64,000 nt of DNA, taken from contig JAYRIM010000021.1 of the NCBI GenBank assembly GCA_041906785.1, positions 17,881 to 81,880 on the forward strand, in the 5' to 3' direction. This DNA is from Candidatus Levyibacteriota bacterium. Its GTDB lineage: Bacteria > Patescibacteriota > Microgenomatia > Levybacterales > UBA12049. This document shows positions 1 to 64,000 of the stretch, piece by piece (within the stretch, counting starts at the first letter, position 1; the number at the start of each line of letters is the position of its first letter). The translations under genes were made by a program, and so were the position numbers. Below the pieces are notes generated by a model. The model ran no database searches, was not told where the DNA came from, and saw only the letters and a list, made by a program, of their open reading frames with translations.

Positions 1-439
1 CCCAGCTCATTGGGATGAAATAGGGAAAGTTGTCGCATTAAGAGATTCGCTTAAAAAAGATACTGTTGTAATTGGTAATGGCGATATTAAATCTATTTCT
101 GAAGGAAAAAAGAAAGCAGAAGAATACGGTGTAGATGGCATTATGATAGGAAGAGGAATATTCGAGAATATCTGGGTGTTTAAAGAAGATTATGATCCTG
201 CACTTTACACACTGAAAGACAGATTAGAAGTTTTACAGAAACATCTTTCCCTCTATGAAAAAGAAACGCACAATAGATTGCCTTACCAAACATTGAAAAA
301 ATATTTTAAGATTTATATTCGAGATTTTGATGGGGCAAGTGAGTTGCGAGTAAAACTTATGGAAACGAATTCATTAGAAGAGGTATTTCCATTACTTCAT
401 CCACAGTTGGGAAGTTTATCTATGTTGAATGGGGAATGA
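1..439 (+). CDS. dus: tRNA-dihydrouridine synthase, C-terminal fragment (5' end outside window)
   Basis: In-frame translation from window start ...GNGDIKSISEGKKKAEEYGVDGIMIGRGIFENIW... matches the conserved Dus C-terminal GxMIGRG region and helical tail; stop at 437-439. Confidence 0.55.
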   Translation, partial: PAHWDEIGKVVALRDSLKKDTVVIGNGDIKSISEGKKKAEEYGVDGIMIGRGIFENIWVFKEDYDPALYTLKDRLEVLQKHLSLYEKETHNRLPYQTLKKYFKIYIRDFDGASELRVKLMETNSLEEVFPLLHPQLGSLSMLNGE

Positions 440-655
440 AGGTGTGTTTTGTTGGTCTTTCTCTTCGTCTATTGTATAGGAATATTCGAGGTCATTTTCT
501 TTTGAGTGGAGGCGAATTGTGGAGGGTTTTATATGAGGAATATTCTTTTCATGGAACCACAACGCTTCACAAGCTTCACATAGGTAAGCTTTTTTCCCGG
601 TATCTAAAAACCGGATTTTCTTAATTTGTCCTTCACCACATTTTGGACATACCAT
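416..655 (-). CDS. small zinc-ribbon protein (CPKCG...CEAC), hypothetical
   Basis: 79-aa ORF with two CxxC pairs; overlaps dus stop by 24 nt; no recognisable family. Confidence 0.3.
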   Translation of the reverse strand: MVCPKCGEGQIKKIRFLDTGKKAYLCEACEALWFHEKNIPHIKPSTIRLHSKENDLEYSYTIDEEKDQQNTPSFPIQHR

Positions 656-708
656 CTTTATTAGCTTATAGCGGAGAAGATTTGATTTCAGTGATATGTA
701 TCACATAT

Positions 709-1563
709 TTATTTTATACTTTTTTTAAACATTATGAAGCTTGTGAGAATGATAAGTAGTAAGAGTATTATTCCTGCATAAAAACCGGCATTTTGTTGAG
801 ATGTTTTATTTCTAACTATATTAGAAGCATTTTCATCATTTCTCAGCGGGACTGCAGCATAAGAGTAATATCCTTTCGTATCTTTCACACGTAAGACGAC
901 GGTTGCAAAAAATTGATCCTTAAAAGTGTGGTTTACTACGGAGCCTTTTTCTGTTTTACCATCCCCAAAACTCCAAAGATATTCAGTAATAGAAGCATTT
1001 GGTGTTGATTTCGTTCCGTCAAGTGTGACTGGATAAGTAAATGATACATTCTGAATATCTGTCGTCTTCTTTACAACTTTTCCGTTAACAGAAATAAGCG
1101 CTTTCGGAAACGCTTCGTCTGTTTTCTGAGGAACAATAGTTATAAATACAGATTCTTCAACTTTAATTGTTTCCTGATTCTCATCTTTATACACAACAGT
1201 AGCGTATGTAATATACGAACCACTGTTCTTAAACTTGTGAATCGGTGCGGATTCTTTCGAATCTGTTCCATCTCCAAAATTCCAAAGTACTGATATATCG
1301 TCGAGTTTATCTTCTGGCACTAATGATTCCAGACTTTCAGTATTAATTTCAAATTGTATTGGAGTATTCACAAGTATTGGTGTTTTTACTTCTTCTGAAG
1401 GAAGAGGGAAGCCTACTGTGGAATCATCTTCAATCTCTATGGGAAAAGCTGAAGCAGGCTGTTTATTAATAAAAAAGAAAGGTTCATGAGCAGTTCCATG
1501 AGCGAGGCTTAAGCTTGGAAAAAATAGAATTACACTTATGATAAAAAAGATAATTTTTGCCAT
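709..1563 (-). CDS. secreted/membrane-anchored PKD-repeat protein
   Basis: N-terminal signal peptide, two WxFGDG(T/K) PKD-like motifs, C-terminal hydrophobic anchor. Confidence 0.55.
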   Translation of the reverse strand: MAKIIFFIISVILFFPSLSLAHGTAHEPFFFINKQPASAFPIEIEDDSTVGFPLPSEEVKTPILVNTPIQFEINTESLESLVPEDKLDDISVLWNFGDGTDSKESAPIHKFKNSGSYITYATVVYKDENQETIKVEESVFITIVPQKTDEAFPKALISVNGKVVKKTTDIQNVSFTYPVTLDGTKSTPNASITEYLWSFGDGKTEKGSVVNHTFKDQFFATVVLRVKDTKGYYSYAAVPLRNDENASNIVRNKTSQQNAGFYAGIILLLLIILTSFIMFKKSIK

Positions 1564-1669
1564 TATTGTATATAATATGCAATTTTATCATATCTCCTTT
1601 ATTAAAAAACTGGTGATTTATCAGTTCTGAATCAAGAAGTTTAGAAAATAAATGACCATTTTCCTATGG

Positions 1670-1684
1670 GACTTGACAAGTCCT
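1670..1684. promoter_or_regulatory. perfect 7-1-7 inverted repeat GGACTTGaCAAGTCC containing TTGACA; candidate operator/-35 in divergent intergenic region
   Basis: Palindrome read directly; lies ~480 nt upstream of GC-rich ORF start 2162 and ~110 nt upstream of minus-strand PKD gene start. Confidence 0.25.
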
Positions 1685-1825
1685 GTAGTATATGATAAAC
1701 AGAGATTAGTTTCTAATTTCGCTAGACTAATTCGCTGTCTTTCCCGAATAGGAAACATGTTGCTCTTTAACAATAGAGTGGCATGAGAGGAGCGTTTGGA
1801 TCTAGTACCGCTGTGGCTTTTTTCT

Positions 1826-2075
1826 GGGAAGCGGGTTGAAGCATTTATTGAAGTTGCATAGTTCAGGAGTAATCTGAACAGGTGCAACTTTTTTTTAAGA
1901 ACTTCAATTCGCTTCCCAGAATCCGGAGAGATCTCTGGTGAAGCACAAAGTCCTTCCTCGCGATTGAGCGAGGAAAGGTCCGGTATCGATCCGGTCTTAC
2001 TGCTAGTCAACCTTCCTGGAGAAGGGCCGTCAAGGCCGCCAGAAAGAGGCAGTATGGCTTCCTACGCTCCCTGAC
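1826..2075 (+). ncRNA. highly structured non-coding region (93-nt nested hairpin 1826-1918 GGGAAGCG..CGCTTCCC, followed by several 4-12 bp hairpins); candidate sRNA or structured 5' leader
   Basis: Multiple perfect/near-perfect stems seen; the only ORF here (1621..2010 minus) is low-complexity and implausible. Confidence 0.25.
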
Positions 2076-2161
2076 GTTTGGGAGAGGATCGAAATCGGTC
2101 TATCGAAACGTCTTTTTTCTTCATCGGGGGTACTGCCCCCACCCGCCCCAAGGAGGCACCC

Positions 2162-2971
2162 ATGTTCGCGCGACGCATAATGTTCGCCTTGCCGGTCATT
2201 CTGGCCGGCTTACTTGTTGCAGCCAGTATGGTTGCGACCGGAGCGCCGCCCGCCTCGGCGCAGGAACCGTCTACGGACGAACTCGTCCTCAGCTTGTCAG
2301 CCGACGAGGTTCTCGGCTACATGAGCCAGCCCGGGTGGGTTGGCGACGTCGAGGCTGTCAAGACCTCGCTTAGGCAGTCGAAGGCTGAGTCTACGGCCGT
2401 AAGCTGTTCGGAGCGTCCCAGTTTCTCTTACATCGCATTGGCTGTTGGCCCTGGTCCTGTCGTTGGAGGTCGCAAGTCCGTCATGACTGTGCGGACGTTC
2501 CGCAACCCGGATCCCAGCCTGGAGCACAGGTGGGGACCAGGTTTTGGTGGAGACTATTCGCTGACCACCAACTGCATGCAGGCGGACAATCTGGTTTCGG
2601 CTCGCTTCGTCACTGACGAAAACATGCGTGGGTCGTTCACGGCTACGTATGGGCTATATGTTCACACCACCAACCAAGCGGCGGTCGGACCGGTTACTGT
2701 TAACTACACGTATCCGTTCCAGCCTGCCGCGACGGCGACGAGCTTGCCCTACCCCGCGCCGTCACGCACGCCCGAGGCGTATCCCACCCCAACCGCCACG
2801 GTCACCCGTGGCTTCAGCGGTCAGGTGAGCACCCAGCACACCTGCCGGCAAGGTAACCCTGTACTTCGCGAAGGCATCGCGCATCCCGCGCCGTTACCCA
2901 CAGGCTTCCGGCTCTTGTGCGTCGGGCTTAACGACGCCTACCCGGTTTTCCAGCCGGTTCAGCCGCACTAA
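2162..2971 (+). CDS. GC-rich (about 62% GC) secreted protein of unknown function with Pro/Thr-rich C-terminal region; probable horizontally acquired gene
   Basis: AAGGAGG Shine-Dalgarno 7 nt upstream of ATG 2162; signal peptide MFARRIMFALPVILAGLLVAASMVATGAPPASA; strong GC3 codon bias in this frame; alternative-frame ORFs are Arg-rich as expected for off-frame GC-rich coding. Confidence 0.5.
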   Translation: MFARRIMFALPVILAGLLVAASMVATGAPPASAQEPSTDELVLSLSADEVLGYMSQPGWVGDVEAVKTSLRQSKAESTAVSCSERPSFSYIALAVGPGPVVGGRKSVMTVRTFRNPDPSLEHRWGPGFGGDYSLTTNCMQADNLVSARFVTDENMRGSFTATYGLYVHTTNQAAVGPVTVNYTYPFQPAATATSLPYPAPSRTPEAYPTPTATVTRGFSGQVSTQHTCRQGNPVLREGIAHPAPLPTGFRLLCVGLNDAYPVFQPVQPH

Positions 2972-3025
2972 CCGTGGTGGCATTCCCGGACTGTGATTGT
3001 CCAAAAACCGGGACCATGAGGTTCC

Positions 3026-3084
3026 CTGCCCCCGGCCGCGCAAAACGCGGCGAGACAAGCCCGCGCCAGGTGGCCGGGGGGCAG
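3026..3084 (+). terminator. long GC-rich hairpin (CTGCCCCCGGCC...GGCCGGGGGGCAG) without U-tract, downstream of GC-rich ORF
   Basis: 12-bp outer stem seen in sequence; resembles high-GC-organism intrinsic terminators lacking a T run. Confidence 0.35.
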
Positions 3085-3456
3085 GCCCTTGGGTCTGAGA
3101 AAGAAAGAAACACATGAAGGCGTTTCAAAAAACAAAAAGAACATGCTCCAAGCGACGGAAAACCCGTACTCTTGGAGGTGCCCAAATAAACTCATGCCAC
3201 TCTCTGATTCTGTATTCTTGAATTACCTATTATTGTCATGCTGAACTTGTTTCAGCATCTCAATTGTTAGTGGTGGGATCTTGAAACCTACCTATGTCAA
3301 GCAGGCGAGCTCCTTTGCAACGCTGAGTCCGCAAGTTCGGGATGACAAATATTCGAGGATAGAGAGTTGGAGATTGACTATTATATATTGTACTTATTTC
3401 TTGTTCAGTGATTGTAATCATTTTCTACTTAGTTTACTATATTTATATACTTAAAC

Positions 3457-4863
3457 ATGCCATTAAAACCTCTACAAGTAAATACGCTTCCTGATTCCCC
3501 TTCACTAAAAAAAATAATTGGTCCCAGTTTTATCATCTTAGCTTTAGGTTTAGGTAGCGGAGAAGTTATCCTTTGGCCGTACCTGAGTTCAAATTATGGG
3601 TTAGGTATTATTTGGGGAGCGCTTCTAGGGTTAACATTTCAGTTCTTTATGAACATGGAAATAGAGCGCTATGCACTCGCGCATGGAGAAAGTGTATTCG
3701 TAGGTTTAGCAAGAAAAATACGTTTGGTTTCTTTCTGGTTTCTTTTTTCTACATTTATCCCCTGGATGTGGCCAGGCATCATAGCGTCATCTGCTAAATT
3801 CTTCGGTACGGTATTCGGATTGACGGATACAAACATACTCACTATTTTTTTATTAATATTTATTGGTACCATTCTATCGCTTGGGCCTGTCCTGTATAAG
3901 ACTGTCGAACGATTACAAAAAACAATTATTTCAATCGGCGTCCCCTCAATATTTTTATTAAGTATTTTTCTGGCTAAACCTGAAGATTGGACTACATTAG
4001 CAAAAGGTTCAATCGGTATAGGTAAAGATTTTCTATTTTTACCTGAAGGCATCGCAATTGCCTCATTTCTGGGAGCCTTAGCATATGCAGGAGCAGGAGG
4101 GAATTTAAATCTCGCACAGTCTTTCTACATTAAGGAAAAAGGATATGGAATGGGAAAATATGCAGGTAGAATCACGAGTTTATTAACAGGTAAAAACGAA
4201 GATGTTTCTTTAACTGGTAGTAGATTTGAACCCACTGAAGACAATCTTAAAAAATTTAAAATGTGGTGGAAAAATATTAATATTGAACACTTTGTCGTTT
4301 TTTGGGTAACAGGATCAATAACCATTCTTTTACTAGCATTACTCGCATATGCAACTGTCTTTGGGGATCCTGGAAATACTCAAGGAGTCAGCTTCGTCAT
4401 TCGTGAAGCACAAACAATTGGCGAACGAACCCTACCATTTGTAGGAACATTTTTCCTTCTCGTAGTTGGGACAACACTTTTCGGCACACAACTTGGTGTC
4501 TTTGATGCGACAAGCCGTATATTATCTGAAAATCTTATATTAGCGTCCTTCCACAGATTGAGCGAAAAACATTTAAGGAAGCTTTATTATATAGTTTTAT
4601 GGGCACAAATAGCAGCTGGAATAACAATCATGTTATTAGGATTTACGGAACCACTTCAGCTAGTCATTACTGCGGCTGTATTAAATGCATTTGCCATGTT
4701 TGTGCACACCGGCTTAACACTCTGGTTAAATTTTACATCTTTGCAAAAACCGATTAGGCCTTCACTGTTTCGTGTAACTTTCATGGTTTTAGCATTTCTA
4801 TTTTACGGAGGTTTTAGTATCTACACATTCTACGATCGTTTCTTAGCTACTTTTTTGAAATAA
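3457..4863 (+). CDS. Nramp-related divalent cation transporter-like membrane protein
   Basis: 11-12 predicted TM segments; N-terminal GPSFIILALGLGSGEV and LLGLTFQFFMNMEIERYALAHG resemble the Nramp/MntH first two TM consensus (GPGFL..DPGN / LLLQRLAARLG) with DPGN replaced. Confidence 0.4.
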   Translation: MPLKPLQVNTLPDSPSLKKIIGPSFIILALGLGSGEVILWPYLSSNYGLGIIWGALLGLTFQFFMNMEIERYALAHGESVFVGLARKIRLVSFWFLFSTFIPWMWPGIIASSAKFFGTVFGLTDTNILTIFLLIFIGTILSLGPVLYKTVERLQKTIISIGVPSIFLLSIFLAKPEDWTTLAKGSIGIGKDFLFLPEGIAIASFLGALAYAGAGGNLNLAQSFYIKEKGYGMGKYAGRITSLLTGKNEDVSLTGSRFEPTEDNLKKFKMWWKNINIEHFVVFWVTGSITILLLALLAYATVFGDPGNTQGVSFVIREAQTIGERTLPFVGTFFLLVVGTTLFGTQLGVFDATSRILSENLILASFHRLSEKHLRKLYYIVLWAQIAAGITIMLLGFTEPLQLVITAAVLNAFAMFVHTGLTLWLNFTSLQKPIRPSLFRVTFMVLAFLFYGGFSIYTFYDRFLATFLK

Positions 4864-4945
4864 GGTCTTCGATTGGGAGTAATTTACTTTTGTTGTATTC
4901 AAATCTGCGATTCGATATAATATCAACGTCCTTTTTCGCATACTC

Positions 4946-5020
4946 GGCCCCATCGTCTAGTGGCCTAGGACGCAGGGCTTTCATCCCTGAAATCGCGGGT
5001 TCGACTCCCGCTGGGGTCAC
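4946..5020 (+). tRNA. tRNA-Glu (anticodon UUC)
   Basis: Cloverleaf: acceptor GGCCCCA/TGGGGTC, D arm GTCTAGTGGCCTAGGAC, anticodon loop CTTTCAT, T arm CGGGTTCGACTCCCG; close to canonical bacterial tRNA-Glu. Confidence 0.85.
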
Positions 5021-5046
5021 TTCGGTAAGTGTAACATTCCACAGTA

Positions 5047-6108
5047 TTATTTCCTTCTGGTGTAAATATTTACAGCTCGAGATTTATCTTGTACATGGAC
5101 ATCCATTTCTCTCCAAATTCTCGGTGAGACCAATTCAGAATCTACAGCATGAACAGTAGGACGTCGAAAATCTCTATTCACTATTGTTAGAGTATCCTCA
5201 GGATGTAACTGTTTAGTTACCAATGTTCCTGTAGCACTCCGGTACGGTAAATGAGCTTTTTGTAAAGCTACCCCCCATGCTACATCGACCGTAAGTCCAG
5301 CAGCTAAACCTCGTGCAGAAATGTCTGGATTACCTGGTGCAATCATAAGCATTGTATCCTGAGACTGATCAGGTGATAATAATAACTTCGTCCATTGAGT
5401 AAATGGTGCTTTGTTGAGCGAAACCTCCGCCGCGATTATTTCCTCATCTCTATAGAATATTTCTACTGGATGAATCTTATCTCGTAAATCCGCTGCAGCG
5501 TATCCTACTGCGAGAGGACTTCGTAATATAGGATGAATCTTTCCTCGTAACATTTCAACCTTTCTTAAGGCCTCGGTAGACATTCCTCTTGATGGGGTTA
5601 AAAGCCATGAAAATAAACCTACTTTCCCCATGCTTTCGGTTTGAAATGTTCCTGGATGGATTGTTTTAATGTGGAGAGCACCTCTGACAGCGTCCTGAAG
5701 TGTTCTCGTGACGTAGGCCTTTCCTGTTTCATAGGGTAGGTTTGATTTCCCTTGAGCCCAGTGAGAAAGTGCTTGGGTATGATCTCGATCGCCAATTGTC
5801 ATTCTTCCACCTACACCTTCACCACCAAAATGTAAAAAACCCAGGACAGGCGTTTTCCCATTTATCTGTGCCAATAAATTCGCAGTATGAAATTTAGATC
5901 CATCACCAGCAAGAACGAAAAGATCATCTATTCCTGCAAGAACACCTTCATGGCCATCTTTTAATGCTTCCCATAATGTCCGAATGTCCATTGTTTCAAT
6001 ATGTGTTCCTTCTACTCCTTGTTTCTTAACTTGTTCTGCAGTTTTTTTCGCGAGGCCGTTTCCAGAGTGAACATTATGAGCTAGTAGAATCTCTCTTTCT
6101 GAAGACAT
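5047..6108 (-). CDS. hypothetical enzyme-like protein (soluble, Gly-rich motifs FGGEGVGGR and MIAPGNPDISARGLAAGL); family not recognised
   Basis: 353-aa ORF; weak by-eye resemblance to CobT-like phosphoribosyltransferase motifs, not conclusive. Confidence 0.35.
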   Translation of the reverse strand: MSSEREILLAHNVHSGNGLAKKTAEQVKKQGVEGTHIETMDIRTLWEALKDGHEGVLAGIDDLFVLAGDGSKFHTANLLAQINGKTPVLGFLHFGGEGVGGRMTIGDRDHTQALSHWAQGKSNLPYETGKAYVTRTLQDAVRGALHIKTIHPGTFQTESMGKVGLFSWLLTPSRGMSTEALRKVEMLRGKIHPILRSPLAVGYAAADLRDKIHPVEIFYRDEEIIAAEVSLNKAPFTQWTKLLLSPDQSQDTMLMIAPGNPDISARGLAAGLTVDVAWGVALQKAHLPYRSATGTLVTKQLHPEDTLTIVNRDFRRPTVHAVDSELVSPRIWREMDVHVQDKSRAVNIYTRRK

Positions 6109-6135
6109 GAAATGTTATTTTCTATTATACTAGAT

Positions 6136-6840
6136 TTACTCTCTTTTCTTCGGGGGATTGAGTTGTTTGGGGTGGTTTTGCTGCAATCCTTTTCGTAACG
6201 ATTCGAGAATAATCCGAGCAGTTTCTTGGCCACCGAGACCGAATGCGATGCCTCCGGCAAGCGCAATCATAGCGACAAATCCAGTAAATAGTATTCGGAT
6301 AAGATCCTGGGCTACGCCGAGCTGGTTTAATACTGCTAGCAGCACGAAAATAGTAATAGCACCTCTCGTAAGAGAAGCAATTGTTTGAGAGGCATCAGGT
6401 ACAAGATCTTTTGATGAAGCTAAAATCAAATCATATGCTATTTTTCCAGCGCCTAATCCCACGAAACCGACGAGGGCTGCAACAAAGACATTTGGTAAAT
6501 AAAGAAGAAAAGAATTAAGAATAACTGTTACTTGGCGTAATCCCCAGACATCTGCAGCTGGTATCAGGAAAAGGACGATCACAAATAACCGTGCCATTTC
6601 TGAGAGAATATTCGTCCATGAATATTCTCTTCTGGCTTCTGGTATACCATACCGGCGTAGATACCCTTCTACGTTTAAAGAAGCAAAAACTCGTAAAAAA
6701 ACTCTTTTTACGATTGATCCCAGAATAATACCGATAAGGAGAATAACGATTCCTGCTAAAAGAGTAGGGAGAAAAGCTGCGATAGCCAGTAAGGTACGGT
6801 TAAAAAAGTTTATTAAAATATCACTCAAATTCCCGCTCAT
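6136..6840 (-). CDS. membrane protein with two conserved-TM-helix repeats (MscS N-terminal-type TM_helix-like)
   Basis: Two similar hydrophobic repeats LAGIVILLIGIILGSIVKRVF / ITIFVLLAVLNQLGVAQDLIRILF. Confidence 0.4.
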   Translation of the reverse strand: MSGNLSDILINFFNRTLLAIAAFLPTLLAGIVILLIGIILGSIVKRVFLRVFASLNVEGYLRRYGIPEARREYSWTNILSEMARLFVIVLFLIPAADVWGLRQVTVILNSFLLYLPNVFVAALVGFVGLGAGKIAYDLILASSKDLVPDASQTIASLTRGAITIFVLLAVLNQLGVAQDLIRILFTGFVAMIALAGGIAFGLGGQETARIILESLRKGLQQNHPKQLNPPKKRE

Positions 6841-7032
6841 AAACTATTATTATAAGGAAGAATTATAAGAAATATGTAAAAGAAGAGATTAGTGAGCTCG
6901 ATGTTGAAGAGTTCGAACTCTCCTGAAGAACTTGTTTCGGAATACCGAAAGCTTCACGTTCTTCTACATCTGATAGTTTGTCCCAAATCAGGACTTAAAT
7001 GCAAATTTTTCTTCAGATATCTTAATTCAGTA

Positions 7033-7728
7033 TTAAACGCTACGTTTTTTTATGACCCTGAGTAACTCGCGATAATCGTCACTCATAACTACCTCAATGT
7101 ATTCTCTTTGTTGAACGACGGTTTGAATATCAACTTTTTTTAGCATTCCAAAATCTCTTATGTCATGTTTCTCTCTTTCCTCCGGAGTTAACTGTTGATT
7201 TCTATATATTTCAATTCCTGGACTGACTATTCGGTTTTTTTCCAGCGTTGAAAAAATCCTCTCAGCCTCACTATCTTTGTCAGACAAGTACTGATATCTT
7301 GCTTTTGTTTGAGAGACAAGATAGGAGAAAATAAAAATGATTGTAGAAAAAAATAAAATGTAAATTATCGCTTGAGCCAGCGAATTCTCAGCTGTAAAGA
7401 ACAAGTAGAATAGTAAGACTGTTGACGATAGTAGAATCCAAATGATTTTTGTGGCACCAATTATAAATCGCGGTGCTGTATAATTATCAACTTTTTTCGA
7501 ACCAATCCGCCATTCTAAATATGGGTAAAAGGCAAACACAGTCCAGCTAATTGCAAAACCAAGTGTAACGGCAACAACTGAAGCTGGTACTGCTATTTTA
7601 CTGTCAATAAAGTACGAGTCAATTTCCCCCAACGGGAACAATGGAGTCAGTACAGCGATAAAAGATACTATCAACCCTAATGTTGATAATACTGGCTTAA
7701 AAAATGAGTCCTCCTTAATACTCGACAT
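7033..7728 (-). CDS. hypothetical integral membrane protein
   Basis: 4-5 TM segments N-terminal, charged C-terminal domain. Confidence 0.4.
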   Translation of the reverse strand: MSSIKEDSFFKPVLSTLGLIVSFIAVLTPLFPLGEIDSYFIDSKIAVPASVVAVTLGFAISWTVFAFYPYLEWRIGSKKVDNYTAPRFIIGATKIIWILLSSTVLLFYLFFTAENSLAQAIIYILFFSTIIFIFSYLVSQTKARYQYLSDKDSEAERIFSTLEKNRIVSPGIEIYRNQQLTPEEREKHDIRDFGMLKKVDIQTVVQQREYIEVVMSDDYRELLRVIKKRSV

Positions 7729-7786
7729 GATTAGTAAATCATTGGGGTAGGAGATGTGTTAACTGATATTCATTCACTTAACTTTG

Positions 7787-7858
7787 TGAGCCGGACAGGA
7801 TTCGAACCTGTGACCAAGAGCTTAAAAGGCTCCTGCTCTACCGCTGAGCTACCGGCCC
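7787..7858 (-). tRNA. tRNA-Lys (anticodon UUU)
   Basis: Reverse complement GGGCCGGTAGCTCAGCGGTAGAGCAGGAGCCTTTTAAGCTCTTGGTCACAGGTTCGAATCCTGTCCGGCTCA folds as canonical cloverleaf; loop CTTTTAA. Confidence 0.85.
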
Positions 7859-7922
7859 AATGAACAAAGGTATTATAACAATTCCGAACCAACGTTGACA
7901 ACAATGGTATACAATTACTTAG

Positions 7923-8694
7923 TTGTACACATCCGGTGTGTACTAGATAGACACCTCAGGAAATGATATTGTAGAGTTATGCCCTATCGTCAAATGCCTT
8001 TTGTTTCTGGAGAAATATATCATGTTTATAATAGGAGTATAGCTCGTCTACCAATTTTTAATAGAAAAAATGATTATATTCGTATACTCGACTTATTAAT
8101 GTACTATCGTTATTTAGAACTTCCTCTTAGATTTTCACATTTTAATAGATTATCTGAAGAAAGAAAAAGGCAGTACGAAGAGATTTATTTTACAAATAAA
8201 AAAAAATCGATTGATATACTTGCTTATGCTATTATGCCGAACCATCTTCATTTTCTTTTAAAGCCATATACTTTTAGTGCGATTTCAAATTTTATGCGAA
8301 ATATACAAAACGGATATGCTAAATATTACAATATAAAAAATGATAGAACAGGATCTCTTTTTCAATTCATGTTTAAGGCAAAAAGAATAGAAACAGAAGA
8401 ACAACTTATTCACGTTTCAAGATATATACATTTGAATCCCGTGACTGCATTCATTATAAATATTGATCAACTAGGTGACTATATGTGGAACTCATTTAAA
8501 GACTACCTTGAAGAATCTTCATCACTTGTGACTACTCAACAGATTCTAAATTTATTCTCTTCAAAGGAACAATATAAGAATTTTGTATATGATCAAGTTG
8601 ATTACCAACGAGAATTAGATAAGATAAAGCATTTGCTATATGAATAATCCTTATGTGTCTATGTTGTACAAACCCGATGTGGGTTTTAGTGGGT
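7923..8694 (+). mobile_element. IS200/RAYT-like unit: HUH-Y1 transposase gene flanked by inverted copies of a ~40-nt hairpin (REP-like) element
   Basis: 5' flank 7923-7957 TTGTACACATCCGGTGTGTACTAGATAGACACCTC is the reverse-complement orientation of 3' flank 8653-8694 ATGTGTCTATGTTGTACAAACCCGATGTGGGTTTTAGTGGGT. Confidence 0.55.
7979..8647 (+). CDS. IS200-like / REP-associated tyrosine transposase (HUH-Y1 family)
   Basis: Motifs EIYHVYNRSIARLPIF (YHVxxR), AYAIMPNHLHFLL (HUH), SRYIHLNPV (catalytic Tyr); 222 aa. Confidence 0.7.
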   Translation: MPYRQMPFVSGEIYHVYNRSIARLPIFNRKNDYIRILDLLMYYRYLELPLRFSHFNRLSEERKRQYEEIYFTNKKKSIDILAYAIMPNHLHFLLKPYTFSAISNFMRNIQNGYAKYYNIKNDRTGSLFQFMFKAKRIETEEQLIHVSRYIHLNPVTAFIINIDQLGDYMWNSFKDYLEESSSLVTTQQILNLFSSKEQYKNFVYDQVDYQRELDKIKHLLYE

Positions 8695-8702
8695 ATTATG
8701 AT

Positions 8703-9572
8703 TTAGAGCGAGGAAACGTGGTAATTGTCAAACTCAACATCCATAAAATCAGTTCGGATGCCGGCGTGGCCTTCGTCGAGAATCGCTGGTCCACCAAACT
8801 TCGTACCATCATCTACACCTTCAGCAGCGAGTTGCCAATTTCCAGAATTATCTTTATCAATATATACAGAAATGTGAACAGTATTATCACCATTAGTCCG
8901 TATTTGTGATCGCAAGCCTATCCATGTACCAGAAGGTATAAGATTTGAATGGGAAGAACTATCATATGAGCCGTCGAGGATTTTTTTACTTGCAATAGTA
9001 TAGTACGATCCATTCAATTTCTTTTTTATAACAGCTAATCCGTCTACACGGATCCCTGCATAGTAAAGCGTATCACCATTTCGGTATCTATTAAAAAAAA
9101 GAACGCCGTTTGATTGATTAAAGTTCTCACTTGAGCTGGGGTTATAAGCATTTACTTTAAAATTGATTTGTTGTTGGACATTTTTCCATGTGCCTTTCGT
9201 AACTAAGCGGAAAATATTTTGAGGTTGGAATCCTTCGTTTGTATCTTTAGGATTCGTCTGTTTATAAATCTTCTGCCATAATGATCCTTCTGGAAGTTTT
9301 CCTTGGATGGTTTTTCCAATACCATTCTCTACATAAAAAATCCCTCCTGAGTTTAGCCACCAAAAACTATTTGGGCTAATTAATAAATTTGGTGATTCTT
9401 GGAGTATCTCAGACGTATCAAAAGAGAAGGATGTTTGAGATACTTCATGTAGAACAGATTTCGTTGGCTGTATAAAACTAGTGGGAATAATTTTTTTAAT
9501 ATCCTGAGAAAAAGGAATAAAGAGAATAACAGCAAGCGAAATAAAAATGAAAGGAATCTTTGGCCACATCAT
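8703..9572 (-). CDS. secreted beta-sandwich (concanavalin/LamG-like?) protein, last gene of exopolysaccharide operon
   Basis: Signal-anchor N-terminus, beta-rich; co-directional and tightly spaced (17 nt) after the deacetylase gene. Confidence 0.4.
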   Translation of the reverse strand: MMWPKIPFIFISLAVILFIPFSQDIKKIIPTSFIQPTKSVLHEVSQTSFSFDTSEILQESPNLLISPNSFWWLNSGGIFYVENGIGKTIQGKLPEGSLWQKIYKQTNPKDTNEGFQPQNIFRLVTKGTWKNVQQQINFKVNAYNPSSSENFNQSNGVLFFNRYRNGDTLYYAGIRVDGLAVIKKKLNGSYYTIASKKILDGSYDSSSHSNLIPSGTWIGLRSQIRTNGDNTVHISVYIDKDNSGNWQLAAEGVDDGTKFGGPAILDEGHAGIRTDFMDVEFDNYHVSSL

Positions 9573-9588
9573 CGCTGCATTATAGCAA

Positions 9589-11172
9589 TTAATTTACATC
9601 AAAAGAAGCTTTTTTAATAATTATCTCGCTATTATTTTTATCAAAATCCCAGGTTTTCATAATGACTCCTCCGTGTGATAGAGAAGAGTTAACCTTATCT
9701 GTAGATATAGCTACTTTACCATTTATAGAACAATTCGCTGTCTGACCCTTAACTGACATACTTAACTGCAATTGTGCTGAGGGAATGATAAACTGTTTCC
9801 CTTGTTTTTTTATAGCTAACTGCTTCGTTTTCCCATTTACTTTTTGTTCAATTGTTACATAATCATTAATAAAATTACATTCTAAATAATTGTCTATATC
9901 TTGAAAACGAGAGGTAATTGTAAATGTTGACCCTTTTTTTATTTCGACATTTGTACTTATTTTATAATCTCCCCAAGCATATGTTCCGTCCAGGTATGTA
10001 GAACTACCATTTTCATTCTTTATGGGTTCCATAATAAGTTCGTTATTTTCTTTCTTTATGTTACCCCAAATAGAAACCCAGCCATTATTTTTCTTGAAGT
10101 CATCAGTATACGGAAGCGATTTTTGCCGACCTCTTTCCAACGTCTGTATGAGATCTTCTCCTGTCCAATCGTGCTTTACATCAATACGCTTTACGAGAAA
10201 TGCATGTTTATCAGGATAGTTATATGAATATGGAGTTTTTGCAGTCATCCAATACTGGTGAAAACCAAGGGAATACACCTTTTTACTTGCATCAAGAATA
10301 TATGTATCTGTATTATTATTAATCCCATAATCTCCAAAAGGATACGCAAAACCAATACTTTTAACATGAAAAGTTTTTTCAAGTTCAGTTTTCGCATCAT
10401 TCATATCTTTAAAAATGCGCTGTTTATATTCTTCTTCAGTTTCTAACCGATTTTTATCTGCAAGCCATAATCTACTACTATAGTAATGTCCCTCTCCATT
10501 TGGGTCAGGTGTCTGGTAGACATCATGTCCGTCTTTCGTATGAGCCTGAACATCCCATCTTCCCGTCTGTATCACTCTTCTTATTTCGTTAGCTGATAGG
10601 TAATAGGTAGAACCTTTTCCAGCCGAATATTTAAGAATAATAAACGTGACTCCTCGAAAATCTAAAGCATTAAAAATAGGATCAACAGGGTAGTAGCTTG
10701 CTTTCGAACCATCATCAAACGTAATAAGAATTGATTTGTCAGGAAGTGATCTTTTTTCTTGCATGAAATCATAAAAATCCTGCATGCTGACTGGTGTATA
10801 TCCATTTGCTTTTAAGGCAAACATTTGTTCTTTAAATGTACTCATAGGAATATTCTCTCCTGTATTTCGGTCTTGAATAGTATGATAAACAAGAACAGGA
10901 ATGGCTGTTGCTTTTGAAGTATTTTCCTTCTTCTTTTCTTCACCATATAAAGACCCGATAATATCAGTGAAGGATTTATGAGCGTATATTCCATATTCAA
11001 TTTTTATTTTCATCACATCTATCGAAGATGACACAGCGTGAAGCAAAGAAGAATTAATTGGAAGGTGTGTACTGCCATATAATAAACTACCTAATAGGAA
11101 TACTAATAATAAACTGAAAATAATCTGTAAAAAAGATGTATGTCTTCGTAACTTTTTTTCTTGTTTTTTCAT
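9589..11172 (-). CDS. polysaccharide deacetylase (NodB homology domain) with N-terminal TM anchor and C-terminal beta-rich domain
   Basis: TFDDGSKASYYPVDPIF (NodB motif 1 TFDDG), HTKDGHD His motif; 2-nt gap to upstream GT2. Confidence 0.7.
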   Translation of the reverse strand: MKKQEKKLRRHTSFLQIIFSLLLVFLLGSLLYGSTHLPINSSLLHAVSSSIDVMKIKIEYGIYAHKSFTDIIGSLYGEEKKKENTSKATAIPVLVYHTIQDRNTGENIPMSTFKEQMFALKANGYTPVSMQDFYDFMQEKRSLPDKSILITFDDGSKASYYPVDPIFNALDFRGVTFIILKYSAGKGSTYYLSANEIRRVIQTGRWDVQAHTKDGHDVYQTPDPNGEGHYYSSRLWLADKNRLETEEEYKQRIFKDMNDAKTELEKTFHVKSIGFAYPFGDYGINNNTDTYILDASKKVYSLGFHQYWMTAKTPYSYNYPDKHAFLVKRIDVKHDWTGEDLIQTLERGRQKSLPYTDDFKKNNGWVSIWGNIKKENNELIMEPIKNENGSSTYLDGTYAWGDYKISTNVEIKKGSTFTITSRFQDIDNYLECNFINDYVTIEQKVNGKTKQLAIKKQGKQFIIPSAQLQLSMSVKGQTANCSINGKVAISTDKVNSSLSHGGVIMKTWDFDKNNSEIIIKKASFDVN

Positions 11173-11173
11173 A

Positions 11174-12505
11174 TTATCTCGTACTCCATTTTCTATCTTG
11201 GATTCTTATAAGGGAGTAGTAAAGAATGAATGATAAGAAAAACATATTGATGGATGACCAGACAAAAATATACTTCCAATACTTGCTTTTACGGTCTACT
11301 GATAAGTAATAGAGAGTCACGATACATGCGATAAGAAAAATACCAAGAACATATGTAACTGGAAAAATGTGATTAATAAAAGGATTATAAATAAGAGCAA
11401 GCGTAGCCATAATCGGTGTCATAAGTGTTAATAAGAATAATGGTAGAAAATATGTTACTGCTACGAATGGCTGGTTTTTATAAATAAATTTCATTGCAAA
11501 AATAGAATTTATAAACCAACTTTTCTTCCAGCGAATTTGTTGTTTAAGAAACTGTTTAAATGTCTCAGGGACGATAGTATACGCTTGGACTTCATCTGCA
11601 TATACGGTAAGATAGTTACTTCGAAGAACCCAATTCGTTAAGGATCTATCATCTCCCCACATGACCGGTTTTCCGAGGAATGTTTCGTTTTGCCATTTAT
11701 TAATAATCGGTAAAATCACACTTTTTCTATATGCGGATGCGCAACCACTGCAGCAAAACACAGTTAAGAAGGTCGATTCAGCAGCTTTCAAAATACGAAA
11801 TGACATGAAATAGTAAGCTGCTTGCATTTTTGTTAACCAGTTTTTATCTGCGTTTACTGGGGAAGCATGAGCACAGACTGCGCCTATTTCACTATGTAAA
11901 AACGGCTGGATAATTTTTCTAATAGCATTTGGTTGTAAATAGCTGTCACTATCTAGCTGGATTACAATTTCCCCTTTCGTTAATCGAAAACCTTCAGCCA
12001 TGGCGTGTCGTTTCCCTCGGTTTTCTTCCCAATGAACTACTGTTAAACGGGAAAATTCTTTTTTCAGATTATCTAAAATTTCTTTAGTCTTATCTGTACT
12101 TCCATCGTTAATGACAATTACTTCGAATTTATCAGCTGGATATTCTGCTTGAAAACATTTTCGAATATTCTTTTCTATCGATTTCTCCTCATTTTTACAT
12201 GGAATAACAAATGAAACAGAGGGTGTAAAGTGTTCAATGTCTTCAGTTTCAAGATGGGATGTGATTTTTCTATAAGATTTTTTATACAGCATTGCACCTA
12301 GGATACGTGATAACTGGAAAACAGTGACGAAGACAGTGTAAGAGAAGATATAAGGATGTTGCCAAATCTCTACAACATCATCTGATTTCATATAAATAAT
12401 AGAGAGTAATACGATAAATCCAAGAAATGCTAAAAACATCTGGAAAAGTATTTCCTTCGCGGATGGAAAAGAGAAAAATTGTTTTGCTGAAATTAATGTT
12501 TTCAT
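11174..12505 (-). CDS. processive family-2 glycosyltransferase, HasA/NodC-like polysaccharide synthase
   Basis: DGSTD, DSDS (DxD), CCSGCASAYRKSV, GDDRSLTNW and QQIRWKKSW (QxxRW) motifs closely parallel class I hyaluronan synthase CSGPLSIYRREV / GDDRCLTNYA / QQNRWNKS; N- and C-terminal TM helices. Confidence 0.75.
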   Translation of the reverse strand: MKTLISAKQFFSFPSAKEILFQMFLAFLGFIVLLSIIYMKSDDVVEIWQHPYIFSYTVFVTVFQLSRILGAMLYKKSYRKITSHLETEDIEHFTPSVSFVIPCKNEEKSIEKNIRKCFQAEYPADKFEVIVINDGSTDKTKEILDNLKKEFSRLTVVHWEENRGKRHAMAEGFRLTKGEIVIQLDSDSYLQPNAIRKIIQPFLHSEIGAVCAHASPVNADKNWLTKMQAAYYFMSFRILKAAESTFLTVFCCSGCASAYRKSVILPIINKWQNETFLGKPVMWGDDRSLTNWVLRSNYLTVYADEVQAYTIVPETFKQFLKQQIRWKKSWFINSIFAMKFIYKNQPFVAVTYFLPLFLLTLMTPIMATLALIYNPFINHIFPVTYVLGIFLIACIVTLYYLSVDRKSKYWKYIFVWSSINMFFLSFILYYSLIRIQDRKWSTR

Positions 12506-12506
12506 A

Positions 12507-13841
12507 TTATCTGCCTATACCTTTATAAGTAATTCCTGCTTTTTGAAAATCTTCTTTCGGAAGACAGTTTCGTCCGTCAACGATAACTTTTATACCAAGT
12601 CTCTTAAGTTTTGCAGGAGTTAAGTTAACAAACTCGGTATGTGCAGTAGCTATAAGGATAGCTTTCGTATTCTTTAATGCTGCGGATAGTGTTTCTTCGG
12701 TAGATTTATTTATAAGATATGGATCAAAAATAGCCACATCTGCACCACGTTCTTTTAATAATTTAATAATTTCATATGATGGACTTTCTCGATCATCATC
12801 GATATTTGCTTTATATGACAATCCTAAAACTGCAATTCTTGTTCCATTTATGGCTAGTTTATGTTCATTAAGTCCTTGTTCGAGTTGCTCAATAGTAAAA
12901 TGAGGCATTTTATTATTAATTCTTCTCGCTAAAGAAAGAAATTCATGGTAAAAACCATTTTTCTTCGCATATTCAATCAGGTAATATGGATCGACAGGAA
13001 TACAGTGGCCTCCAACACCGGCTCCTGGAAAGTGCGGCATAAAAGAGAAAGGTTTCGTTGCAGCGCCTTCGATAACATGTACGACGTCAATGCCTAAATG
13101 AGAAAAGGACATGGCAAGTTCGTTCACAAATGCAATATTTATATCTCGAAATGCATTTTCTACCACTTTTACCGCTTCTGCTTCCTTTAAGGAATGCATT
13201 TGTTTTACTTCGCCTTTAATGATCGATTTGTAAAAAGCAGTGGCTTTTTTTAATGAAATTTGGTTAAATGCTCCGACGACACGATTAATGTTTTCAACAT
13301 TCCATTTTGTATCTCCCGGGTTAATACGTTCAGGGCAATGTGCGAGATAAAAGTCCTTTCCAGCGATTAGGCCAGATTTTTCTTCTAAGATTGGCAGTAC
13401 AACATCATCAGATACACCAGGATTTACAGTGGATTCGAGGATAACTAATTGTCCTTTTTGTAGATATTTTGCAATATTCTCGGTTGCGGAAATTACAGGT
13501 TCTAAATCAGGAGTATAATCAAGATGAACTGGTGTGGGAACACAAATAATAATCGTTGATGCATTTTTTAGATCAGAATAGTCAGTAGAAGCAATAAGAG
13601 AAGATTTTCTGAGTAATTTCGCTAGTGTTTCATCATAGAATGGGACAACTTTATTATTAATCTGGGCTGCTTTTTTCGGATTTCGTACGACCCCCACAAC
13701 CTCGTACCCTTTTCTATTAGCAAGAAGGGCAAGTGGTAATCCAACATATCCTAAACCTATAATAGCCATTTTCTTTGTATTAAGCGTTTGCGTTGATGCC
13801 ATAAAAAAACCAGTTTTAATAAAACTGGACAGTTTTGGCAT
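12507..13841 (-). CDS. nucleotide-sugar dehydrogenase, UDP-N-acetyl-hexosamine 6-dehydrogenase type (WbpA/TviB/WecC-like)
   Basis: N-terminal Rossmann KKMAIIGLGYVGLPLA; catalytic GGHCIPVDPYYL matches the UDP-GlcNAc/ManNAc dehydrogenase signature GGHCIxVDPYY rather than UgdH GGSCFPKD. Confidence 0.7.
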   Translation of the reverse strand: MPKLSSFIKTGFFMASTQTLNTKKMAIIGLGYVGLPLALLANRKGYEVVGVVRNPKKAAQINNKVVPFYDETLAKLLRKSSLIASTDYSDLKNASTIIICVPTPVHLDYTPDLEPVISATENIAKYLQKGQLVILESTVNPGVSDDVVLPILEEKSGLIAGKDFYLAHCPERINPGDTKWNVENINRVVGAFNQISLKKATAFYKSIIKGEVKQMHSLKEAEAVKVVENAFRDINIAFVNELAMSFSHLGIDVVHVIEGAATKPFSFMPHFPGAGVGGHCIPVDPYYLIEYAKKNGFYHEFLSLARRINNKMPHFTIEQLEQGLNEHKLAINGTRIAVLGLSYKANIDDDRESPSYEIIKLLKERGADVAIFDPYLINKSTEETLSAALKNTKAILIATAHTEFVNLTPAKLKRLGIKVIVDGRNCLPKEDFQKAGITYKGIGR

Positions 13842-13913
13842 TATACTATAGTTTTTCCTATAAGTCTAGTAGTAATAGGAAACCAGCCTTGGTGGATTAA
13901 TTATTTGGACGAT

Positions 13914-14183
13914 TTAAGTTTGGTCGAGAGGTGAATTTTCGAGGTCTGGGTCATTTACTGTGCTTGGCTTTTCAGGTTTTACCACATCGGATGCTGGAAT
14001 AGGGATAACTATTTCAGCCTGATTTGTAGGTTCGAAAACAGGCTCTCGGATAAACTGTAAATCCATGTTTCGTAAATCTGACTGAAGTATTCCACGGGAA
14101 GACCACCCAAGAATAAAAAATAAAGGGAGAATAAGAAGAATCATCCAGAAAGAGAGAGATTGTCTATCGTCAATTTGATACAT
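13914..14183 (-). CDS. small membrane protein, hypothetical
   Basis: 89-aa ORF with one TM segment upstream of EPS operon. Confidence 0.3.
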   Translation of the reverse strand: MYQIDDRQSLSFWMILLILPLFFILGWSSRGILQSDLRNMDLQFIREPVFEPTNQAEIVIPIPASDVVKPEKPSTVNDPDLENSPLDQT

Positions 14184-14296
14184 ATATTGATACCTGTAGT
14201 CTAACTTTAGAGACGAAAAGGTATAACAGATCTATTTATAATCTTCAGGCGTTAAGAATAAAAAAGAAGAGGGTAAGAAATAAGTTACAATTACTA

Positions 14297-14328
14297 GTTA
14301 TGAGTTATGAGTTATGAGTTATGAGTTA
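14297..14328. repeat. tandem heptamer repeat (GTTATGA) x4.5
   Basis: gttatgagttatgagttatgagttatgagtta read directly. Confidence 0.9.
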
Positions 14329-14730
14329 GGGGTGGGTAGAATCGTGCCGCAAGGGGAGGCATGGTATTTCAGCTCTAAGTGAGCTGGTCTTAGAGAGCTG
14401 GGCGCTCTCTTTAGACAACCATACCGCCCCTGCGGCTAAGAACCTTGTGAGTCACTACGTTGACCACCTTTCCCCGTAAGGGGAAAATACCTACAAGAGG
14501 TGGTAGTTCAGCGGAGCGCTGACAAGGGCTCCCTTACGGGAGCAAATTTTCAAATCTTGACCGTGGAACCGGTTATGTTTTCTCCCGAGGGAGAAGCCAA
14601 TTTCCGTTCCTAAAGAGGAACGAAAACATCCATCCCGAAAGATGGTGGCTGCCTCTTGCGAGGCAAAACCGGTTCGTCGTTCCCCAAACGATCAAGTATA
14701 GGGGGAGAATACCATGATCCTCCCGCCTGT
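14329..14730 (+). ncRNA. candidate large structured ncRNA (about 400 nt, GC-rich, no ORF) with long-range closing helix and numerous tetraloop hairpins; class not identified
   Basis: 5' GGGGAGGCATGGTAT (14351-14365) pairs with 3' ATACCATGATCCTCCC (14710-14725). Internal hairpins: CCCCgtaaGGGG, GGGCTCCCttacGGGAGC, CGTTCCTaaagAGGAACG, CATCccgaaaGATG, GCCTCttgcGAGGC. No ORF over 60 aa on either strand across 14184-15170. Confidence 0.35.
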
Positions 14731-14852
14731 ACCCGATCGTTTATTAATTTCAATGTAAAAGTTCACTAAAAGAAATCGCTTTCTTTCAAGAAGAATCCTT
14801 TTATATCATGTTTTGCATTCTTTGTCAAGACTATAGGGCCTATTTGGTTGTG

Positions 14853-14880
14853 GGTTATGAGTTGAGAGTTGTCTGTTATA
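14853..14880. repeat. degenerate heptamer-type repeat GGTTATGAGTTGAGAGTTGTCTGTTATA
   Basis: Same GTTATGA/GTTGTC word family as 14297, 24105, 25877. Confidence 0.6.
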
Positions 14881-14883
14881 AAC

Positions 14884-14958
14884 AAAGAGACAAAAGAGCC
14901 CAGAAGGAAGTAATTATCCTTTGGCTCCTCTGGCTCATTTGACTCATCTCTCTCTTTG
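14884..14958. repeat. composite palindromic intergenic repeat, copy 1 (degenerate)
   Basis: Words GAGACAAAAGAGCCCAGAAGG ... CCTTTGGCTCCTCTGGCTC shared with copies at 22352, 33161, 40699, 47231, 49151. Confidence 0.5.
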
Positions 14959-15228
14959 ATTATTGCTTATGGTGGTGATTGCTATACCTCTAAAATTGAA
15001 CTATAATTATTGATTGACTTAAGCTAAAAATTCATACGAATGAGTTGAAATTGTCCTATTTATACATACAAATTATTACGAACATACATTGACAATTACT
15101 TACTATGGAAACAATCCGCATAAAAGGTGCCCGAGAGCACCCCAGTATAACGTTTACCTTCTCCCGAGGTCTACGTCCTCGCGTCGAAGGAGCTCGTATA
15201 CGGGGCAAGCAACTTAAATATAATTAAT

Positions 15229-18135
15229 ATGGAAAAAATTATAATTCGTGGAGCTAGAGAACATAATCTTAAAAACGTTAATTTGGAAATTCCGAAAAAT
15301 AAACTAGTGGTTTTTACTGGTTTATCAGGAAGTGGAAAATCATCTCTCGCCTTTGACACGATTTATGCCGAAGGACAACGCCGGTATGTAGAGAGTTTAT
15401 CTTCATATGCTCGTCAGTTTTTAGGAACGATGAAAAAACCCGATGTGGACCTTATCGAAGGGTTATCTCCGGCAATTTCTATTGACCAGAAATCTACTTC
15501 ACATAATCCACGTTCGACAGTCGGGACAGTTACTGAAATTTATGATTATCTTCGTTTATTATTCGCCCGAGTAGGGCATCCTCATTGTCCAAAATGTGGA
15601 AGAGAAATAGCCCGACAGTCTAAAGAGCAGATTACAAATGCTATTGCGGATCTAACACAGCAGTATCCGCAACTTGGTAAAAAACCGCTACGCACATTAA
15701 TCATGGCACCACTTGTGAAAGATAGAAAAGGTGAATATACAGAGATGTTTACTAGTCTGCGGAAACGGGGATATTCAAAAGTCCGTATTGATGGGAGAGT
15801 ATATGGACTTGATGAAAAAATTGTACTGATTAAGACAAATAAACATAGTATTGATCTTATTATTGATAGCATTGTTATCAATAAAGAAACAGATCGGACT
15901 CGTTTAGCAACTGACGTAGAACAGGCACTGCAATTCGGTAATGGAGAAATGATCGTCGGCGTTATCCATGATGCTTCATTCGACATTCCTGATAAGCCTG
16001 AACAGATCGAAGACCATTTATATTCTGAAAAATTTGCATGTCCAGTAGATAATATTTCTATTTCCGAAGTTGAGCCACGTATTTTTTCTTTTAATACACC
16101 CCATGGAGCATGTCCTGAATGTTCTGGTCTTGGCCGTGTTTTAGATGTAGATAAGGATTTAGTTTTTAATAAAGATTTATCTATTAATGAAGGAGGAATC
16201 TTGCCTTTCTTCAATATGATGATGAATGATACATGGATGTCACGGACGTTTAAGACATTTTGTAAAGAAAATGGACTTCCTATGGATAAACGACTTGGAG
16301 CATTATCAGAAGAACAAATCAATTTATTGTTGTACGGAACAGGAGACCGACAATATTATGTAAAAGGAGAAAATAGATGGGGAATGTCTACAGCGATTCG
16401 TGAATCATTTAAAGGAATTTCTTATGAATTAAAACGCCGCTATTCAGAATCAGATTCAGAATATGTTAAAGCGCAGATCGAAAAGTTCATGCGATATGAA
16501 GTTTGCCATGTTTGTGAAGGTGCACGGTTAAAACCAGAAGCTCTTTCAGTTACGATAGAAAAAGAGTCTATTGTCGCAGTTTCAGAGATGTCTATCCGGG
16601 ATGCCTTAGCATTTATCGAATCACTACCGAGTAAAATGTCTGATAGAGAAAATGAAATAGGCCGCTTAATTCTCCGTGAAATTCGACAACGTCTCTCTTT
16701 CTTGGTAGATGTAGGACTCGATTATTTAACACTTGCAAGAAGTGCAGCAACTTTAGCAGGCGGAGAAGCACAACGTATTCGCTTGGCATCACAAATAGGG
16801 AGTGGTTTAACCGGTGTGCTGTATGTTCTCGATGAACCATCTATTGGTTTACACCAGCGTGATAATACGAAATTAATAGAAACGCTTAAAAAACTCCGTG
16901 GGTTAGGAAATACTGTACTTGTGGTCGAGCATGATGAAGATACTATGAAAGCAGCGGATTATATTTATGATTTCGGTCCTGGAGCTGGGGTACATGGAGG
17001 AAATATAGTCGCCAAGGGAACATATGAAGAACTTGGGAAAAATCCCGCATCTATCACTGGCGAGTATCTTTCTGGAAAGAAAAAAATACAGATCAGGAAA
17101 ACAGAAAAAGGTGTCGGAGTGGACATGGATGGAAAGGAAAGCTCAATTACTATTCTCGGAGCAACTGAACATAATTTAAAAAATATTGACGTAACTTTTC
17201 CGCTTCACAAACTAGTAGTTGTGACAGGCGTTTCTGGATCGGGTAAGTCAACATTAGTGAATGACATTTTTTATCATGCACTGATGCAAGCGAAAAATCC
17301 ATATCATCGTCAGAAACCAGGAGCACATAAAGCTATTGCAGGCCATGAGGAAATTAAGAATATTTTTCTTATAGACCAATCGCCGATTGGGAGAACTCCC
17401 CGAAGTAATCCTATTACGTATACTGGAGCATTTAACTATATTAGAGATTTGTTTGCGAGTACCAAGGAAGCGAAATTGCGTGGATATGGTCCCGGACGAT
17501 TTTCATTTAACGTTAAAGGTGGTCGATGTGAAGCATGTGAAGGTGAAGGGCAAATAAAAATCGAAATGCAGTTTCTACCGGATGTCTATGTTACATGTGA
17601 AGTTTGTGGCGGAAAACAATATAATAATGAAGCATTAGAAATATTGTTTAATAGTAAGAATATCGCAGATGTTCTTCAGATGACTGTAGCAGAAGCAACA
17701 GCGTTTTTTTCATTCGTTCCTGGTCTAGCTCATAAACTTCAAACACTGAATGATGTAGGTTTATCATATATTCGTCTCGGTCAACCCGCACCGACATTAT
17801 CTGGAGGAGAAGCCCAACGCGTGAAACTAGCTTCAGAGCTTTCAAAGAAAGGCAAAGGAGCTATTTATCTTCTCGATGAACCAACTACAGGTTTGCATTT
17901 CGCTGATTTAGAAAAATTACTACTGGTTTTCAGAAAGTTAGTTGATTTAGGAAATACAATTATCGTGATAGAACATAACTTGGATGTGATCAAAAATGCT
18001 GACTATATTATTGATTTAGGTCCAGAAGGTGGAGATAAAGGTGGAGAAATTGTCGCTCTAGGTACACCTGAAGAAGTCGCTAAGATTGACAGATCATACA
18101 CAGGACAATTCCTCAAGAAAGTCCTCAAATCCTGA
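15229..18135 (+). CDS. uvrA: excinuclease ABC subunit A
   Basis: 968 aa; N-terminal [13 protein letters not shown]...[23 protein letters not shown]; two ABC modules with Walker [11 protein letters not shown], signature LSGGEAQR twice; zinc-finger CxxC pairs. Confidence 0.95.
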
Positions 18136-18182
18136 TGTGTCTACGATGTACACACCCGATGTGGGTTTTAATGTGGGTTTTA
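18136..18182 (+). repeat. REP-like hairpin element (same family as RAYT flanks) immediately after uvrA stop
   Basis: ATGTGTCTACGATGTACACACCCGATGTGGGTTTTAATGTGGGTTTT, about 80% identical to 8653-8694. Confidence 0.65.
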
Positions 18183-18334
18183 TTTTTTTTACTTATTTCT
18201 ATTATAGGGAGAGGTGGTTGGGTTACCCCAATCTCACAAATGCTCAATAAAGCGCAAAATTGCTTCAAAAAGTTTTTATGGATTATATCCACCTCCCCCC
18301 GATGTTAAATAGGGGGGAACGCAACGCAATAAGT

Positions 18335-18995
18335 TTATCTGATAGGAACTACTTCAACTGAGCCACTGTTACCTACTTTGACCTGCCAACGCTGAGTCAT
18401 CGTAGGTCCACAGACGAACTTAACGACCAAGCGTACGTTAAACACACCAGGATCTACATACACATGAGTCGCAGTTGGCATGGAACTTGTTATCGGAGAA
18501 GAAGCACCTCCATCTGTCCATATTACATAGCTGCCAGTTATTTCCCCAATCGTAGGTCTCCAGCACGTATCCACTCAATATCTCCGTGAAACACGACTGA
18601 AAAACCGTTCGGATTGATACATGTTTAAAGAAAATGAATGATGGGAAAAAGATAAATTTGTACAGTTAATTGAATATTTTACAGGTAAAATGAGCGTGAA
18701 GTATGAAGAAGAAATGATGGGAGAACGTATTTGAAAATCTATTGTTTCGCTAAACAAGCAACAAAAGATTTTGAAATATTTTCTCCGACATTACGCCACT
18801 ATTGAGTGCGTACTCCAGCACGACTTGTGACGGGATACCCGAATACTTCAACTGGGAACGAAGTTTCTCGTTTCCGGTACATGGCTGTTGATTGCAGGCT
18901 ACCAGAAATAACCCTACTATCAACAAGGTTGCTGAAATTACTAGTCTGTGCACTGGGAAGTCCTTTCTAAGCTTTTGCGTTTGCGTTCCCCTCAA
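18335..18995 (-). pseudogene. possible disrupted gene: lipoprotein-like N-terminus (LLIVGLFLVAC lipobox) followed by two further ORFs in shifted frames
   Basis: Three consecutive minus-strand ORFs (18750..18995, 18575..18757, 18335..18574) in different frames; composition more GC-rich than neighbours. Confidence 0.25.
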
Positions 18996-19198
18996 TGCTT
19001 AATAATTCCATTAGATGAATAAGATTCTTCGCTCTACCCCTGTCTCTCCCGACTTACGTCGGGATCGCAGGCGCGAACTCCTTCGCTTTGCTCAGTCCGT
19101 TTGCTCAGAATGACATTCGGAAATTTACAAAGCAATGAGGGAACACAAATTGTGAAAGAGCGATATTTAATCAAGATAATACTGCCTTTCTATGCAGC

Positions 19199-21085
19199 TT
19201 GCAAGTTTTTCACTATAATGAATATATGAATTTATTTTTTAAGTTCTCTACTAAGTTGTCGAAATATATTTTATTTTTGAGTTTTATTTTTTATTTCTTC
19301 TCTTTTATTTTTTATATACCCAACGTTTACGCTGAAGACAACTTTATAACTGATTATCATATTATTTACACAGTTGCCGAGAATGGTATGACAAATGTCG
19401 TGATGGATGTAACGCTTACAAATGCCGCTGATGATTATTCATATGCTTCTTCATATTCTATTCAGCTTGGTTTTGAGAATATCTCGAATGTTAAAGCATC
19501 TGATCTAGGTGGATTCATAGATCCGAAGGTTGAGAAAAATGAAGATGGAAATAATATATCGATAAAGTTCAACCAAAAAGCTGTAGGTATTGGCAGTAAA
19601 CAATTTTTTTCAATATCCTTTTTAACGCCTGATATTGCGAAGAAACAAGGTGAAATTTGGGAAATCAATATTCCAGGCATAGCAAATCAGGATACCTTCG
19701 ATTCATTTGATGTCGATCTTCAGGTGCCTAACAATTTCGGAAAACCTGCGTATATTAAACCCAGACAGGAAAGCGACACATTACATTTTACAAAAGAACA
19801 GTTAAGCACGTCAGGTATTTCAGTCGCATTCGGTGAGAAACAAACATATGAATTTTCACTTATTTATCATCTGAATAATAAAAACCTTTTCCCTATTCGA
19901 ACAGAAATTGCCTTGCCTCCCAATACAAACTATCAAGAAATAAATATTGATTCTATGACACCAGAACCAAAAAAAGTTGAAAAAGATACAGATGGAAATT
20001 GGCTGGCAGAATACGAATTGCTTCCTGGGGAAAGTAAAGATGTATGGGTTACAGGAAAGGCACAAATATTTCTCCAACCGAAAAAAGAAATTTTAAGCGA
20101 AGAGGAATTAGCGCACTATTTAAAAACAGATCAATTCTGGGAAATAGAAAATGAAAAAATAAAATCAAAAGCTCAATCTCTGCGTACACCTGAAGCTATT
20201 TACTCATATGTAGTAGATACTTTAACATATGATTTCTCCCGCGTAACAAGTAATAAAAATAGATTAGGAGCACAAAAAGTCATATCTGATCCAAAATCTG
20301 CTGTTTGTCTAGAATTTACAGATTTATTTATCGCTTTAGCTCGTGCTGCCGGTATTCCTGCAAGAGAAGTAGATGGGTATGCCTATACAGAAAATCAGCG
20401 AGATAGGCCATTATCACTCGTACAGGATATTCTTCATGCTTGGCCAGAATATTATGACCGTGAGAAAGAGATGTGGATTATGGTCGACCCGACCTGGGGA
20501 AATACTACTGGAGGAGTAGATTACTTCCATGTTTTAGATTTCGATCATTTAGCTTTCGTAAAGCGTGGTGTTAGCAGTACATATCCTATTCCTGCGGGAG
20601 GATATAAAAATACAGGTGATGAAAATAAAAAAGATATTGCAATTTCTTTTTCAGAGAAAGATATCTCCCAGAGTTCTACCATAACTCTCGAACCATATAT
20701 CGCATCTTCTTATACAGCAGGGTTTCCGATAGATGGGACAATAACAGTTATTAATAAAGGTCCAGCTGTAAGTACAAGCACTGCCGTATCTATTTTCTCG
20801 AGTACTCTCTTACCGGGAAATCAGAAAAGTTATGTAAAAGATATTCTGCCATTTGGAAGAAAAACTGTACGATTTCAATTCCAAAAATTACCATTTTTGA
20901 CAAATGCTACACACACAATTACAATCAGCGATGGAAAAAATGAATTCAGTAAAACTATTGAGGTCATACCATTCTTAGTTAAAGACTGGAAGCTGAAAGG
21001 AGGAATTATTGGTGCAATACTCGCGTTCATCATATTTATCTTTGCCATCAAAACCCGGCGTTTACCAATTTCTCGACGCAAGTAA
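19199..21085 (+). CDS. transglutaminase-like cysteine protease domain membrane protein
   Basis: N-terminal TM; SAVCLEFTDLFIALARAAGIPAR (Cys), LHAWPEYY (His), MVDPTWG (Asp) triad of the transglutaminase-like superfamily; C-terminal TM. Confidence 0.6.
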   Translation: MQVFHYNEYMNLFFKFSTKLSKYILFLSFIFYFFSFIFYIPNVYAEDNFITDYHIIYTVAENGMTNVVMDVTLTNAADDYSYASSYSIQLGFENISNVKASDLGGFIDPKVEKNEDGNNISIKFNQKAVGIGSKQFFSISFLTPDIAKKQGEIWEINIPGIANQDTFDSFDVDLQVPNNFGKPAYIKPRQESDTLHFTKEQLSTSGISVAFGEKQTYEFSLIYHLNNKNLFPIRTEIALPPNTNYQEINIDSMTPEPKKVEKDTDGNWLAEYELLPGESKDVWVTGKAQIFLQPKKEILSEEELAHYLKTDQFWEIENEKIKSKAQSLRTPEAIYSYVVDTLTYDFSRVTSNKNRLGAQKVISDPKSAVCLEFTDLFIALARAAGIPAREVDGYAYTENQRDRPLSLVQDILHAWPEYYDREKEMWIMVDPTWGNTTGGVDYFHVLDFDHLAFVKRGVSSTYPIPAGGYKNTGDENKKDIAISFSEKDISQSSTITLEPYIASSYTAGFPIDGTITVINKGPAVSTSTAVSIFSSTLLPGNQKSYVKDILPFGRKTVRFQFQKLPFLTNATHTITISDGKNEFSKTIEVIPFLVKDWKLKGGIIGAILAFIIFIFAIKTRRLPISRRK

Positions 21086-22346
21086 CACAGTTATTTATGT
21101 CGGTAAAGCAATTGATCTTAAATCTCGAGTCTCTTCTTACTTCACAAGCTCTTCACAACTAGGAGAGAAAACTCGGTTGTTAGTTTCTAATATAGAAAAA
21201 ATTCGTATTACACTTGTCGAGTCAGAACTCGAAGCATTATTACTTGAAGCGTATTATATTAAAAAACATAATCCTAAATATAATATTCGCTTAACAGATA
21301 ATAAAGCATATATTCTTGTCCGTATAACCATGAAAGACATATACCCGAAAGTGCTGCTGGCGAGAAAAATGGAATATCCAGAAGATATCTATTTCGGTCC
21401 TTTTCCAAATTCAGGCGCAGTGAAATTAGTATTAAAAACAATCCGGAAAGTTTTCCCTTTTCAATCTGTTGAAAATCATGCAAAACGAATTTGTCTTTAC
21501 AATCATTTAGGGTTATGTCCGTGTCCTCCAGTAAACGATTCCCTTGAGTTACGAAAACAATATAGAAGCAATATACGTAATATTATTCGGATTTTTGAAG
21601 GACAGTCACATAAAATACTGTCTGAACTCGAAAGAGAGCGAGAAAAACTAAGCGAGGAAGAACGCTTCGAGGAAGCTGGATTTATGCAGAGAAGAATTAA
21701 CGCTTTAAGCTATATTACACAACCGTTTCATAAACCTCATGAATATGAATTTAATCCAAATTTACGATCTGATTTGCGTGAAGAGGAACTTATGAATTTA
21801 CAACAAATTTTACGAGAGAACGGATGTCTTGTGACTTCTCTGGAGCGTATTGAATGCTATGATATTTCCCATATCCAAGGTACAAATACAACAGCTTCTA
21901 TGGCTGTCTTTATTAACGGAGAAAAAGAGTCATCACAGTATCGAAAGTTTAAAATAAGATTGGAAAAGACACCAGACGACTTTGCGAGTATGAAAGAGGT
22001 TCTCCAAAGAAGAATTCGGCATAGCGAATGGTCAATTCCTGGTTTGATAATTGTCGATGGTGGAAAAGGACAAGTCTCTGCAGCATTTGAAGTTTTACGA
22101 CAGATGAAATTAGATCTTCCTTTAATTGGTTTGGCAAAAAGGGAAGAAACCATTGTAATACCTCAATTAACAATGCCAAATGACAAATATCAAATGTCAA
22201 ATAAAATTGGGAATTTGAAATTCACAGAGGTTTCTTTACCTAAAGATGCGAAAGCGCTTCACCTGATTCAAAGAATAAGAGATGAAGCTCACCGGTTCGC
22301 AATAACATACCATAGAAAACTAAGAAGTAAAGGAGTAACTAAATAA
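21009..22346 (+). CDS. uvrC: excinuclease ABC subunit C, short form lacking C-terminal (HhH)2 domain; TTG/GTG start overlapping upstream gene by about 75 nt
   Basis: GIY-YIG: PGVYQFLDASNTVIYVGKAIDLKSRVSSYF; UVR-like RFEEAGFMQRRINAL; RNase-H-like endonuclease domain YDISHIQG...IIVDGGKGQ; no in-frame ATG upstream of GIY-YIG. Confidence 0.8.
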   Translation: MVQYSRSSYLSLPSKPGVYQFLDASNTVIYVGKAIDLKSRVSSYFTSSSQLGEKTRLLVSNIEKIRITLVESELEALLLEAYYIKKHNPKYNIRLTDNKAYILVRITMKDIYPKVLLARKMEYPEDIYFGPFPNSGAVKLVLKTIRKVFPFQSVENHAKRICLYNHLGLCPCPPVNDSLELRKQYRSNIRNIIRIFEGQSHKILSELEREREKLSEEERFEEAGFMQRRINALSYITQPFHKPHEYEFNPNLRSDLREEELMNLQQILRENGCLVTSLERIECYDISHIQGTNTTASMAVFINGEKESSQYRKFKIRLEKTPDDFASMKEVLQRRIRHSEWSIPGLIIVDGGKGQVSAAFEVLRQMKLDLPLIGLAKREETIVIPQLTMPNDKYQMSNKIGNLKFTEVSLPKDAKALHLIQRIRDEAHRFAITYHRKLRSKGVTK

Positions 22347-22351
22347 AATGG

Positions 22352-22436
22352 ACTAAAGGAGACAAGAGAGCCAAAGGTTCCAAACGGATAAAGTTACCTT
22401 TGTCTCATCTGGCTCTTCGGTCTCTTATGGAACCTG
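22352..22436. repeat. composite palindromic intergenic repeat, copy 2
   Basis: GGAGACAAGAGAGCCAAAGGTTCC...ACCTTTGTCTCATCTGGCTCTTCGGTCTC between convergent uvrC and SBP genes. Confidence 0.6.
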
Positions 22437-22441
22437 GAAGC

Positions 22442-23803
22442 TTACTTTCGAATCAGTTCATATTCTTGGGGGAAATAGAGAAATGAGGCTGGTGCTTCAT
22501 CAAGGAGATATTTTTGAAAGTCTGTATATATTTTTATTCTTTCCTCATCATCTACTGTTTTTCGGCCATCTTCCAATAGCTTATCTATGCGCAAATTTCG
22601 CAACTTTGTAATATTGTTTGCCTGTGCTGAATGCCATAAAGTATATTGATCTGGATCTTTTGGAACATTAAATTCACCCAAGAATACTTGGAATTGGTCC
22701 GGTATCGTATCTGCGTCATTTATTGTGACTATAAAACCAAGCTTCTCCCATGCTTTCGAAATAGTTTCTGCTGTGGTTTTATATTTTTCTAATGAAGTTA
22801 TAGTAATTTTTGGTTTAGCACTGGCACTAGCTTGTTCCAGAGCAGAAGAAACCAGGAGACTTGCATGGTTAAGATCTTGTCGTCTCGCTGCTGTATCTGG
22901 GTTACTGTATTTAGATTTTGGTGGGTAAGGATTGTATGTACGAATTCCTTCTCCAAACGTATCAGGTAGTGCATAGGTAAGACCATTACGAATTTTTTTA
23001 TCAGAAAGCAAAGGATCTTGAGTATTATAAAAAAGTGTAACTAATGTACCGTAGTTTACCTGTTTTTTTATAGAAATATTTTGAAATTTGCTAAAATCTA
23101 CTGTTTGTAATGTAACTGTGTTCACGCGTGCAATTTTAGTAATTTCCCCAAGTGCCATAGCAGTTTTTAATGCATCTATAGTCGGATAAAAGATATATGT
23201 TTCATTCTGTAAGGAATCTTTTCGTGAAACTAATTGAATAGTCTTTAGGAATTCTCCGTTCAGCTCAAGTTTATGTATTTTATAGTCCCCAACACCTATA
23301 AGATTTTTATAAAAAATAGGCCGTGAAACAGTTACAAGGAAGGGCGCATACGGTTCTTTTAAGTTAAATTCGATAGTATAGGGGCTCGGTTTCTTAATAG
23401 TAACTTTTGAGAAAGAATAGCTCACTTTATCTGAAGTAAATGGTTCACCGTCAGAAAACGTTATGTCTTTTTTTAAATAGAAAGTATATCTTTTACCTTT
23501 ATTTGAAATTTTCCAAGAAGATGCTAAATCTGGTGAAATAGTGCCACCCTGTGAGACTTTTGTTAAACCTTTTGCGATTTTATTCACTATGAATGAAGGC
23601 ATGTTTTCCGTTCGGTAAGCACCTGAAATGCCTATAATCGTCTTTCTGTGAGTTGGAATAAGTTGAAGAAGAAGTGGATAAAAATTAACTAATAAAAGAA
23701 AAATTCCTAACCCTATTAAGAAAAAAAGGAAAAATTGCTTTCCCCAGCGTTTAATATATGCCTTAATCAACCAAAACAAGTATCGTCGTCGGATTACAGC
23801 CAT
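22442..23803 (-). CDS. extracellular solute-binding protein family 5 (OppA/DppA-like), membrane-anchored
   Basis: N-terminal TM then SBP_bac_5-like core (ISPDLASSWKISNKGKRYTFYLKKDITFSDGEPFTSDKV). Confidence 0.5.
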   Translation of the reverse strand: MAVIRRRYLFWLIKAYIKRWGKQFFLFFLIGLGIFLLLVNFYPLLLQLIPTHRKTIIGISGAYRTENMPSFIVNKIAKGLTKVSQGGTISPDLASSWKISNKGKRYTFYLKKDITFSDGEPFTSDKVSYSFSKVTIKKPSPYTIEFNLKEPYAPFLVTVSRPIFYKNLIGVGDYKIHKLELNGEFLKTIQLVSRKDSLQNETYIFYPTIDALKTAMALGEITKIARVNTVTLQTVDFSKFQNISIKKQVNYGTLVTLFYNTQDPLLSDKKIRNGLTYALPDTFGEGIRTYNPYPPKSKYSNPDTAARRQDLNHASLLVSSALEQASASAKPKITITSLEKYKTTAETISKAWEKLGFIVTINDADTIPDQFQVFLGEFNVPKDPDQYTLWHSAQANNITKLRNLRIDKLLEDGRKTVDDEERIKIYTDFQKYLLDEAPASFLYFPQEYELIRK

Positions 23804-23814
23804 AATTAAAAATC

Positions 23815-23880
23815 GTATAACGTGTAACTTGTAACGTATTGCAAAAGATTGTACGTTACACGTTATGCGTTACACGCTCC
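23815..23880. repeat. ACGT-rich inverted repeat CGTATAACGTGTAAC...GTTACACGTTATGCG
   Basis: Arms reverse-complementary; between secG stop and SBP gene start. Confidence 0.5.
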
Positions 23881-23887
23881 ATGGGAA

Positions 23888-24100
23888 TCATTGGGGTATT
23901 ATTAGTAGCGCAATTGAAAACACAGCCAGAAGAGCAGCAGAAAGAACAGTGAGGTAAATGAGAAGCTTTTCAATATTTCTTTTACTGCGGTACATTTCTC
24001 CCCCTCCACCGAAGACTGGAGATAATCCTCCGCCCTGTGATTGGAGTAATACACAGACTATTAAAAGTATGGAAACGAGTATTTGAGCAATATATAACAT
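23888..24100 (-). CDS. secG: preprotein translocase subunit SecG
   Basis: 70 aa, two TM, LLQSQGGGLSPVFGGGGEMY glycine-rich SecG signature. Confidence 0.6.
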   Translation of the reverse strand: MLYIAQILVSILLIVCVLLQSQGGGLSPVFGGGGEMYRSKRNIEKLLIYLTVLSAALLAVFSIALLIIPQ

Positions 24101-24104
24101 GATA

Positions 24105-24140
24105 GTTATGAGTTGTCAGTTGTCAGTTGTCTGTCAGTCA
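24105..24140. repeat. heptamer repeat array GTTATGA-GTTGTCA-GTTGTCA-GTTGTCT-GTCAGTCA directly upstream of secG start
   Basis: Read directly; same word family as 14297 and 25877. Confidence 0.8.
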
Positions 24141-24192
24141 TGCGCAAAGGATAAAAAATATTTACTGATCACTAAATACTGAAAGCTGAGTG

Positions 24193-25173
24193 CTATTTAT
24201 TATAGAGATTCATGATTGCAGATGCAAGTTTATTTGACTCATGATAAATCGGAAAGTTTTCATCTACAAGATCTGAAAAAACGAGATGGTATTCCTGCAG
24301 CATGTCTTTATTTTTTATGTGTTCGACATATGTATATGATGTATGCTCATCCTTTAATGGTATTGACTTATTTCCATTAACGAGAACATCATCAAATGGA
24401 AATATGCCAATGTGTTTTTTAATGGCTTCAATAAAATCATATACTGTGTATCCTTCAGTTTCTTGGGGTTTGTTCGCGACGTTTACTATATATGTCTTTC
24501 TGGCTTTTGACTTTAAAAATGCTTCTTTGATCAATGGTACGATCAATACAGGAAGTGTTGTAGTATATAAATCTCCCGGACCTACAATAATGATATCTGC
24601 TGTATGAATCGATTCAATCGCTTTTTGTGATACTGAGGGATTTTCTGGAGTAATAAAGATTTTATCTATTTGTGGTTTACCTTCGTATTTTCCTAAATCT
24701 ATATTCTCTTCACTGTGAACTGTCACACCGTCTTTCGTGACTGCTGAAAGTGTGACAACTTCATTCGTGGCTGGATAAATTTTCCCGCTAGCATGAACTA
24801 AGCGTTGGATAAGTTCTACTGCATCATCGTAATCACCAGTAATCTCTTTTGCTGCAATAAGCATCAAGTTTCCTAATTTCTGTCCGCCAATTTCACTATC
24901 TGCACCATATCTATCTCCTGGAAAGCGGTACGTGAGAAGTTGCGCGATATTAGGATGGTCATCTCCACTTAAAGCTGCAATGCACGAAACCAAATCGCCA
25001 GGAGGTAGTGTATTAAATAATCTCCGTAAGCGTCCACCTGATCCGCCATCATCTGTAGTGGTCGCTACAACTGTAATATTATCAGCGATTTGTCGCAGTC
25101 CACGGATAAGTGTGACAGTTCCAAGCCCTGATCCAAGGCAAACAATACGCTTATTTTTCAAATCCTTTTCCAT
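24193..25173 (-). CDS. YvcK/CofD-family (UPF0052, gluconeogenesis-factor-like) protein
   Basis: RIVCLGSGLGTVTLIRGLRQ N-terminal glycine loop and ATTTDDGGSGGRLRR motif typical of the YvcK/CofD family. Confidence 0.6.
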   Translation of the reverse strand: MEKDLKNKRIVCLGSGLGTVTLIRGLRQIADNITVVATTTDDGGSGGRLRRLFNTLPPGDLVSCIAALSGDDHPNIAQLLTYRFPGDRYGADSEIGGQKLGNLMLIAAKEITGDYDDAVELIQRLVHASGKIYPATNEVVTLSAVTKDGVTVHSEENIDLGKYEGKPQIDKIFITPENPSVSQKAIESIHTADIIIVGPGDLYTTTLPVLIVPLIKEAFLKSKARKTYIVNVANKPQETEGYTVYDFIEAIKKHIGIFPFDDVLVNGNKSIPLKDEHTSYTYVEHIKNKDMLQEYHLVFSDLVDENFPIYHESNKLASAIMNLYNK

Positions 25174-25297
25174 AGATTCTATTTGTTGACTTTAGTTCCT
25201 GTATTTTACTTTAAAGTATCGAAAGTATCAGATTATTACTAATTAGAAAATCCAAAGCCTTCGATACCTTTGGTACTTTTCATACTTTTGATACCTC

Positions 25298-25702
25298 TTA
25301 TTTTATGAGCCAGCGTATTGTACCTGAAATCAGAGATAAAGCAAGAGCAGCGAGAATAAATGCAAATAGTGTATTAACCTTAATCGGATCAATAGAAAAC
25401 CCTGCCAATGACGCTCCAGGAAATTTATACTCCATTATGCTTACATTCGGTACGAAAACTGTTAGAAGATAGAGAATTAAAGCGTTCGTTATGACTGAAA
25501 ATAGCCCCATCGTAATGACATTAAATGGAAAGGTCAGTACTGAAAAAATAGGTTTCACAAAAACAAAAAGTAAAGAAAGTGCTACTCCACCAAGAATAAG
25601 CGTAAATGCTCCTCCGACGATTTTTACACCGCCTACAAAATGAGGTAAAAGAAAAAGGGATAAAGCATAGATAGCTGTATTCCTGAGCAGTGGTTTAAGC
25701 AT
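25298..25702 (-). CDS. DUF360/holin-like 4-TM membrane protein
   Basis: 134 aa, four TM helices, pattern typical of YvlD/phage-holin-4_2 family. Confidence 0.45.
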   Translation of the reverse strand: MLKPLLRNTAIYALSLFLLPHFVGGVKIVGGAFTLILGGVALSLLFVFVKPIFSVLTFPFNVITMGLFSVITNALILYLLTVFVPNVSIMEYKFPGASLAGFSIDPIKVNTLFAFILAALALSLISGTIRWLIK

Positions 25703-25876
25703 GAGCGTTTTACCATTATACTGCAGAGAAATAGAAGAAACAATCTTTTGAGTTTCAAAGAGTCAAGGTTGCAAAGTTACTTGAAAAAATAAAACAGCTC
25801 ATCTATAATATAGGCCTATAGTCGATTTTCGGCTATTTTTATTTGCACATTGAAACAGTGACGGAATCGGGAATAT

Positions 25877-25961
25877 GGTTATCAGTTATGAGTGGTCAGT
25901 TGTCAGTTTTTGAATAAATTATATCTCACAACCCATAACTCATAACTGACAATTGATAACC
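25877..25961. repeat. 85-bp inverted repeat built from heptamer words (GGTTATCAGTTATGAGTGGTCAGTTGTCAG ... CATAACTCATAACTGACAATTGATAACC)
   Basis: Arms reverse-complementary with few mismatches; sits immediately 5' of the second GC-rich islet. Confidence 0.8.
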
Positions 25962-26109
25962 ATTTTTCCGGTTTCGTCCGAAGGAAAGCCTCAGAAAGGA
26001 GGGAAAGGCTTCAGGGACATGGTGGCGCAGCCACCCCGGACATACTCGCTTTTATAGGAGTATGCCTCAAATTCAGTAGACCGCCAGGAAGCGGTCTGGG
26101 AGGGGAAAG

Positions 26110-26532
26110 ATGTCTCGCTTGCGTCTTGAATTCGTTGGTATTCTCGCGGTGCTGCTTGCATTCGCAGCAGGTTCCGCATATGCCAGCGACTCGACAACAG
26201 AATCGGCGACTACGAAAGTCGCCAACCAGTACAGCGTAGATTGTACTGCGTACCCTGTACCGGGATCGAATCCGCCGCAGCACAGTCGGACGCCGAATGG
26301 GCAGACGGGTGTGACTATCCGAGACACAGGTACAATCAATGACCCCAACGGGGTCGTGTACCAGTGTTGGTCAGGAAATTGGAACCCAGTCACCCGGTGG
26401 AAGCAGCCCGAGGTGCAACCACAGCCACAACCCGCTCCGGGCGATCGTTGGTGGTGGACGCCATGCACGCGCTGCCAATGGGTAGCTGCGCCTACGCAGA
26501 AGGCTACCCGGACCACATACCGTCGGCGCTAA
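26110..26532 (+). CDS. GC-rich small secreted Cys/Trp-rich protein (140 aa), hypothetical; could alternatively be non-coding structured RNA
   Basis: GGAGGGG SD before ATG; signal peptide MSRLRLEFVGILAVLLAFAAGSAYA; 6 Cys, W-rich; GC3 bias only moderate and a 147-aa ORF exists on the opposite strand, so coding status uncertain. Confidence 0.35.
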   Translation: MSRLRLEFVGILAVLLAFAAGSAYASDSTTESATTKVANQYSVDCTAYPVPGSNPPQHSRTPNGQTGVTIRDTGTINDPNGVVYQCWSGNWNPVTRWKQPEVQPQPQPAPGDRWWWTPCTRCQWVAAPTQKATRTTYRRR

Positions 26533-26555
26533 CTTCAGGCTTGTTCTGTCAGCGG

Positions 26556-26580
26556 CTTCATGGGGTCGGGCGATCGGCTC
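26556..26580 (+). terminator. hairpin GGGGTCGggcgatcggctCGACCCC followed by TCATGATTTCT
   Basis: 7-bp GC stem with T-rich tail 24 nt after stop of 26110..26532. Confidence 0.4.
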
Positions 26581-26649
26581 GACCCCTCATGATTTCTCGC
26601 TTTCCTCCAAAAACTTGCATTATTTTCTTAATTGGATTTTTCCGATTTT

Positions 26650-26712
26650 TGACGATTTGTAGGTTTCCCTTCCGGCGCAATATAGTATAAGAACAAAAAG
26701 ATTTTATGCTCT
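26650..26712. other. 63-nt near-perfect hairpin CCTTCCGGCGCaatatagtataagaac...ctcttatactaGCGCCGGAAGG
   Basis: 11-bp outer stem plus 11-bp inner stem read directly. Confidence 0.6.
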
Positions 26713-26770
26713 TATACTAGCGCCGGAAGGCATGTGCATAACCAAGTACCGAATAGTACTTGGTAAAGAG

Positions 26771-26812
26771 AAACCCACCTATGAGTATACTCAAACGGTG
26801 GGTTTTTTATGG
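26771..26812 (+). terminator. rho-independent-type terminator AAACCCACC...GGTGGGTTTTTTAT (possibly bidirectional, abuts stop of minus-strand 26807 gene)
   Basis: 9-bp stem followed by T6. Confidence 0.5.
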
Positions 26813-27430
26813 TTTTCTAATATAAGGGTTTGACCCTTTTTGCATGATACTTGGAAAAGAGGATTTAGTCTGTTGTTTATTTTGCTGGTTTTGATTTGTA
26901 TTAGATTTCTGAATTTGACCAGTAGTATTTTTTAAAGGGGATTTATTTTTATTTGATTCATAAAGCTGAAAATAGTCTGGATTCTCTGTAGGACTATATT
27001 GGCGGGCTTCATCAATATCATGGGATCCTGTGTACTTACTAATAATCCATTTTAATGGAATTGAAAATACTATTCCAATAATAACTGCAGCAGTCATCAA
27101 TAATATATTAAAAAATATCACATAACCGATTGTTAGGGTTAGTGTCGGTGTTTGGAATGATATACTTTCTGCAGTCAGACAGGCAGCTTGTAAACCATTT
27201 AAAGAACAATGAAAATCGATTAATGGGTAAAGAGCGGTGAACAGAACCCCAATAGAAAAGATTGGAATAAAAACGATAGAAAGAATAAAAATGGTTTTTT
27301 TGCTTAATTTCAAAGGAAGAATTAAACCAACGACTAATCCGCTCACAATAAGTAACATTGCAGGGTTAGCAAGTAATCGGATATATTCTACAAAAAAATT
27401 GTTCAGGTTCATAGTTGTATGATACAACAA
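26807..27430 (-). CDS. membrane protein with Q/N/K-rich C-terminal tail, hypothetical
   Basis: 4 TM segments then low-complexity QKSNTNQNQQNKQQTK. Confidence 0.35.
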   Translation of the reverse strand: MLYHTTMNLNNFFVEYIRLLANPAMLLIVSGLVVGLILPLKLSKKTIFILSIVFIPIFSIGVLFTALYPLIDFHCSLNGLQAACLTAESISFQTPTLTLTIGYVIFFNILLMTAAVIIGIVFSIPLKWIISKYTGSHDIDEARQYSPTENPDYFQLYESNKNKSPLKNTTGQIQKSNTNQNQQNKQQTKSSFPSIMQKGSNPYIRKP

Positions 27431-27501
27431 TTTAGCAATTTAACAATACAACAATCTAATTTACTCTCTTGCATATTTCATATGATGTTGTATAGTGGTT
27501 A

Positions 27502-28755
27502 ATGCTATCTTCAACCACTATGAATACAATTCTTTGTCCTCATTGTAAAAAAGCTGTAGAAATCTCAGAAGCATTATCCCATCAATTGAAAGATGAGATA
27601 TTAAAGGAAGTAGATGGGAAACATAAAGAAGAACTAGAAAAAATCCGTATTGAAGCAGAAGCAAGAGCAGCAAAACGTGCCGAAGAAGCATTAGCGCTTC
27701 GTTTAAAAACGTCTCAAGAAGAAGTAGAAGAAACGAAGAAACGGAATAACCAACTCCAAGAACAACTATCAGAACTATTAAAAAAACTTCGTGATATGGA
27801 ACAAAAAGACAGCGAACGAGAATTAGAAATGCAAAAACAATTATTAAAAGAACGAGAAATGATGGAAATGGAGATAGCCAAATCCGAGCAAGAAAAAGCA
27901 CGATTAGATAAAATGGAATTACAAAAACAGCTTGATGATACGAAAAAAGCGCTCGAAGACGCTCAGCGAAAAGCGCAACAATCCTCCCAGCAACTTCAAG
28001 GAGAAGTTCTCGAGTTAGATCTTGAGCAACAACTACGAACAGAATTTTTAACCGATGAAATAACACCTGTTCCGAAAGGAGTAGATGGAGCAGACATCAT
28101 TCAGAAAGTGAGAAATAAATTTGGGCAAATCGCCGGATCAATTCTTTGGGAAACAAAAAGAACGAAAGCATGGAGTAACACATGGTCAGCGAAACTTCGC
28201 GAAGATGTTCGAACAATGGGTGCTGAAACTGCTGTATTAGTGAGCGATGTTCTTCCAGCAGGGATAGAAACATTTGGTTTTTATGAGAATATATGGGTTT
28301 CATCTTATCGCTATGCGTTACCGCTTGCTTCAGCATTGCGTATAGGTCTCCTCCAAGTAGCCAGAGCTAAATCTGCTTCAGCGAATAAAGATGAGAAACT
28401 AGAAATGCTTTATCAGTATCTTACAAACACAAGCTTTAAGCACCGATTCGAAGCGCAAGTAGAAGCTATAATAGAATTACGACAGGATTTTGAAGCAGAA
28501 CAGAGAACGATGACAAGATTATGGAAAAAGAAAGAAATGCAATTGCAACGAATGACGAAAAATGTTGCAAGCCTATATGGTGAATTACAAGGTATACTGG
28601 GCTCAGCACTTCCAGCTATTCAAGGATTAGAAGTAGATCATATGCTAGATTCTGGAACTTCTACATTGGATTCAGTAAACGGAAATATAAAAAACGGAGA
28701 CTTATTTAGTGACGGAAAAGAAACGTATGAAAAAGCAGATTCCACCCTCCTTTAA
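27502..28755 (+). CDS. DUF2130-like protein: N-terminal CxxC zinc ribbon, long coiled coil, conserved C-terminal domain
   Basis: CPHCKK motif, about 150-aa E/K/Q-rich coiled coil, C-terminal globular region. Confidence 0.45.
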   Translation: MLSSTTMNTILCPHCKKAVEISEALSHQLKDEILKEVDGKHKEELEKIRIEAEARAAKRAEEALALRLKTSQEEVEETKKRNNQLQEQLSELLKKLRDMEQKDSERELEMQKQLLKEREMMEMEIAKSEQEKARLDKMELQKQLDDTKKALEDAQRKAQQSSQQLQGEVLELDLEQQLRTEFLTDEITPVPKGVDGADIIQKVRNKFGQIAGSILWETKRTKAWSNTWSAKLREDVRTMGAETAVLVSDVLPAGIETFGFYENIWVSSYRYALPLASALRIGLLQVARAKSASANKDEKLEMLYQYLTNTSFKHRFEAQVEAIIELRQDFEAEQRTMTRLWKKKEMQLQRMTKNVASLYGELQGILGSALPAIQGLEVDHMLDSGTSTLDSVNGNIKNGDLFSDGKETYEKADSTLL

Positions 28756-29440
28756 TGAAGAAAAACTTCTCTGGGCGCAAGGAATTTCGCATGTTGTAGG
28801 TATTGATGAAGTAGGTAGAGGTGCATTCGCCGGACCGTTGGTGGCAGCTGGAGTTATTTTTAATCCATGCTTATGCAGTTCGTTAGAACAATGTGAACGA
28901 TGCGTTCAAAAAGAACTAAACGAAATTCATGACTCTAAATTGCTTACACCAACTAAGAGAGAAGAACTTAGTCTATATATTCAAAAAACTGCTTTTGCTT
29001 GGAGCATAGCAGAAGTGTCAATTTCAGTTATTAATCGTATTGGCATAGGAAAAGCTACTCAGATTGCATTTAAGAAGGTAGTATCAAGTATTTCGTATAA
29101 AGTATTATGTATAAATCAAGAAAGAAGTAAACAAAAAATACATAATACACGGAGTTTCTTTCTTATTGATGGTTTTCCAATTGAGAAAATGAAAGGAGAC
29201 TCTCAAAAGGCCATAATTAAGGGTGACCAAATAAGTATTTCCATAGCAGCAGCTTCTATTATTGCAAAAGTGTATAGAGATAAACGTATGAAAGAATATC
29301 CAGAGAAATATGCTATGTATCACTTTGATAAACATAAAGGGTACGGGACAAAAGAACATCAAGAAGCGATCAGAAAATATGGTTTAAGTGATATTCATAG
29401 AAAATCATTCCACTTATCGAAATTTACTACTTCTCTATAA
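28727..29440 (+). CDS. rnhB: ribonuclease HII
   Basis: VVGIDEVGRGAFAGPLVAAGV (DEVGRG), DSKLLTPTKRE, GDQISISIAAASIIAKVYRD motifs; likely ATG 28727 overlapping upstream gene end. Confidence 0.8.
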   Translation: MKKQIPPSFNEEKLLWAQGISHVVGIDEVGRGAFAGPLVAAGVIFNPCLCSSLEQCERCVQKELNEIHDSKLLTPTKREELSLYIQKTAFAWSIAEVSISVINRIGIGKATQIAFKKVVSSISYKVLCINQERSKQKIHNTRSFFLIDGFPIEKMKGDSQKAIIKGDQISISIAAASIIAKVYRDKRMKEYPEKYAMYHFDKHKGYGTKEHQEAIRKYGLSDIHRKSFHLSKFTTSL

Positions 29441-29529
29441 CGCTTCGTAAAATAAGAGAATTAAAAAAGAAAGTAATACTGATCTATTGACAGACTACAT
29501 AAACTGAGAGCATAGTGTATTTAAAGAGG

Positions 29530-29547
29530 TATGTGATCTAGATCACA
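29530..29547. promoter_or_regulatory. perfect 18-bp palindrome ATGTGATCTAGATCACAT, candidate operator about 30 nt upstream of 29579 start
   Basis: Self-complementary sequence read directly. Confidence 0.3.
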
Positions 29548-29578
29548 TGATATTTCCTCTGAAAGGGGGTGATAGTAC

Positions 29579-29974
29579 ATGGATTTTAAAAATGTTCTTA
29601 CTCCTCGAGGTTTTCTTTCACTAGGTGGGGTTGTCCTCGTCCTCGTAGGTGTTTTAGGCTTCTTAGGTGTTATCGGTCCCACAGCTCAACAAAGTCTTTT
29701 TGGTGATGCATGGTGGTTTGATAATGCTGAAAATGTAGCTCACACCGTACTCGGTGTAGTAGCTCTTTTAGCTCCTATGGTCGTAAAACAGGACAATATG
29801 CTGAAATGGTTAGTCACTGTTGTAGGATTAGTTGGACTTCTTGTCGGACTATACAACTTTACCAGTACACAGTTACTAGGTGCGAATTTAGAAAGCCCAG
29901 CAGATCTCGTTTTACATCTCGTAGTAGGTGCTTGGGGGCTCGCAGCCGGCCTCATGCCGAGAAAGACTGCGTAA
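29579..29974 (+). CDS. small 4-TM membrane protein, hypothetical
   Basis: 131 aa, GAGGG/GGGTG RBS-like upstream, strong terminator downstream. Confidence 0.4.
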   Translation: MDFKNVLTPRGFLSLGGVVLVLVGVLGFLGVIGPTAQQSLFGDAWWFDNAENVAHTVLGVVALLAPMVVKQDNMLKWLVTVVGLVGLLVGLYNFTSTQLLGANLESPADLVLHLVVGAWGLAAGLMPRKTA

Positions 29975-29993
29975 TTACATATTGTATTTATCA

Positions 29994-30027
29994 GAACCGC
30001 ATAGATATCTATGCGGTTCTTTTTTTG
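29994..30027 (+). terminator. rho-independent terminator GAACCGCATAGATATCTATGCGGTTC + T7
   Basis: Perfect 11-bp stem and U-tract. Confidence 0.8.
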
Positions 30028-30141
30028 TTTTAATCCACTTCTTTCCGTGCTCACAAATAAAGAGATTGAAAGGTTTTTGTAACATTTATATCAAGTTTGA
30101 TGAATCATAGATGTTTATAGTATAGCCATAAGGAGGAACCT

Positions 30142-31497
30142 ATGACTTTTGAAAGAAATAGCCAATCCTTAAGATTTAAAACTATACCATCCCGAACAAG
30201 TTTTATTCGGGATTATAATGTTACTCCAATTCGCGTGTCTTCTGTACATCCTTTTAGTGCAGAAAGGATGAAACAAACATATTTTCATTCGAAAGCAGGA
30301 CCTCGTTTTTCACCTGAACAGAATGTTTTTCTCAAAAGTTTTAGTAAAAATGTAGAAATATTTAGTAGCACCCCTAGAAAACATCAATCGAGTGAAATAC
30401 CACGAATCCGGAAACCAGATGTAAAGCCCTATAATCCTCTTCCTTCTATAGTTCATGAAGGTCCGGTTTCTCAAAGGGATTTGAATAGAAGCCGAGTTGA
30501 ATGGAAAAACGATAGTAGCGAAAAAAGAATAAAGAAAAGTGAAAATATTACAAGATTGAATGAAAAGCCACATTTATTCAGACGAGGTGATCAAATAGGC
30601 GCAAAACCTGAATCTACAAATGAAAGATTACGGGTGACACGTGAAACATTAAGAAAGGAAAAAAGTGATTATCGCCAAACACATATTGAGCAAACTGTTC
30701 AAGCAGTATCAGCAATTAGAACTGAACTCCGTACAATAAGACAAGAATATTCTCCTTTTAGTGCAAAAACAAACGAGCAAACAAGAAAATCTACTCCAAA
30801 AGATTCATTATATGCATTGATGAAATTAATGCAAAAAGCAAAAGCAGTAGAAATGATGCTTGAAGGAAAAAAATTAAGTAGAAAAGAAGAAAAATTATTT
30901 ATAAAAATGAGAAAAACGTTAAGAAAACAACAAGAAAAGATAATGAGATTCCGAAGAAAACTAAAAGAAAAATACCAACGTCTTCGAGAAAAAGCTCTAA
31001 TACGAAAAGAACAACAAAAAAGACCAAGTGGATTTGCAGTAGATTATTTGATGAATATGAATAGAGTTATGCTAGTGAAACAAGCATATGAGTTTGCGAA
31101 AGGTCACAGAACATTTTTAACTACAATTCTGAAGGGTAATACCATTACAGGAAATGAAATAGCAAAATATATATCTGTTAGATCAAAATCATTAAAAAGT
31201 AGAATACGGGAGCTTAAAGGAAGAGCACGCGATGGGGGACTGGTACTGTTTAAAAACTTTATTAAAAGTATTGGAAAAATTGAATCAGTTCAGCAAGCAG
31301 AAGAACATGCTAAATATGCAGCAAATCAATATCCTGCTGTTGTCCGAAGTAGATATGATGAAGGACTTGATGGATATGTGCGGAATGTCGTATTAATGGA
31401 TAGAAGAGATAAGGAAGAAGAACAAAAAAATCGAAAAGTTACTACGAATCACATCGTATTTCCTGCAAGAAATCATCAAACTGCTTTAGCTGCTTAA
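30142..31497 (+). CDS. highly basic K/R/E-rich 451-aa protein, hypothetical (coiled-coil, possible nucleic-acid binding)
   Basis: Long ORF with GGAGG RBS; composition-biased; no family recognised. Confidence 0.35.
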   Translation: MTFERNSQSLRFKTIPSRTSFIRDYNVTPIRVSSVHPFSAERMKQTYFHSKAGPRFSPEQNVFLKSFSKNVEIFSSTPRKHQSSEIPRIRKPDVKPYNPLPSIVHEGPVSQRDLNRSRVEWKNDSSEKRIKKSENITRLNEKPHLFRRGDQIGAKPESTNERLRVTRETLRKEKSDYRQTHIEQTVQAVSAIRTELRTIRQEYSPFSAKTNEQTRKSTPKDSLYALMKLMQKAKAVEMMLEGKKLSRKEEKLFIKMRKTLRKQQEKIMRFRRKLKEKYQRLREKALIRKEQQKRPSGFAVDYLMNMNRVMLVKQAYEFAKGHRTFLTTILKGNTITGNEIAKYISVRSKSLKSRIRELKGRARDGGLVLFKNFIKSIGKIESVQQAEEHAKYAANQYPAVVRSRYDEGLDGYVRNVVLMDRRDKEEEQKNRKVTTNHIVFPARNHQTALAA

Positions 31498-31498
31498 T

Positions 31499-33160
31499 TT
31501 AAGAAGCCTGTTTCTGATGAGGATTTTCTTCTATCAAATATTGTGCGGCATATGCTTCAGTTACATCGATTTTCTTATGGGGATTAAAAATAGAATCTGG
31601 GTCGAAGATTTCCTTTATTCTTTTAAATATACCATACATTTCTTTTCCAAACATTTTTTCTAAATAAGGGCTTCGTATTAAGCCATCATTATGTTCACCG
31701 GTGAGTGACCCACCGAATTTTAAAGTCAAATCAAAAACTTTTTTTCCCACAGAATATATCTTCGCTCGTTCCTTCGGATCTGATAAATCCATAAGCGGGA
31801 TAATATGGAAATTGCCATTTCCTATGTGTCCTGCAATTGTTGCTTGGATATGAGATTCATCAATTATTTTATATAACTCAGGGAGAAATTCCGGATAGAC
31901 TTCAGGTTTTACACATGTATCATCGATAAACGGCGCAGCGTATTTATTTTTTACGTGATGTCGTAATAAATTAAAACTTTCTCTGCGGATAGCCCAGTAT
32001 TTTTTTCGCTCTGATTCATTATGTGTGATTTTTAATTGTAGATTATCAAATTGAATCAGTTCATCAGATAAGGATTTAAGCTTCTGATGTATAGTATGAA
32101 TACTATCATCTTCAAATTCTACGAGTAGAACTAGTTTAGGCATACCTTTGGCGAGCACATATGCGTATTCAGGTAAAAATTGCTTAATTGTCTGAAAAGG
32201 AGAAGATTTTAAAATGGGTGAAAAGCCGGTAACATATCGAAGTGCTAATCGGAGTGTATAATGGTCAAATGTCTCAAAACTATCAGGATTATAGGAAAGA
32301 ACTTTTTTAACAATTTCAGGAAGATTATCTAAATTATCTAAATATGCGACAAGTAGACCGTGATGCTTCTTTTTCTGTACTACTTTCAATGTTGCTTCTG
32401 TAATCAACCCTAGTGTTCCTTGCGAACCAACAAACAATTTAGTCATATCAAAATGTTCTTTATCCCAAACTCGCCAGATTGTATATCCGGCAGAATTTTT
32501 TGAAACATCAGGTTTATATTTCTGAATCTTTTCATAATTCGATTCAACTAACTTAAATACCTCCCGATATACTTGTCCCTCAAAGGTTTTTAAATCCATT
32601 TTCTTTTCTAGTTCGCTTTTCGTAATTTTAGTGAAAGTATACACATTCCCATCTCTTAAGATAACTTTTAAAGAAGTCACGAAATCTTCAGCCTTACCAA
32701 ACTGTAACGATTTTTCGCCTCCTGCATTATTCGCCACTATTCCACCTACAGCACATAAACGTTTAGAGGACGGATAGGGGGGATATATAAGATCATGTTT
32801 TAGTAATTCATGCTCAAGATCTCTAAAATAAACTCCTGGTTCTACCACGGCTTCGTTGTGAGAAATCTTATGGATTTTATTAAACTTTTCAAATGCGATA
32901 AGAATAGACTCAGTAAGCGAACCCCCACTCATACAAGTACCTGCAGCACGGGCTGCTACTGATAAATGGGGATGTATGTGTTTATGTTCGTTTAAAAAAT
33001 GTATAATTTTTTGCAGATCTGCTACAGATTCCGGAAAAACAACTGCAAGCGGCTTCATTTGGAAAACACTCGCATCTCGTTTATATTTCTCACGAGTTTC
33101 ATCGTCAAGGAAAACCTTGTTAGGTAGTAATTGTTGGAGTTGGGCCAGAACGTTTATCAT
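31499..33160 (-). CDS. FAD-linked oxidase (GlcD / D-lactate dehydrogenase-like)
   Basis: FAD-binding PCMH motifs GTCMSGGS, VVEPGVYFRDL, CAVGGIVANNAGG; C-terminal FAD-oxidase_C. Start trimmed to Met 33160 because the track start lies inside the palindromic repeat. Confidence 0.65.
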   Translation of the reverse strand: MINVLAQLQQLLPNKVFLDDETREKYKRDASVFQMKPLAVVFPESVADLQKIIHFLNEHKHIHPHLSVAARAAGTCMSGGSLTESILIAFEKFNKIHKISHNEAVVEPGVYFRDLEHELLKHDLIYPPYPSSKRLCAVGGIVANNAGGEKSLQFGKAEDFVTSLKVILRDGNVYTFTKITKSELEKKMDLKTFEGQVYREVFKLVESNYEKIQKYKPDVSKNSAGYTIWRVWDKEHFDMTKLFVGSQGTLGLITEATLKVVQKKKHHGLLVAYLDNLDNLPEIVKKVLSYNPDSFETFDHYTLRLALRYVTGFSPILKSSPFQTIKQFLPEYAYVLAKGMPKLVLLVEFEDDSIHTIHQKLKSLSDELIQFDNLQLKITHNESERKKYWAIRRESFNLLRHHVKNKYAAPFIDDTCVKPEVYPEFLPELYKIIDESHIQATIAGHIGNGNFHIIPLMDLSDPKERAKIYSVGKKVFDLTLKFGGSLTGEHNDGLIRSPYLEKMFGKEMYGIFKRIKEIFDPDSIFNPHKKIDVTEAYAAQYLIEENPHQKQAS

Positions 33161-33248
33161 AAGGGACCTAAGAGCCAGAAGAGCCAGAGGTACCAAAGGC
33201 TTAAACATTTGTCTCCTTTGGCCCCTTTGTCTCTTTTGGAACCTCTAA
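33161..33248. repeat. composite palindromic intergenic repeat, copy 3
   Basis: AGAGCCAGAAGAGCCAGAGGTACCAAAGGC...CATTTGTCTCCTTTGGCCCCTTTGTCTCTTTTGGAACC. Confidence 0.65.
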
Positions 33249-34274
33249 CTATTTTTTCATTACACATTTCACTGCTTCTTTTATCGCAGGAATGTCCATA
33301 TGGTATTTAGCAAGTAATTCTGGTGTTTTACCGGATTCTGCAAATGTGTCTTGCAAACCTATAAATGCCATTTTCGTTGGTCGTTTTTTAGCAAGTATCT
33401 CTGCGATCATGCCACCCAATCCTCCAGTTACTTGGTGATCTTCGACAGTGACAACTGCTCCTGATTTATTCACAGCCTGAATAATCTGATCCTCCTTAAT
33501 AGGTTTGATAGTCGGAACGTTAAACACGTCTACAGAGATATGTTCCCCTTCAAGTTCTCTAGCTGCAAGCAACGCATGATAGGTCATGTAGCCCATCGAA
33601 AAAATAGTTGCAATTGGTGCATCTGATTTCCAAAAATGTTGAATACTTCCAAGATCAAAAGGGGTTTCTTCAGTAGTCATCACAGGAGTTTTATCCCGGG
33701 TAAATCGTATATACACAGGACCGTCGGTTTCAGCGGCTAGAATCGTTACCTTTTTACCCTGTAACGCATCAACAGGGACGAAAATACTCATTCCAGGCCA
33801 GGCACGGGTTGAAGAAATATCTTCAGTTGCTTGATGAGTAGCGCCATCAGGACCGGTCATTATTCCCGCATGATGCCCGGCTATTTTAACATTGGTTCGA
33901 TTATAAACAGCAGTAGTACGTATAGTTTCCCAGTTCTTACCTGGCGAAAAGGTAGCATATGAGGATATAAAAGCTGTTTTTCCAGCTGCAGCGAGTCCAG
34001 CGGCAACTGCTGCCATATTTTGTTCAGCAACACCGCATTCGAAGAATCTATCAGGATATTTTTTTTCAAAACCGTTAGCTTTCGTGGATTCTGAAAGATC
34101 AGCAGTTAACACAACAACATTTTGATTTTTTTCACCGAGAATTTCAAGCCCATCACCATACCCTTCACGAGTCGCCCGCTGCTCAACATCTTTATCGAAT
34201 AATTTCGAATTTAATTTAAGGTCAGGATTTAGCATATTATTTTTTACAACATTTTGTTTTTTCAAAAAAAACAT
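33249..34274 (-). CDS. transketolase, C-terminal (pyrimidine-binding + C-terminal domain) subunit
   Basis: ECGVAEQNMAAVAAGLAAAGKTAF, GPDGATHQATEDI motifs. Confidence 0.8.
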   Translation of the reverse strand: MFFLKKQNVVKNNMLNPDLKLNSKLFDKDVEQRATREGYGDGLEILGEKNQNVVVLTADLSESTKANGFEKKYPDRFFECGVAEQNMAAVAAGLAAAGKTAFISSYATFSPGKNWETIRTTAVYNRTNVKIAGHHAGIMTGPDGATHQATEDISSTRAWPGMSIFVPVDALQGKKVTILAAETDGPVYIRFTRDKTPVMTTEETPFDLGSIQHFWKSDAPIATIFSMGYMTYHALLAARELEGEHISVDVFNVPTIKPIKEDQIIQAVNKSGAVVTVEDHQVTGGLGGMIAEILAKKRPTKMAFIGLQDTFAESGKTPELLAKYHMDIPAIKEAVKCVMKK

Positions 34275-34836
34275 TGCAACAAGAAAAATTCCTGTGAATT
34301 CTAAAGTATTGATTAATTATGTTAATTTTATATCGGTTTAATCATTTCTAGTATTCTTTCTAGACAATAATAATTAGTAAGACCAGTTCTCTTTGTTGGT
34401 GAAATTAAATCACTTAAAAAAGATGGACAATCTGGAAAACGAATAGTTCGCACATTTTCATCTATAAATGGTTGAGATGCTAAAACAATAATAAAATCAA
34501 ATAACAGTATTTGTGTGGTTTTATTTTTCATTAAGTTACTTATATTTACTACGAGTTAAAATTTTCTTTTTAAAAATTATTTTTAATATAATAATATAAT
34601 ATAGAACAATCGTCCATGAGATAATAAGTGTGGGAAGAAGTAATGAAATTTTTCTATCAAAATTACAAGATCCTACGACAGCGCCTGATAACGGATAGCA
34701 TAGTGTTGGCCATAGAGTAATTGAAATTCCTAACAATTTGAGTAAGAAATCACTTAGTATAAATGTAAAAATTGCTAATACTATTGCAATACTTAATGCA
34801 ATTATATTATTATTCCTCTCTTTTCTTTTAGTAGAA

Positions 34837-37098
34837 TTATTCATGTTCGCTTTTTATCCTTCCTTGTAATGTACGTAATTCATTCAGTGCTTTTTTTGCT
34901 TCTTCTGGATTTGGCGGTTTTCCATGCCAGAGATAATTTTCTTCCATAAAATCCACACCTCTTCCAGGTATCGTATGGGCGATGATACATGTCGGTTTTT
35001 CAAAGATTGAATTCGCTTCGCGAACTGCATCGACAATAGCTCTATAGTTATGACCATCTATTTCAATTACGGACCAGTTAAATGCTTCATACTTCGCCCG
35101 AAGTGGTTCTAGAGGCATAATTTGTTCGGTAACTCCGTCTATCTGAATATTATTTCTATCAATAATAACAGTCAAATTATTAACTTTGTATTTTCCCGCA
35201 AACATAATTGCCTCCCATGTATTGCCTTCTTGATGTTCACCATCTGAAGTCAGACAATATACTTGGTATCTTTTTTTATCTAACTTTGCAGCTAATGCCA
35301 TACCTATTGCCTGTGATAGCCCTTCACCAAGCGGACCTGATGTATTCTCAACACCTGGCAATGCACCACGATGCGGATGTCCTTGTAATCTTGAATTTAT
35401 TTTTCGAAGCGTCTTTAACTCTTCTACTGGGAAAAAACCAGCTAAAGCCATTGTAACGTATTGGACGGGACAAATATGTCCGTTTGATAAGACTAATCTA
35501 TCTCTGTCTGGATCTGTCGGATTTTTCGGGTCAATATTAAGAATATGGAAATACATACATGCGAAAATATCTGCCATACCAAGTGGCCCAGCTGAATGAC
35601 CAGAACCTGCCTCTAAAAGTGTTTCAATGATCAATTGGCGTATTTGTGTGGCTTTATCTTCTAACTCTGCCACTTTATCATCGTGAAGTTCAGGAATAAC
35701 GAAATTTGAAGTTGTTTTTACTGAAATCTCTCCTGTTTTTATTTCAGTTACTTGAGAAGTTGTTTTTCCTTGCGGTTTCTCAATAGTTAATGAAGCGTCT
35801 TTCTTTCGTAATACTAGAATAATATCTGCGACATTGGAAGGAAGTTTCCCGGTCACTAAAGCATCGTTTGTTTTTTCAAGGAATTTCAGAGAATCATTAT
35901 TCTTTATATATTCTTCAGGGTTTAGTTGAGCTTTTTCAGCTTTCTCGACTGTCGTATTATCGACAATTCCACCTGCATTATGTGAATTATCCCAGCCGTC
36001 TGTACCGACTGAAGCTATTGTAACTGCGTCTCCGACGTAGGGGAGAGCAGCAAGGACGAGTTGTTGGTTTCTGCCTCCCTCTCCATTTCCTGTAACTTTT
36101 ACTGTTGTCTCTCCACCGGCGAGAAGAATCTGGCCAGGTTTTACTTGTTCTATTAAAAATTTACCCGCTTCGTTCGCATCTGCTTGATATTGATCAGAAT
36201 ATATGACAGCTTCATATCCTAATTCTGTAGCTTTATCTTTCATTGCGTTTAATGCAGTTATATTACTTAACATGACAACTGGGGAAACATGTTCAAAATA
36301 TTGGTCTTCTTTCGGGGTTTCCATAAAACATTCATTTAGGGACAACTCTGTAAGCTGAGGATACTTTTCTAAAAGCATTCTTACATCAGCGAGAGTAGAC
36401 GCGTCTTTTACTGTTGGCCCAGAAGCAATTGTCGATAAATCATTTCCTGGCACATCAGAATAAACAAGTGTTACTATCTCTGCGGGGTATAAAATTTTCG
36501 CGAGTCCTCCTCCTTTTACGGCTGACAAATGTTTTCGGATAACGTTCATTTCTTTTATATTTGCACCGCAGTGAAGAAGGGTTTTGTCTACTGCGATTTT
36601 TTGTTCAAATGTAATTCCTTTTGGAAGCTCAAACATAGCAGACCCACCACCACAAATAACTACCAGCACAAGATCCTTCTGGGTTAGTTGATATGACTCC
36701 ATTTTTTCGACTACTTGTTTCGTAAATTCGACATTTTCTGCAGATGGAAGTGGGTGAGTTCCTTTCGTAAAATTAAGCTTTGCAAACTGCTGTTCGATAA
36801 CGTCAATTACATACCCATCAGTTAACCGCTCCATTAATAATTGTTCTAGTAAATATGCGTTTTTAGCAGCTCCTTTACCGAATCCGATGAGGAATATTCT
36901 CTGATAATCAGCGAGATTGTATTGTTTATCTTGTACGATCAGTGTTTCACCCTCTAATGATATTGATTTCTTCAATACAGCTTCTGGCTGTAAAGCGGCA
37001 AATCCTGTATCGATAAGATTAAGAAGGATTGTTCTTTCTGGAGTTGTAGCAAGATCTTGGAAATTTCGTACCATCATAACTACTACCAGCTTACCCAA
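34837..37098 (-). CDS. fusion protein: glycerate 2-kinase (MOFRL family) N-terminal about 440 aa + transketolase N-terminal (thiamine-diphosphate-binding) subunit C-terminal about 290 aa
   Basis: Glycerate kinase GGETTVKVTGNGEGGRNQQ and VICGGGSAMFE motifs. Then HSAGPLGMADIF, LSNGH, GPLGEGLSQAIGMALA and LTSDGEHQEGNTWEA transketolase N-terminal motifs, in one uninterrupted 753-aa ORF. Confidence 0.75.
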   Translation of the reverse strand: MGKLVVVMMVRNFQDLATTPERTILLNLIDTGFAALQPEAVLKKSISLEGETLIVQDKQYNLADYQRIFLIGFGKGAAKNAYLLEQLLMERLTDGYVIDVIEQQFAKLNFTKGTHPLPSAENVEFTKQVVEKMESYQLTQKDLVLVVICGGGSAMFELPKGITFEQKIAVDKTLLHCGANIKEMNVIRKHLSAVKGGGLAKILYPAEIVTLVYSDVPGNDLSTIASGPTVKDASTLADVRMLLEKYPQLTELSLNECFMETPKEDQYFEHVSPVVMLSNITALNAMKDKATELGYEAVIYSDQYQADANEAGKFLIEQVKPGQILLAGGETTVKVTGNGEGGRNQQLVLAALPYVGDAVTIASVGTDGWDNSHNAGGIVDNTTVEKAEKAQLNPEEYIKNNDSLKFLEKTNDALVTGKLPSNVADIILVLRKKDASLTIEKPQGKTTSQVTEIKTGEISVKTTSNFVIPELHDDKVAELEDKATQIRQLIIETLLEAGSGHSAGPLGMADIFACMYFHILNIDPKNPTDPDRDRLVLSNGHICPVQYVTMALAGFFPVEELKTLRKINSRLQGHPHRGALPGVENTSGPLGEGLSQAIGMALAAKLDKKRYQVYCLTSDGEHQEGNTWEAIMFAGKYKVNNLTVIIDRNNIQIDGVTEQIMPLEPLRAKYEAFNWSVIEIDGHNYRAIVDAVREANSIFEKPTCIIAHTIPGRGVDFMEENYLWHGKPPNPEEAKKALNELRTLQGRIKSEHE

Positions 37099-37177
37099 AT
37101 TTTTACTGTTTGTCTAGAATTAAGTTTGAGAGATAGATATTGTATTACCTATATCGACTTGATATCATGAATATGAT

Positions 37178-37795
37178 ATGCGGAAATTTGTTTTCTTATT
37201 TCTGATTTTTTCCTTTTTTGTTACACCATATACATATGCTGCGAAGCCAACACCTCCATCATTTAATCCTAAATCTGTTTGTATTGATGCTGGTCATGGA
37301 GGAAGTGATCCAGGAACTGTAAACAGTGATTTACTAGAAAAAAATGTAAATTTGGATACTGCACTTCGATTAGAATCGAAACTTGTAAATGCTGGATATA
37401 TAGTCTATATGACGAGAACAAATGATGTGTCACTTTCAAATGCTGATCGTTATAGTTATTGTAATGCTCAGAAAGCGAGCATTTTAATTTCTATTCACCA
37501 TAACGGCTCTTCTGACATAGCGATTGATTACACATCTGCTCTATACATGAAAAAAACAGATCAAAAACTTGCGAGTATTGTTTCAAGCGAAATTTCATCA
37601 TTTTTAGGACTTCCTATTTACGGAATATCCCGTTTCGCTTCAGGTGTATTGCTAAAAGCTGAAATGCCAGCGACTATTTCAGAAGGTTTTTTCTTAACAA
37701 ATAGTGAAGAATATTCATTAATAAAAAATAATGAGAGGTTGAATCAAGAGGCAGATGCACTTTTTTCTTCTATCCAGAAGTACTTCAATAATTAA
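37178..37795 (+). CDS. N-acetylmuramoyl-L-alanine amidase (Amidase_3 family)
   Basis: Signal peptide; CIDAGHGGSDPG, ISIHHNG and downstream Glu motifs. Confidence 0.7.
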   Translation: MRKFVFLFLIFSFFVTPYTYAAKPTPPSFNPKSVCIDAGHGGSDPGTVNSDLLEKNVNLDTALRLESKLVNAGYIVYMTRTNDVSLSNADRYSYCNAQKASILISIHHNGSSDIAIDYTSALYMKKTDQKLASIVSSEISSFLGLPIYGISRFASGVLLKAEMPATISEGFFLTNSEEYSLIKNNERLNQEADALFSSIQKYFNN

Positions 37796-37796
37796 G

Positions 37797-37868
37797 TGAG
37801 CCTGGGAGGATTTGAACCTCCAACCAATACCTTAAGAGGGTACTGCTCTACCGTTGAGCTACAGGCCC
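37797..37868 (-). tRNA. tRNA-Lys (anticodon CUU)
   Basis: Reverse complement GGGCCTGTAGCTCAACGGTAGAGCAGTACCCTCTTAAGGTATTGGTTGGAGGTTCAAATCCTCCCAGGCTCA; loop CTCTTAA. Confidence 0.8.
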
Positions 37869-37986
37869 GTTATAAAAATGAAAATTTAAATCTCAAATAG
37901 CTAAAATACAGTTGTTATTGTAGCAAAAAACATATCCCACCACCACTTCTTAGATAGATCATATAGATTGCAACAATTTATTTAGT

Positions 37987-38682
37987 GTGATACCGTCTGC
38001 ACAAAATATGGCTGAGCAAGTGAGACCATCTATATATGAAGACACTACGAATTTAAGGCCTGAGAGTGCGGCAGATGAAAGATTTCGTGCGTTACGAAAT
38101 CGCTTTCGCTATTTAACCACAATGTTCACCACTGGTGAGCCTAATTTTCGACCTCAGGAACGATCACAAGCATTTGATTGGCATCTTTATGTCGATAACA
38201 AACCTACATTTTTACGTATGTATGTTAATACTTTCGGATATGCATTTAAAGAACCTGGTGCAAGTTTCGTAATTAACGAAAGGTCTCGTGTACACATACC
38301 AGCAGGGAAACCTTTTCAGCCCACAGAGAGATCTAGTGATTTAGATGATGAAATGTTAAAAATTTGGGAGGTTTTAGATACTATCGCACAATTGGAGAAT
38401 CAAGTAGGAAGAGGAATAGAACCAGCACACAGAGAAGTTTTTGAAGGCAGAGGAGAATTCTTTTATCCCCATTTTGTGGTTGATGATCATTTATCTAGAG
38501 AGGGAATAGCTCTTTACTCCAATTCAGGTATAACTATTCCTTTACACGAAATAGGTTTCGGATCTGCTAAAGAAACAAATATAGTTGTAGGGTTATTTTT
38601 TAAACCAGTAACCTATGTTGAACATGCAAGAACAAAAGATTCTATACGATCACATGGTCAAGTATATCCTCTTATCGTTTAG
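37987..38682 (+). CDS. hypothetical soluble protein bracketed by two tRNA genes
   Basis: 231-aa ORF; stop codon directly abuts tRNA-Arg. Confidence 0.35.
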   Translation: MIPSAQNMAEQVRPSIYEDTTNLRPESAADERFRALRNRFRYLTTMFTTGEPNFRPQERSQAFDWHLYVDNKPTFLRMYVNTFGYAFKEPGASFVINERSRVHIPAGKPFQPTERSSDLDDEMLKIWEVLDTIAQLENQVGRGIEPAHREVFEGRGEFFYPHFVVDDHLSREGIALYSNSGITIPLHEIGFGSAKETNIVVGLFFKPVTYVEHARTKDSIRSHGQVYPLIV

Positions 38683-38755
38683 TACGCCCGAGAGGAGTCG
38701 AACCTCCAACCCTGTGGTCCGAAGCCACATGCTCTATCCATTAAGCTACGGGCGC
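38683..38755 (-). tRNA. tRNA-Arg (anticodon UCG)
   Basis: Reverse complement GCGCCCGTAGCTTAATGGATAGAGCATGTGGCTTCGGACCACAGGGTTGGAGGTTCGACTCCTCTCGGGCGTA; loop CTTCGGA. Confidence 0.75.
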
Positions 38756-38971
38756 TAATTCAGTTGCTCGCCTCGCTATAGCTTTGGCGAAGCGAGTCGG
38801 TTTTCTGTTGTCAGTTATTAGTTTTAACATCACAAACAGAAGCTAATGGCTATTCTAACAGTAATTATTACCTACTGCAATAAATGTGTGACCAGTGCTA
38901 TTGCAGACTTTATCCTTCAGTGATAGACTAACACATGGCTTTTTTAATCAGAAAAAAGTTATACTACTACT

Positions 38972-40021
38972 ATGAAGCTCATCAGGAATTTCATCTCATA
39001 CGCACTTAAGCATAAAATTCGAAGTGTTCTCGTTATTGCAGTTTTGGGGATTACGGGCTCATTTATGCTTCCCAAGAATACCCCACCCATAGAAACAGTA
39101 AAAGTGAAAAAGCAAAAAATAACGCAGTCCATAACTGCGACAGGGTCAGTGAAATCACTTGCAACTATTAATTTATCATTTCTTACAGGAGGAAAGGTTG
39201 TGTATGTCGGTGCGAAAAAAGGAGATGAGGTTACTGCTGGTCAAACAATAGCGGTTTTAGATCAGCGTACGATACAGGAAAATCTGCAACAAGCTCTCAT
39301 TGACTATTCTAAACAGCGGAACATATACGAAACAAATCAAGATGCAAACCAGGATCGTAAGCCTCAGGATGCACTGAATGAAGCAATGAAACGAATTCTG
39401 GAGACTAATCAATATGATCTCGATAAAGCAGTGAATTCAGTAGAATTGCAGAATCTTGCTCTGCAACAAACAGTTCTTACGACTCCTATAAATGGAATAG
39501 TTACTAGGGCAGACATCGAAGTTGCTGGTTTAAACGCAACTGCAACGACAACCTACACAGTTTCAGATCCGAATAGTCTGATTTTCGATGTTGAAGTTGA
39601 TGAAGCTGATATAGCGAAAATCTCACTTGGTCAGAGAATGAATGTTACATTTGATGCATATCCAGATCATACTATTCCTTTAGAAGTTACAAGAATTGAT
39701 TTTTCAAGCCATAGTTCAGATACAGGTGGTACTGTGTATTCTATTGAAGCATCAATGCCTGAAAATACAGATTTTCGATATAGAATAGGCATGCACGGAG
39801 ATGCTGAGATAATAATCTCAGAAAAAGGGAGGGCTCTCACTATACCTATTTCAAGTATAGTTGATGAAAAATATGTCTACGTAAAGAAAGATAAAAAATT
39901 TGAAAAACGGAGAGTTAGAGCTGGTCTAGAAAGTGACACGGAGATAGAAATAGTATCTGGCCTAAAAGAAGGAGAGGAAATTGCACTACAACCTGAAGAA
40001 GTAGAAAAGATCCAAAAGTAA
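38972..40021 (+). CDS. HlyD-family periplasmic adaptor subunit (MacA-like)
   Basis: N-terminal TM, biotinyl-lipoyl-like and coiled-coil regions, beta-barrel C-terminus; 1-nt gap to downstream ABC ATPase. Confidence 0.6.
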   Translation: MKLIRNFISYALKHKIRSVLVIAVLGITGSFMLPKNTPPIETVKVKKQKITQSITATGSVKSLATINLSFLTGGKVVYVGAKKGDEVTAGQTIAVLDQRTIQENLQQALIDYSKQRNIYETNQDANQDRKPQDALNEAMKRILETNQYDLDKAVNSVELQNLALQQTVLTTPINGIVTRADIEVAGLNATATTTYTVSDPNSLIFDVEVDEADIAKISLGQRMNVTFDAYPDHTIPLEVTRIDFSSHSSDTGGTVYSIEASMPENTDFRYRIGMHGDAEIIISEKGRALTIPISSIVDEKYVYVKKDKKFEKRRVRAGLESDTEIEIVSGLKEGEEIALQPEEVEKIQK

Positions 40022-40022
40022 C

Positions 40023-40697
40023 GTGAAACAATCTTCAATAATTACTCTGACTAATATCATAAAAGATTACGTTACTGACACAGTAACTACAAAAGTCCTC
40101 CACGGTATAACAATCGATGTTAAAAATGGAGATTTTATCGCTATTACCGGACCATCAGGATCTGGAAAATCCACACTATTAAATATTATTGGCTTACTTG
40201 ACACTGCAACTTCAGGAACATATGTCTTAAATAATAATGATGTAACACAATTAACTGAAGATGAACAGTCATACGTAAGAAATAGAGAAATCGGTTTCGT
40301 CTTTCAAGCTTTTAATTTACTAAAACGTATCTCAGTATTAGAAAATGTGATACTTCCTTCAATTTACAGCGGAATGAAGAAAAATGAGCGGGAGCAGCGA
40401 GCTGAAGAATTGTTAGAGAAAGTAGGGCTTGGGGAGCATATGTATAAAAAGCCAAACCAGCTTTCAGGAGGCCAACAGCAGCGAGTAGCTATAGCAAGAG
40501 CCTTAATGAATAAACCATCAATTATTTTAGCTGACGAACCTACGGGAAATCTTGATACTCGCTCAGGAGAAGAGATAATGGGAATTCTAAAAGACTTAAA
40601 TAAACAAGGTAACACGATTATTATGATCACTCATGAACGAGATATAGCAGAACAGGCAAAGAAGATAATACAAATAAAAGATGGAAGAGTTTTATAA
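40023..40697 (+). CDS. ABC transporter ATP-binding protein (MacB/LolD type)
   Basis: Walker [10 protein letters not shown], signature [15 protein letters not shown], Walker [12 protein letters not shown]. Confidence 0.9.
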
Positions 40698-40698
40698 A

Positions 40699-40786
40699 GG
40701 TTCCAGAGGAGACCAATGAACCAAAAGAGACAAATGTGTTTTTACATTTGGTACCTTTGTCTCGTCTGGCTCTTCTGTCTCTTTAA
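40699..40786. repeat. composite palindromic intergenic repeat, copy 4, inserted between ABC ATPase and permease genes
   Basis: GGTTCCAGAGGAGACCAATGAACCAAAAGAGACAAATGTG...ACATTTGGTACCTTTGTCTCGTCTGGCTCTTCTGTCTC. Confidence 0.7.
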
Positions 40787-40791
40787 ACATT

Positions 40792-41982
40792 ATGGATATT
40801 CGGGAATTATTTAAACTTTCTATTGCTTCCTTAAAAGCAAATAAATTACGAAGTGCGTTAACCACGCTTGGGATTATTATCGGTGTTTTCTCTGTGATCC
40901 TGCTTGTCTCATTAGGCACAGGATTACAATCATATATAACAAACCAAATTTCAGGTCTCGGTTCGAATCTTATTTTCGTGATACCTGGACGAATTGGGGG
41001 TGCGCGTACTCCTGGAGGACAGCAAACGAATAAGCTAGTTTTTTCAGACGCGAAAAATCTGTCAAATAAACTTCGGGCTATAGCAGAAGTTGGTCCCGTT
41101 ATCCAAAAATCTACTTCTGTAAAATACATTAATAAAACGAATAAAAACACAAGCATACTCGGTACTTCCGCAAACTATCCGGAAATCGTAAAGACTGAAT
41201 TAGCAGAAGGAAGATTTTTTACTCCAGGACAGGAACGATCTGGCGCTCGAGTAGGATTAATTGGCCAGACGGTGAAGAAAAATCTTTTTTCGAATGCTGA
41301 TCCAATCGGTAAAAAAATTTCAGTTTCAGGTAATAAGTATACTGTTATCGGAATTACGAAAGAACGGGGATCTGTGTTTGGTATTGATCAGGATAATATT
41401 GTTATTGTGCCTATTACCACAGCGCAAAGACAGTTTGGAGTAAATAATCTTAATACAATTTATTTATCAGCGAAAAAACCAGAATATGTTACTCTCGTGA
41501 AAGATCAAGCAACATCTGTGCTGTTAAAGCGTCTTACAGAAGATGATTTTACTTTACAGACTCAGGAGCAAACCCTTTCAACTATTAACAGTATTACTGG
41601 TGTACTCACCGCTGCTCTTGGCGGAATAGCAGCTATCTCGCTTCTCGTCGGTGGTATAGGAGTGATGAATATCATGCTGGTTTCTGTTACAGAACGTACG
41701 AAAGAAATAGGTTTACGAAAAGCTTTAGGAGCTAGAAGAAAAGATATCTTATTACAATTTTTGTTGGAGGCTGTCATGCTTTCACTTCTCGGTGGAGTGG
41801 TGGGTATACTGTTAGGGCTCGGTTTCTCAGCTTTGCTTGCGCGCTTTTTTGTATCTGAAGTAACTCCTTGGTCTGTCATTCTCGCTTTTGTTTTCTCAGT
41901 AGGAGTCGGAATTATTTTTGGTATAGCGCCTGCAATACGAGCTTCTAGACTTTCTCCAATTGAAGCGTTAAGATATGAATAA
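40792..41982 (+). CDS. ABC transporter permease, FtsX/MacB-like
   Basis: N-terminal TM, large periplasmic domain, C-terminal FtsX 3-TM bundle. Confidence 0.8.
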   Translation: MDIRELFKLSIASLKANKLRSALTTLGIIIGVFSVILLVSLGTGLQSYITNQISGLGSNLIFVIPGRIGGARTPGGQQTNKLVFSDAKNLSNKLRAIAEVGPVIQKSTSVKYINKTNKNTSILGTSANYPEIVKTELAEGRFFTPGQERSGARVGLIGQTVKKNLFSNADPIGKKISVSGNKYTVIGITKERGSVFGIDQDNIVIVPITTAQRQFGVNNLNTIYLSAKKPEYVTLVKDQATSVLLKRLTEDDFTLQTQEQTLSTINSITGVLTAALGGIAAISLLVGGIGVMNIMLVSVTERTKEIGLRKALGARRKDILLQFLLEAVMLSLLGGVVGILLGLGFSALLARFFVSEVTPWSVILAFVFSVGVGIIFGIAPAIRASRLSPIEALRYE

Positions 41983-42038
41983 AAGAAATTCTAAACTCAA
42001 ATGTCAAAATTACGTATTTTTATTAGTTTCTTAACTTC

Positions 42039-43232
42039 ATGAAAATAGTAATTGTTTTAATAGTTATTGCGCTATTATTTAGTGGATTAGTACTTGTTAG
42101 AAATAATGTTGGTGATTTAAGACCTTCCTTCATACCCTCGATTAAGACAAAAAAAATTTCTCCTTTACCAGTGAAATTTGGTAAACCTTTAGATGTAGAG
42201 ATGAAAGTACCAGAAGGATTTCAGATAGGCTACTTTGCAGAGAACATCGGCCCTGTCAGAGATCTTGTATTTTCTCCTGGAGGAGTATTACTTGCAATTA
42301 TCCCAAGCGAGGGAAAAGTTGTTATGTTGCCAGACAGAACACATGATGGTATTGCTGATGAAATAACACCTATACTTGGTGGTTTAGATAGACCGCATGG
42401 TATCGCATTTTATAATAATTATTTATACGTTGCAGAAGAAACGAAAGTTTCTCGATATATCTGGAGTGAACAGAAGCTAGTCGGTGGAGTAGCACGGCTT
42501 GATAAAAAACTTTTTGACTTGCCTAAAGGAGGAAGACATTTTACGCGAAGCATTGTTTTCGATAATAAAGGAACAATGTATGTTTCTTTAGGTTCAACAT
42601 GTGATGTTTGTAAGGAGCAAAATGATTTTATAGCCGCTGTTATTGTTTCTGATAATGAAGGAAAGACACCAAAACTATATGCCACAGGCTTACGAAATGC
42701 TGTTTTTCTAACAATGAATCCTGATACAGAGGAACTTTGGGGGACAGAAATGGGACGGGATTTTCTCGGAGATAATTTACCACCTGATGAAATTAATATT
42801 ATTCAGGAAGGAAAAGACTATGGTTGGCCTTTCTGTTATGGAAATAAAATACATGACACTAATTTCGATAAGAATGTTTATAAACAAGATCCTTGTATTA
42901 ATACAATTGCACCTGTATATGAAATTTCAGCCCATTCAGCACCGCTTGGTTTAACATTCATTGATTCTGACCAGTTTCCAAAAGATTGGCAAGGTGATCT
43001 TCTCGTAGCATATCACGGTTCGTGGAACCGTTCCTCTCCAGTAGGGTATAAAATTGTCAGATTAGATGTAGATGGAAATTCAGTGAAAAGTGAAGAAGAT
43101 TTTCTGACTGGTTTTATAGATGGCGGCACAGCTTTTGCAAGACCGGTTGATTTGGAGTTTGATAAAAATGGTTATTTATATGTTTCAGATGATAAAGGAG
43201 GCAATATTTTCGTTATTGGAAAGAAGCAGTAA
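42039..43232 (+). CDS. PQQ-dependent soluble sugar (glucose/sorbosone) dehydrogenase-like beta-propeller
   Basis: HGIAFYNNYLYVAEET, GGRHF, DEINIIQEGKDYGWPFCYG motifs typical of SGDH/YliI family. Confidence 0.6.
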   Translation: MKIVIVLIVIALLFSGLVLVRNNVGDLRPSFIPSIKTKKISPLPVKFGKPLDVEMKVPEGFQIGYFAENIGPVRDLVFSPGGVLLAIIPSEGKVVMLPDRTHDGIADEITPILGGLDRPHGIAFYNNYLYVAEETKVSRYIWSEQKLVGGVARLDKKLFDLPKGGRHFTRSIVFDNKGTMYVSLGSTCDVCKEQNDFIAAVIVSDNEGKTPKLYATGLRNAVFLTMNPDTEELWGTEMGRDFLGDNLPPDEINIIQEGKDYGWPFCYGNKIHDTNFDKNVYKQDPCINTIAPVYEISAHSAPLGLTFIDSDQFPKDWQGDLLVAYHGSWNRSSPVGYKIVRLDVDGNSVKSEEDFLTGFIDGGTAFARPVDLEFDKNGYLYVSDDKGGNIFVIGKKQ

Positions 43233-43253
43233 TCATTTGCATCAAATCGTGAT

Positions 43254-43931
43254 GTGATATACAATAATTTAAAGACCGAAATGGTCTTTTTTTATCGTAT
43301 GAAAGCAAAAATCCAAAATCTTTTTTCAAAAACGAAAAGTTCTTATAAAACACTTCCTGAGAAGAAACAATATGTTGAATTCTTTACAGCAGTTCTTTCA
43401 GTACCAGTGCTATTAACAGTAATTTTATTAAATATTAATAACCTTCAAGCAGTTAAACGTGTTACATCTGCTGAACAAAAGGCTAACCCTACACCTATTA
43501 AAGAAATTATTTATGTGTCTCCTAATGATTCTAAAAAAATAGTACAAAGCTCAAATACTTCACTCGATGATGCAGACAATACTCAGCCCACTCCAACAAT
43601 AGCAGCGTGTAAAAAAGAAGTGGGTCCTGTATCGATCCAAGCGCCACAGGAAAACGAAAAAATTTCTGAAAATCCTGTAAATTTAATTATTCGCTATGAA
43701 GCAGGTGATTATTGTGCTGTAGTATGGTCATACAGGATTAATAACGGTAAATGGTCTGAATATGATGATAAATCAATAGCATTATATGATCTTCCTGAAG
43801 GCATAATTCATATAGCAGTCAAGGTAAAAAGTATTGTGACAGGCGATGAAAAGCTATTAGAAAGAAATTTTAACTATGCACCGGCAGCAAATGTGAATGA
43901 AGATAAAACCAGCTCGACATCTGCGAGATAA
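43254..43931 (+). CDS. hypothetical secreted/membrane-anchored protein
   Basis: Signal-anchor, no family recognised. Confidence 0.35.
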   Translation: MIYNNLKTEMVFFYRMKAKIQNLFSKTKSSYKTLPEKKQYVEFFTAVLSVPVLLTVILLNINNLQAVKRVTSAEQKANPTPIKEIIYVSPNDSKKIVQSSNTSLDDADNTQPTPTIAACKKEVGPVSIQAPQENEKISENPVNLIIRYEAGDYCAVVWSYRINNGKWSEYDDKSIALYDLPEGIIHIAVKVKSIVTGDEKLLERNFNYAPAANVNEDKTSSTSAR

Positions 43932-43941
43932 ACAAGGTTGA

Positions 43942-46386
43942 TTGTATATTCTTCAGCGAATACAGTACAATACAATTGTGAAATCTAGATTAAAACAGCT
44001 TCTAACATTCTTCATTGGCTGGCCTCTCTCGATTATTGCGCTTTACTTTATCCTGAAAACCTTTTTACCTAAGTACGACCAAATAGAGCATTCATTACAA
44101 AATACAAATTATTTCTTGCTAGGTATAGGTATAGTATGTTTTTTCATGTATTACTTGGTGAGAAGTGTCGTTTGGTTGAGGCTATTAAAAAATATGGGAT
44201 ATGAATTCCCCTACCATAAAATTGTTTTTTTATGGGCTTCTTCCGAATTTAAACGATATATTCCAGGAAATATATGGTCATTCGTAGGTAGAACAGTCTT
44301 ATTTACAGAGAAGGGGATGACGAAAAAAGATATAGGAAAAGCACTTGTTTTCGAACAGGAAATTGTCCTTTTAGGGTGTATCTTCGCTTCAGTGATAAGT
44401 TTTCCTTTTATAATTAACGAGATGTTTCCGTATCTTAAGCAGATTCCTTTTATTAATGTATTACCTTTTCTGATCATCATTTTAGGAGCAGCTGCATATA
44501 TCTATATGCCTTTTTTTACTCAGAATCTTCCGACTAAAATTCAACAGATCATCCATCACATTCTGCCAAAATTTGTTCCCATAGAAACGTTTATCATGTT
44601 ATCTCTCAGCAGTCTTGCTTTCCTCTTTTTTGGCTTAGGATATTACTTTTCGATAACAGCAATTTTTCCATTAAACCCTCAGCTTGTGTTCGTTTTAGCA
44701 GGTTTTTTTATATTTTCTTTACTCGTTGGATTATTATCTTTTTTAACTCCAACAGGTCTTGGTGTTCGAGAAGGAGTAATGACCGTTGGATTATCAAAAG
44801 TTATCCCTATAGCTAAAGCTGGGTTTGCTTCAGTAGCTGGAAGAATTGTTCTCGTTTCTTCTGAAGTTGTTTTTCTCTTATTCAGCTATGCGATTCATAA
44901 AATTCCAGAAAAAACGGCTGTTGTGTATGAACAATTTATAAAACACCATATATATCAAATACTATTAATGATTGGTGTTCTGCTTTTTACGATATATTTC
45001 ACAATTATTAGTTTTCTCCGATACGAAAATTTTAATACTGGACGCTTTGATTTAGGTAATATGGATCAGACTGTTTGGAACACACGTCATGGAAGAATTT
45101 TTCAACTCACAAATCCTGATGGTATTGAGATCGTTTCCCGTTTAGCATTCCATGCGGATTTCATCTTAATTCTTTTCGCTCCTCTGTATTTTATTTGGGA
45201 AGATCCTAGAATACTTCTTTTTTCCCAGGCAATAATAGTCGGTAGTGGTGCAATCTTCGTGTTTCTCTTAGCGAATACTGTTTTAAAAAATAAATTATTG
45301 AGCTTAGTGTTCGCTTTTTCCTACCTGCTCAACCCGAGTGTCCAAAGAACAGTTCTTTACGATTTCCATGCTGTTACACTAGCTACAACATTTCTTTTAG
45401 GCAGTTTTTATTTTTTATATAAGAGACGACTTATTTGGTTTATTATTTTTTCACTTCTTGCTGCTATAACGAAAGAACAAATTTGGATAATAGTCGGTTT
45501 CCTCGGTTTCTATCTTTTTAACATAGAATTTTTAAAACAGAAACCTATTACGAATATGTTAAGAAATAAAAGCGCGTTGCTTGGTTTGTTTGTCGCATTT
45601 CTATCATTTCTCGCGTTTTACATTCTCTTCTGGTATGCGATTCCTGCAGCGTCAAATTCCAAACACTTCGCTTTATCGTATTTTAAAGAAGATAATAACA
45701 ATATGAGTGATTTAGTAGTAAACACTATTCTATCGCCAAATAATTTATTTAAGAAACTTAGTGATCATGATAGGCAAGATTATATTAAACAGCTTCTACT
45801 TCCTGTAGGTTTTCTACCTATTGCAGCGCCTATATATGTATTATTTCCTATCGCCGATTTAATATTAAATGTATTAAGCGATAAACCTGAATTACATCAG
45901 ATTTATTATCAATATACAGCTGCTATTACACCTTTTTTATTTATTTCATCTATATTTGCTATTCATTTCATCAATAAATATGTTTCTAAAATCACTTTAC
46001 GCGTGTTTACTCTTTACGTTGCAATTTTTTCACTCTACGGAGCGTTTCTCTATGGTCCTTTACCAAGCGCGAAATCTCCAAATCTTGCAATGATAACTCA
46101 GCCTTTAGAAGACAGGGAATATATTTCAGAAAATCTATTACAGATTCATCCAGCTTTGAAAGTTGCAGCGACTAATTCATTAGGATCTCACCTCGCACAT
46201 CGCGAACATTTGTATACACTGCCGAAAGGTATTAACGAAGCTGATGTCCTTATTTTTCAGTTAACAGATAATCAAAATCAACCTTCAAAATTATGGCATG
46301 AGGAAAAAGTGCGAGAATTACGAAGTAGCGATGATTATGAGATACTTTTTGAGAAAGATCATATTGTCGCTTTTCAAAGAAAATAA
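43942..46386 (+). CDS. large polytopic membrane protein: N-terminal flippase-like (UPF0104/LPG-synthase TM) region fused to DUF2079-like GT-C-type domain
   Basis: About 20 TM helices; GRFDLGNMDQTVWN motif of DUF2079 family. Confidence 0.45.
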   Translation: MYILQRIQYNTIVKSRLKQLLTFFIGWPLSIIALYFILKTFLPKYDQIEHSLQNTNYFLLGIGIVCFFMYYLVRSVVWLRLLKNMGYEFPYHKIVFLWASSEFKRYIPGNIWSFVGRTVLFTEKGMTKKDIGKALVFEQEIVLLGCIFASVISFPFIINEMFPYLKQIPFINVLPFLIIILGAAAYIYMPFFTQNLPTKIQQIIHHILPKFVPIETFIMLSLSSLAFLFFGLGYYFSITAIFPLNPQLVFVLAGFFIFSLLVGLLSFLTPTGLGVREGVMTVGLSKVIPIAKAGFASVAGRIVLVSSEVVFLLFSYAIHKIPEKTAVVYEQFIKHHIYQILLMIGVLLFTIYFTIISFLRYENFNTGRFDLGNMDQTVWNTRHGRIFQLTNPDGIEIVSRLAFHADFILILFAPLYFIWEDPRILLFSQAIIVGSGAIFVFLLANTVLKNKLLSLVFAFSYLLNPSVQRTVLYDFHAVTLATTFLLGSFYFLYKRRLIWFIIFSLLAAITKEQIWIIVGFLGFYLFNIEFLKQKPITNMLRNKSALLGLFVAFLSFLAFYILFWYAIPAASNSKHFALSYFKEDNNNMSDLVVNTILSPNNLFKKLSDHDRQDYIKQLLLPVGFLPIAAPIYVLFPIADLILNVLSDKPELHQIYYQYTAAITPFLFISSIFAIHFINKYVSKITLRVFTLYVAIFSLYGAFLYGPLPSAKSPNLAMITQPLEDREYISENLLQIHPALKVAATNSLGSHLAHREHLYTLPKGINEADVLIFQLTDNQNQPSKLWHEEKVRELRSSDDYEILFEKDHIVAFQRK

Positions 46387-46407
46387 CTTTTTTGCTATCA
46401 TAATCAT

Positions 46408-47229
46408 ATGATTTCAGTTTTAAAAGCTGTAAACCAAAAAGAACCATATAATGAAGAAAAAATCCGTACCTCACTAAGCCGAGCAGGTGTACCTTCAGAT
46501 CTGCAGTCAGAAGTCGTTTCTCATATTAATAAAAGAGTGTATGAAGATATACCAACGCAACATATTTATAATGAGGTTCGTGACTATTTAGGAAAATCTG
46601 CATATCCTTATACGAAATCACTTTATGGATTAAAACAGGCTATTATGGATTTAGGGCCGACGGGATATCCTTTTGAAGATTTCGTTTCTCAAATTCTTAT
46701 AACACTCGGATATACAACTGAAGTTAGACAGATATTACGTGGAAAATGTATTCAGCATGAAATAGATGTTATTGCGAAAAAAGAAAATGCTGTAGCTATG
46801 ATCGAAGCGAAATTCCATAATGCACTAGGCACAAGGTCCGATGTTCATGTGCCAATGTACACAAAAGCACGCTTTGATGATGTGAAAGAACAATATAGAT
46901 TAACAGAAGCATGGGTCATAACAAATACAAAAACTACTTCAGAAGCAATAGCTTATGCGGAATGTGTAGGGATGAAGATAGTAAGCTGGAGCTATCCTAC
47001 TGGTAAAAGTCTCCGTGAACTTATAGAATCTGCCGGCTTACATCCGATTACACTTCTTACAACATTATCAAATAACGATAAAGTACAATTACTTCAAAAT
47101 CATGTCGTCCGATGTAAAACAATCCATGAAAATCCTGCATTGTTAGATGCACTACCACTTTCTGACGCTCAGAAGTTACAAGTCATGAGCGAGATCGATT
47201 TTGTTTGTAAAGGAGAACACCAAAATTAG
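46408..47229 (+). CDS. ATP-cone domain fused to restriction-endonuclease-like (Mrr-type) domain protein
   Basis: N-terminal ATP-cone-like region (VLKAVNQKEPYNEEKIRTSL...); central HEIDVIAKKENAVAMIEAKFH resembles PD-(D/E)xK Mrr catalytic core. Confidence 0.4.
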   Translation: MISVLKAVNQKEPYNEEKIRTSLSRAGVPSDLQSEVVSHINKRVYEDIPTQHIYNEVRDYLGKSAYPYTKSLYGLKQAIMDLGPTGYPFEDFVSQILITLGYTTEVRQILRGKCIQHEIDVIAKKENAVAMIEAKFHNALGTRSDVHVPMYTKARFDDVKEQYRLTEAWVITNTKTTSEAIAYAECVGMKIVSWSYPTGKSLRELIESAGLHPITLLTTLSNNDKVQLLQNHVVRCKTIHENPALLDALPLSDAQKLQVMSEIDFVCKGEHQN

Positions 47230-47230
47230 A

Positions 47231-47316
47231 AGGGGTTAATGGGACAGAAGAGCCATAGGTACCAAAAAAAAACAACTTTTGTCTCTTCTGGCTCTTTGGT
47301 CCCTTTTGAAACCTTT
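47231..47316. repeat. composite palindromic intergenic repeat, copy 5
   Basis: GGGACAGAAGAGCCATAGGTACCAAAAAAAAACAACTTTTGTCTCTTCTGGCTCTTTGGTCCC. Confidence 0.7.
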
Positions 47317-47320
47317 CAAT

Positions 47321-47776
47321 ATGGAGTTCTGGCAGCAACTTATCATAATCATTTATGGATCATTAGCATTTATAGCTTTTATAACAAGCATATACGCCTG
47401 TGCTTTTAAAAAGAAAGCGTATCAAGATACACCTCTCTGGGGTTTACTTTTTACAGGATTTGTCCAAGCTGATAATGTATATATTGGTTTCTTTTGGGTA
47501 TGTGTTTCGCTCGTAACACTTGTTCTTAATGATTGGCTACTATTCCTGCTTATCCTTTCTTATTTCTGGCTGGTACGCAGTGTAGGGGAGACGTTATATT
47601 GGTTTTTACAGCAATTTCACCCCAGAGGAGGCAATCCTCCGGAAAAATTCTGGATACATAAAGTCGTTAAAAATGATTCTGTGTGGTTTATGAACCAAAT
47701 TTACTGGCAACTCATGACAGTTATTACAATTATTGCTTCTCTATATATTACACATATTTGGTTAAAAACTATTTAA
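47321..47776 (+). CDS. small 4-TM membrane protein, hypothetical (start trimmed out of repeat)
   Basis: Track ORF start 47279 lies inside repeat copy 5; first Met after repeat at 47321 (MEFWQQL...). Confidence 0.35.
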   Translation: MEFWQQLIIIIYGSLAFIAFITSIYACAFKKKAYQDTPLWGLLFTGFVQADNVYIGFFWVCVSLVTLVLNDWLLFLLILSYFWLVRSVGETLYWFLQQFHPRGGNPPEKFWIHKVVKNDSVWFMNQIYWQLMTVITIIASLYITHIWLKTI

Positions 47777-47780
47777 TCTT

Positions 47781-47807
47781 ATGTGTCTAGCTGGTACAAA
47801 CCTGACA
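47781..47807 (+). repeat. REP-like element, truncated copy
   Basis: ATGTGTCTAGCTGGTACAAACCTGACA matches 5' half of 8653 and 18136 elements. Confidence 0.55.
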
Positions 47808-47819
47808 ATTTGAAAACTT

Positions 47820-49148
47820 TTATCCCTCTTGTGCTAGCTTCACTCGTTCGTATCTATCAGCCATAAATCCATTCGGAACAGTTGTTAATTTATCTGCATA
47901 CATTAAAAATCCATTTCGTATCGTATGATCCCCGTATTTTTCATTTAAAACATCTATAACGCGTACGACATTCTCATATTTCATATTGTCGTAAAACATG
48001 TGTTGGCTCGTTTGTTCTTTATTAGCTAGATAGCTCACCCAGACACTAATTTGCCTGACATATCCTAAATCTGAAAAAAAATGTTGCCAAACAAATTCCA
48101 CAGATGCTGTATCTTCCTTTCCATAAGGCCACCCATCTTGATTTGCCATAGTAAGAGAGACATAAGTCGTTTGTTGGACTAAAAACAATAACATAGTAAA
48201 TAAATCTTTTCCGTTATCCATATAATGAGAGAATGTTCGTTGTCTTGCAATACTGTTTCGACCACGAAGTGCGAAGCCTACATGGCGCGCTCGCTTTCCC
48301 AGCCGCCGCAATTTAATTCCGAGTTCTTCACAAAGTTCATAGACGTTTTGTAAAACAATTCGTGAATTATATTCATTTTTTGGTAAACAATAATTTCTAC
48401 TTATAGATTTGGCTTCCTGGGTAATCGTAAAGGAGATAACATCACGCATATCTATCCCTTTTCCTACATGAAAAAGAAATGTTCCTTCTACCTGACCAAA
48501 CTCTGCCAATAATGAAGTAAGTGGTGTTTGAGAAAGCTGCGTCAGTGTATAAATCCCCATTTGGTTAAGGCGCTTTTCTATACGCGGACCGATACCGCAT
48601 ATATCTTGGAGTTTAGCCATACTGTAGATATATGGAACTTGTGAAGGTTTTATAGATACAACACCATCAGGTTTTTTTAAGCCAGAACCAAGTTTAGCTA
48701 ACAATTTATTATAGGAAATACCCACTGAAACAGTAATATGTTCACCAATTTCTTTCCGAATGCGATCTTTTAAATGCTTAACGAGGGGAAAAACACCACC
48801 AAATAAATGAGCAGTCATTGTAACATCAAGAAAAAGTTCATCGATAGAGAATACTTCGATAAAAGGTGAGTAATCTTTACATATTGCTATAAACTTTTTA
48901 CTAATTTCCCAATATTTTGGAAAATCTGCAGAGACGAACTGCATTGTAGGACATAACTTAAGCGCATCGAAGCGGCTCATCCCTCCTGTGACACCCAATT
49001 TCTTCGCCTCTTTTGATGCTGCGATAACCGCATTCCTGCCGTTTTGAGCAGTAACACCAAGAGGTTTACCCTGCATCTCTGGGCGATACTGCTGTTCTAC
49101 GCTCGCAAAAAATGAGTCAAAATCAATATGTAAAATTATCTTATTCAT
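47820..49148 (-). CDS. dinB: Y-family DNA polymerase IV
   Basis: ILHIDFDSFFASVEQ catalytic motif, palm/fingers/little-finger layout, 442 aa. Confidence 0.8.
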   Translation of the reverse strand: MNKIILHIDFDSFFASVEQQYRPEMQGKPLGVTAQNGRNAVIAASKEAKKLGVTGGMSRFDALKLCPTMQFVSADFPKYWEISKKFIAICKDYSPFIEVFSIDELFLDVTMTAHLFGGVFPLVKHLKDRIRKEIGEHITVSVGISYNKLLAKLGSGLKKPDGVVSIKPSQVPYIYSMAKLQDICGIGPRIEKRLNQMGIYTLTQLSQTPLTSLLAEFGQVEGTFLFHVGKGIDMRDVISFTITQEAKSISRNYCLPKNEYNSRIVLQNVYELCEELGIKLRRLGKRARHVGFALRGRNSIARQRTFSHYMDNGKDLFTMLLFLVQQTTYVSLTMANQDGWPYGKEDTASVEFVWQHFFSDLGYVRQISVWVSYLANKEQTSQHMFYDNMKYENVVRVIDVLNEKYGDHTIRNGFLMYADKLTTVPNGFMADRYERVKLAQEG

Positions 49149-49150
49149 GA

Positions 49151-49240
49151 AGGGCCATATGAGACAAATGAGCCATAGGGGACAAATGTATTTTCCTTTG
49201 GTACCTTTGTCTCTTAGGTCTCTTTTGGCTCCTTATGCTA
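49151..49240. repeat. composite palindromic intergenic repeat, copy 6
   Basis: GAGACAAATGAGCCATAGGGGACAAATGTATTTTCCTTTGGTACCTTTGTCTCTTAGGTCTCTTTTGGCTCC; track ORF 49147..49344 is just its translation. Confidence 0.7.
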
Positions 49241-49624
49241 GGAACCAATACATATACATTTTTGCCATTTTCTTCGTAAGGGTGTGCAGTTTTTTAATAG
49301 TTAAAAGTAGAAAAGTTAGTATCATAATGAGATTACTTTACTAGAAATTTATACGAACATCAATATGACAAATACTATCCTTCTATAACAAAATTCTTAC
49401 AGGACTATTATTCGTTTTTAACAACCAAACTATATAAGGAAGAGAATGGCACATATAATAACAGATCGGCATATATTATTTGGTGTGATGGGAACAAACG
49501 TACCTAATACTACAGAAAAACAAGTTGAAGATCAGTTATTAGGAGGCTGTTTTCCTATAATTCTGATATTTTTTCTCATGGTTGCAACATGTTCTTATAC
49601 CTTCTTTATATTAATCTAAAAATC

Positions 49625-50536
49625 TTATAATTTAGATTTTATCTTCGATGAAGTTTGAGGAGAAGACTTTTTTGCTGGAAAATTAATCATAATGATGGAA
49701 ACAATGAGAGAAATACTAGCTATTATTTGGTAAAAACTAAGTTGCTCATGGTATAAAAAATAGCCAGCTAGAGAAGCGAAAACAAATTCAAGCGATAATA
49801 CTATAGTTCCGAGATTTAAATCAAAATGCTGAAATCCGTAAATAGTAAGATATGATAAGAGAAAGAAATTAAGAGAAAAAAAGAGTAACATGCCTACAGC
49901 CTCAGGTGTGAATGAATGAAGAAGTGTATATTCACGGTAACCTATAAGGAGGGTGATACCGACAACTATTCCTGCTAACATTTGATAGAAAACCAGTATA
50001 AACCGGTCTACTTTACCACTAAGAGTTTTTTTCATGCTATTTGTAATAACATCTGATATACCTGCAATTGCAGTAAAACTCATCCCTATATCTATCGCTT
50101 GTATGCCTGATGGATATACGAATAAAATAACTCCAAACATAGCAAGAATAAAACTTAATCTCTTTTTTATGCTAAACCCTTCTTTAAATATGAAAATACT
50201 TGCAATTAAAGATGTTATAAGAGTAGTACTATAAAAACTAAACGTAGCTTTAGCTAAAGTCGTTGTTAATACGGCATAGGTAAAAAGAAAGATAGTAGCA
50301 CCGAAAGTAAAAGATAAAAAAAAGATATGCAGCAAAAATTTTCTAGGCACGTTTAATGGTGAAAGTTTTCTATAAAAAAGTATTAAAAGCACAACGAGTG
50401 CCACGATAAAGGACCGTAAGAGAGTGAGTTGACTACCTGTAGCGTAGTAATTTAAATAACGAACAAATATTCCAAATACTCCATAGATAAAAGAAGTACT
50501 CAGTAGTGAGAGGAAACCAAGGTAGCTTTTTTTCAT
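49625..50536 (-). CDS. EamA/DMT-family transporter
   Basis: 10 TM, two EamA-like halves. Confidence 0.6.
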   Translation of the reverse strand: MKKSYLGFLSLLSTSFIYGVFGIFVRYLNYYATGSQLTLLRSFIVALVVLLILFYRKLSPLNVPRKFLLHIFFLSFTFGATIFLFTYAVLTTTLAKATFSFYSTTLITSLIASIFIFKEGFSIKKRLSFILAMFGVILFVYPSGIQAIDIGMSFTAIAGISDVITNSMKKTLSGKVDRFILVFYQMLAGIVVGITLLIGYREYTLLHSFTPEAVGMLLFFSLNFFLLSYLTIYGFQHFDLNLGTIVLSLEFVFASLAGYFLYHEQLSFYQIIASISLIVSIIMINFPAKKSSPQTSSKIKSKL

Positions 50537-50608
50537 TAATCCCTAGTATATTCAGATTATACTCTAGCTTCTTTAAGAATACCAATATTTCTCTTGACAA
50601 TTTAATAA

Positions 50609-50872
50609 TTGGGTATATACTTTATTCAAATTATGTACTATACCTATAACTGTACATATTGCGAGAGAGTATTCTACACGTATCATTCAGATTCTTATCA
50701 AGCAGCAATGATTCTATATAAAGGAATTAAAGCGCACTTGATAGAATACCAAGAAGATCATAAAGAATATGAAATGGATGATAGTCCAGAAATAGATTCT
50801 GAAGAAATTCGAAAAAAAATGCCTGAGTTTAACGAACCACCAGAAGGAGCATATGAACTTCAAGATTGGTAA
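50609..50872 (+). CDS. small acidic hypothetical protein
   Basis: 87-aa ORF. Confidence 0.25.
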   Translation: MGIYFIQIMYYTYNCTYCERVFYTYHSDSYQAAMILYKGIKAHLIEYQEDHKEYEMDDSPEIDSEEIRKKMPEFNEPPEGAYELQDW

Positions 50873-50951
50873 TTTCTTAAAGTCCTCTTTCTTTATTCTT
50901 ACATTCTTCTTATATATTAAAGATCAATTTATATTAAAATTATAGGATATT

Positions 50952-51476
50952 ATGAGACCAGAATCATTACGATCAGTAGCAATAGGTATTATTGGTTTTC
51001 TCGTGATAGTGATTATTATCATAGGATTATATCAGCTTGGGAAACAGCTTTTTCAATTAAGATCACCAAATGTAACAGCAGGTACAACTGCTGTAGCTGG
51101 AGTATCAAACCATCAAATAACAGCTGTATTAGATATCATTAATAATCCCGGAGTATATATCGATGTCGATGTCATAGTCCGTGATGAAGTTAATAGCTGG
51201 GTTGCAAAGAACGGTTTTATCTTTGAAGAGCACCAGGGTTTATTAAATAGAAGAACGTTACTTGTTATGAGAAAGAAAGCATTTTCTCCACCTCAGAAGA
51301 CTCCCGGTACTGAATTATCATTAGGAGAAACGAGACAGGTTGAAGTAAAAGGTAAAGTAAAGATTTTCGATAGACCTACATTAGAAAGAGTATGGCAAAT
51401 AGAGTTATTACCCACTACATATGACGGATGGAATGGACAGCCAGTGATTCTTGCTGATTCAATAACAATATTATAA
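50952..51476 (+). CDS. membrane-anchored hypothetical protein
   Basis: N-terminal TM, 174 aa. Confidence 0.35.
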   Translation: MRPESLRSVAIGIIGFLVIVIIIIGLYQLGKQLFQLRSPNVTAGTTAVAGVSNHQITAVLDIINNPGVYIDVDVIVRDEVNSWVAKNGFIFEEHQGLLNRRTLLVMRKKAFSPPQKTPGTELSLGETRQVEVKGKVKIFDRPTLERVWQIELLPTTYDGWNGQPVILADSITIL

Positions 51477-51490
51477 GATTATAAGGTTTT

Positions 51491-52456
51491 TTATTTTTCT
51501 AATACTTTAAATACTGTCTGTTTCAATTTTTGAATTGATTCAGGATTATAGATAGAATAAGAAAGCACATGCTTGCTTTTTTTTGCAAAAATATTAGTAA
51601 TCTCTTTACGTTTTTTATCATCAATTAAATCAGTTTTCGTTAATAAGATAATTTCAGGTTTCTCAAGAAGCATCGTATTATATGAACCAAATTCATCTCG
51701 AATCGTCTGATACGTAGATTCTATATTTTCTGTTGTGCTATCTATACAGTGTATAAGCATTTTCGTTTTTTCGATATGCTTAAGAAATGTGATACCCAAT
51801 CCTTTTCCTTTTGAAGCACCCTCTATTAATCCTGGAATATCAGCAATAGCATACTTTCCTAACATTCCTATATTCGGCTCTAAGGTAGTAAACGGATAAT
51901 TTCCTATTTTCGGATCAGCGTTTGTGAGTACTGACAGTAAACTACTTTTTCCTGCGTTTGGCTGACCTACAAGCCCTATATCTGCAATTAATTTTAACTC
52001 TAAACGTAATTCTTTCTCCTCTCCTGGTATGCCTTTTTCAGCATAATAGGGGGTTTGGTTTGTCGCTGATTTAAATTCATTATTACCTCTTCCTCCCAAT
52101 CCTCCTTTTGCAATCAGTATTCGTGAGGTTGTATCAGTAATCTCATGTATTTTTCCTGAAGTGGTATCAGTAATAATAGTACCGATTGGTACAGATACAG
52201 TTATGTCTTCACCATTCCGACCGAATTTATTTTGTCGCTTTCCATGAACACCACTCTCTGCAGAGATATTTTTTTTAAATTGGAAATCACGCAGATCATT
52301 AAGATTATGTGATCCCTGAAAAAAAACACTTCCTCCATTTCCACCATTTCCACCATCAGGTCCACCTTTCGTTTGGTGAGGATTACTTAAGAAAGTGACG
52401 ACTCCATCACCACCATTGCCAGCTTTAACTGTTATAACAACGTTATCTATCAGCAT
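51491..52456 (-). CDS. obg: GTPase Obg
   Basis: N-terminal Obg fold with GGDGGNGGNGGSVFF glycine repeats; G1 GQPNAGKSSLL, G3 DIPGLIEGA, G4 TKTD. Confidence 0.9.
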   Translation of the reverse strand: MLIDNVVITVKAGNGGDGVVTFLSNPHQTKGGPDGGNGGNGGSVFFQGSHNLNDLRDFQFKKNISAESGVHGKRQNKFGRNGEDITVSVPIGTIITDTTSGKIHEITDTTSRILIAKGGLGGRGNNEFKSATNQTPYYAEKGIPGEEKELRLELKLIADIGLVGQPNAGKSSLLSVLTNADPKIGNYPFTTLEPNIGMLGKYAIADIPGLIEGASKGKGLGITFLKHIEKTKMLIHCIDSTTENIESTYQTIRDEFGSYNTMLLEKPEIILLTKTDLIDDKKRKEITNIFAKKSKHVLSYSIYNPESIQKLKQTVFKVLEK

Positions 52457-52598
52457 GACTGCATTGTACCATTTTCAAACAATTTTTTGTTTTTTGTCAT
52501 TCTGGAAGCTTGAAGGTTTAATAGAATCTCCGACTTTACCTATTCATCCTATCGCTTCGCTCCAGGATGACTTTATAGAAAATTGGTATAATAAGCTG

Positions 52599-53483
52599 AT
52601 GATTATACTATCGACAAAAGGATGGGAAGAGTATGAACTACTTGATTCCGGAGAAGGATATAGATTAGAACGGTTTGGAAAATATAGATTAATACGGCCT
52701 GATCCTGAAGCATTGTGGAAAAAATATTTACCTCATGAATGGTCGCGTGTTGATGCTTCTTTTATAAGAACTGAAAGGAATAAGGAAGAATGGGTGCTGC
52801 ACACAGCTATTCCTAAACGTTGGATTATGCATTATAAGGATATATCTTTTTGGGCAGAATTATCTCCATTTAAACATACTGGCGTTTTTCCTGAGCAAAC
52901 ACTTCAATGGGAATGGTTGGAACAAAAAATTAAAAGTCAAAAATTAAAAGTCAAAAAAAATGAAGAAATCAATATTTTGAATTTGTTTGCATATACAGGA
53001 ATCGCTAGTTTGGTTGCTGCAAAGGCTGGTGCGAAGGTTACACACATCGATGCATCGCGACCGACAATAGGCTGGGCAAGAGAAAATCAAGCAGTATCAC
53101 ATTTAAATGATAAACCAATTCGCTGGATTCTCGATGATGCTATTAAATTTACCCAAAGAGAAATCCGTCGAGGAGTACGGTACGATGGCATTATAATGGA
53201 CCCGCCAGTATATGGGCACGGTCCAAATGGTGAAACTTGGGATTTTAAAGAATCATTTCCTCTCCTTTTAGATGTTTGCAAACAGGTCTTATCAGAAGAT
53301 CCTCTTTTTATTCTCGTAAATGCATATGCCATTTCATCATCAGCCTTAATGCTAGAAAACATATTAAAAGATGTCGCTAAAAACATGAGTGGGGAAATAG
53401 AAGTTGGAGAGTTAGCTTTACAAGAAAAAGCTACAGATCGTTTACTCTCGACAGGCATTTTCGGTAGATGGTCAAAAAATTAA
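52599..53483 (+). CDS. class I SAM-dependent rRNA methyltransferase, RlmI/YccW-like
   Basis: ELLDSGEGYRLERFG PUA-like N-terminus; SAM motif LNLFAYTGIASLVAAKAGAKVTHIDAS; start chosen at Met after obg overlap. Confidence 0.55.
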   Translation: MIILSTKGWEEYELLDSGEGYRLERFGKYRLIRPDPEALWKKYLPHEWSRVDASFIRTERNKEEWVLHTAIPKRWIMHYKDISFWAELSPFKHTGVFPEQTLQWEWLEQKIKSQKLKVKKNEEINILNLFAYTGIASLVAAKAGAKVTHIDASRPTIGWARENQAVSHLNDKPIRWILDDAIKFTQREIRRGVRYDGIIMDPPVYGHGPNGETWDFKESFPLLLDVCKQVLSEDPLFILVNAYAISSSALMLENILKDVAKNMSGEIEVGELALQEKATDRLLSTGIFGRWSKN

Positions 53484-54628
53484 TTCCCATTGTCTTCTGG
53501 TTCTTTACTCATCCTTACAGAATGATCAACTAGATCAGTAATGATAGCTTTAACTCTTTCTGGATGTGAGAGAAGCTCTTTCGCTTTCTCCATCCCTTCA
53601 GAAATTTTACTTGAATCTTCAGCATTATTTAGAGCAGATATAAGTTCAGTAACAGAAGACTTTATATCTGGATTTATTGAAACGTTAGTGTGAACACTGG
53701 TTGGAGCAGGGGATCTAGGGATTAAACTATCTCCCTGGTATTTTCCCATCCATCGAAGAACCATACTTATCCTATTGTTGAGAGATTGTTGATTTTGCTG
53801 AGCATATAACTGATTCTGTTCTGTTAGTAAACGTCTTACACTAGAAGCACTAAGAGGAGTACCTCTTAACTGTTCGGTTAATAATGCAATATCTTGATAA
53901 AGCGTTCTTAAACCTGCTTTCGTTGGAACTGTTTCAACAAAAAGGTTCATGTTAGGATGTATCGATGCTGATAAATCATAAAAATGCTCTGAAGAAGTAT
54001 CATCTGCAGCCAATATTCCTTGTTCACTAAGCATATTAACATGAGATCCTATTCGCAATTTGTTTGTTCCTGTTGCTACTGTTAATCCCATTACACTTTC
54101 ATCTTCCTTTTGAAGCAAATGAGTATAAATTGCTCTTCTTCTGGATGGTGCACTATTTTCATAGCCTCCACTGGTATTTGAAGAACCAAGCATAATTTGC
54201 AATTGTGACGCACCATGTCGGTCAGCCCACTCAAGGACATGTCCTGCATACCCTGCATATATCTGCCGATACTGTGGAGGAAAATCAACACCTACAGGTA
54301 GAATTACTTTTTCTTTTGCTTTTAACACTCTTTCATTTCTTCTAGGATTTAGAACATTTTTTGAAACATGTATCAATCCATGATCAGCCAACGTTTTTAC
54401 TTTTTCTGAAAAGTCTTGAACTGAATAGGGAAAATCTTCTGGATCTATGCCAGCCCTGTCTGCGATATCTCGATATATCTGGGAATATCCACGAGTTTCT
54501 GGATGGTCCTTCTGATCCGCGAAAACTAATAAGCGGATAGGGGAAGGAGCAACTATGGTAAGAAGTGCTTGTTTATTTGGTTCACGTTTTTCCTCTTCCG
54601 GGGTATATCCTATTTCTCCACCTTCCAT
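53480..54628 (-). CDS. hypothetical soluble protein (382 aa)
   Basis: No recognised motifs; slightly GC-richer than neighbours. Confidence 0.35.
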   Translation of the reverse strand: MEGGEIGYTPEEEKREPNKQALLTIVAPSPIRLLVFADQKDHPETRGYSQIYRDIADRAGIDPEDFPYSVQDFSEKVKTLADHGLIHVSKNVLNPRRNERVLKAKEKVILPVGVDFPPQYRQIYAGYAGHVLEWADRHGASQLQIMLGSSNTSGGYENSAPSRRRAIYTHLLQKEDESVMGLTVATGTNKLRIGSHVNMLSEQGILAADDTSSEHFYDLSASIHPNMNLFVETVPTKAGLRTLYQDIALLTEQLRGTPLSASSVRRLLTEQNQLYAQQNQQSLNNRISMVLRWMGKYQGDSLIPRSPAPTSVHTNVSINPDIKSSVTELISALNNAEDSSKISEGMEKAKELLSHPERVKAIITDLVDHSVRMSKEPEDNGN

Positions 54629-54694
54629 ATAAAGATACTTTACTCTTGTATTAAAGTATAATATAAAACAGTATTATAGCGTATTAACTTTTTC

Positions 54695-54765
54695 GATGCG
54701 GTAGCCAAGTGGTTAGGTATCTTGCCGCAAGCAAGAATACGAAGGTTCGATTCCTTCCCGCATCT
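54695..54765 (+). tRNA. probable tRNA-Cys (anticodon GCA), atypical (3-bp D stem, C at position 33, 4-nt variable loop)
   Basis: Acceptor GATGCGG/CCGCATC perfectly paired, canonical T arm GAAGGTTCGATTCCTTC, anticodon stem TCTTG/CAAGA with loop CCGCAAG. Confidence 0.55.
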
Positions 54766-54771
54766 CATACT

Positions 54772-55800
54772 ATGAATGTACAGCAATATCTATTACACCT
54801 TTTATCAAAAAATTCACGTTATCAATTAACGAGTCCTGATTTGAAATTTAGTAAAAAAGAAGGAGTTGAGAAGTATATTTATACGAAATTGACAAGTAAA
54901 AAATTTCGTAAATTTAAAATGGATCCTGCTTGTATAGAGCGAACAAAACAGGCTATCAATTTTAGAGTTAGAGAAAACAAACCGATACATATAATTTATC
55001 CACAAGGAGGGTATAAGCTTTGGCGTTTTCCAAGTTCGCCAAATGCAGATTGGGCTGAGTTTTTCAATATTTCATATCTACTTGAATACGTTGGCCCAAT
55101 AGCTGCGGTGTATAAACCGGGAGTAGAAATTACCTATTATATGCATACCTTACTTATGGAGTTACATGATAATTTGACTACAGAAGAAATCCAAGCGTAC
55201 GTAGGTTCATTTGAGAAACTTTTAGGAGAGTTCCGTAAATATTTACCTCCTAATATTCAAATAAACATTTTAAGAGATGCTGATCTCTATTCACGGAATG
55301 AATATTTTGCAGCTCTTGAAAAAGGGAAGATTTTAGCAGAAGATGAATATCTGAAATGGGACCAAAAAAGAAAAGATGATTTTAAGAGAATGGCTCTTTT
55401 GAATATTAAATGGAACGGAAAAGAAGACTGGACGGAGTTATCAGAAGAAGAAAAAAATAAAAAAATATATTTTGCTGCATTGTACGAATCTGCTGCGACA
55501 ACACAGTTAGATAAAGTAGTAGACATGGTAAAATCATCAGAGAATATCCTAGTGTTTACGAAAGGTTCATCTGCGTTTATAGGTATAGGCAGCACGAAAG
55601 CTTCAATAGCTAAATATTGGGTAGGATTTGGTGTTCTGCAAAAGAAACAAGATTCTTTTCTGCCTATTATATTGACACCGAGTCAATATCAATACGCCAT
55701 AAAAAAGAAGTATCAAACAGTTAAAGTTGATGTAATTCACCAGAAAAATTTCTCAGAAATACTCGTTTTTGAAAAACCATTTGAATTTTCGAAACAATGA
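54772..55800 (+). CDS. hypothetical protein (343 aa) upstream of UbiA-family prenyltransferase
   Basis: Start moved to ATG 54772 because the track start overlaps the tRNA. Confidence 0.4.
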   Translation: MNVQQYLLHLLSKNSRYQLTSPDLKFSKKEGVEKYIYTKLTSKKFRKFKMDPACIERTKQAINFRVRENKPIHIIYPQGGYKLWRFPSSPNADWAEFFNISYLLEYVGPIAAVYKPGVEITYYMHTLLMELHDNLTTEEIQAYVGSFEKLLGEFRKYLPPNIQINILRDADLYSRNEYFAALEKGKILAEDEYLKWDQKRKDDFKRMALLNIKWNGKEDWTELSEEEKNKKIYFAALYESAATTQLDKVVDMVKSSENILVFTKGSSAFIGIGSTKASIAKYWVGFGVLQKKQDSFLPIILTPSQYQYAIKKKYQTVKVDVIHQKNFSEILVFEKPFEFSKQ

Positions 55801-55803
55801 TAT

Positions 55804-56694
55804 ATGAGTCTAAAAACTGTCCTGCGAATTATAGAGATCTCCCGTCCTGTCTTCTGGCCTTCGACTTTTTTCATTTTCTTATTAGGAATTATATTTTCCA
55901 GACATGAGATAACTTCCATAGGAATATTTTATGCGTTTTTATGGTCATTTCCATATTCACTTTGGCTTTCTACAGTAAATGATTTAGCTGATATGAAAAC
56001 AGATAACATCAATACCTTTAAAGGTGGAATATCTGGAGTAAAAGTTAAAGATAGTGAAATTATCTTTTTAAAACGTTTACAATGCGTCAGTTTCTTGACA
56101 ATTATAGTACCAATTCTCTTTACATTTTCTGCCGGCGGCGGACCAGCCTATGGCTGGAATTACCTATTTTTATTTGCAAGTTTAGCAGCACTTATTATTC
56201 CTTATACCTATTCATCATATCCGATAAGACTGAAAGAAAAGCCACCGTTTGATAGTCTGAGTAATGGTGCATTTGTGGTTTCAGTTTTTATAGCAGGATA
56301 TGTTTTTAATGGCGAGAATATATTTGAGAATATATTTATTCAGGCCTGCATCGCGATTTTTCTAGGAGTTTCAGCCATGCATATTTTCGGAGCTCTCCGA
56401 GATTATACACCAGATAAAAAAAGTAAAGTTAAAACCTCTGCAGTATTCTTTGGTCAGAAAATGAGTGCTTTTTTTGCATCCGTATTTTTTTTCGTAGCCT
56501 ATGGAGCTATATTTCAATTTCCATTTGAATTTAGATTGTTTTGCCTATCAGGAACTATGGCTGGACTATTTCTGATCTTAAAGCCGAGCGAGAGAAGAAG
56601 TTTTCAGCTTGGATTTTTTCTATTATTTCTATTTTTCAGTGTTTGTATATATAGTATTTTTTTCAATACGTGGAAATTAGTTTTACAAAATTGA
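55804..56694 (+). CDS. UbiA-family membrane prenyltransferase
   Basis: 8-9 TM; STVNDLADMKTDNIN matches NDxxDxxxD. Confidence 0.6.
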   Translation: MSLKTVLRIIEISRPVFWPSTFFIFLLGIIFSRHEITSIGIFYAFLWSFPYSLWLSTVNDLADMKTDNINTFKGGISGVKVKDSEIIFLKRLQCVSFLTIIVPILFTFSAGGGPAYGWNYLFLFASLAALIIPYTYSSYPIRLKEKPPFDSLSNGAFVVSVFIAGYVFNGENIFENIFIQACIAIFLGVSAMHIFGALRDYTPDKKSKVKTSAVFFGQKMSAFFASVFFFVAYGAIFQFPFEFRLFCLSGTMAGLFLILKPSERRSFQLGFFLLFLFFSVCIYSIFFNTWKLVLQN

Positions 56695-56753
56695 AATTCT
56701 TTACTGCCATATCCTGTGCTATAATCAAATTCAAATAAACCTCAACCTTATTA

Positions 56754-57341
56754 ATGATTCCAACGATTGAACAAATAACATCTCTTCATCGTAAATATGC
56801 GCCGAATGATACAGTATTTGATTTGGTATTTATTCATTGTCAAATAGTATCTGAAATTGCAGAACAAATAATAGATAATAAAAATCTAAGCGTTGATAGA
56901 ACACTTGTTCAAGCAGGAGCACTACTTCATGATATCGGAGGATATACATTGATAGATCTAAATAAAGAGTTTGATGAAAAGAACTATATTAAACATGGAA
57001 TTATTGGCTATCAATTACTTATGGACGAAGGAATTGATGAAAGACTTTGTGAAATTGCGAGAAGACACACAGGTGTGGGTATTTCTGAAAAGCAAATTAT
57101 CGAGCGAAGTTTACCCCTTCCACCCATGGATTATTTCGCCAGAACAAGAGAAGAAAGATTAGTCATGTACGCTGACAAATTTCACTCAAAAACTCCACGC
57201 TTTAACTCCTATGAAAAATACCAGGAAAATATTAGACGCTTTGGCGATAACCTCGTAATAAAGTTTAGAGAATTAGCTGAAGAATTTGGTATTCCTGACT
57301 TAAGAGAATTATCAAAGAAATATAACCATCCAATTGTATAA
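56754..57341 (+). CDS. HD-domain phosphohydrolase
   Basis: H...LLHDIGG...ARRHTG HD motif pattern. Confidence 0.6.
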   Translation: MIPTIEQITSLHRKYAPNDTVFDLVFIHCQIVSEIAEQIIDNKNLSVDRTLVQAGALLHDIGGYTLIDLNKEFDEKNYIKHGIIGYQLLMDEGIDERLCEIARRHTGVGISEKQIIERSLPLPPMDYFARTREERLVMYADKFHSKTPRFNSYEKYQENIRRFGDNLVIKFRELAEEFGIPDLRELSKKYNHPIV

Positions 57342-57437
57342 AGTTAGTAGAACTACTTACTATAATCTTATTTACTTTTTAATTTATAAAGTAAACCTAC
57401 AGTGGAGCTTATTGCCTTATAAAAATATTCGATTTAC

Positions 57438-57466
57438 TTGACATATAGATCCACAAATGGTAATTT
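57438..57466 (+). promoter_or_regulatory. sigma70-like promoter TTGACA-17nt-TAATTT upstream of HNH gene
   Basis: -35 at 57438-57443, -10 at 57461-57466, ATG at 57473. Confidence 0.4.
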
Positions 57467-57472
57467 GACACC

Positions 57473-57943
57473 ATGAACGTCTGCCTGAAATGTAACAAGA
57501 TATATAAAGCATCAAGTAGGCATAAAGTTTGCCCTAAATGTCGGAAGCAATTAGATAAAACACCATGTGATAATTGTGGAAACTTAAAACAAAGAAAATC
57601 TAAAAATTGTAAAAATTGTTATATTCAAAGCAAACAATATCCCTATTCAAATAAAAAACATTTAAGTAAAGATGGATATTATTATGTATACTATCGAGCT
57701 CATCCGTTTGCAGATAAATCTGGTCGAGTTTACGAGCATAGGTTAGTAATGGAAAAAAAATTAGGAAGGTATCTTCTACCACATGAAAATGTTCACCATA
57801 AAAATGGTAGAAAAGATGACAATAGAATTGAAAATCTAGAATTGTGGATAAGAATCCAACCTACTGGCGCTCGGGTAGAGGATGTAGTAAAATGGGCAAA
57901 GGAAATTATAGAACTATATGGTGGTGTTAGCTCAGTTGGTTAG
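57473..57943 (+). CDS. HNH endonuclease with N-terminal CxxC zinc-ribbon motifs
   Basis: CLKC..CPKC..CDNC..CKNC then YEHRLVMEKKLGRYLLPHENVHHKNGRKDDNRIENLELW HNH core; 3' end overlaps tRNA-His by 24 nt. Confidence 0.7.
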   Translation: MNVCLKCNKIYKASSRHKVCPKCRKQLDKTPCDNCGNLKQRKSKNCKNCYIQSKQYPYSNKKHLSKDGYYYVYYRAHPFADKSGRVYEHRLVMEKKLGRYLLPHENVHHKNGRKDDNRIENLELWIRIQPTGARVEDVVKWAKEIIELYGGVSSVG

Positions 57944-57994
57944 AGCGCTAGGTTGTGGACCTGGAGGTCGCCGGTTCAAATCCGGTACACCACC
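57920..57994 (+). tRNA. tRNA-His (anticodon GUG) with genomically encoded G-1
   Basis: G-1 + GTGGTGT acceptor pairs ACACCAC + discriminator C; D arm GCTCAGTTGGTTAGAGC; anticodon loop TTGTGGA; T arm GCCGGTTCAAATCCGGT. Confidence 0.8.
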
Positions 57995-58015
57995 CACCTT
58001 TTCTCCTCGAAATAT

Positions 58016-58564
58016 ATGTCATTAATACGCTTTGAAGCTAAACTTTCTAAAATCCATAATTGGATTATACTTAGACTACCAGAAGACGCCTCGGCAAAAC
58101 TTCCATCAAGAGGCATGACAATGGTAAAAGGGACTATCAATAAGGTTCCATTCAAAACCTTACTCGAACCAGATGGAAGGTATGGACCAGGGTTAAAACC
58201 GAGCCATTGGTTTAGACCAGGTAAAAAGTTGCTTCTGGACATTAAAGCCAAGCCAGGCGATACAGTACATGTTTCACTTGAACCGACGAAAGAATGGATA
58301 GAACCTGAAGTCCCTGAAGATCTAAAAGAAGCATTAGCAACTTCTCCTAAAGCTGAGGCTTTATGGAATGATATTACTCCGCTTGCCCGTTGGGATTGGA
58401 TTCGCTGGATACGAGCAGTGAAAACCCCTGAAACTCGTCTAAAACATATAGAAGTTGCAATCGACAAACTTAATAAAGGCATGAGGAGACCTTGCTGTTT
58501 CAACCGAAACCTCTGCAGTGAACCATATGTTTCTCATAATTGGGTACTTCTTGACCCAAAATAA
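58016..58564 (+). CDS. DUF1905 + YdeI/OmpD-associated family protein
   Basis: N-terminal MSLIRFEAKLSKI...LRLPE (DUF1905-like), C-terminal PEDLKEALATSPKAEALWNDITPLARWDWIRWIRAVKTPETRLKHIEVAIDKL matches YdeI-type motif; start moved past tRNA. Confidence 0.5.
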   Translation: MSLIRFEAKLSKIHNWIILRLPEDASAKLPSRGMTMVKGTINKVPFKTLLEPDGRYGPGLKPSHWFRPGKKLLLDIKAKPGDTVHVSLEPTKEWIEPEVPEDLKEALATSPKAEALWNDITPLARWDWIRWIRAVKTPETRLKHIEVAIDKLNKGMRRPCCFNRNLCSEPYVSHNWVLLDPK

Positions 58565-58598
58565 GCATCCTCGATGTTTTTACTAAATTAAAAGTTAA

Positions 58599-58814
58599 CT
58601 ATTTTCGTAAGAAGAAATTAATGATTATTGTGAGAATAATACTGATGATTATTGAGGTAACCCAAGGAAAGTAGAATGTAAAATTACCTTTTTTTATAAA
58701 TATGTCACCTGGCATTTTTGGTAAACCAGTTACTTGAGAAAACAATAACGCAACTACGCCTGCAATAACTAAAAAGACTCCTGAAATAATAAGTAACCGT
58801 GCTAATTCATTCAT
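58599..58814 (-). CDS. small 2-TM membrane protein (DUF2905-like)
   Basis: 71 aa, two TM helices. Confidence 0.35.
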   Translation of the reverse strand: MNELARLLIISGVFLVIAGVVALLFSQVTGLPKMPGDIFIKKGNFTFYFPWVTSIIISIILTIIINFFLRK

Positions 58815-58850
58815 AGTTTGTTATTCAAATTAGATATTAGAAATTTATAA

Positions 58851-59528
58851 TTAGATATTTTCTAAAATTTCTCCCTCAATTACCTCCTTTTCTGTTTTAG
58901 CAAATAATCTTCCTATAATTAAACCTGTCAGAAAACCTCCTATATGTGCCCAAAATGCTACCCCTCCATCTTCTCCTGAAAATGGTAAAGAAACAGCACC
59001 AGACAATAACTGTAATACAAACCAATAACCCAGCATAAACGATGCGCTGATGTTTGTGATTGTTAAGAACCCGAAAATGGGTATGATAGTTTTTATTTTA
59101 TGCCCAGGGAAAAAGAGAAAATATGATCCTAATGCACCAGCCACAGCACCTGACGCACCAAGCATTGGTATTGTTGAGGAAGGCATAATCAGGTATTGCG
59201 CTAAACTTCCAATAATACCTGAAAAAAGATAAAGAAATGCATACGAAAAATGACCTATTTCGCCTTCTACATTATCTCCGAAAACCCATAAAAACCACAT
59301 GTTCGATATGATATGCAACCAGCCTCCATGAAGAAAAATTGAAGTTATAAAAGGGTAAAGAGAATATACATTCGAAAAATCGATATTTGCAGGAATGAGT
59401 GTATAACGTAATGTAAACGCATCAAGATGTATTAATTGTAAATAGAAAACATAACATGTTAATGCAATAATCGAAAAATTAATAAAAGGAAATTTTTTTG
59501 ACGGTGTAGAATCACTAATTGGAAACAT
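58851..59528 (-). CDS. rhomboid-family intramembrane serine protease
   Basis: GASGAVAGALGSYF (GxSG) and AHIGGFLTG (His) motifs, 6 TM. Confidence 0.75.
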   Translation of the reverse strand: MFPISDSTPSKKFPFINFSIIALTCYVFYLQLIHLDAFTLRYTLIPANIDFSNVYSLYPFITSIFLHGGWLHIISNMWFLWVFGDNVEGEIGHFSYAFLYLFSGIIGSLAQYLIMPSSTIPMLGASGAVAGALGSYFLFFPGHKIKTIIPIFGFLTITNISASFMLGYWFVLQLLSGAVSLPFSGEDGGVAFWAHIGGFLTGLIIGRLFAKTEKEVIEGEILENI

Positions 59529-59667
59529 AAAAGTAAATCTAGATTCAAGATTTAAGATTCACGATTTAAGAACGTAAGAATATTGTAGCAGAACAATTTC
59601 TTTTGCACTCGTATAAAACTAACATTCTATATTTTTAAAGCAAAAAATGCTACAGTAGTGTTAGAAC

Positions 59668-61287
59668 ATGTTTACTTCTTGGCCTCATAGCGTTATATAT
59701 CAAATTTACCCCCGGAGTTTTAAAGATTCTAATGCTGACGGTATTGGAGATCTAAAAGGTATTATAGAAAAATTACCGTATTTAGCAGAGTTAGGAGTAG
59801 ACGCACTATGGATATCACCTTTTTTTACGTCTCCTATGAAAGATTTTGGCTATGATATTTCCGATTATTATTCTGTTGACCCAATTTTCGGAACGTTAGA
59901 CGATATTGACCTTCTCATAAAAGAAGCACACACACGCAATCTTAAAGTAATGATGGATTTTGTCCCAAACCATACATCAAATCAACATCCATGGTTTCTT
60001 GAATCTGCCTCGTCAAAAGACAATCCAAAAAGAGATTGGTATATTTGGAAAGATCCAAAATCAATCGATAATGAAACAAATAAACCAACTCCTCCTAATA
60101 ACTGGTTAAGTATTTTTGGAGGGTCAGTTTGGGAATGGCACGATCAGACAAAACAATACTATTTACACACATTTTTAAAAGAACAACCTGATCTGAATTG
60201 GCGTAATCCCGAAGTCGTTCAAGCAATGCTGGAGGTAATCCGTTTTTGGTTAAAGCGGGGTATTGATGGGCTCCGTGTTGATGCGTTTATATTCGTGTAT
60301 AAAGATCAAAAATTTTTAGATGAACCGATTAAACCAGAATCCGAATGGGATAGACAACGCATATTTTATAACCTAAACCATATATATACAGTAAATCAGC
60401 CTGAGCTGCTGACACTTCTTGATACATTTTGTGATGTACTCGACGAATTTGGAGGGAAATTCATGATTACAGAGACATCCGGAAGACTACTCACTATGGA
60501 ACAACTGATTCAGCTGTATAGATCACGCAGGGAGCATGTTCATGCTCCTTTTAATTTTTATTTTATTAATTTACCTTGGGACGCCAATGTTTATAAAACA
60601 TTTATTGATGAATATGATGCACGAGTAGGTAATACATCTATTCCAACGTTTGTACTTGGAAACCATGATAAACCGCGAGTGACAAGCAGAATTGGGAAAG
60701 AAGCTGCAAGGACTGCTGCAATGTTATTACTTACGCTTCGTGGTATTCCAACAATTTATTACGGTGAAGAAATAGGTATGGAAGATGGAGATATCCGCGC
60801 AGAAGATGCTAAAGATCCTCATAGAACAGTTGTAGATGGAAAGCTTGTAAGCAGGGATCCAGAACGGACTCCCATGCAATGGAATAGTGAAACTTTTGCT
60901 GGATTTTCTGAAACAAAGCCATGGTTACCATTACAGAAAAATGTAAACATTATTAATGTTCTAACTGAGAGTTCAGATCCAACGTCAATGTTATCGTTAT
61001 ATAAAGCCATATTGCAACTTCGCAAAACACATCTTCCATTAACAAAAGGGACATATTATTCACTACCTGAAAGTAACGATAACGTTTTAGCATACATGAG
61101 AGAAACAGAAAATGAAAAAATACTCGTACTTTTAAACTTTTCTGGCGATATAGTATCTATATCACTTCCAGTGCAGAAATGTGAATTATTGCTTTCAACA
61201 TATCTTGATAAAGATAAGGGTGTTATTACTACACTGACAAGTTTCACTCTCCGGCCATATGAAGGTATTATGTTTAAAATATACTAA
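59668..61287 (+). CDS. GH13 alpha-glucosidase / oligo-1,6-glucosidase-like
   Basis: YQIYPRSF, GVDALWISPFF, DFVPNHTS, GIDGLRVDA, LGNHDKPR conserved GH13 regions. Confidence 0.8.
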   Translation: MFTSWPHSVIYQIYPRSFKDSNADGIGDLKGIIEKLPYLAELGVDALWISPFFTSPMKDFGYDISDYYSVDPIFGTLDDIDLLIKEAHTRNLKVMMDFVPNHTSNQHPWFLESASSKDNPKRDWYIWKDPKSIDNETNKPTPPNNWLSIFGGSVWEWHDQTKQYYLHTFLKEQPDLNWRNPEVVQAMLEVIRFWLKRGIDGLRVDAFIFVYKDQKFLDEPIKPESEWDRQRIFYNLNHIYTVNQPELLTLLDTFCDVLDEFGGKFMITETSGRLLTMEQLIQLYRSRREHVHAPFNFYFINLPWDANVYKTFIDEYDARVGNTSIPTFVLGNHDKPRVTSRIGKEAARTAAMLLLTLRGIPTIYYGEEIGMEDGDIRAEDAKDPHRTVVDGKLVSRDPERTPMQWNSETFAGFSETKPWLPLQKNVNIINVLTESSDPTSMLSLYKAILQLRKTHLPLTKGTYYSLPESNDNVLAYMRETENEKILVLLNFSGDIVSISLPVQKCELLLSTYLDKDKGVITTLTSFTLRPYEGIMFKIY

Positions 61288-61385
61288 TTTGGAATTACAG
61301 AAAATGTAACATACACTTCTCAAGTCTTACATGTTTCATATTATCCCTTTATTACACCTTCACATCAGTAATATATAAATATCTT

Positions 61386-61799
61386 ATGGATCAACGTCTT
61401 TTGAATGAGGCCAAACGGATTAGTAAAATTAGAAGGACTCGTCTTATTTTATTTCAAATACTCACAGTCGTATACGTTATCATTTTATTCTTCCTCATTT
61501 TAGGCTTTATTTTTCGGATATTCGGTGCTGACCCTACTGGGTTCTTTGTCGCTTTCATTTACGCAGGATCAGAATTCTGGAAGATTCCTTTTTATAGCAT
61601 TATTCCCGGAGTAAAGCTCTCTGGAGATGCATTGTTTGATAATGTAAGCCTTATTGCGCTTTTTAGCTATACAGCTACGTATCTCTTTATTCTTACATTA
61701 ATTTACCTTTGGTCTCGAATTCTTATCCAAAAACGCCAAATGGATGTTGAACAAAAAACGAATATAATAGTAGTCGATAGACCTGTCGAAATCTCCTGA
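61386..61799 (+). CDS. hypothetical 3-TM membrane protein
   Basis: 137-aa ORF. Confidence 0.3.
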   Translation: MDQRLLNEAKRISKIRRTRLILFQILTVVYVIILFFLILGFIFRIFGADPTGFFVAFIYAGSEFWKIPFYSIIPGVKLSGDALFDNVSLIALFSYTATYLFILTLIYLWSRILIQKRQMDVEQKTNIIVVDRPVEIS

Positions 61800-61837
61800 T
61801 TACCGCATTTTTTCTAACCTGATGTATAATATGATGT

Positions 61838-62491
61838 ATGGAGTCTGAAATCGCAACAAAATTAGACGAGTTTTTTACACAATTTAAAAAACAAACGTAT
61901 AAAAAAGGGGAAATGTTAGTTAGGGCTGATGATAACCCTTCTGGGATATTCTATTTAACGAAAGGGAGTGTAAAGCAATATGCTATTTCGAAAAAGGGTG
62001 ACGAACTGGTCGTTAACATGTTTAAACCAATTTCTTTTTTCCCTATGTCATGGGCGATGAATGATACGCCTAATCATTATTATTTCGAAACTATTACAGA
62101 AGCAGAAGTATGGAAAGCTCCTGTTGAAAAAGTTCTCGAATTTCTTCGAATGAATTCAGACGTTCTCTATGATCTACTAAAAAGGGTTTATAGAGGAACA
62201 GACGGACTTTTTATGCGAATGACATATCTTATGTCTGGAAATGCGAACTCACGTCTAATAACTGAATTATTAATTCATGCAAAACGATTTGGAAAAAAAA
62301 ACTCAACGCAAGGCTCAATTACACTAGAAATGACAGAGAGCGACTTAGCAACTTCAGCAGGTATGACCCGTGAAACTGTCAGTAGGGAAATGAAGGTGCT
62401 GAAATCAAAAAACCTTGTCTCACTCGAAAATAACGCTATTATAATTCACAGTATTTCCAATCTTGAAGAAGAACTTTCTGGAGACTATTAA
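61838..62491 (+). CDS. Crp/Fnr-family transcriptional regulator
   Basis: cNMP-binding beta-barrel N-terminus, C-terminal HTH LATSAGMTRETVSREMKVLKSKNLV. Confidence 0.7.
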   Translation: MESEIATKLDEFFTQFKKQTYKKGEMLVRADDNPSGIFYLTKGSVKQYAISKKGDELVVNMFKPISFFPMSWAMNDTPNHYYFETITEAEVWKAPVEKVLEFLRMNSDVLYDLLKRVYRGTDGLFMRMTYLMSGNANSRLITELLIHAKRFGKKNSTQGSITLEMTESDLATSAGMTRETVSREMKVLKSKNLVSLENNAIIIHSISNLEEELSGDY

Positions 62492-62859
62492 GTAGTCGAC
62501 CTCGTAATTATTTCATCTGTAGGAATGATTCTATTTCGAATATCCTCACCTTTTGGTAAACCTGTCGGTAATAAATATCCTTGCCATTTACCACCCCCAA
62601 CAAATAATTCTAAGTGAATAAGATCTGTAAAATCAGCTTCGTCCTTGACGTCATATATTCTATATTTACCAATTGCGAGAATATGATCGGTTTTATGTTC
62701 TTTTTGGGAAGCTACGAGTATTTCACCGATATTATTACTATGGATCCAGGCGAATTTCTTTCTTCCATCTAATTGCAGAACTTTTGTTTGTCCCTTGGTT
62801 TCTATTAATTTATATACTCCTTCAGTAGAAACTTTAATCATACATATGATGTACATCAT
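62488..62859 (-). CDS. hypothetical protein (123 aa)
   Basis: ORF convergent with Crp gene; no family recognised. Confidence 0.3.
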   Translation of the reverse strand: MMYIICMIKVSTEGVYKLIETKGQTKVLQLDGRKKFAWIHSNNIGEILVASQKEHKTDHILAIGKYRIYDVKDEADFTDLIHLELFVGGGKWQGYLLPTGLPKGEDIRNRIIPTDEIITRSTT

Positions 62860-62955
62860 TTTCTAATTTTCCACTATGACATTCCTCACTTCTCTATATT
62901 GATTAATATCAATGATCAGTCTGAATAAGTTTGTTATGAATAATACGGAAAGGGG

Positions 62956-63306
62956 GTGATGTATATGGGTCTTACATGGAAAGATATCGCTACAACAATC
63001 TTAGCACTTTGCGTTTTTGGCATATATTATGCAATGTCTAAAGGAGTCTCTCTTCCTCTTATCACCGGGTATAGAGGTGCTATTCTCGTTTTAGCTCTTT
63101 TAGGAATAGCGATGTGTTCATTGTCAGGCGGAACGAATACAAACACGGGTGTCTTTTTTATAGCAGCGAGCTTTTTAGGCGTTGTCGCGCTGGTACTTAT
63201 CATTTATGGACTAATTACAGGTACAAAAATAGCATTCGTATTGCTTGCTGTAAATCTAATAGTCTTGTGGCTTATCGCAACGCTTCGCCACTTACTAAAG
63301 ATATAG
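62956..63306 (+). CDS. small 4-TM membrane protein
   Basis: 116-aa hydrophobic ORF. Confidence 0.3.
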   Translation: MMYMGLTWKDIATTILALCVFGIYYAMSKGVSLPLITGYRGAILVLALLGIAMCSLSGGTNTNTGVFFIAASFLGVVALVLIIYGLITGTKIAFVLLAVNLIVLWLIATLRHLLKI

Positions 63307-63382
63307 CATTGACCTGAATCACATATTTTTTTTGATAAGAATCACTGCAGATCTTCATATATCCTTATAATCTACGAGGAGT

Positions 63383-63805
63383 ATGACTGATTCAGTAATC
63401 GAAATATTGCGAAATAAACCTATTAAACTATGTGTTCTAGGCACGGCGTCTTCTTCTGGACAACCATGGTGCGCAGTCGTGGCGTACGCTATTGAAGATA
63501 ATGAAAAAGTTATTATTTGTACAAAAAAAGAAAGTAGAAAATGGAAAAATATTACTGAGAATTCGAAAGTAGCGCTTGTGTTTGGTTTTGATATGAATGA
63601 AACTAATATCCAATGTGAGGGAACTGCAACAATTATAGAACAGGGGGATCCTTATCGAGAATGCGAAAACGTCTTCTATAATGTGAATCCATATGCAGCA
63701 AAATATAAAAATGAGAAAACAATATTTATAATGGTAAAACTTACAAAAGGAAGAATTTCTGAGTTAAAAACTTTTCCTCCGAGTATGAAAGAATTTAACA
63801 TATGA
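63383..63805 (+). CDS. pyridoxamine 5'-phosphate oxidase-like FMN-binding split-barrel protein
   Basis: 140 aa; pattern ALVFGFD...CEGTATII resembles PNPOx-like family. Confidence 0.4.
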   Translation: MTDSVIEILRNKPIKLCVLGTASSSGQPWCAVVAYAIEDNEKVIICTKKESRKWKNITENSKVALVFGFDMNETNIQCEGTATIIEQGDPYRECENVFYNVNPYAAKYKNEKTIFIMVKLTKGRISELKTFPPSMKEFNI

Positions 63806-64000
63806 AACCTCCAGTTATTCTAAGAAAGACATTCATTTTTCTATTCGCGGTATCATATAAAATTATCATAAAACCCATCTTGTTCCACATTGATCCTGAA
63901 CTCGTGCATAACCATATGACACGATTTGGCGAAAGATTAGCTAGAAATCCCTTGTATAAATCTGCTATCAGTTATACATATCAGTATGAAAATAAAGCAC
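63802..64000 (+). CDS. pyrD: dihydroorotate dehydrogenase (quinone-type), N-terminal fragment (continues beyond window)
   Basis: ATGA overlap with upstream stop; ...FHIDPELVHNHMTRFGERLA parallels PyrD N-terminus FQLDPERAHEFTFQQL. Confidence 0.45.
   Translation, partial: MKPPVILRKTFIFLFAVSYKIIIKPILFHIDPELVHNHMTRFGERLARNPLYKSAISYTYQYENKA

Follow-up and report, generated by a model that had tools for sequence, protein, structure and literature searches.

Islet 1, a short GC-rich stretch in the AT-rich genome of a Candidatus Levyibacteriota bacterium, raises the question of whether its DNA came from a high-GC donor, as the initial annotation proposed, or has been kept GC-rich within its own lineage. 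We analysed it in a window consisting of the whole 64,000-nucleotide stretch of contig, to which all coordinates refer. The answer that we cautiously favour is that islet 1 is a transcription unit passed down vertically within a narrow clade of AT-rich CPR/Patescibacteria (Microgenomates-like), giving rise to a lineage-specific structured mRNA.

Composition, extent and assembly of the islet

The GC content of positions 1930–3100 was 61.5%, compared with 35.7% in the remainder of the window, in agreement with the first description of a GC-rich islet in AT-rich surroundings. In 500-nt windows, GC reached 60.0% (2001–2500) and 62.2% (2501–3000), and the adjoining windows had 34–37%; the 100-nt profile climbed from ~1900 and dropped at ~3100. 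The initial annotation had placed the islet at 2078–3090. A GC-rich patch does exist there, but the conserved unit is wider (~1673–3203), and position 2078 is merely the TTG from which the ORF would start at its longest. The following features were assigned to the unit.

1673–1701, plus strand: putative promoter with a −35 element TTGACA (1673–1678), a 17-nt spacer and an extended −10 element TGnTAAACA (1693–1701).
1707–2161, plus strand: structured 5′ leader of ~455 nt, from folding and a two-sequence alignment.
1756–1766, plus strand: local partner CATGTTGCTCT, predicted to be able to pair with 1775–1785 via three G-U pairs.
1775–1787, plus strand: 5′ arm of the putative closing helix, AGAGTGGCATGAG, complementary to 3191–3203 at 13 of 13 positions.
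1822–1921, plus strand: long hairpin with the stem 1822–1841/1902–1921 and a variable tip (1843–1901).
1923–1979, plus strand: two small hairpins (1923–1938 and 1951–1979) with compensatory substitutions relative to the homologous locus L082.
2073–2118, plus strand: terminator-like hairpin GACGTTT...AAACGTC followed by TTTTTT, with a stem kept in all three loci.
2150–2156, plus strand: Shine-Dalgarno sequence AAGGAGG, 5-nt spacer to the ATG at 2162.
2162–2971, plus strand: coding sequence (CDS) of P0001, 269 aa; the homologues and the database gene call support the ATG at 2162.
3012–3095, plus strand: conserved 3′ hairpin with the core CUGCCCCCGG/CCGGGGGGCAG at 3025–3085 and a branched, variable apex.
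3191–3203, plus strand: 3′ arm of the putative closing helix, CTCATGCCACTCT, pairing with 1775–1787.

A sharp composition shift is a classic sign of a chimera, and a high-GC fragment might have been joined into the CPR contig during assembly or binning. However, AT-rich host sequence flanks the islet on either side, and an independent contig of the Logan assembly (SRR26835457) crosses both junctions and is identical to the window over 1648–3261. The islet architecture recurs, with homologous islets and flanks, in two further assemblies from other samples, and sequence conservation between genomes includes the junctions. The possibility of mis-assembly, which the initial annotation had asked to be checked, was thus not borne out, and a chimera as the source of the islet is effectively refuted.

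The encoded protein and its relatives

The islet was originally described as carrying a genuine gene for a secreted protein, and this description largely held. The perfect Shine-Dalgarno sequence ahead of ATG 2162 is present, and AAGGAGG with a spacer of 5–6 nt is conserved in both homologous loci, L082 and L084. Judged from its sequence, P0001 comprises a signal peptide, an N-terminal domain, a P/T-rich linker and a small C-terminal Cys-containing segment. The predicted signal peptide (MFARRIMFALPVILAGLLVAASMVATGAPPASA, followed by QEP) has a basic n-region, a hydrophobic core and an A-x-A motif, a layout that by sequence inspection is the same in both homologues, and the encoded protein is probably secreted. 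Two conserved Cys residues and the motif HRWGxGFGGDY characterize the N-terminal domain. The Pro/Thr-rich stretch reported as a tail was found at residues ~185–215, but it is a linker, after which ~55 aa with two conserved Cys residues form the C-terminal segment. The three intact homologous ORFs share the Shine-Dalgarno sequence, the signal-peptide layout, the conserved Cys residues and the P/T linker, indicating that the gene is genuinely protein-coding. The islet proteins had no match in Pfam, PHROGs or a PDB-sequence profile search, and an AlphaFold2 model built from the three-sequence alignment was unreliable (pLDDT 44).

An exhaustive HMMER search of 1.84 billion representative proteins yielded only two homologues of P0001, namely P0004 (38% identity, phmmer E = 1.4e-21) and P0005 (32% identity, phmmer E = 3.5e-6). 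A word-indexed search of 5.8 billion clusters returned only the query itself, and a profile search added none. Both homologues are encoded in GC islets inside AT-rich CPR-like DNA; L082 clearly derives from a CPR genome, and L084 is a short unbinned metagenome contig. The islet of L082 (57% GC) occupies the syntenic position, between the genes for a 64-aa protein and a PKD protein and those for an MS channel and UvrA. Identities between the flanking products of the window and L082 were 72% (64-aa protein), 35% (PKD), 81% (MS channel), 89% (UvrA) and 87% (transglutaminase). L082 has a homologous islet with the same genes on either side and, as in the window, a tRNA-Glu(UUC) gene nearby, and the islet is therefore considered to be vertically inherited. 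The initial annotation had suggested checking sister genomes for the presence or absence of the islet, and had itself taken its presence at the same GC content in all relatives as evidence against a recent acquisition. In L082, the one syntenic relative examined, the islet is present with a similar GC content, which therefore speaks against the proposal on its own terms.

The 80 CPR loci collected around the neighbouring membrane-protein gene contained no islet DNA, islet protein or islet motifs; synteny between this gene and the islet is not seen elsewhere. A metagenome scan for CTGCCCCCGG-N(25–50)-CCGGGGGGCAG returned 56 loci from ordinary GC-rich genomes without the closing arm, none of which was a family member; this negative result is weak because the scan missed the known L084 contig, the collection being incomplete for such a search.

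The leader, the 3′ hairpin and the putatively paired ends

Sequence similarity between the window and L082 starts at the putative promoter, whose counterpart in L082 is TTGACG-17-TGgTAAATA; from these elements, transcription is predicted to start near 1707. The proposed promoter was missed by a consensus scanner, which accepts only T as the sixth base of the −10 hexamer.

The leader had a minimum free energy (MFE) of −188.3 kcal/mol (z = −7.2 compared with 100 dinucleotide-preserving shuffles), and its plus strand folded ~28 kcal/mol better than its minus strand. The leaders of the window and L082 gave individual z values of −8.1 and −5.7, and their consensus fold gave −8.1 against column shuffles. 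The identity of the two leaders was 69% overall and 84–88% in blocks, compared with 35% at UvrA 4-fold sites. The leader alignment contained 112 consensus pairs, 8 of which had compensatory double changes between the two sequences; covariation statistics are weak because the family has three members, with the leader included in only two. A search of the window against Rfam (4227 families) at gathering thresholds gave only tRNAs and noise, as did a search of the islet and L082 at E ≤ 10.

Individual elements of the leader were compared between the loci. The 20-nt arms of the long hairpin are 90% complementary, and its stem is conserved with one compensatory change, while the tip is 42% identical. 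In the small hairpins, CCGGAG/CUCUGG of the window is changed to CCAGGG/CCCUGG in L082, and CCUUCCUCGC/GCGAGGAAAGG is changed to CCUUCCCUGC/GUAGGGAGUGG. The U-run after the terminator-like hairpin is present in the window and L084 and absent in L082. The 5′ half of this hairpin (2076–2087) is predicted to have an alternative partner at 1738–1749, and the hairpin may act as an attenuator.

Excess structure was also found within the coding sequence. The MFE of the window CDS was below that of synonymous-codon shuffles (z = −2.5), and its homologues gave −4.0 and −5.2. Twelve control genes from high-GC genomes had a mean of −0.98 (sd 1.36), and the value of the window CDS falls within the tail of such ordinary high-GC genes, three of the 12 controls being at −2.7 or lower. 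Two AT-rich host genes gave −1.5 and −0.8.

Downstream of the CDS, the three-sequence consensus fold of the 3′ hairpin comprises 30 pairs. Compensatory changes affect 5 of these, most of them at the base or the apex, and the G/C core of the hairpin is invariant across the three loci. The initial annotation rightly noted a long GC hairpin without a U-tract (3025–3085): no U-tract follows it in the window or L084, and a T-run is found in L082 only. Its interpretation as an actinobacterial-type terminator was not supported, since the hairpin is a conserved element with compensatory changes at its base and a leader-complementary segment lies downstream of it; an intrinsic-terminator scan also did not call it. 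This strictly conserved 13–14-nt segment sits 42–105 nt beyond the hairpin, and the functional transcript therefore probably reads through the hairpin.

The 13-nt sequence of the arms occurs only twice in the 64-kb window, as the two arms themselves, where 0.06 occurrences are expected by chance. The 5′ arm is identical in L082; the 3′ arm is invariant in the three loci, inside otherwise unalignable 3′ sequence, and conservation ends directly downstream of it at 3203. The closing helix formed in full-length MFE folds from both genomes (window and L082), predictions whose detail is unreliable for RNAs of 1.5 kb, and such pairing presupposes that the two arms are co-transcribed. When the leader was folded alone, 1756–1766, which is identical in L082, was predicted to pair with 1775–1785, and this local pairing may compete with the long-range closing helix as an alternative fold. 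Since the closing arms and the hairpin core are invariant, they might also play a DNA-level role as a protein-binding inverted repeat.

If islet 1 is a structured mRNA, a sigma-70-type promoter (~1673–1701) would drive an RNA of ~1.5 kb. This RNA would consist of the highly structured ~455-nt leader, a strong-SD ORF for a rapidly evolving, Cys-containing secreted protein, the conserved G/C hairpin, and the 13-nt 3′ segment, which would pair with leader positions 1775–1787 and close the mRNA into a panhandle. By analogy with the hbs and icaR mRNAs, the leader and the 5′–3′ pairing could control mRNA stability and/or translation, and the terminator-like hairpin upstream of the Shine-Dalgarno sequence, together with two mutually exclusive leader folds, could form a switch.

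Apparent maintenance of the high GC content and competing explanations

The G/C bias at third positions reported for the islet gene was confirmed (GC3 0.707, compared with 0.235–0.29 in host genes), and its GC1 (0.61) and GC2 (0.54) were raised as well. Acquisition from a high-GC donor, either recently or long ago with the foreign composition passively retained, would fit this strongly atypical composition (61.5% vs 35.7% GC), the order GC3 > GC1 > GC2 in the window gene, and an amino-acid composition like that of high-GC organisms; the fraction of GARP residues was 0.32–0.35 in the islet proteins, 0.17–0.24 in most sampled host proteins and 0.28 in one. The very small family and the narrow clade would also allow a single old acquisition at the clade base. 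However, the searches of 1.84 billion representatives and 5.8 billion clusters turned up no homologue from a high-GC genome. The homologues are AT-rich-hosted islets, and the islet has an orthologous position in L082 despite saturated neutral sites, 4-fold sites of UvrA at identical residues being only 35% identical between the window and L082. A simple two-state relaxation that assumes equilibrium at a GC3 of ~0.25 and one or more substitutions at each neutral site in each lineage would leave less than 10% of the initial excess, yet GC3 is still.71/.58/.59 in the three homologues (host genes,.23–.30). At the same class of 4-fold sites, GC was 76% and 53% in the islet gene and 25% in UvrA. GC3 values of 0.58–0.71 despite saturated neutral sites therefore indicate that GC has been maintained rather than left over.

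The GC3 of the islet is atypical for the host, but GC1/2/3 of the homologues are near flat (.60/.54/.58 and.62/.51/.59), unlike genuine high-GC genes (GC3.71–.92, GC2.40–.60). The promoter and leader are host-type and conserved jointly with the gene, no integrase or transposase ORF lies in or beside the islet, and no direct repeats flank it. The gene for the adjoining secreted PKD protein evolves equally fast and has a normal AT-rich composition, and thus neither rapid evolution nor secretion is by itself enough to account for the GC content of the islet. These results suggest that the islet was not recently acquired from a high-GC donor, and we regard a donor origin of either age as quite unlikely. 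The lineage appears to keep GC high actively, both at synonymous positions and through the choice of amino acids, and the most likely cause would be selection for stable RNA secondary structure over the whole transcript. Islet 1 resembles genomic islands in being a compositional island of ~1.2 kb with an accessory secreted-protein gene. Foreign DNA in islands is usually AT-richer than its host. In contrast, islet 1 is GC-richer than its host and is conserved at the syntenic position in a relative whose neutral sites are saturated, and the searches showed no donor homologues or mobility genes.

The islet could instead be a mobile cassette with 13-bp terminal inverted repeats (MITE-/transposon-like cargo) spreading among CPR genomes. 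Perfect 13-bp inverted repeats, invariant in the three loci, do flank the GC-rich part, invariance this strict characterizes protein-binding sites more often than RNA helices, and the immediate neighbours in the window and L082 are unlike each other. However, conservation extends ~100 nt past the left repeat (promoter and 5′ hairpin) and ends at the right one, and the flanks (ACAAT/CTGAT in the window and AAAAT/TATCC in L082) show no target-site duplication. Besides the missing transposase and integrase, the overall synteny position is unchanged, and four scans of viral contigs with hairpin-plus-arm and leader motifs gave zero matches, making a cassette very unlikely. The islet is present in one copy in the 64-kb window, and no second copy of any part of it, as sought for a diversity-generating retroelement target, was found there. 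The tRNA-Glu(UUC) gene near the islet is neither interrupted nor duplicated. Alternatively, the primary product might be a large functional RNA (ornate/regulatory, ~1.5 kb), a dual-function RNA in which the ORF is secondary. In line with this, the RNA blocks are 84–88% identical compared with an amino-acid identity of 38%, GC is raised at every codon position with amino-acid usage bent to GC-rich codons, the structure excess continues within the CDS, and a helix would close the ends as in many stable RNAs. Nevertheless, the ORF, Shine-Dalgarno sequence, signal peptide, Cys pattern and HRWGxGFGGDY motif are all conserved, indicating that the protein is under selection; Rfam provided no match, and such an RNA would be without a known trans target or partner protein. 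We consider this explanation unlikely.

We therefore retain the structured mRNA as the favoured reading. Horizontal transfer is the routine explanation for a compositional island. It fails for islet 1, which is GC-richer than its host and has been kept in place across saturated neutral divergence with a structured leader and putative 5′–3′ pairing. GC-based island or contamination filters would wrongly remove such loci from CPR genome bins. If selection for RNA structure is the cause, the islet would be a clear example from nature of a bacterial gene whose codons and amino acids are chosen mainly by selection on its RNA. The CPR bacteria, which are poorly understood, would then also gain a large and new RNA motif, linked to secreted proteins that evolve fast and are candidate host-interaction factors. 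A bolder extension, which we regard as possible though doubtful, is that the CPR clade has an undescribed class of coding RNAs that are GC-rich, hyper-structured and paired at their ends, with ~1.5 kb including the CDS under RNA-level selection. In that case, RNA-level selection would override the AT mutational bias and reshape the amino-acid composition of the secreted protein, and such RNAs might be dual-function or unusually long-lived, at the cell surface or symbiont interface. Islet 2 of the window, an islet in L029 and a second gene in L084 would then be further, mutually unrelated class members. Islets 1 and 2 of the window have no similarity at the DNA or protein level, and the islet-2 protein had no homologue in our search (orphan).

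Base pairing between the 5′-UTR and 3′-UTR has precedents in the icaR mRNA of S. aureus (PMC3868564) and the hbs mRNA of B. subtilis (PMC5737220). As in these mRNAs, a short 3′-UTR segment of the islet is complementary to the long, structured 5′ UTR of its own mRNA, the conserved untranslated segments being 1775–1787 and 3191–3203 if they are co-transcribed, and by analogy an effect on mRNA stability or translation is presumed. Unlike in these mRNAs, the 3′ arm would pair ~375 nt upstream of the Shine-Dalgarno sequence rather than with it, the leader (~455 nt) is far longer, and the CDS is GC-rich and over-structured. GC-rich stretches mark structured RNAs in AT-rich genomes, which is the basis of the GC-IGR discovery approach (PMC6429828). 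The islet resembles such RNAs, and long cis-regulatory leaders such as riboswitches, T-boxes and attenuators, in having a long, GC-enriched, conserved and strongly folded stretch upstream of a gene in an AT-rich genome, a terminator-like hairpin right before the Shine-Dalgarno sequence, and possible alternative pairings. The strong excess of structure and the 8 compensatory pairs, from two full leaders only, could reflect a riboswitch or attenuator leader. T-box leaders are ~200–300 nt. The islet leader is longer than known riboswitch leaders and has no recognisable ligand- or tRNA-binding motif; its GC-richness, unlike in these systems, runs on through the coding region, and none of the 4227 Rfam families matched.

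OLE, GOLLD and ROOL (PMC12286853) are likewise very large, highly structured bacterial RNAs whose ends are brought together. With its conserved ORF under protein-level selection and no Rfam match at E ≤ 10, the islet does not belong among them. S. aureus RNAIII is a dual-function RNA containing an ORF. The islet differs from RNAIII and from OLE, GOLLD and ROOL in that over half of its RNA consists of an ORF, which encodes a secreted protein of 269 aa.

Two other interpretations of the leader were rejected. An antisense ORF (1621–2010, minus strand) does not lie behind the leader conservation, since indels of 16, 4 and 1 nt relative to L082 break its frame. RNase P, prompted by GAGGAAAGGTCCGG at 1969–1982, was discarded because this sequence is not conserved in L082, forms one hairpin arm, and was negative in Rfam. 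A short upstream ORF within the leader, MLLF(N/K)NRVA (1757–1786), is conserved, and its putative Shine-Dalgarno sequence lies just 3 nt from the ATG.

Composition and gene of islet 1

The GC content of the entire window was 36.4%, and the 500-nt windows 2001–2500 and 2501–3000 had GC contents of 60.0% and 62.2%, respectively. GC was 61.5% in 1930–3100 versus 35.7% in the remainder, with edges near 1900 and 3100, confirming the GC-rich islet (islet 1) in AT-rich surroundings described in the initial annotation. A Logan contig from SRR26835457 was identical to window 1648–3261 and crossed both junctions. Chimeric assembly is therefore very unlikely as the source of islet 1, and an assembly artefact can be excluded for practical purposes. 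Islet 1 lies in a 1.9-kb gap separating divergently oriented genes for a PKD protein (709–1563, minus strand) and a membrane protein (3457–4863, plus strand), and contains the following features.

2150–2156, plus strand: Shine-Dalgarno sequence AAGGAGG, 5 nt 5′ of ATG 2162
2162–2971, plus strand: islet 1 ORF, starting at ATG 2162, read from the window sequence
3025–3085, plus strand: GC hairpin without a U-tract, from the window sequence and fold

The perfect Shine-Dalgarno sequence noted initially was thus present, and the N-terminus of the encoded protein (islet protein) showed Sec signal-peptide features, as had been proposed. The reported Pro/Thr-rich tail proved to be a P/T-rich linker, beyond which lies a short C-terminal segment containing Cys. 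GC1/2/3 of the CDS were.61/.54/.71, and GC3 in eight host genes was.235–.29, in line with the G/C-biased third positions claimed earlier. The ORF features were conserved in the homologues, and the islet 1 gene is real, as first annotated.

Homologues and maintenance of the GC content

A word-indexed search with the islet protein returned nothing beyond the query itself. When 1.84 billion representatives were scanned exhaustively with phmmer, two homologues emerged, P0004 (258 aa, 38% identity, E = 1.4e-21) and P0005 (272 aa, 32% identity, E = 3.5e-6). Searching with a profile brought no further members, so that the known family comprises three loci (the window, L082, and L084). P0004 is encoded at L082 of CPR MAG GCA_964512695.1, in an islet of 55–60% GC with surroundings of 26–39% GC, and this islet was matched by an independent Logan contig (L083). 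P0005 is encoded on a 2-kb metagenome contig (L084) consisting of a GC-rich gene, a 30% GC spacer, and a second GC-rich gene. The window and L082 were syntenic around islet 1, with tRNA-Glu(UUC) close by in both, which points to vertical inheritance of the islet.

Table. Amino-acid identity of proteins between the window and L082.
64-aa protein: 72%
PKD protein: 35%
Islet protein: 33–40%
MS channel: 81%
90-aa protein: 55%
UvrA: 89%
Transglutaminase-like protein: 87%

Fourfold sites under identical residues in UvrA were 35% identical between the window and L082 (saturated) and had 25–26% GC; for the same site class in the islet 1 gene, GC was 76% (window) and 53% (L082). In a two-state estimate with an equilibrium GC3 near 0.25 and relaxation at ~2.7 times the substitution rate, a foreign gene ameliorating passively keeps <10% of its GC excess. 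Since neutral sites are saturated and passive amelioration leaves so little excess, we infer that the GC-richness of islet 1 has been maintained. Fast evolution of a secreted protein was ruled out as its cause, because the adjacent PKD protein evolved equally fast yet has the usual AT-rich composition. GC1/2/3 were nearly flat in the homologues (.60/.54/.58 and.62/.51/.59), unlike in genes of true high-GC genomes (GC3 =.71–.92). GARP residues made up 0.32–0.35 of the islet proteins versus 0.17–0.24 of most host proteins sampled.

The initial annotation had proposed recent horizontal acquisition from a high-GC donor. Neither homologue among the 1.84 billion representatives came from a GC-rich genome, a syntenic islet is present in L082, and the GC content was held while neutral sites became saturated. 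Recent horizontal transfer is thus not supported, and recent or passive transfer as the origin of the composition is contradicted.

Predicted structured leader and pairing of the RNA ends

Similarity between the window and L082 begins at a promoter-like TTGAC(A/G)-17-TGnTAAA(C/T)A (window 1673–1701) and runs on through a leader of ~455 nt. True pairwise identity of the leader was 69%, with variable stretches of 42–52% and three conserved blocks.

1700–1842: conserved leader block, 85% identity to L082
1902–1950: conserved leader block, 84% identity to L082
2071–2115: conserved leader block, 88% identity to L082

Within the islet 1 unit, conservation was highest in the non-coding parts. The folding z of the leader was −7.2 (dinucleotide-preserving shuffles); the two leaders singly gave −8.1 and −5.7, and the consensus fold −8.1 (column shuffles). 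Double compensatory changes were found in 8 of the 112 consensus pairs (e.g., hairpins 1923–1938 and 1951–1979), and in both the window and L082 folding of the plus strand was favoured over that of the minus strand by ~28 kcal/mol. The leader is thus predicted to be strongly structured. No Rfam family matched the islet 1 RNA. An antisense ORF across the leader was rejected, its frame being unconserved between the genomes. The 5′ arm of the closing helix described below shares sequence with a 9-codon uORF at 1757–1786 (MLLFNNRVA*; MLLFKNRVA* in L082), the translation of which is doubtful because a mere 3 nt separate its ATG from the putative Shine-Dalgarno sequence AGGA.

The GC hairpin lacking a U-tract was found after the gene as initially described. 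Its invariant core, CUGCCCCCGG/CCGGGGGGCAG, is downstream of the stop codon at all three loci, and its base and apex carry compensatory changes. An invariant ACTCATGCCACTCT follows 42–105 unalignable nt beyond the hairpin, and conservation stops at this segment at the three loci. The segment is complementary at 13/13 positions to leader 1775–1787 (closing helix, 1775–1787/3191–3203); the 13-mer had no further occurrence in the window (0.06 expected), and MFE folding of either full-length RNA predicted the helix. The label of an actinobacterial terminator is not supported, the hairpin being conserved at 3/3 loci and followed by a leader-complementary segment. Native folding energies of the CDSs were below those of synonymous-codon shuffles.

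Table. Folding z of coding sequences against synonymous-codon shuffles.
Window CDS: −2.5
L082 CDS: −4.0
L084 CDS: −5.2
Two AT-rich host genes: −1.5, −0.8
Twelve genes of truly GC-rich metagenomic contigs: mean −0.98, sd 1.36, min −3.2

The CDS family is predicted to be shifted to more structure than expected, the window value alone being unexceptional.

On balance, islet 1 is probably a lineage-specific mRNA unit that is conserved and highly structured, combining a novel leader with 5′–3′ pairing and a GC content maintained by selection. The leader may adopt two mutually exclusive arrangements. In the leader alone, 1738–1749 would pair with 2076–2087, and 1756–1766 locally with 1775–1785 via G-U pairs. 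When the 3′ end is included, the fold would instead contain the closing helix and a terminator-like hairpin (2073–2112) followed by a U-run; the stem of this hairpin is kept at 3/3 loci. These modelled folds suggest control of read-through, translation, or stability. The predicted pairing is related in principle to the 5′/3′-UTR pairing of icaR mRNA (PMC3868564) and hbs mRNA (PMC5737220). GC-richness generally marks structured RNAs in AT-rich genomes (PMC6429828), a rule that islet 1 would fit by analogy.

A mobile cassette bounded by TIRs is contradicted by conservation extending past the left repeat, by the single copy in the window, and by the synteny retained with L082; neither a target-site duplication at the islet 1 flanks nor a transposase was found. 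The conserved ORF features likewise contradict a purely noncoding RNA, while a dual-function RNA is possible.

Other GC islets and neighbouring genes

GC islets whose ORFs encode secreted proteins containing Cys appear to recur in the islet 1 clade, which hints at a class. Islet 2 (25960–26600, 58% GC) contains an ORF (26110–26532, plus strand; GC1/2/3 =.57/.60/.60, flat) for an orphan protein of 140 aa that carries a signal peptide as well as 4 Cys, and has a hairpin-rich leader of ~290 nt preceded by a promoter-like TTGAAA-17-TATAAT (25781–25809). No sequence similarity was found between islets 1 and 2. Heptamer repeats GTTATGA/GTTGTCA occur in intergenic DNA at 14297–14325 (4 tandem copies at 14297), 24105–24140, and 25860–25978, with an inverted pair of 49-nt arms immediately 5′ of islet 2 forming a hairpin of −48.7 kcal/mol; they could serve as an array bound by a regulator or constitute a small repeat element. 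Locus L029, from the same MAG as L082, has an islet at 16400–17750 (53–55% GC versus 36%) with an ORF (16550–17743, minus strand) for a secreted protein of ~385–397 aa with 14 Cys and a hydrophobic C-terminal region. This was the only GC islet among 77 loci of ≥3 kb (L002–L081); none was found in the 76 others (~1.1 Mb, nearly all CPR genomes). The second GC-rich gene of L084 (1388–1924, in region 1260–2010; GC3 0.75; promoter TTGACA-17-TATACT upstream) looks to encode a membrane protein that has a single Cys and whose amino-acid composition is ordinary. Perfect 10-nt complementary segments (1306–1315/1937–1946) flank it, ~0.4 being expected by chance and thus not significant alone.

Genes in the window include UvrA, DinB, CofD, and others. 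The 468-aa polytopic membrane protein beside islet 1 had no Pfam match; its relatives (224 confirmed CPR loci, 56–79% identity) were all from Patescibacteria/CPR MAGs (Levyibacteriota, Woykebacteria, Daviesbacteria, WWE3, and similar), and it represents a conserved but uncharacterised family of transporter-like proteins that is spread very widely among CPR genomes. The stretch 3250–3350 (~48% GC, with hairpin 3232–3264; no Rfam match at E ≤ 10), between islet 1 and this gene, could be its separate leader. The secreted PKD-domain protein was 35–37% identical to its L082 counterpart (239–1123, minus strand), versus 81–89% for housekeeping proteins, suggesting very fast evolution of surface proteins in this clade. 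Many of the MAG records titled ‘uncultured Gammaproteobacteria bacterium’ (L004, L005, L029, L082, and others) look wrongly assigned, as gene content, composition, and similarity point to CPR/Patescibacteria. In a single 752-aa ORF (34837–37098, minus strand), an N-terminal part resembling glycerate 2-kinase (residues 8–427) is joined to a transketolase N-terminal half (472–746), an unusual fusion.

Follow-up and report, generated by a model that had tools for sequence, protein, structure and literature searches.

To our knowledge, work on RAYT/REP systems has dealt almost solely with Proteobacteria and a handful of other phyla in culture. For the largest RAYT-like subclass (2.1, or Group 1) we know of no DNA partner. 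The term REPtron stands for E. coli TnpA-REP, a RAYT, together with REP/BIME elements (PDB 4ER8; PMC3479197; Nunvar 2010 and Ton-Hoang 2012, both via PMC6006769). REPs are normally species-specific (PMC6006769, Methods).

The TIRYT/TIRtron (Di Nocera 2013, PMC3733652) is the same as TnpAY1 subclass 2.1 (Quentin 2018, PMC6006769) and as the Group 1 RAYT of Bertels (PMC5581495). Published TIRs have the motif GGGGWSAS in common (PMC3733652). The signature of subclass 2.1 consists of NH[VYF]H, FQ/W[EQ] and Y[IV]HLNP in a protein of approximately 238 amino acids with a Ser motif in the tail; in 2018 Quentin found no REP-like sequences for this subclass (PMC6006769).

The kind of system described here is already known; new are the lineage, which is undescribed, and a repeat that is common to many candidate phyla. 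The window, i.e. the whole 64-kb stretch of DNA that was analysed, comes from a CPR bacterium with a tiny genome and harbors a locus that is probably of the REPtron/TIRtron type: a single-copy, vertically inherited gene for a RAYT-like HUH-Y1 nuclease with a cognate dispersed element of ~40 nt, of which two inverted copies bracket the gene and others are scattered through the genome, chiefly at gene 3' ends.

Element copies in the window and in other genomes

An nhmmer profile made from the copies of other genomes, with the window left out, found exactly four copies in the window (E 2e-11 to 1e-5; next match E > 1). The copy upstream of the RAYT-like gene (7924..7964; E 2e-11) is inverted relative to the gene and reads TTTCCTGAGGTGTCTATCTAGTACACACCGGATGTGTAC on the - strand, and the copy downstream (8645..8686, + strand; E 1e-8 for the match 8645-8684) is in direct orientation. 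They share an inverted repeat of 34 nt (7928-7961 / 8648-8681; 82% complementary), which together with the independent profile shows the gene flanks to be inverted copies of one another. A dispersed copy lies at the 3' end of uvrA (18127..18168, + strand; E 1e-9 for the match 18127-18166), and a degenerate one (47778..47804, + strand; E 1e-5), which keeps an intact 5' half but not the hairpin half, lies after the stop of the ORF 47279-47776, with the convergent dinB/IMS gene (47820-49148, - strand) ending on its other side. The original prediction had inverted copies in the gene flanks and two further copies, at uvrA and after the gene ending at 47776, oriented like the 3' flank; all four were found, with the orientations right and the coordinates correct to within a few bases. 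Exact and 3-mismatch searches with the flank sequence gave 0 matches in 100 shuffles.

The hairpin that had been noticed in each gene flank is real, yet weak as single-stranded DNA according to fold energies. The 5' copy has a 7-bp stem (GTACACA/TGTGTAC, −5.9 kcal/mol, z −1.5), the 3' copy a 6-bp stem (AAACCC/GGGTTT, −4.8 kcal/mol, z −1.8) and the uvrA copy a stem of 3-5 bp; the copy at 47778, its 3' half being degenerate, gave no hairpin on folding. In all three full copies GATGTG replaces GGTGTG. The TAA stop of the RAYT-like gene (8645-8647) coincides with the conserved A-A-W-T left edge of the downstream copy, and the TGA stop of uvrA (18133-18135) falls inside the element (TCC-TGA-TGTGTC). 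Downstream of the RAYT-like gene the 3' tail of the element is imperfectly duplicated in tandem (8679..8698, + strand; GTGGGTTTTA / GTGGGTATTA), which is a family-wide pattern. At uvrA the duplication comprises the 3' arm and the tail and is exact (ATGTGGGTTTTA at 18159-18170 and again at 18171-18182), followed by a T-run (18159..18190, + strand). With ACCC..GGGT and a T-rich tail the uvrA site is terminator-like, the sole copy to score so.

Apart from the pair that brackets the gene, no REPIN doublets, which had been considered as a possible arrangement of the copies, occur in the window. There is no intragenic copy in the window and no further copy in the 11.5 kb past the window ends (extended through edge proteins). 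Scanned with Rfam at gathering thresholds, the window gave six tRNAs only and no RNA family at the elements. The ~75 kb of source sequence hold two copies beyond the gene flanks, where 0 are expected; the total of four is a modest number. A metagenome scan for the window variant GTGTCTA-N4-GTACA-N-ACC-N-GATGTG found nothing. As far as these ~75 kb show, the element family in the source genome is small and diverged. Recent mobility there is doubtful because the window copies are only ~90% alike, the hairpins are weak and one copy is half-degenerate.

The same pairing of gene and element is met again in other members of the Microgenomates group and in CPR2. The element has the consensus TCCYKAKGTGTCWAsCTAnCACACC-N-GGTGTG, or, with its edges, AAWTCCYKAKGTGTCWAsCTAnCACACC-N-GGTGTGkg. 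Its 5' part, TCCYKAKGTGTCWAsCTA, is conserved and single-stranded, and after it comes the palindrome CACACC-N-GGTGTG, whose invariance points to recognition of the sequence and not just of the structure; covariation of the stem pairs 19-33 and 17-35 exceeds that in every shuffle. The consensus contains neither the GGGGWSAS motif nor a 5' GT[AG]G at the hairpin foot (it reads ...GTGTCWAsCTAn before the stem). Ahead of the stem, T-type arms have CTAC; this is the complement of GTAG, on the wrong strand and in the wrong position. Scanning with the element pattern matched at least 118 stretches, nearly all from CPR MAGs, against ~4 expected by chance in 596 Gb by our own calculation, and the free positions of the pattern are strongly conserved among the matched copies. 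A close RAYT homologue lies beside the match in 22 of the 118 loci (among the matches listed), and inverted flanks at fixed spacing surround the gene in 18 further RAYT loci with both flanks visible.

Most copies are intergenic, next to stop codons: among the matches listed, the first gene call puts 164 of 184 outside ORFs, and a stricter anchor test puts 155 of 184 there. Three related MAGs have at least 13, at least 10 and at least 8 sites. The variants are genome-specific, with a copy identity of 0.79 within and 0.70 between genomes (the observed value was reached in 0 of 1000 permutations). Copies are biased in strand (66:38), and neighbouring copies are on the same strand (7:0), both among the matches listed. 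Nine inverted doublets occur among the ~123 non-RAYT copies of the matches listed, all sharing one hairpin tip; one of them, in L030, folds with −15.6 kcal/mol (z −4.9). Two arm sub-types pair with mismatches in the doublets (GTGTCAAGCTA versus GTGTCTACCTA), which resembles the Y/Z REP types of E. coli.

In relatives, copies also lie inside genes, one of them for a ligase. They are in frame in conserved genes (such as RecG, DinB, alanine racemase and a PEP-utilising-like protein) and add ~13 amino acids in putative loops; of the 20 open frames that span a copy, 10 use one and the same reading frame, P-D/E-V-S...T-P-G-V-G. Identity at third positions is 0.64-0.91 within the element and 0.45-0.51 in the flanks. 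We make no claim of constraint at the DNA level from this excess, because selection by the search pattern would itself yield much of it.

Do the elements by now serve only the host in cis (as 3'-end hairpins, terminators, part of a promoter or binding sites), with a conservation that reflects this function and not transposition, and is the protein a domesticated sequence-specific DNA binder or nuclease that has ceased to move them? Several observations favor this: the core sequence is common to candidate phyla, whereas REPs are normally confined to a species (PMC6006769); its palindrome is invariant; the uvrA copy with its T-run looks like a terminator; the upstream copy embeds a candidate −35 box (see below); ~35 of 87 co-oriented upstream genes end −4 to +6 nt from the element start (among the matches listed); and the same orthologue has a copy next to it in several genomes, e.g. 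SecA, at the 3' end, in four. Long retention or a host function would account for the last finding as readily as transposition. We nevertheless regard a purely host-serving role as unlikely, since the genome-specific variants and the multi-copy arrays on one strand indicate spread within lineages, orientation relative to the flanking genes is only weakly biased (++ 55, −− 38, +− 34, −+ 26, among the matches listed), the in-frame copies in unrelated genes resemble insertions, not regulatory sites, and the catalytic residues of the protein are invariant. Host cis-elements and spread by the RAYT are compatible with each other.

Some narrower ideas were dropped. A terminator acting at the RNA level as the main role was rejected in view of the weak orientation bias and of the uvrA copy alone being terminator-like. 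The neighbouring uvrA and dinB and the copies in RecG, DinB and ligase of relatives suggested a link to DNA repair, which was abandoned because the recurrent neighbours of the 122 dispersed copies (among the matches listed) are ordinary housekeeping genes. attC sites, uptake sequences and CRP-type sites were rejected on sequence and spacing.

The RAYT-like gene and its product

The gene (7979..8647, + strand) encodes a RAYT-like Y1 HUH tyrosine transposase/nuclease of 222 amino acids, as judged from motifs, profiles and predicted fold. The three motifs that the original prediction had named in this ORF (YHVxxR, HUH and RYIHLNP) were all found and are kept in 41 homologues, where Y14-H15-V (YHVYNR), N88-H89-L-H91 (HuH) and R148-Y149-IHLNP are invariant or nearly so. 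By motif comparison Tyr149, within RYIHLNP, is the putative catalytic tyrosine. The window protein has NHLH, and the 41 homologues carry V, F, Y or I at the variable position. F128-Q129 and W170-x-S172 are further residues of the window protein; its C-terminal ~65 amino acids are helical (five short helices in the predicted model, residues 162-220) with a conserved W-S-S motif. A C-terminal HTH (Bac_DnaA_C, HTH_23, HTH_28) gave no Pfam match with E ≤ 1 in the 41 homologues. The protein fits the signature of TnpAY1 subclass 2.1 (Bertels Group 1) in a comparison of its motifs with Table 1 of PMC6006769, made in place of a search with the HMMs of those authors.

In the profile searches that the original prediction had proposed, the protein passed Pfam Y1_Tnp (38 bits, cut-off 23) and fell below the cut-off of the NCBIfam equivalog REP_Tyr_transpos (NF047646; 55.3 bits, cut-off 80). 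With transpos_IS200 (NF033573) it reached 15 bits, far below the cut-off of 55. REP_Tyr_transpos scored better than transpos_IS200 in 41 of 41 homologues, all of them below the REP_Tyr_transpos cut-off level. The AlphaFold model of the window protein is predicted with high confidence (pLDDT 91.6), and its first Foldseek match is 4ER8, the E. coli RAYT-REP complex (E 5.8e-8, TM(target) 0.69), with the TnpA of IS608 and ISDra2 next (E ~1e-4). Since a sequence search of the PDB with the window protein gave no match below E 0.6, the relation to 4ER8 is visible at the level of the fold only. Going by the predicted model and the motifs, the protein has a Y1 HUH fold and is nearer to RAYT than to IS200 transposases.

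A promoter-like site precedes the gene (7948..7977, + strand), consisting of TAGACA, an 18-nt spacer and TAGAGT; the first hexamer, a candidate −35 box, lies inside the upstream element copy. Taken alone, the window site matches at 9 of 12 positions, which is not above shuffle expectation, and it is weaker and 4 nt shorter than the form found in relatives. Its geometry is shared across RAYT loci: TTGACA-17-TAnnnT-6-ATG is found at the same position in 17 of 19 loci (18 relatives and the window), which implies a leaderless-type mRNA. Relatives also have the −35 box within the upstream copy, besides in-frame copies inside genes and tandem duplications of the 3' tail.

The gene is low-copy, vertically inherited and housekeeping-like. 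These properties bear on the proposal that the ~770-bp unit 7924-8686 is an autonomous IS of the IS200/IS605 type with subterminal hairpins, the short copies being MITE- or PATE-like derivatives. The protein does belong to the Y1_Tnp family, the hairpin-bearing ends are inverted, the gene is found in differing contexts across distant clades and one relative (L104) has two paralogues. We consider such an IS very unlikely all the same: the Y motif is YIHLNP rather than the Y..(E)NQ of IS200 (Table 1, PMC6006769), the transpos_IS200 score is far too low, there is one gene copy in ~75 kb (window plus extensions) and no tnpB next to it, neither flanking gene having a Pfam family on record. Moreover, synteny of the gene holds in three subclades, it has changed less than the genes around it (L002 and L004 are 85% identical in this gene and 31-75% in the neighbours), the L104 paralogues are merely 34-52% identical, and no close relatives were found on plasmids or phages.

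Interpretation of the locus

A resemblance of the four window sequences by chance or low complexity among AT-rich intergenic hairpins and terminators, for which only the weak hairpins (z −1.5 to −1.8) and the hairpin-less copy speak, is already refuted by the shuffles, by the E values of the independent profile and by the same sequence flanking the orthologous gene in 18 other genomes.

The interpretation as a RAYT with its cognate REP family, with which the original prediction ended, is supported by the protein profiles, the fold, the recurring architecture and the proliferation of the element. The locus is best described as REPtron/TIRtron-like, not as an active IS. We call it a non-canonical RAYT/REP because of the missing 5' GTAG, the NCBIfam score below cut-off, the motifs of a subclass reported to be REP-less, the low copy number and the lack of REPIN doublets in the window. 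The practical message of the window is modest: it has a single RAYT-like gene, which is intact, and four copies of the element, and nothing in it points to a recent burst.

By analogy with E. coli TnpA-REP (PMC3479197; also cited in PMC6006769), the RAYT-like protein would mobilise the elements. While the DNA is single-stranded, e.g. at the replication fork, it may bind one strand at the hairpin and the 5' part, and cutting and rejoining through Tyr149 and a HuH-bound metal would then copy or move the element. The gene's promoter may draw its −35 box from the upstream copy, in which case the protein would autoregulate expression by binding there. For the host, copies that abut stop codons could act as 3'-end hairpins or terminators.

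Tentatively, and as a possibility that we hold to be well short of probable, this would be an ancient partnership of RAYT and element, co-inherited through the whole Microgenomates/CPR2 radiation with a recognition sequence of ~33 nt almost unchanged, and integrated into the host biology of genomes of <1 Mb. The element would then give the nuclease gene its promoter, supply stop codons and 3'-end hairpins of housekeeping genes, and provide in-frame loop peptides (of the P-D/E-V-S...T-P-G-V-G type) in RecG, DinB, alanine racemase and the PEP-utilising-like protein; the system would belong to a TnpAY1 subclass formerly thought to be REP-less. If such a partnership existed, the enzyme's cutting and rejoining would have left its footprint in the recurring tandem duplications of the 3' arm.

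A protein that fits the subclass 2.1 signature here has a clear hairpin-bearing partner sequence, conserved over many candidate phyla of the ultra-small, gene-dense CPR genomes. This sequence is a defined candidate substrate for the biochemistry of subclass 2.1, a natural system for asking why streamlined genomes retain a repeat family, and a marker for the annotation of CPR MAGs, in which the gene is currently labelled just "transposase" or "hypothetical".

Comparison with described systems

With the REPIN system of Pseudomonas (Bertels & Rainey 2011, PMC3116915) the locus shares non-autonomous repeats tied to a single-copy RAYT, and with the long-term vertical persistence of REPINs (bioRxiv 10.1101/2021.07.10.451892) it shares vertical inheritance and lineage-specific variants. 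It differs from REPINs in that doublets are few (the 9 of ~123 among the matches listed) and have one shared tip rather than two REPs and a spacer, in far lower copy numbers and in the RAYT group. The in-frame copies of ~13 amino acids in conserved genes of relatives are like the Rickettsia palindromic elements and intragenic REPs (PMC3733652); unlike the Rickettsia palindromic elements, the family described here has a cognate transposase gene.

IS200/IS605 elements (IS608, ISDra2) have in common with the locus the Y1 HUH fold (Foldseek ranks 2-14 of the predicted model) and subterminal hairpins with a conserved 5' part. Strand-specific chemistry on single-stranded DNA would be expected of both, and the strand bias of the copies fits it. 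The differences are the Y motif, the absence of tnpB, the single-copy, syntenic and slowly evolving gene, and a score far under the NF033573 cut-off.

E. coli TnpA-REP (4ER8) is the best structural match of the predicted model. Both systems have a single-copy Y1 HUH gene flanked by inverted dispersed extragenic palindromes, a Y motif of the Y...NP type and elements that are chiefly intergenic at gene 3' ends. In contrast to E. coli REPs, the elements described here have no 5' GTAG and carry a conserved single-stranded part of 17 nt before the stem, their core is conserved across candidate phyla rather than species-specific, and the copies are mostly singletons. The window protein is 57 residues longer than the 4ER8 chain (222 versus 165 amino acids), with 16% identity in the structural alignment.

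With TIRYT/subclass 2.1 the protein shares NH[x]H, FQ in place of WQ, Y[IV]HLNP, a length of ~222-238 amino acids and a Ser motif in the tail (WSS), and the locus shares a low-copy gene with inverted-repeat flanks that form moderately abundant families. It differs from TIRYT in an element without GGGGWSAS and a protein without a detectable C-terminal HTH, and from subclass 2.1 as reported, i.e. REP-less, in that the flanks are hairpin-bearing and dispersed.

The RAYT-like gene and the four element copies of the window

The ORF 7979..8647(+) encodes a RAYT-like protein of 222 amino acids that passes the Pfam profile Y1_Tnp (38 bits, cut-off 23) and scores 15 bits only with the profile transpos_IS200. 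Its match to NCBIfam REP_Tyr_transpos (55 bits) stayed under the equivalog cut-off of 80. The diagnostic motifs read from the protein proved right; the catalytic residues are invariant in 41 homologues. In all, 2,186 homologues were detected (222-224 amino acids); the best 120 of them, the source's own copy aside, are 51-62% identical to the protein, and the few of the 120 that carry names come from Levybacteria and Curtissbacteria (CPR/Microgenomates). The relatives in plasmid and phage collections reach 26-39% identity only. An NCBI contig of 136,988 bp has a form shorter by 5 amino acids, and the protein is also found on a Logan contig. The closest PDB fold match to the confident AlphaFold model (pLDDT 91.6) is 4ER8, the E. 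coli RAYT with REP hairpin (E 5.8e-8); the TnpA proteins of ISDra2 and IS608 rank behind it.

The gene is bracketed by inverted copies, as had been predicted, of a hairpin repeat of about 40 nt, here called the element (7928-7961/8648-8681; 34 nt, 82% complementary). Either flank as query retrieved the copy after uvrA, with 0 matches in 100 shuffles. A profile built solely from element copies of other genomes found four copies in the 64 kb, with no other match at E 1 or below: one upstream of the gene (7964-7924, minus strand, E 2e-11), one at the 3′ end of uvrA (gene 15229-18135, plus strand; copy 18127-18166, plus strand, E 1e-9), one downstream of the RAYT-like gene (8645-8684, plus strand, E 1e-8) and a degenerate one (47778-47804, plus strand, E 1e-5) at the 3′ end of dinB/IMS (47820-49148, minus strand). 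Since these are the predicted four, the coordinates, orientations and motifs of the original prediction were right.

In all three plus-strand copies the stop codon of the upstream gene lies at the element's first bases: TAA of the RAYT-like gene (8645-8647, plus strand) at the start of the downstream copy, TGA of uvrA (18133-18135, plus strand) within TCC-TGA-TG of the element, and TAA of the gene before the 47778 copy (47774-47776, plus strand). The predicted hairpins in the flanking copies are present but weak; three of the four window copies have one (−4.8 to −5.9 kcal/mol, z about −1.5 to −1.8), and the 47778 copy is missing the hairpin half. All three full copies share a private variant, GATGTG in place of GGTGTG. 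The window's own four copies, rather worn, are ordinary. A tie of the element to the DNA-repair genes uvrA and dinB is probably coincidence, because in relatives 122 dispersed copies proved to have ordinary housekeeping genes beside them (Mur ligase, EF-G, SecA, PBP, Lon).

The element family in other genomes

When 185,579 species genomes were scanned with the pattern CCYKAKGTGTCWA-N10-ACC-N-G-N-TGTG, for which about 4 matches by chance were calculated, at least 118 stretches matched. Among the matches listed are Levy-, Davies-, Curtiss-, Gottesman-, Woyke-, Woese- and Shapirobacteria, CPR2, Patescibacteria and ENA MAGs labelled 'uncultured Gammaproteobacteria'. Many ENA MAGs named 'uncultured Gammaproteobacteria bacterium isolate binchicken_...' hold an element and gene of the Microgenomates type; the label is probably wrong. 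Positions left free by the pattern (C14, T15, A16, C20, A21, C22, G28) are strongly conserved, being kept in 115-144 of 145 copies. The copies form one family.

The consensus, AAWT-CCYKAKGTGTCWAsCTAnCACACC-N-GGTGTGkg (about 40 nt), has two parts: a 5′ part of about 17 nt that is conserved and not palindromic, and the palindrome CACACC-N-GGTGTG, which is invariant throughout the sample. Watson-Crick pairing at the stem base beats every one of 500 shuffles (pair 19-33: 88 observed vs 69±5 expected; pair 17-35: 55 vs 36±5). The arms are of two types, GTGTCAAGCTA and GTGTCTACCTA. Nine times a pair of inverted copies is joined at a common hairpin tip into one long palindrome, usually with one arm of each type (in the stretch L030, −15.6 kcal/mol, z −4.9). 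Most copies are singletons, so that a check for REPIN doublets found none in the window and few in the family. The 3′ arm with a tail of 3-10 nt (mostly 11-15 nt together) is duplicated exactly in tandem in 23 of 146 copies, as compared with 6/146 for the 5′ flank and 0.5/146 in shuffles; examples are 18159-18182 and 8679-8698 in the window and copies in L052, L074, L078, L092, L109 and others.

Although 86% of the sampled DNA codes, 164 of 184 copies lie outside called ORFs (155 of 184 in a stricter anchor test), and about 35 of 87 co-oriented upstream genes end −4 to +6 nt from the element start. Orientation relative to the adjoining genes is weakly biased; the G-rich strand is preferred 66:38 (p 0.008), which is confounded with gene orientation (65:39), and neighbouring copies are on the same strand 7:0. 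Two copies from one genome resemble each other more closely than two from different genomes (identity 0.79 vs 0.70; 0 of 1000 permutations as high), and JAHJSD has a private variant, TAATTCC..GTGTCAACCTA, at 13 sites at least.

In relatives, some twelve copies are situated in frame within long conserved genes, where CCN-GAN-GTG-TCN translates to P-D/E-V-S...T-P-G-V-G (L007 5123(+), L094 4250(−), L097 2386(−), L019 6243(+), L086 6454(−), L014 2473(−), L013 4909(+), L031 439(−), L081 4519(−) and L090 7048(−)). The hosts are a PEP-utilising-like protein (same site, four genomes), a RecG-like protein (two genomes), DinB, alanine racemase, an acyl-CoA synthetase-like protein and DNA ligase; relative to solved PDB homologues, the segment adds 7 amino acids to alanine racemase and 13 to DinB. 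Intragenic REPs are already known (PMC3733652).

Some orthologous genes have a copy next to them in each of 3-5 genomes, e.g., at the 3′ end of SecA (L060 4655-7486 represents the cluster), and some positions are therefore conserved over long times. The elements may also serve the host as terminators, 3′-end hairpins or binding sites, a function compatible with a RAYT and its repeat.

Conservation of the gene, its promoter geometry and a possible mechanism

The window and 11.5 kb of extensions contain one copy of the RAYT-like gene. Its synteny is kept within three subclades, the gene is 85% identical between L002 and L004, whose neighbouring genes are 31-75% identical, and the orthologues of three further species have the same element in their flanks. 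An IS200-type insertion sequence is disfavoured by the Y motif of the protein and by a gene that is single copy, syntenic, slowly evolving and not adjoined by tnpB. The locus has the architecture and population features that support its reading as a RAYT with cognate repeat.

At 17 of 19 RAYT loci (18 relatives and the window) the gene's strand has the sequence GCTTGACAC in the upstream copy. TTGACA is found there in L002, L004, L006, L012, L027, L039, L046, L049, L057, L058, L070, L083, L088, L100, L104, L105 and L107; the spacing TTGACA-17-TAnnnT-6-start codon is preserved, and the −35 box falls within the element. The conservation of this geometry, with ATG as start and no Shine-Dalgarno sequence upstream of these genes, suggests a leaderless-type mRNA. 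The window's promoter-like site (7948-7977, TAGACA-18-TAGAGT) is 4 nt shorter than those of the relatives and weaker, and its match alone does not exceed chance. In most RAYT loci compared the downstream copy begins at the stop codon or directly after it.

If it works like TnpA-REP of E. coli (PMC3479197; PMC6006769), the protein would recognise the element's 5′ part and hairpin in single-stranded DNA, would cut and rejoin through Tyr149, and may regulate its own gene at the upstream copy.

In several genomes a tRNA gene adjoins the RAYT-like gene: in the window tRNA-Lys(TTT) (7786-7858, minus strand) is divergent, 120 nt upstream, and in other genomes the gene is followed, after about 85-175 nt, by tRNA-Lys(CTT) or tRNA-Val(GAC) (L002 10753-10826; L004 10766-10839; L012 6022-6094; L070 4179-4251). 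Elsewhere in the window an ORF with an HNH_3 endonuclease domain (57473-57943) ends inside or beside tRNA-His (57921-57995). Some genomes have a second, divergent RAYT-like paralogue (34-41% identity) in blocks also with element copies (L104 177-791 and 6256-6927; L013 1908-2492; L014 7185-7778; L055 443-1069).

Comparison with known systems

From canonical RAYT/REP systems the present one differs in that the element has no GT[AG]G foot, the protein scores under the NCBIfam cut-off and the copies are mostly singletons. In length and in the motifs NH-x-H, FQ, YIHLNP and WSS the protein resembles TnpAY1 subclass 2.1 (Quentin et al., 2018), which is Group 1 of Bertels et al. and the TIRYT of Di Nocera (2013). 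It differs from subclass 2.1 in that a Pfam search of 41 homologues found no C-terminal HTH, and from TIRYTs in that the published TIR motif GGGGWSAS was not found in the element consensus. Quentin et al. describe subclass 2.1 as without REP-like sequences (PMC6006769), and according to Bertels et al. the flanking 16-mers of Group 1 occur only about 12 times (PMC5581495). REPs have been described as species-specific (PMC6006769, Methods), whereas several NCBI candidate phyla share the core of this element. Full-text searches found no description of REPs or RAYTs in CPR genomes; a single paper names both the candidate phyla radiation and repetitive extragenic palindromic sequences, each once. 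The original prediction is borne out as an observation, and its reading as a RAYT with cognate repeat is supported; what is unusual is the family, through its lineage, its depth of conservation and its subclass, rather than the copies of the window.

Follow-up and report, generated by a model that had tools for sequence, protein, structure and literature searches.

A four-gene locus of a CPR bacterium with a candidate function in the synthesis of a partly de-N-acetylated, GlcNAc-based polysaccharide

Introduction

Which polymer is made by a four-gene polysaccharide locus of a CPR bacterium, and does the nucleotide-sugar dehydrogenase encoded there feed the neighboring synthase? The locus lies within a 64-kb stretch of DNA that was analyzed as a whole (hereafter, the window) and encodes a dehydrogenase, a glycosyltransferase family 2 (GT2) synthase, a deacetylase, and a protein termed P4. 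A sequence-only reading had predicted a hybrid polymer with hyaluronan-, PNAG- and Vi-like features, which we regard as plausible but unproven.

Results

Organization of the locus

All four ORFs are intact and co-directional on the minus strand, as had been proposed (Table 1), but they are separated by 1, 1, and 16 nt instead of 2–17 nt. The first two gene junctions consist of the same string, AGATAATATGAAAA (stop, 1 nt, start), and the genes of the operon are translationally coupled. The motifs quoted in the sequence-only reading (GGHCIPVDPYY, CSGCASAYRKSV, GDDRSLTN, QQIRWKKS, and TFDDG) were all found in the translations. The locus indeed ends beside a RAYT gene, which is convergent with gene 4 and ends 55 nt from the gene 4 stop. 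Homologues number hundreds to thousands per ORF (35–66% identity), and an identical 9.3-kb contig is also present in an independent read set. Therefore, the four ORFs did not arise by chance. The four-gene operon is real.

Promoter-like sites are not more numerous in this region than in shuffled sequences; the position of the one upstream of the operon agrees with a shortened start of the dehydrogenase (see below). The putative 5' leader contains a hairpin with a T-run behind it, which may serve as an attenuator.

Table 1. Positions of the genes and sequence features of the locus
Feature	Position	Strand	Description
Dehydrogenase (gene 1)	13841..12507	-	444 aa ORF
Synthase (gene 2)	12505..11174	-	443 aa ORF
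Deacetylase (gene 3)	11172..9589	-	527 aa ORF
Deacetylase, C-terminal domain	residues ~355-527		Concanavalin-like beta-sandwich
P4 (gene 4)	9572..8703	-	289 aa ORF; predicted exported or anchored concanavalin-like beta-jelly-roll, unannotated family
RAYT gene	7979..8647	+	Y1_Tnp / REP-associated tyrosine transposase
Promoter-like site TAGACT-17-TATAAT	13840..13868	-	Upstream of operon; consensus scan only, 10/12 positions
Hairpin, then T-run	13810..13828	-	Putative 5' leader; terminator-like scan and sequence reading

Class and substrate of the dehydrogenase

The product of gene 1 contains all three UDPG_MGDP_dh domains (PF03721, PF00984, and PF03720) and scores 418 bits against TIGR03026, the subfamily model for nucleotide-sugar dehydrogenases (cut-off, 189.8). 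It had been proposed to be a UDP-N-acetylhexosamine (HexNAc) dehydrogenase and not UgdH. In agreement with this, the NCBIfam models of the HexNAc class (archaeal UDP-ManNAc dehydrogenase, 321 bits; TviB, 259 bits; WecC, 236 bits) outscore those for UDP-glucose dehydrogenases (193, 167, and 62 bits). The same holds for PDB chains, with 267 (4r16), 252 (Cap5O), and 229 bits (a third chain) for the HexNAc class compared to at most 133 bits for UDP-glucose dehydrogenases. The best alignment is thus not to UDP-glucose dehydrogenases, the outcome that had been named as counter-evidence. All of 19 homologues retain the catalytic Cys280 (GGHCIPVDP) as well as the GxGxxG motif. None of the equivalog cut-offs by which the substrate could be assigned (TviB, 592; WecC, 459; archaeal ManNAc dehydrogenase, 750) is reached by these scores, and five relatives show the same sub-equivalog pattern.

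Because the ATG at 13841 overlaps the TATAAT-like box and homologues align only from residues 17–25, translation probably starts at M14 (13802) or M25 (13769). Homology would fit UDP-GlcNAc, UDP-ManNAc, or UDP-GalNAc as the substrate and does not resolve between them; by model scores, the protein is slightly nearer to UDP-ManNAc dehydrogenases than to TviB. No homologue of the UDP-GlcNAc 2-epimerase WecB, the partner expected for a dehydrogenase of the WecC/Cap5O type, was found in the window or in 73 synthase loci, whereas true WecC-like dehydrogenases (36–39% identical) do have an adjoining wecB gene. Since no 2-epimerase is linked, UDP-GlcNAc is the most likely predicted substrate. No other glycosyltransferase able to use the product of the dehydrogenase was found in the 64-kb window.

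The synthase and its relation to hyaluronan synthases

Gene 2 encodes a processive GT2 synthase that is embedded in the membrane and belongs to the HAS/NodC/chitin-synthase type, with Pfam matches to Glycos_transf_2 and Chitin_synth_2. Its best NCBIfam model is NodC (TIGR04242; 193.8 bits over the full length, below the cut-off of 550), and the PgaC model TIGR03937 gives 140.5 bits (below the cut-off of 422). Among PDB entries, it matches the hyaluronan synthases (HAS) 8smm and 7sp6 best. The HAS/NodC-like assignment made earlier thus stands, with class I HAS closest and NodC next; the best solved relatives are processive enzymes and not non-processive GT2 proteins, which had been put forward as the contrary case.

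Residue D134, D185xD187, GDDR, and QQxRW are invariant. The synthase has at least 2490 homologues, and synthases 50–66% identical occur across many candidate classes. Hydrophobic segments were identified by hydropathy at residues 19–37, 354–372, and 380–398, and the alignment to XlHAS1 and CvHAS extends through the C-terminal membrane region. The protein therefore combines GT2 catalytic motifs with flanking transmembrane helices, as class I HAS do. The HAS acceptor collar is conserved (Y288, F292, C307, D342, R343, and W382), and the contacts of CvHAS to the carboxylate of GlcA, K177 and R341, are kept as K165 and R325. Because NodC and PgaC also have these contact residues, they do not discriminate between the families.

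Could the product be true hyaluronan (GlcA-GlcNAc), with the dehydrogenase as HasB? Besides the match to HAS structures, the synthase is 30–34% identical to HasA of Bacillus anthracis pXO1, the dehydrogenase-synthase arrangement resembles the has and cps3 operons, and homologues are labelled 'hyaluronan synthase' by JGI pipelines. But the has operon needs a hasB-type UDP-glucose dehydrogenase (UGDH) for UDP-GlcA, and UGDH models and structures score far below the HexNAc ones for the window protein and all homologues checked. The synthase shares only 26% (XlHAS1, CvHAS) to 32% (Bacillus HasA) of its residues with HAS. Furthermore, the pXO1 has locus carries galU and a UGDH only 27% identical to the window dehydrogenase, and XlHAS1 R287, which adjoins GlcA in the channel, corresponds to an invariant Tyr in the window synthase family. 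The linked deacetylase has no role in hyaluronan synthesis; unlike HAS systems, window-type loci have a CE4 deacetylase and beta-sandwich proteins as obligatory partners. Hyaluronan is therefore a scarcely credible product. What the locus has in common with class I HAS systems (hasA-hasB-hasC; Chlorella virus; vertebrate) is a single membrane GT2 for polymerization and translocation, the DxD, GDDR, and QxxRW motifs and the acceptor collar, and, in the operon, a nucleotide-sugar 6-dehydrogenase.

The deacetylase and P4

Gene 3 encodes a membrane-anchored CE4 polysaccharide de-N-acetylase of the PgaB/IcaB type. Within the CE4 fold of this protein, D-D forms the metal/base motif and Hx4H the metal motif, the catalytic His is of the N-terminal kind, and the catalytic residues are invariant. 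These features, together with PgaB, BpsB, and IcaB as best sequence matches, support the CE4 family but not the NodB subtype suggested earlier. The PgaB equivalog cut-off (322) is not reached (89 bits), and the C-terminal GH153 domain is absent, with a concanavalin-like, CBM66-like beta-sandwich in its place. The N-terminal membrane helix and the CBM-like domain predict an extracellular location. P4 was correctly described as a secreted beta-sandwich protein in that it has this fold and a hydrophobic segment at its N-terminus; it matches no Pfam family and has at least 1578 homologues.

A CE4 gene next to a synthase with NodC as its top NCBIfam model, to which it aligns end to end, could also indicate short, Nod factor-like chito-oligosaccharides, with NodC and NodB as counterparts. 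This is very unlikely, given the NodC score far under its cut-off and an identity of only 23% to Rhizobium etli NodC. In addition, the deacetylase differs in subtype and location, being extracellular and PgaB/IcaB-type instead of cytoplasmic like NodB, the operon lacks a NodA-like acyltransferase, and the carbohydrate-binding-like modules of P4 and the deacetylase suit a surface polymer.

Conservation of the cassette

We surveyed synthase loci in 73 related genomes. The deacetylase adjoins the synthase in 63/66 loci, and P4 accompanies the cassette in 43/53. Sequence identities of the synthase are correlated with those of the deacetylase (Mantel r = 0.38, 0/2000 permutations) but not with those of the dehydrogenase (r = -0.01). 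Only 21/59 species-level loci, which lie in different parts of the synthase tree, have a dehydrogenase directly upstream of the synthase, and none was found within 10 kb in 36/59 loci with sufficient upstream DNA. Therefore, the conserved unit consists of synthase, deacetylase, and P4. The dehydrogenase is accessory, so a HexNAc-uronic acid can be predicted only for a subset of loci. This core is a conserved cassette that is widespread in the ultra-small bacteria of the CPR (Patescibacteria) and has spread beyond them to Chloroflexi, Actinobacteria, and DPANN archaea. Literature searches found no biochemical characterization of any member of the synthase, deacetylase, or P4 families.

These data bear on the reading that the synthase makes a neutral, chitin- or PNAG-like GlcNAc homopolymer, which the CE4 enzyme would convert to a chitosan-like polycation while the dehydrogenase is a mere neighbor feeding another glycan. 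Most cassettes have no dehydrogenase, and neither co-phylogeny nor a residue signature connects the two proteins: No synthase residue tracks the presence of the dehydrogenase (best Fisher p of 7e-4 over ~440 columns, not significant when corrected). Among dehydrogenase homologues with at least 50% identity and enough downstream DNA, only 2/21 are followed by a synthase, and most lie in DH-GT2-GT4-DUF6541 clusters. The dehydrogenase is thus not dedicated to the cassette; its family occurs mainly in other GT2/GT4 clusters. No other precursor enzyme was found in the flanks of dehydrogenase-less cassettes. The deacetylase subtype is that of PNAG deacetylases, and class I HAS make chitin oligomers when given UDP-GlcNAc alone.

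Against a neutral homopolymer stand the 1-nt stop-start junction between dehydrogenase and synthase in the window and the missing alternative client glycosyltransferase in its 64 kb. Moreover, a Moranbacteria contig carries two cassettes without a dehydrogenase and a dehydrogenase elsewhere. A locus without a dehydrogenase therefore does not equal a genome without one.

Dehydrogenase-synthase pairs in other lineages

HexNAc-type dehydrogenases lie beside such synthases in many lineages independently, with the dehydrogenase gene either before or after that of the synthase. In three divergent metagenomic cassettes, the partner synthase is 37–41% identical to that of the window. A plasmid of Paenibacillus cellulositrophicus carries, in this order, genes for a NodB-type deacetylase, a TviB-like dehydrogenase, a PilZ-synthase (38% identical to the window synthase), a PgaB-like deacetylase, and GH18, the last of which would fit a neutral homopolymer. 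Dehydrogenase-synthase pairs are also present on two viral contigs, with synthases of 26–35% identity to the window synthase, and in two giant-virus MAGs. Furthermore, fungi, chloroviruses, and phaeoviruses have a cluster of UNGD, a dehydrogenase of the UDP-GlcNAc 6-dehydrogenase type, and a chitin-synthase-like protein, in part with a deacetylase (Chen et al. 2014, PMC4059230; Goncalves et al. 2016, PMC5122149). The recurrence of the pairing in several other places argues for a functional link between dehydrogenase and synthase. Weighing both sides, we consider a neutral homopolymer somewhat unlikely.

Discussion

By membership, the window locus is not a hyaluronan, Nod factor, PNAG, or Vi system. 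It resembles PNAG loci (pgaABCD, icaADBC) in that a GT2 synthase precedes a CE4 enzyme of the same subtype (D-D, Hx4H) outside the cytoplasm, and both follow the principle of removing part of the N-acetyl groups from a GlcNAc polymer. But the synthase has the GDDR motif of the NodC/HAS type and scores lower with PgaC than with NodC (140 vs 194 bits), and a PgaD/IcaD-like gene, a PgaA porin, and the GH153 domain are lacking. Vi synthesis (tviB-E) relies on a C4 epimerase and a GT4 polymerase, with an ABC exporter for transport. The window locus encodes none of these, and the Vi-like character ascribed to it earlier is restricted to the dehydrogenase class shared with TviB. In cps3D-cps3S of Streptococcus pneumoniae type 3, a dehydrogenase gene precedes that of a processive GT2 synthase using its product. 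The operon logic is the same, but Cps3D is a UDP-glucose dehydrogenase. The fungal and viral UNGD clusters have the same three gene types next to each other (HexNAc-type dehydrogenase, HAS/CHS-like GT2, and CE4 deacetylase) but are eukaryotic or viral, and P4 is not reported in the published descriptions.

Taken together, we give slight preference to an operon for a synthase-dependent surface or exo-polysaccharide that is based on GlcNAc, partly de-N-acetylated and, in the window, probably made acidic by a HexNAc-uronic acid. The chemistry of this polymer is predicted from gene families. The dehydrogenase would oxidize a UDP-N-acetylhexosamine at C6, most likely converting UDP-GlcNAc to UDP-GlcNAcA. 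The synthase would use one cytoplasmic GT-A site to polymerize UDP-GlcNAc together with the uronic acid donor and, as its fold and motifs suggest, would itself form the transmembrane channel for the chain, like class I HAS. Outside the cell, the PgaB/IcaB-type CE4 enzyme may strip some of the N-acetyl groups, while its C-terminal beta-sandwich would hold the polymer, and P4, judged by its fold, may bind or process it at the surface. The chain would resemble chitin or hyaluronan and be acidic to zwitterionic, with HexNAc-uronic acid only in loci that carry the dehydrogenase.

CPR bacteria and DPANN archaea live attached to hosts, and their surface glycans are almost unknown. The cassette is among the more conserved multi-gene units common to both groups and has crossed into archaea. 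While the enzyme types are known already, the polymer and the P4 family have never been characterized. Should the dehydrogenase supply the synthase, a polymer type not yet described would result. As a tentative idea, which we judge possible without favoring it, an undescribed, acidic to zwitterionic glycosaminoglycan-like polymer of GlcNAc-uronic acid and GlcN/GlcNAc, alternating or mixed and extruded by the HAS-like synthase, may form a conserved surface coat of ultra-small, episymbiotic CPR bacteria and DPANN archaea, with P4 as a new polymer-binding or -processing family, and the same chemistry may explain the fungal and giant-algal-virus orphan clusters. A dehydrogenase that feeds the synthase would also provide a bacterial handle on the product of these clusters, a question open since 2014. 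The cultured strain Paenibacillus cellulositrophicus KACC 16577 has a homologous cluster, which makes the question directly testable.

Operon organization and genomic surroundings

The genes for the dehydrogenase, the synthase, the CE4 deacetylase and P4, a concanavalin-like β-sandwich protein without a Pfam family, are as tightly packed as a previous sequence-only reading had described, but the gaps measure 1, 1, and 16 nt instead of 2-17 nt. The first two junctions consist of the identical string AGATAATATGAAAA, and this distance of 1 nt from stop to start fits translational coupling of the operon genes. Every motif quoted in that reading was found in the translations, and an independent sequencing run holds an identical 9.3-kb contig.

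Features of the operon and its surroundings (window positions)
Feature	Position	Strand
Dehydrogenase ORF	13841..12507	-
Synthase ORF	12505..11174	-
Deacetylase ORF	11172..9589	-
P4 ORF (gene 4)	9572..8703	-
RAYT-type Y1 transposase	7979..8647	+
Promoter-like box	13868-13840	
Hairpin with T-run	13810-13828	-
Upstream 89-aa ORF	13914-14183	
Non-coding gap	14184-15228	
(ATAACTC)x5 repeat	~14296-14330	
Candidate structured RNA	14340-14790	-
GC island	~2000-3500	
ORF inside GC island	2078-2971	

The annotated start of the dehydrogenase overlaps a TATAAT-like box, and the alignments of its homologues begin only at residues 17-25; the true start is probably 13802 or 13769. Between the promoter-like box and position 13802 lies a hairpin with a T-run, which could be a leader/attenuator or a chance occurrence. 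We weighed the upstream 89-aa ORF as a possible fifth gene but dismissed it, since none of the 73 related loci collected via the synthase has a homologue of it. The non-coding gap between this ORF and uvrA contains a heptanucleotide repeat and a region of ~450 nt that folds far more stably than its shuffled versions (z = -11.6 on the minus strand; MFE -206 versus -136 kcal/mol; z = -8.8 on the plus strand), with GCAA, GUAA, UUCG or UACG loops capping many of the minus-strand hairpins. Rfam yields no match for it at thresholds up to E≤1, and none of the other fetched loci has DNA resembling it. We regard it as a candidate structured RNA not described before, predicted on the same strand as the operon and upstream of it.

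Downstream of the operon, the RAYT element noted previously is indeed present, at a distance of 55 nt from the stop codon of gene 4 and not 50 nt. Only 4 of 73 related loci have a RAYT homologue less than 10 kb from the synthase, so the proximity of the element here is treated as coincidental. Further away, an island with a GC content of 0.53-0.61, against ~0.35 in the window, contains an ORF of 297 aa with a signal-peptide-like N-terminus and no Pfam family. No Rfam family matches the island, and its fold z reaches just -3.4; either a foreign high-GC insert or a chimera made in assembly might account for it.

The dehydrogenase belongs to the HexNAc class

The dehydrogenase carries all three UDPG_MGDP_dh domains and matches the nucleotide-sugar dehydrogenase subfamily model with 418 bits. 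The best specific models are those for archaeal UDP-ManNAc dehydrogenase (321 bits), TviB (259), and WecC (236), whereas UDP-glucose dehydrogenase (UGDH) models reach 193 bits at most; the equivalog cut-offs of the specific models are all missed. Solved structures rank in the same order (4r16, 267 bits; Cap5O, 252; 3g79, 229; UGDH, ≤133). Because HexNAc models and structures outscore those of UGDH, homology places the protein among the UDP-N-acetylhexosamine dehydrogenases at the class level, in agreement with the initial assignment against UgdH. A search for WecB (UDP-GlcNAc 2-epimerase), which would have supported a ManNAcA pathway, was negative for both the window and the 73 synthase loci, but the true WecC-like dehydrogenases of our metagenomic set have WecB alongside. 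Indirectly, this favours UDP-GlcNAc as the probable substrate.

The synthase resembles hyaluronan synthases

The synthase is a GT2 protein with a Chitin_synth_2 match; the NodC (194 bits) and PgaC (140 bits) models both score below their cut-offs. Its nearest solved relatives are hyaluronan synthases (HAS), and this alignment extends across the membrane region. Identity amounts to 36% with a Paenibacillus GT2, 32% with Bacillus anthracis HasA, 26% with XlHAS1 and CvHAS, 25% with PgaC, and 23% with NodC. The residues of the D, DxD, GDDR and QQxRW motifs do not vary across the family, and the XlHAS1 acceptor collar (Y288, F292, C307, D342, R343, W382) is kept. The synthase is thus a HAS-like protein that spans the membrane, and the catalytic motifs of the enzymes in the locus are all intact.

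The choice of donor was examined at the HAS residues reported for carboxylate contact and the electropositive channel (PMC12987647, PMC11750622). CvHAS K177 and R341, which contact the GlcA carboxylate, correspond to conserved K165 and R325, but NodC and PgaC conserve both just as well, so sequence alone does not discriminate donor specificity. Of the other mapped HAS residues, R287 and K448 are replaced by Tyr and Thr, respectively. No synthase column tracked the presence of the dehydrogenase significantly (Fisher test per column).

The deacetylase and P4 share a β-sandwich fold

Both the deacetylase and P4 have an N-terminal hydrophobic segment, predicted as a helix in the models. These segments lead us to infer an extracytoplasmic, membrane-anchored deacetylase and a P4 that is either exported or anchored. 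BLASTP finds no sequence similarity between P4 and the C-terminal domain of the deacetylase, although the two share a fold and their top structural matches. An ExDxxE motif and an invariant His are taken as marks of the GH16 and PL7 families. P4 was rejected as such an enzyme, since its invariant residues include neither and the fold alone is in common.

Across two groups of loci (L034, L036, L038, L050, L060, L069; L011, L030, L033, L057, L062, L066), there are extra P4 paralogues and longer P4 forms (535-710 aa), and the deacetylase C-terminal β-sandwich is found as extra copies or within longer deacetylases of 780-930 aa. Judged by these variants, the β-sandwich modules of the cassette are expandable.

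Conservation of the cassette across relatives

At least 2490 proteins make up the synthase family, the best 120 being 56-66% identical to the protein of the window; named relatives are mostly Patescibacteria, and many are labelled "hyaluronan synthase" in JGI. These homologues and the GC content of ~35% suggest that the window belongs to the CPR. Scanning a single genome for each GTDB species yielded at least 73 loci, mostly from CPR lineages but also from Anaerolineales, Actinomycetes/Gaiellaceae, one Bathyarchaeia contig (L045) carrying a cassette synthase and one Micrarchaeota contig. Because a pair of conserved peptide patterns served to fetch these loci, close relatives are over-represented, and some MAG taxon labels (e.g., "Gammaproteobacteria") are doubtful. 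Neighbours were counted by tblastn in 10-kb flanks because the ORF caller is crude and fails at high-GC loci.

Comparing locus context in this way upheld the linkage of synthase and deacetylase, the latter lying immediately 3' in 63 of 66 loci, but not that of the dehydrogenase, which lies immediately 5' of the synthase in only 21 of 59 loci and at any position up to 10 kb away in 23. P4 homologues occur in 43/53 loci, 14 of which carry two or more. The identities of deacetylase and synthase co-vary (r = 0.38, 0/2000 permutations), whereas those of dehydrogenase and synthase do not (mirror-tree, r = -0.01), which argues against co-inheritance of the latter pair but does not separate repeated recruitment from noise. 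Dehydrogenase-bearing loci are dispersed across the synthase tree.

The genes flanking the cassette include extra deacetylases and no further precursor enzyme. In about a tenth of the loci (L028, L038, L052, L074, and others), two-component genes border it, encoding histidine kinases (7 of 125 flanking genes) and OmpR-type response regulators (9 of 125); none adjoins the window operon.

On the Micrarchaeota contig (L009; Candidatus Micrarchaeota RBG_16_49_10, MFRS01000004.1), a synthase 55% identical to that of the window is followed by a deacetylase. PCNA is encoded 2.2 kb from this synthase, which marks the contig as truly archaeal; its synthase indicates transfer of the cassette between CPR bacteria and DPANN archaea.

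Is the dehydrogenase tied to the synthase?

Among metagenomic dehydrogenase homologues (≥50% identity, enough downstream DNA), the synthase follows in only 2 of 21. Their commonest setting is a second glycan cluster (L084, L093, L094, L109, L115, L131) of a dehydrogenase with ≥50% identity, a soluble GT2 (~320 aa), a GT4 (~365 aa), and a DUF6541/DUF1616-like membrane protein (~640-660 aa). Such contexts count against a dedicated role of the dehydrogenase in the cassette. This alternative cluster is absent from the 64-kb window, which also holds no further glycosyltransferase able to use the dehydrogenase product. One Moranbacteria contig combines two cassettes that lack the dehydrogenase (L040, L070) with a dehydrogenase gene at another site (L094), so a locus lacking the gene is not equivalent to a genome lacking it.

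The pairing of a HexNAc-class dehydrogenase with a synthase of this kind recurs in many independent settings, among them 21 CPR loci. In three divergent cassettes (L082, L088, L100), the paired synthases are just 37-41% identical to ours; a deacetylase comes next in each of them, and P4 as well in two. A cultured bacterium, Paenibacillus cellulositrophicus KACC 16577, carries a homologous plasmid cluster (L075; NZ_CP045296.1, 261.8-269.5 kb) in the order NodB-type deacetylase, TviB-like dehydrogenase, synthase, PgaB-like deacetylase, GH18. Its dehydrogenase, missing in the PLSDB gene table, is an intact 414-aa ORF (TviB model, 429 bits), and the N-terminal PilZ domain of its GT2 synthase suggests c-di-GMP control. 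GH18 enzymes act by a substrate-assisted mechanism, and the presence of one in this cluster hints at β-1,4 linkages after GlcNAc in the polymer.

Pairing extends to viral contigs (IMG/VR), whose HAS/CHS-like synthases are 26-35% identical to that of the window. A high-GC contig (L160) has dehydrogenase, synthase and deacetylase in the window order, and a low-GC contig (L161) and two giant-virus MAGs (L162, L164) have dehydrogenase-synthase pairs, with both gene orders represented; HexNAc models outscore UGDH models for all four dehydrogenases. The same kind of cluster is on record for fungi, chloroviruses and phaeoviruses, where a UDP-GlcNAc 6-dehydrogenase gene and a chitin-synthase-like GT2 are joined in one clade by a polysaccharide deacetylase (PMC4059230, PMC5122149). 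A pairing that recurs across such divergent lineages points to a shared pathway and would be hard to explain otherwise.

Proposed pathway and relation to known systems

In the pathway we propose, the dehydrogenase would form UDP-GlcNAcA, and the synthase would polymerise GlcNAc, with or without GlcNAcA, and extrude the chain. The CE4 enzyme would then partially de-N-acetylate it outside the cell, where the β-sandwich modules may hold back or process the polymer. We consider it very probable that the locus is a synthase-dependent system for a partly de-N-acetylated, GlcNAc-based surface polymer; that this polymer contains a HexNAc-uronic acid is only slightly favoured. Apart from the dehydrogenase class, the locus has no Vi-like feature. 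It also differs from HasA, NodC and PgaC systems, to which it does not belong by membership because all equivalog cut-offs are missed and UGDH, NodA and PgaD are absent.

Searches of the accessible literature yielded no description of the CPR cassette, the P4 family, the bacterial relatives or a GlcNAcA polymer synthase, the two fungal/viral papers cited above being the only related reports. We file the locus, on sequence grounds, among the synthase-dependent exopolysaccharide systems, with a CPR cassette and a P4 family that are apparently undescribed. By analogy, it would work like a has/cps3-type operon, with which it shares the logic of dehydrogenase and processive synthase, joined to the post-synthetic de-N-acetylation of PNAG systems.
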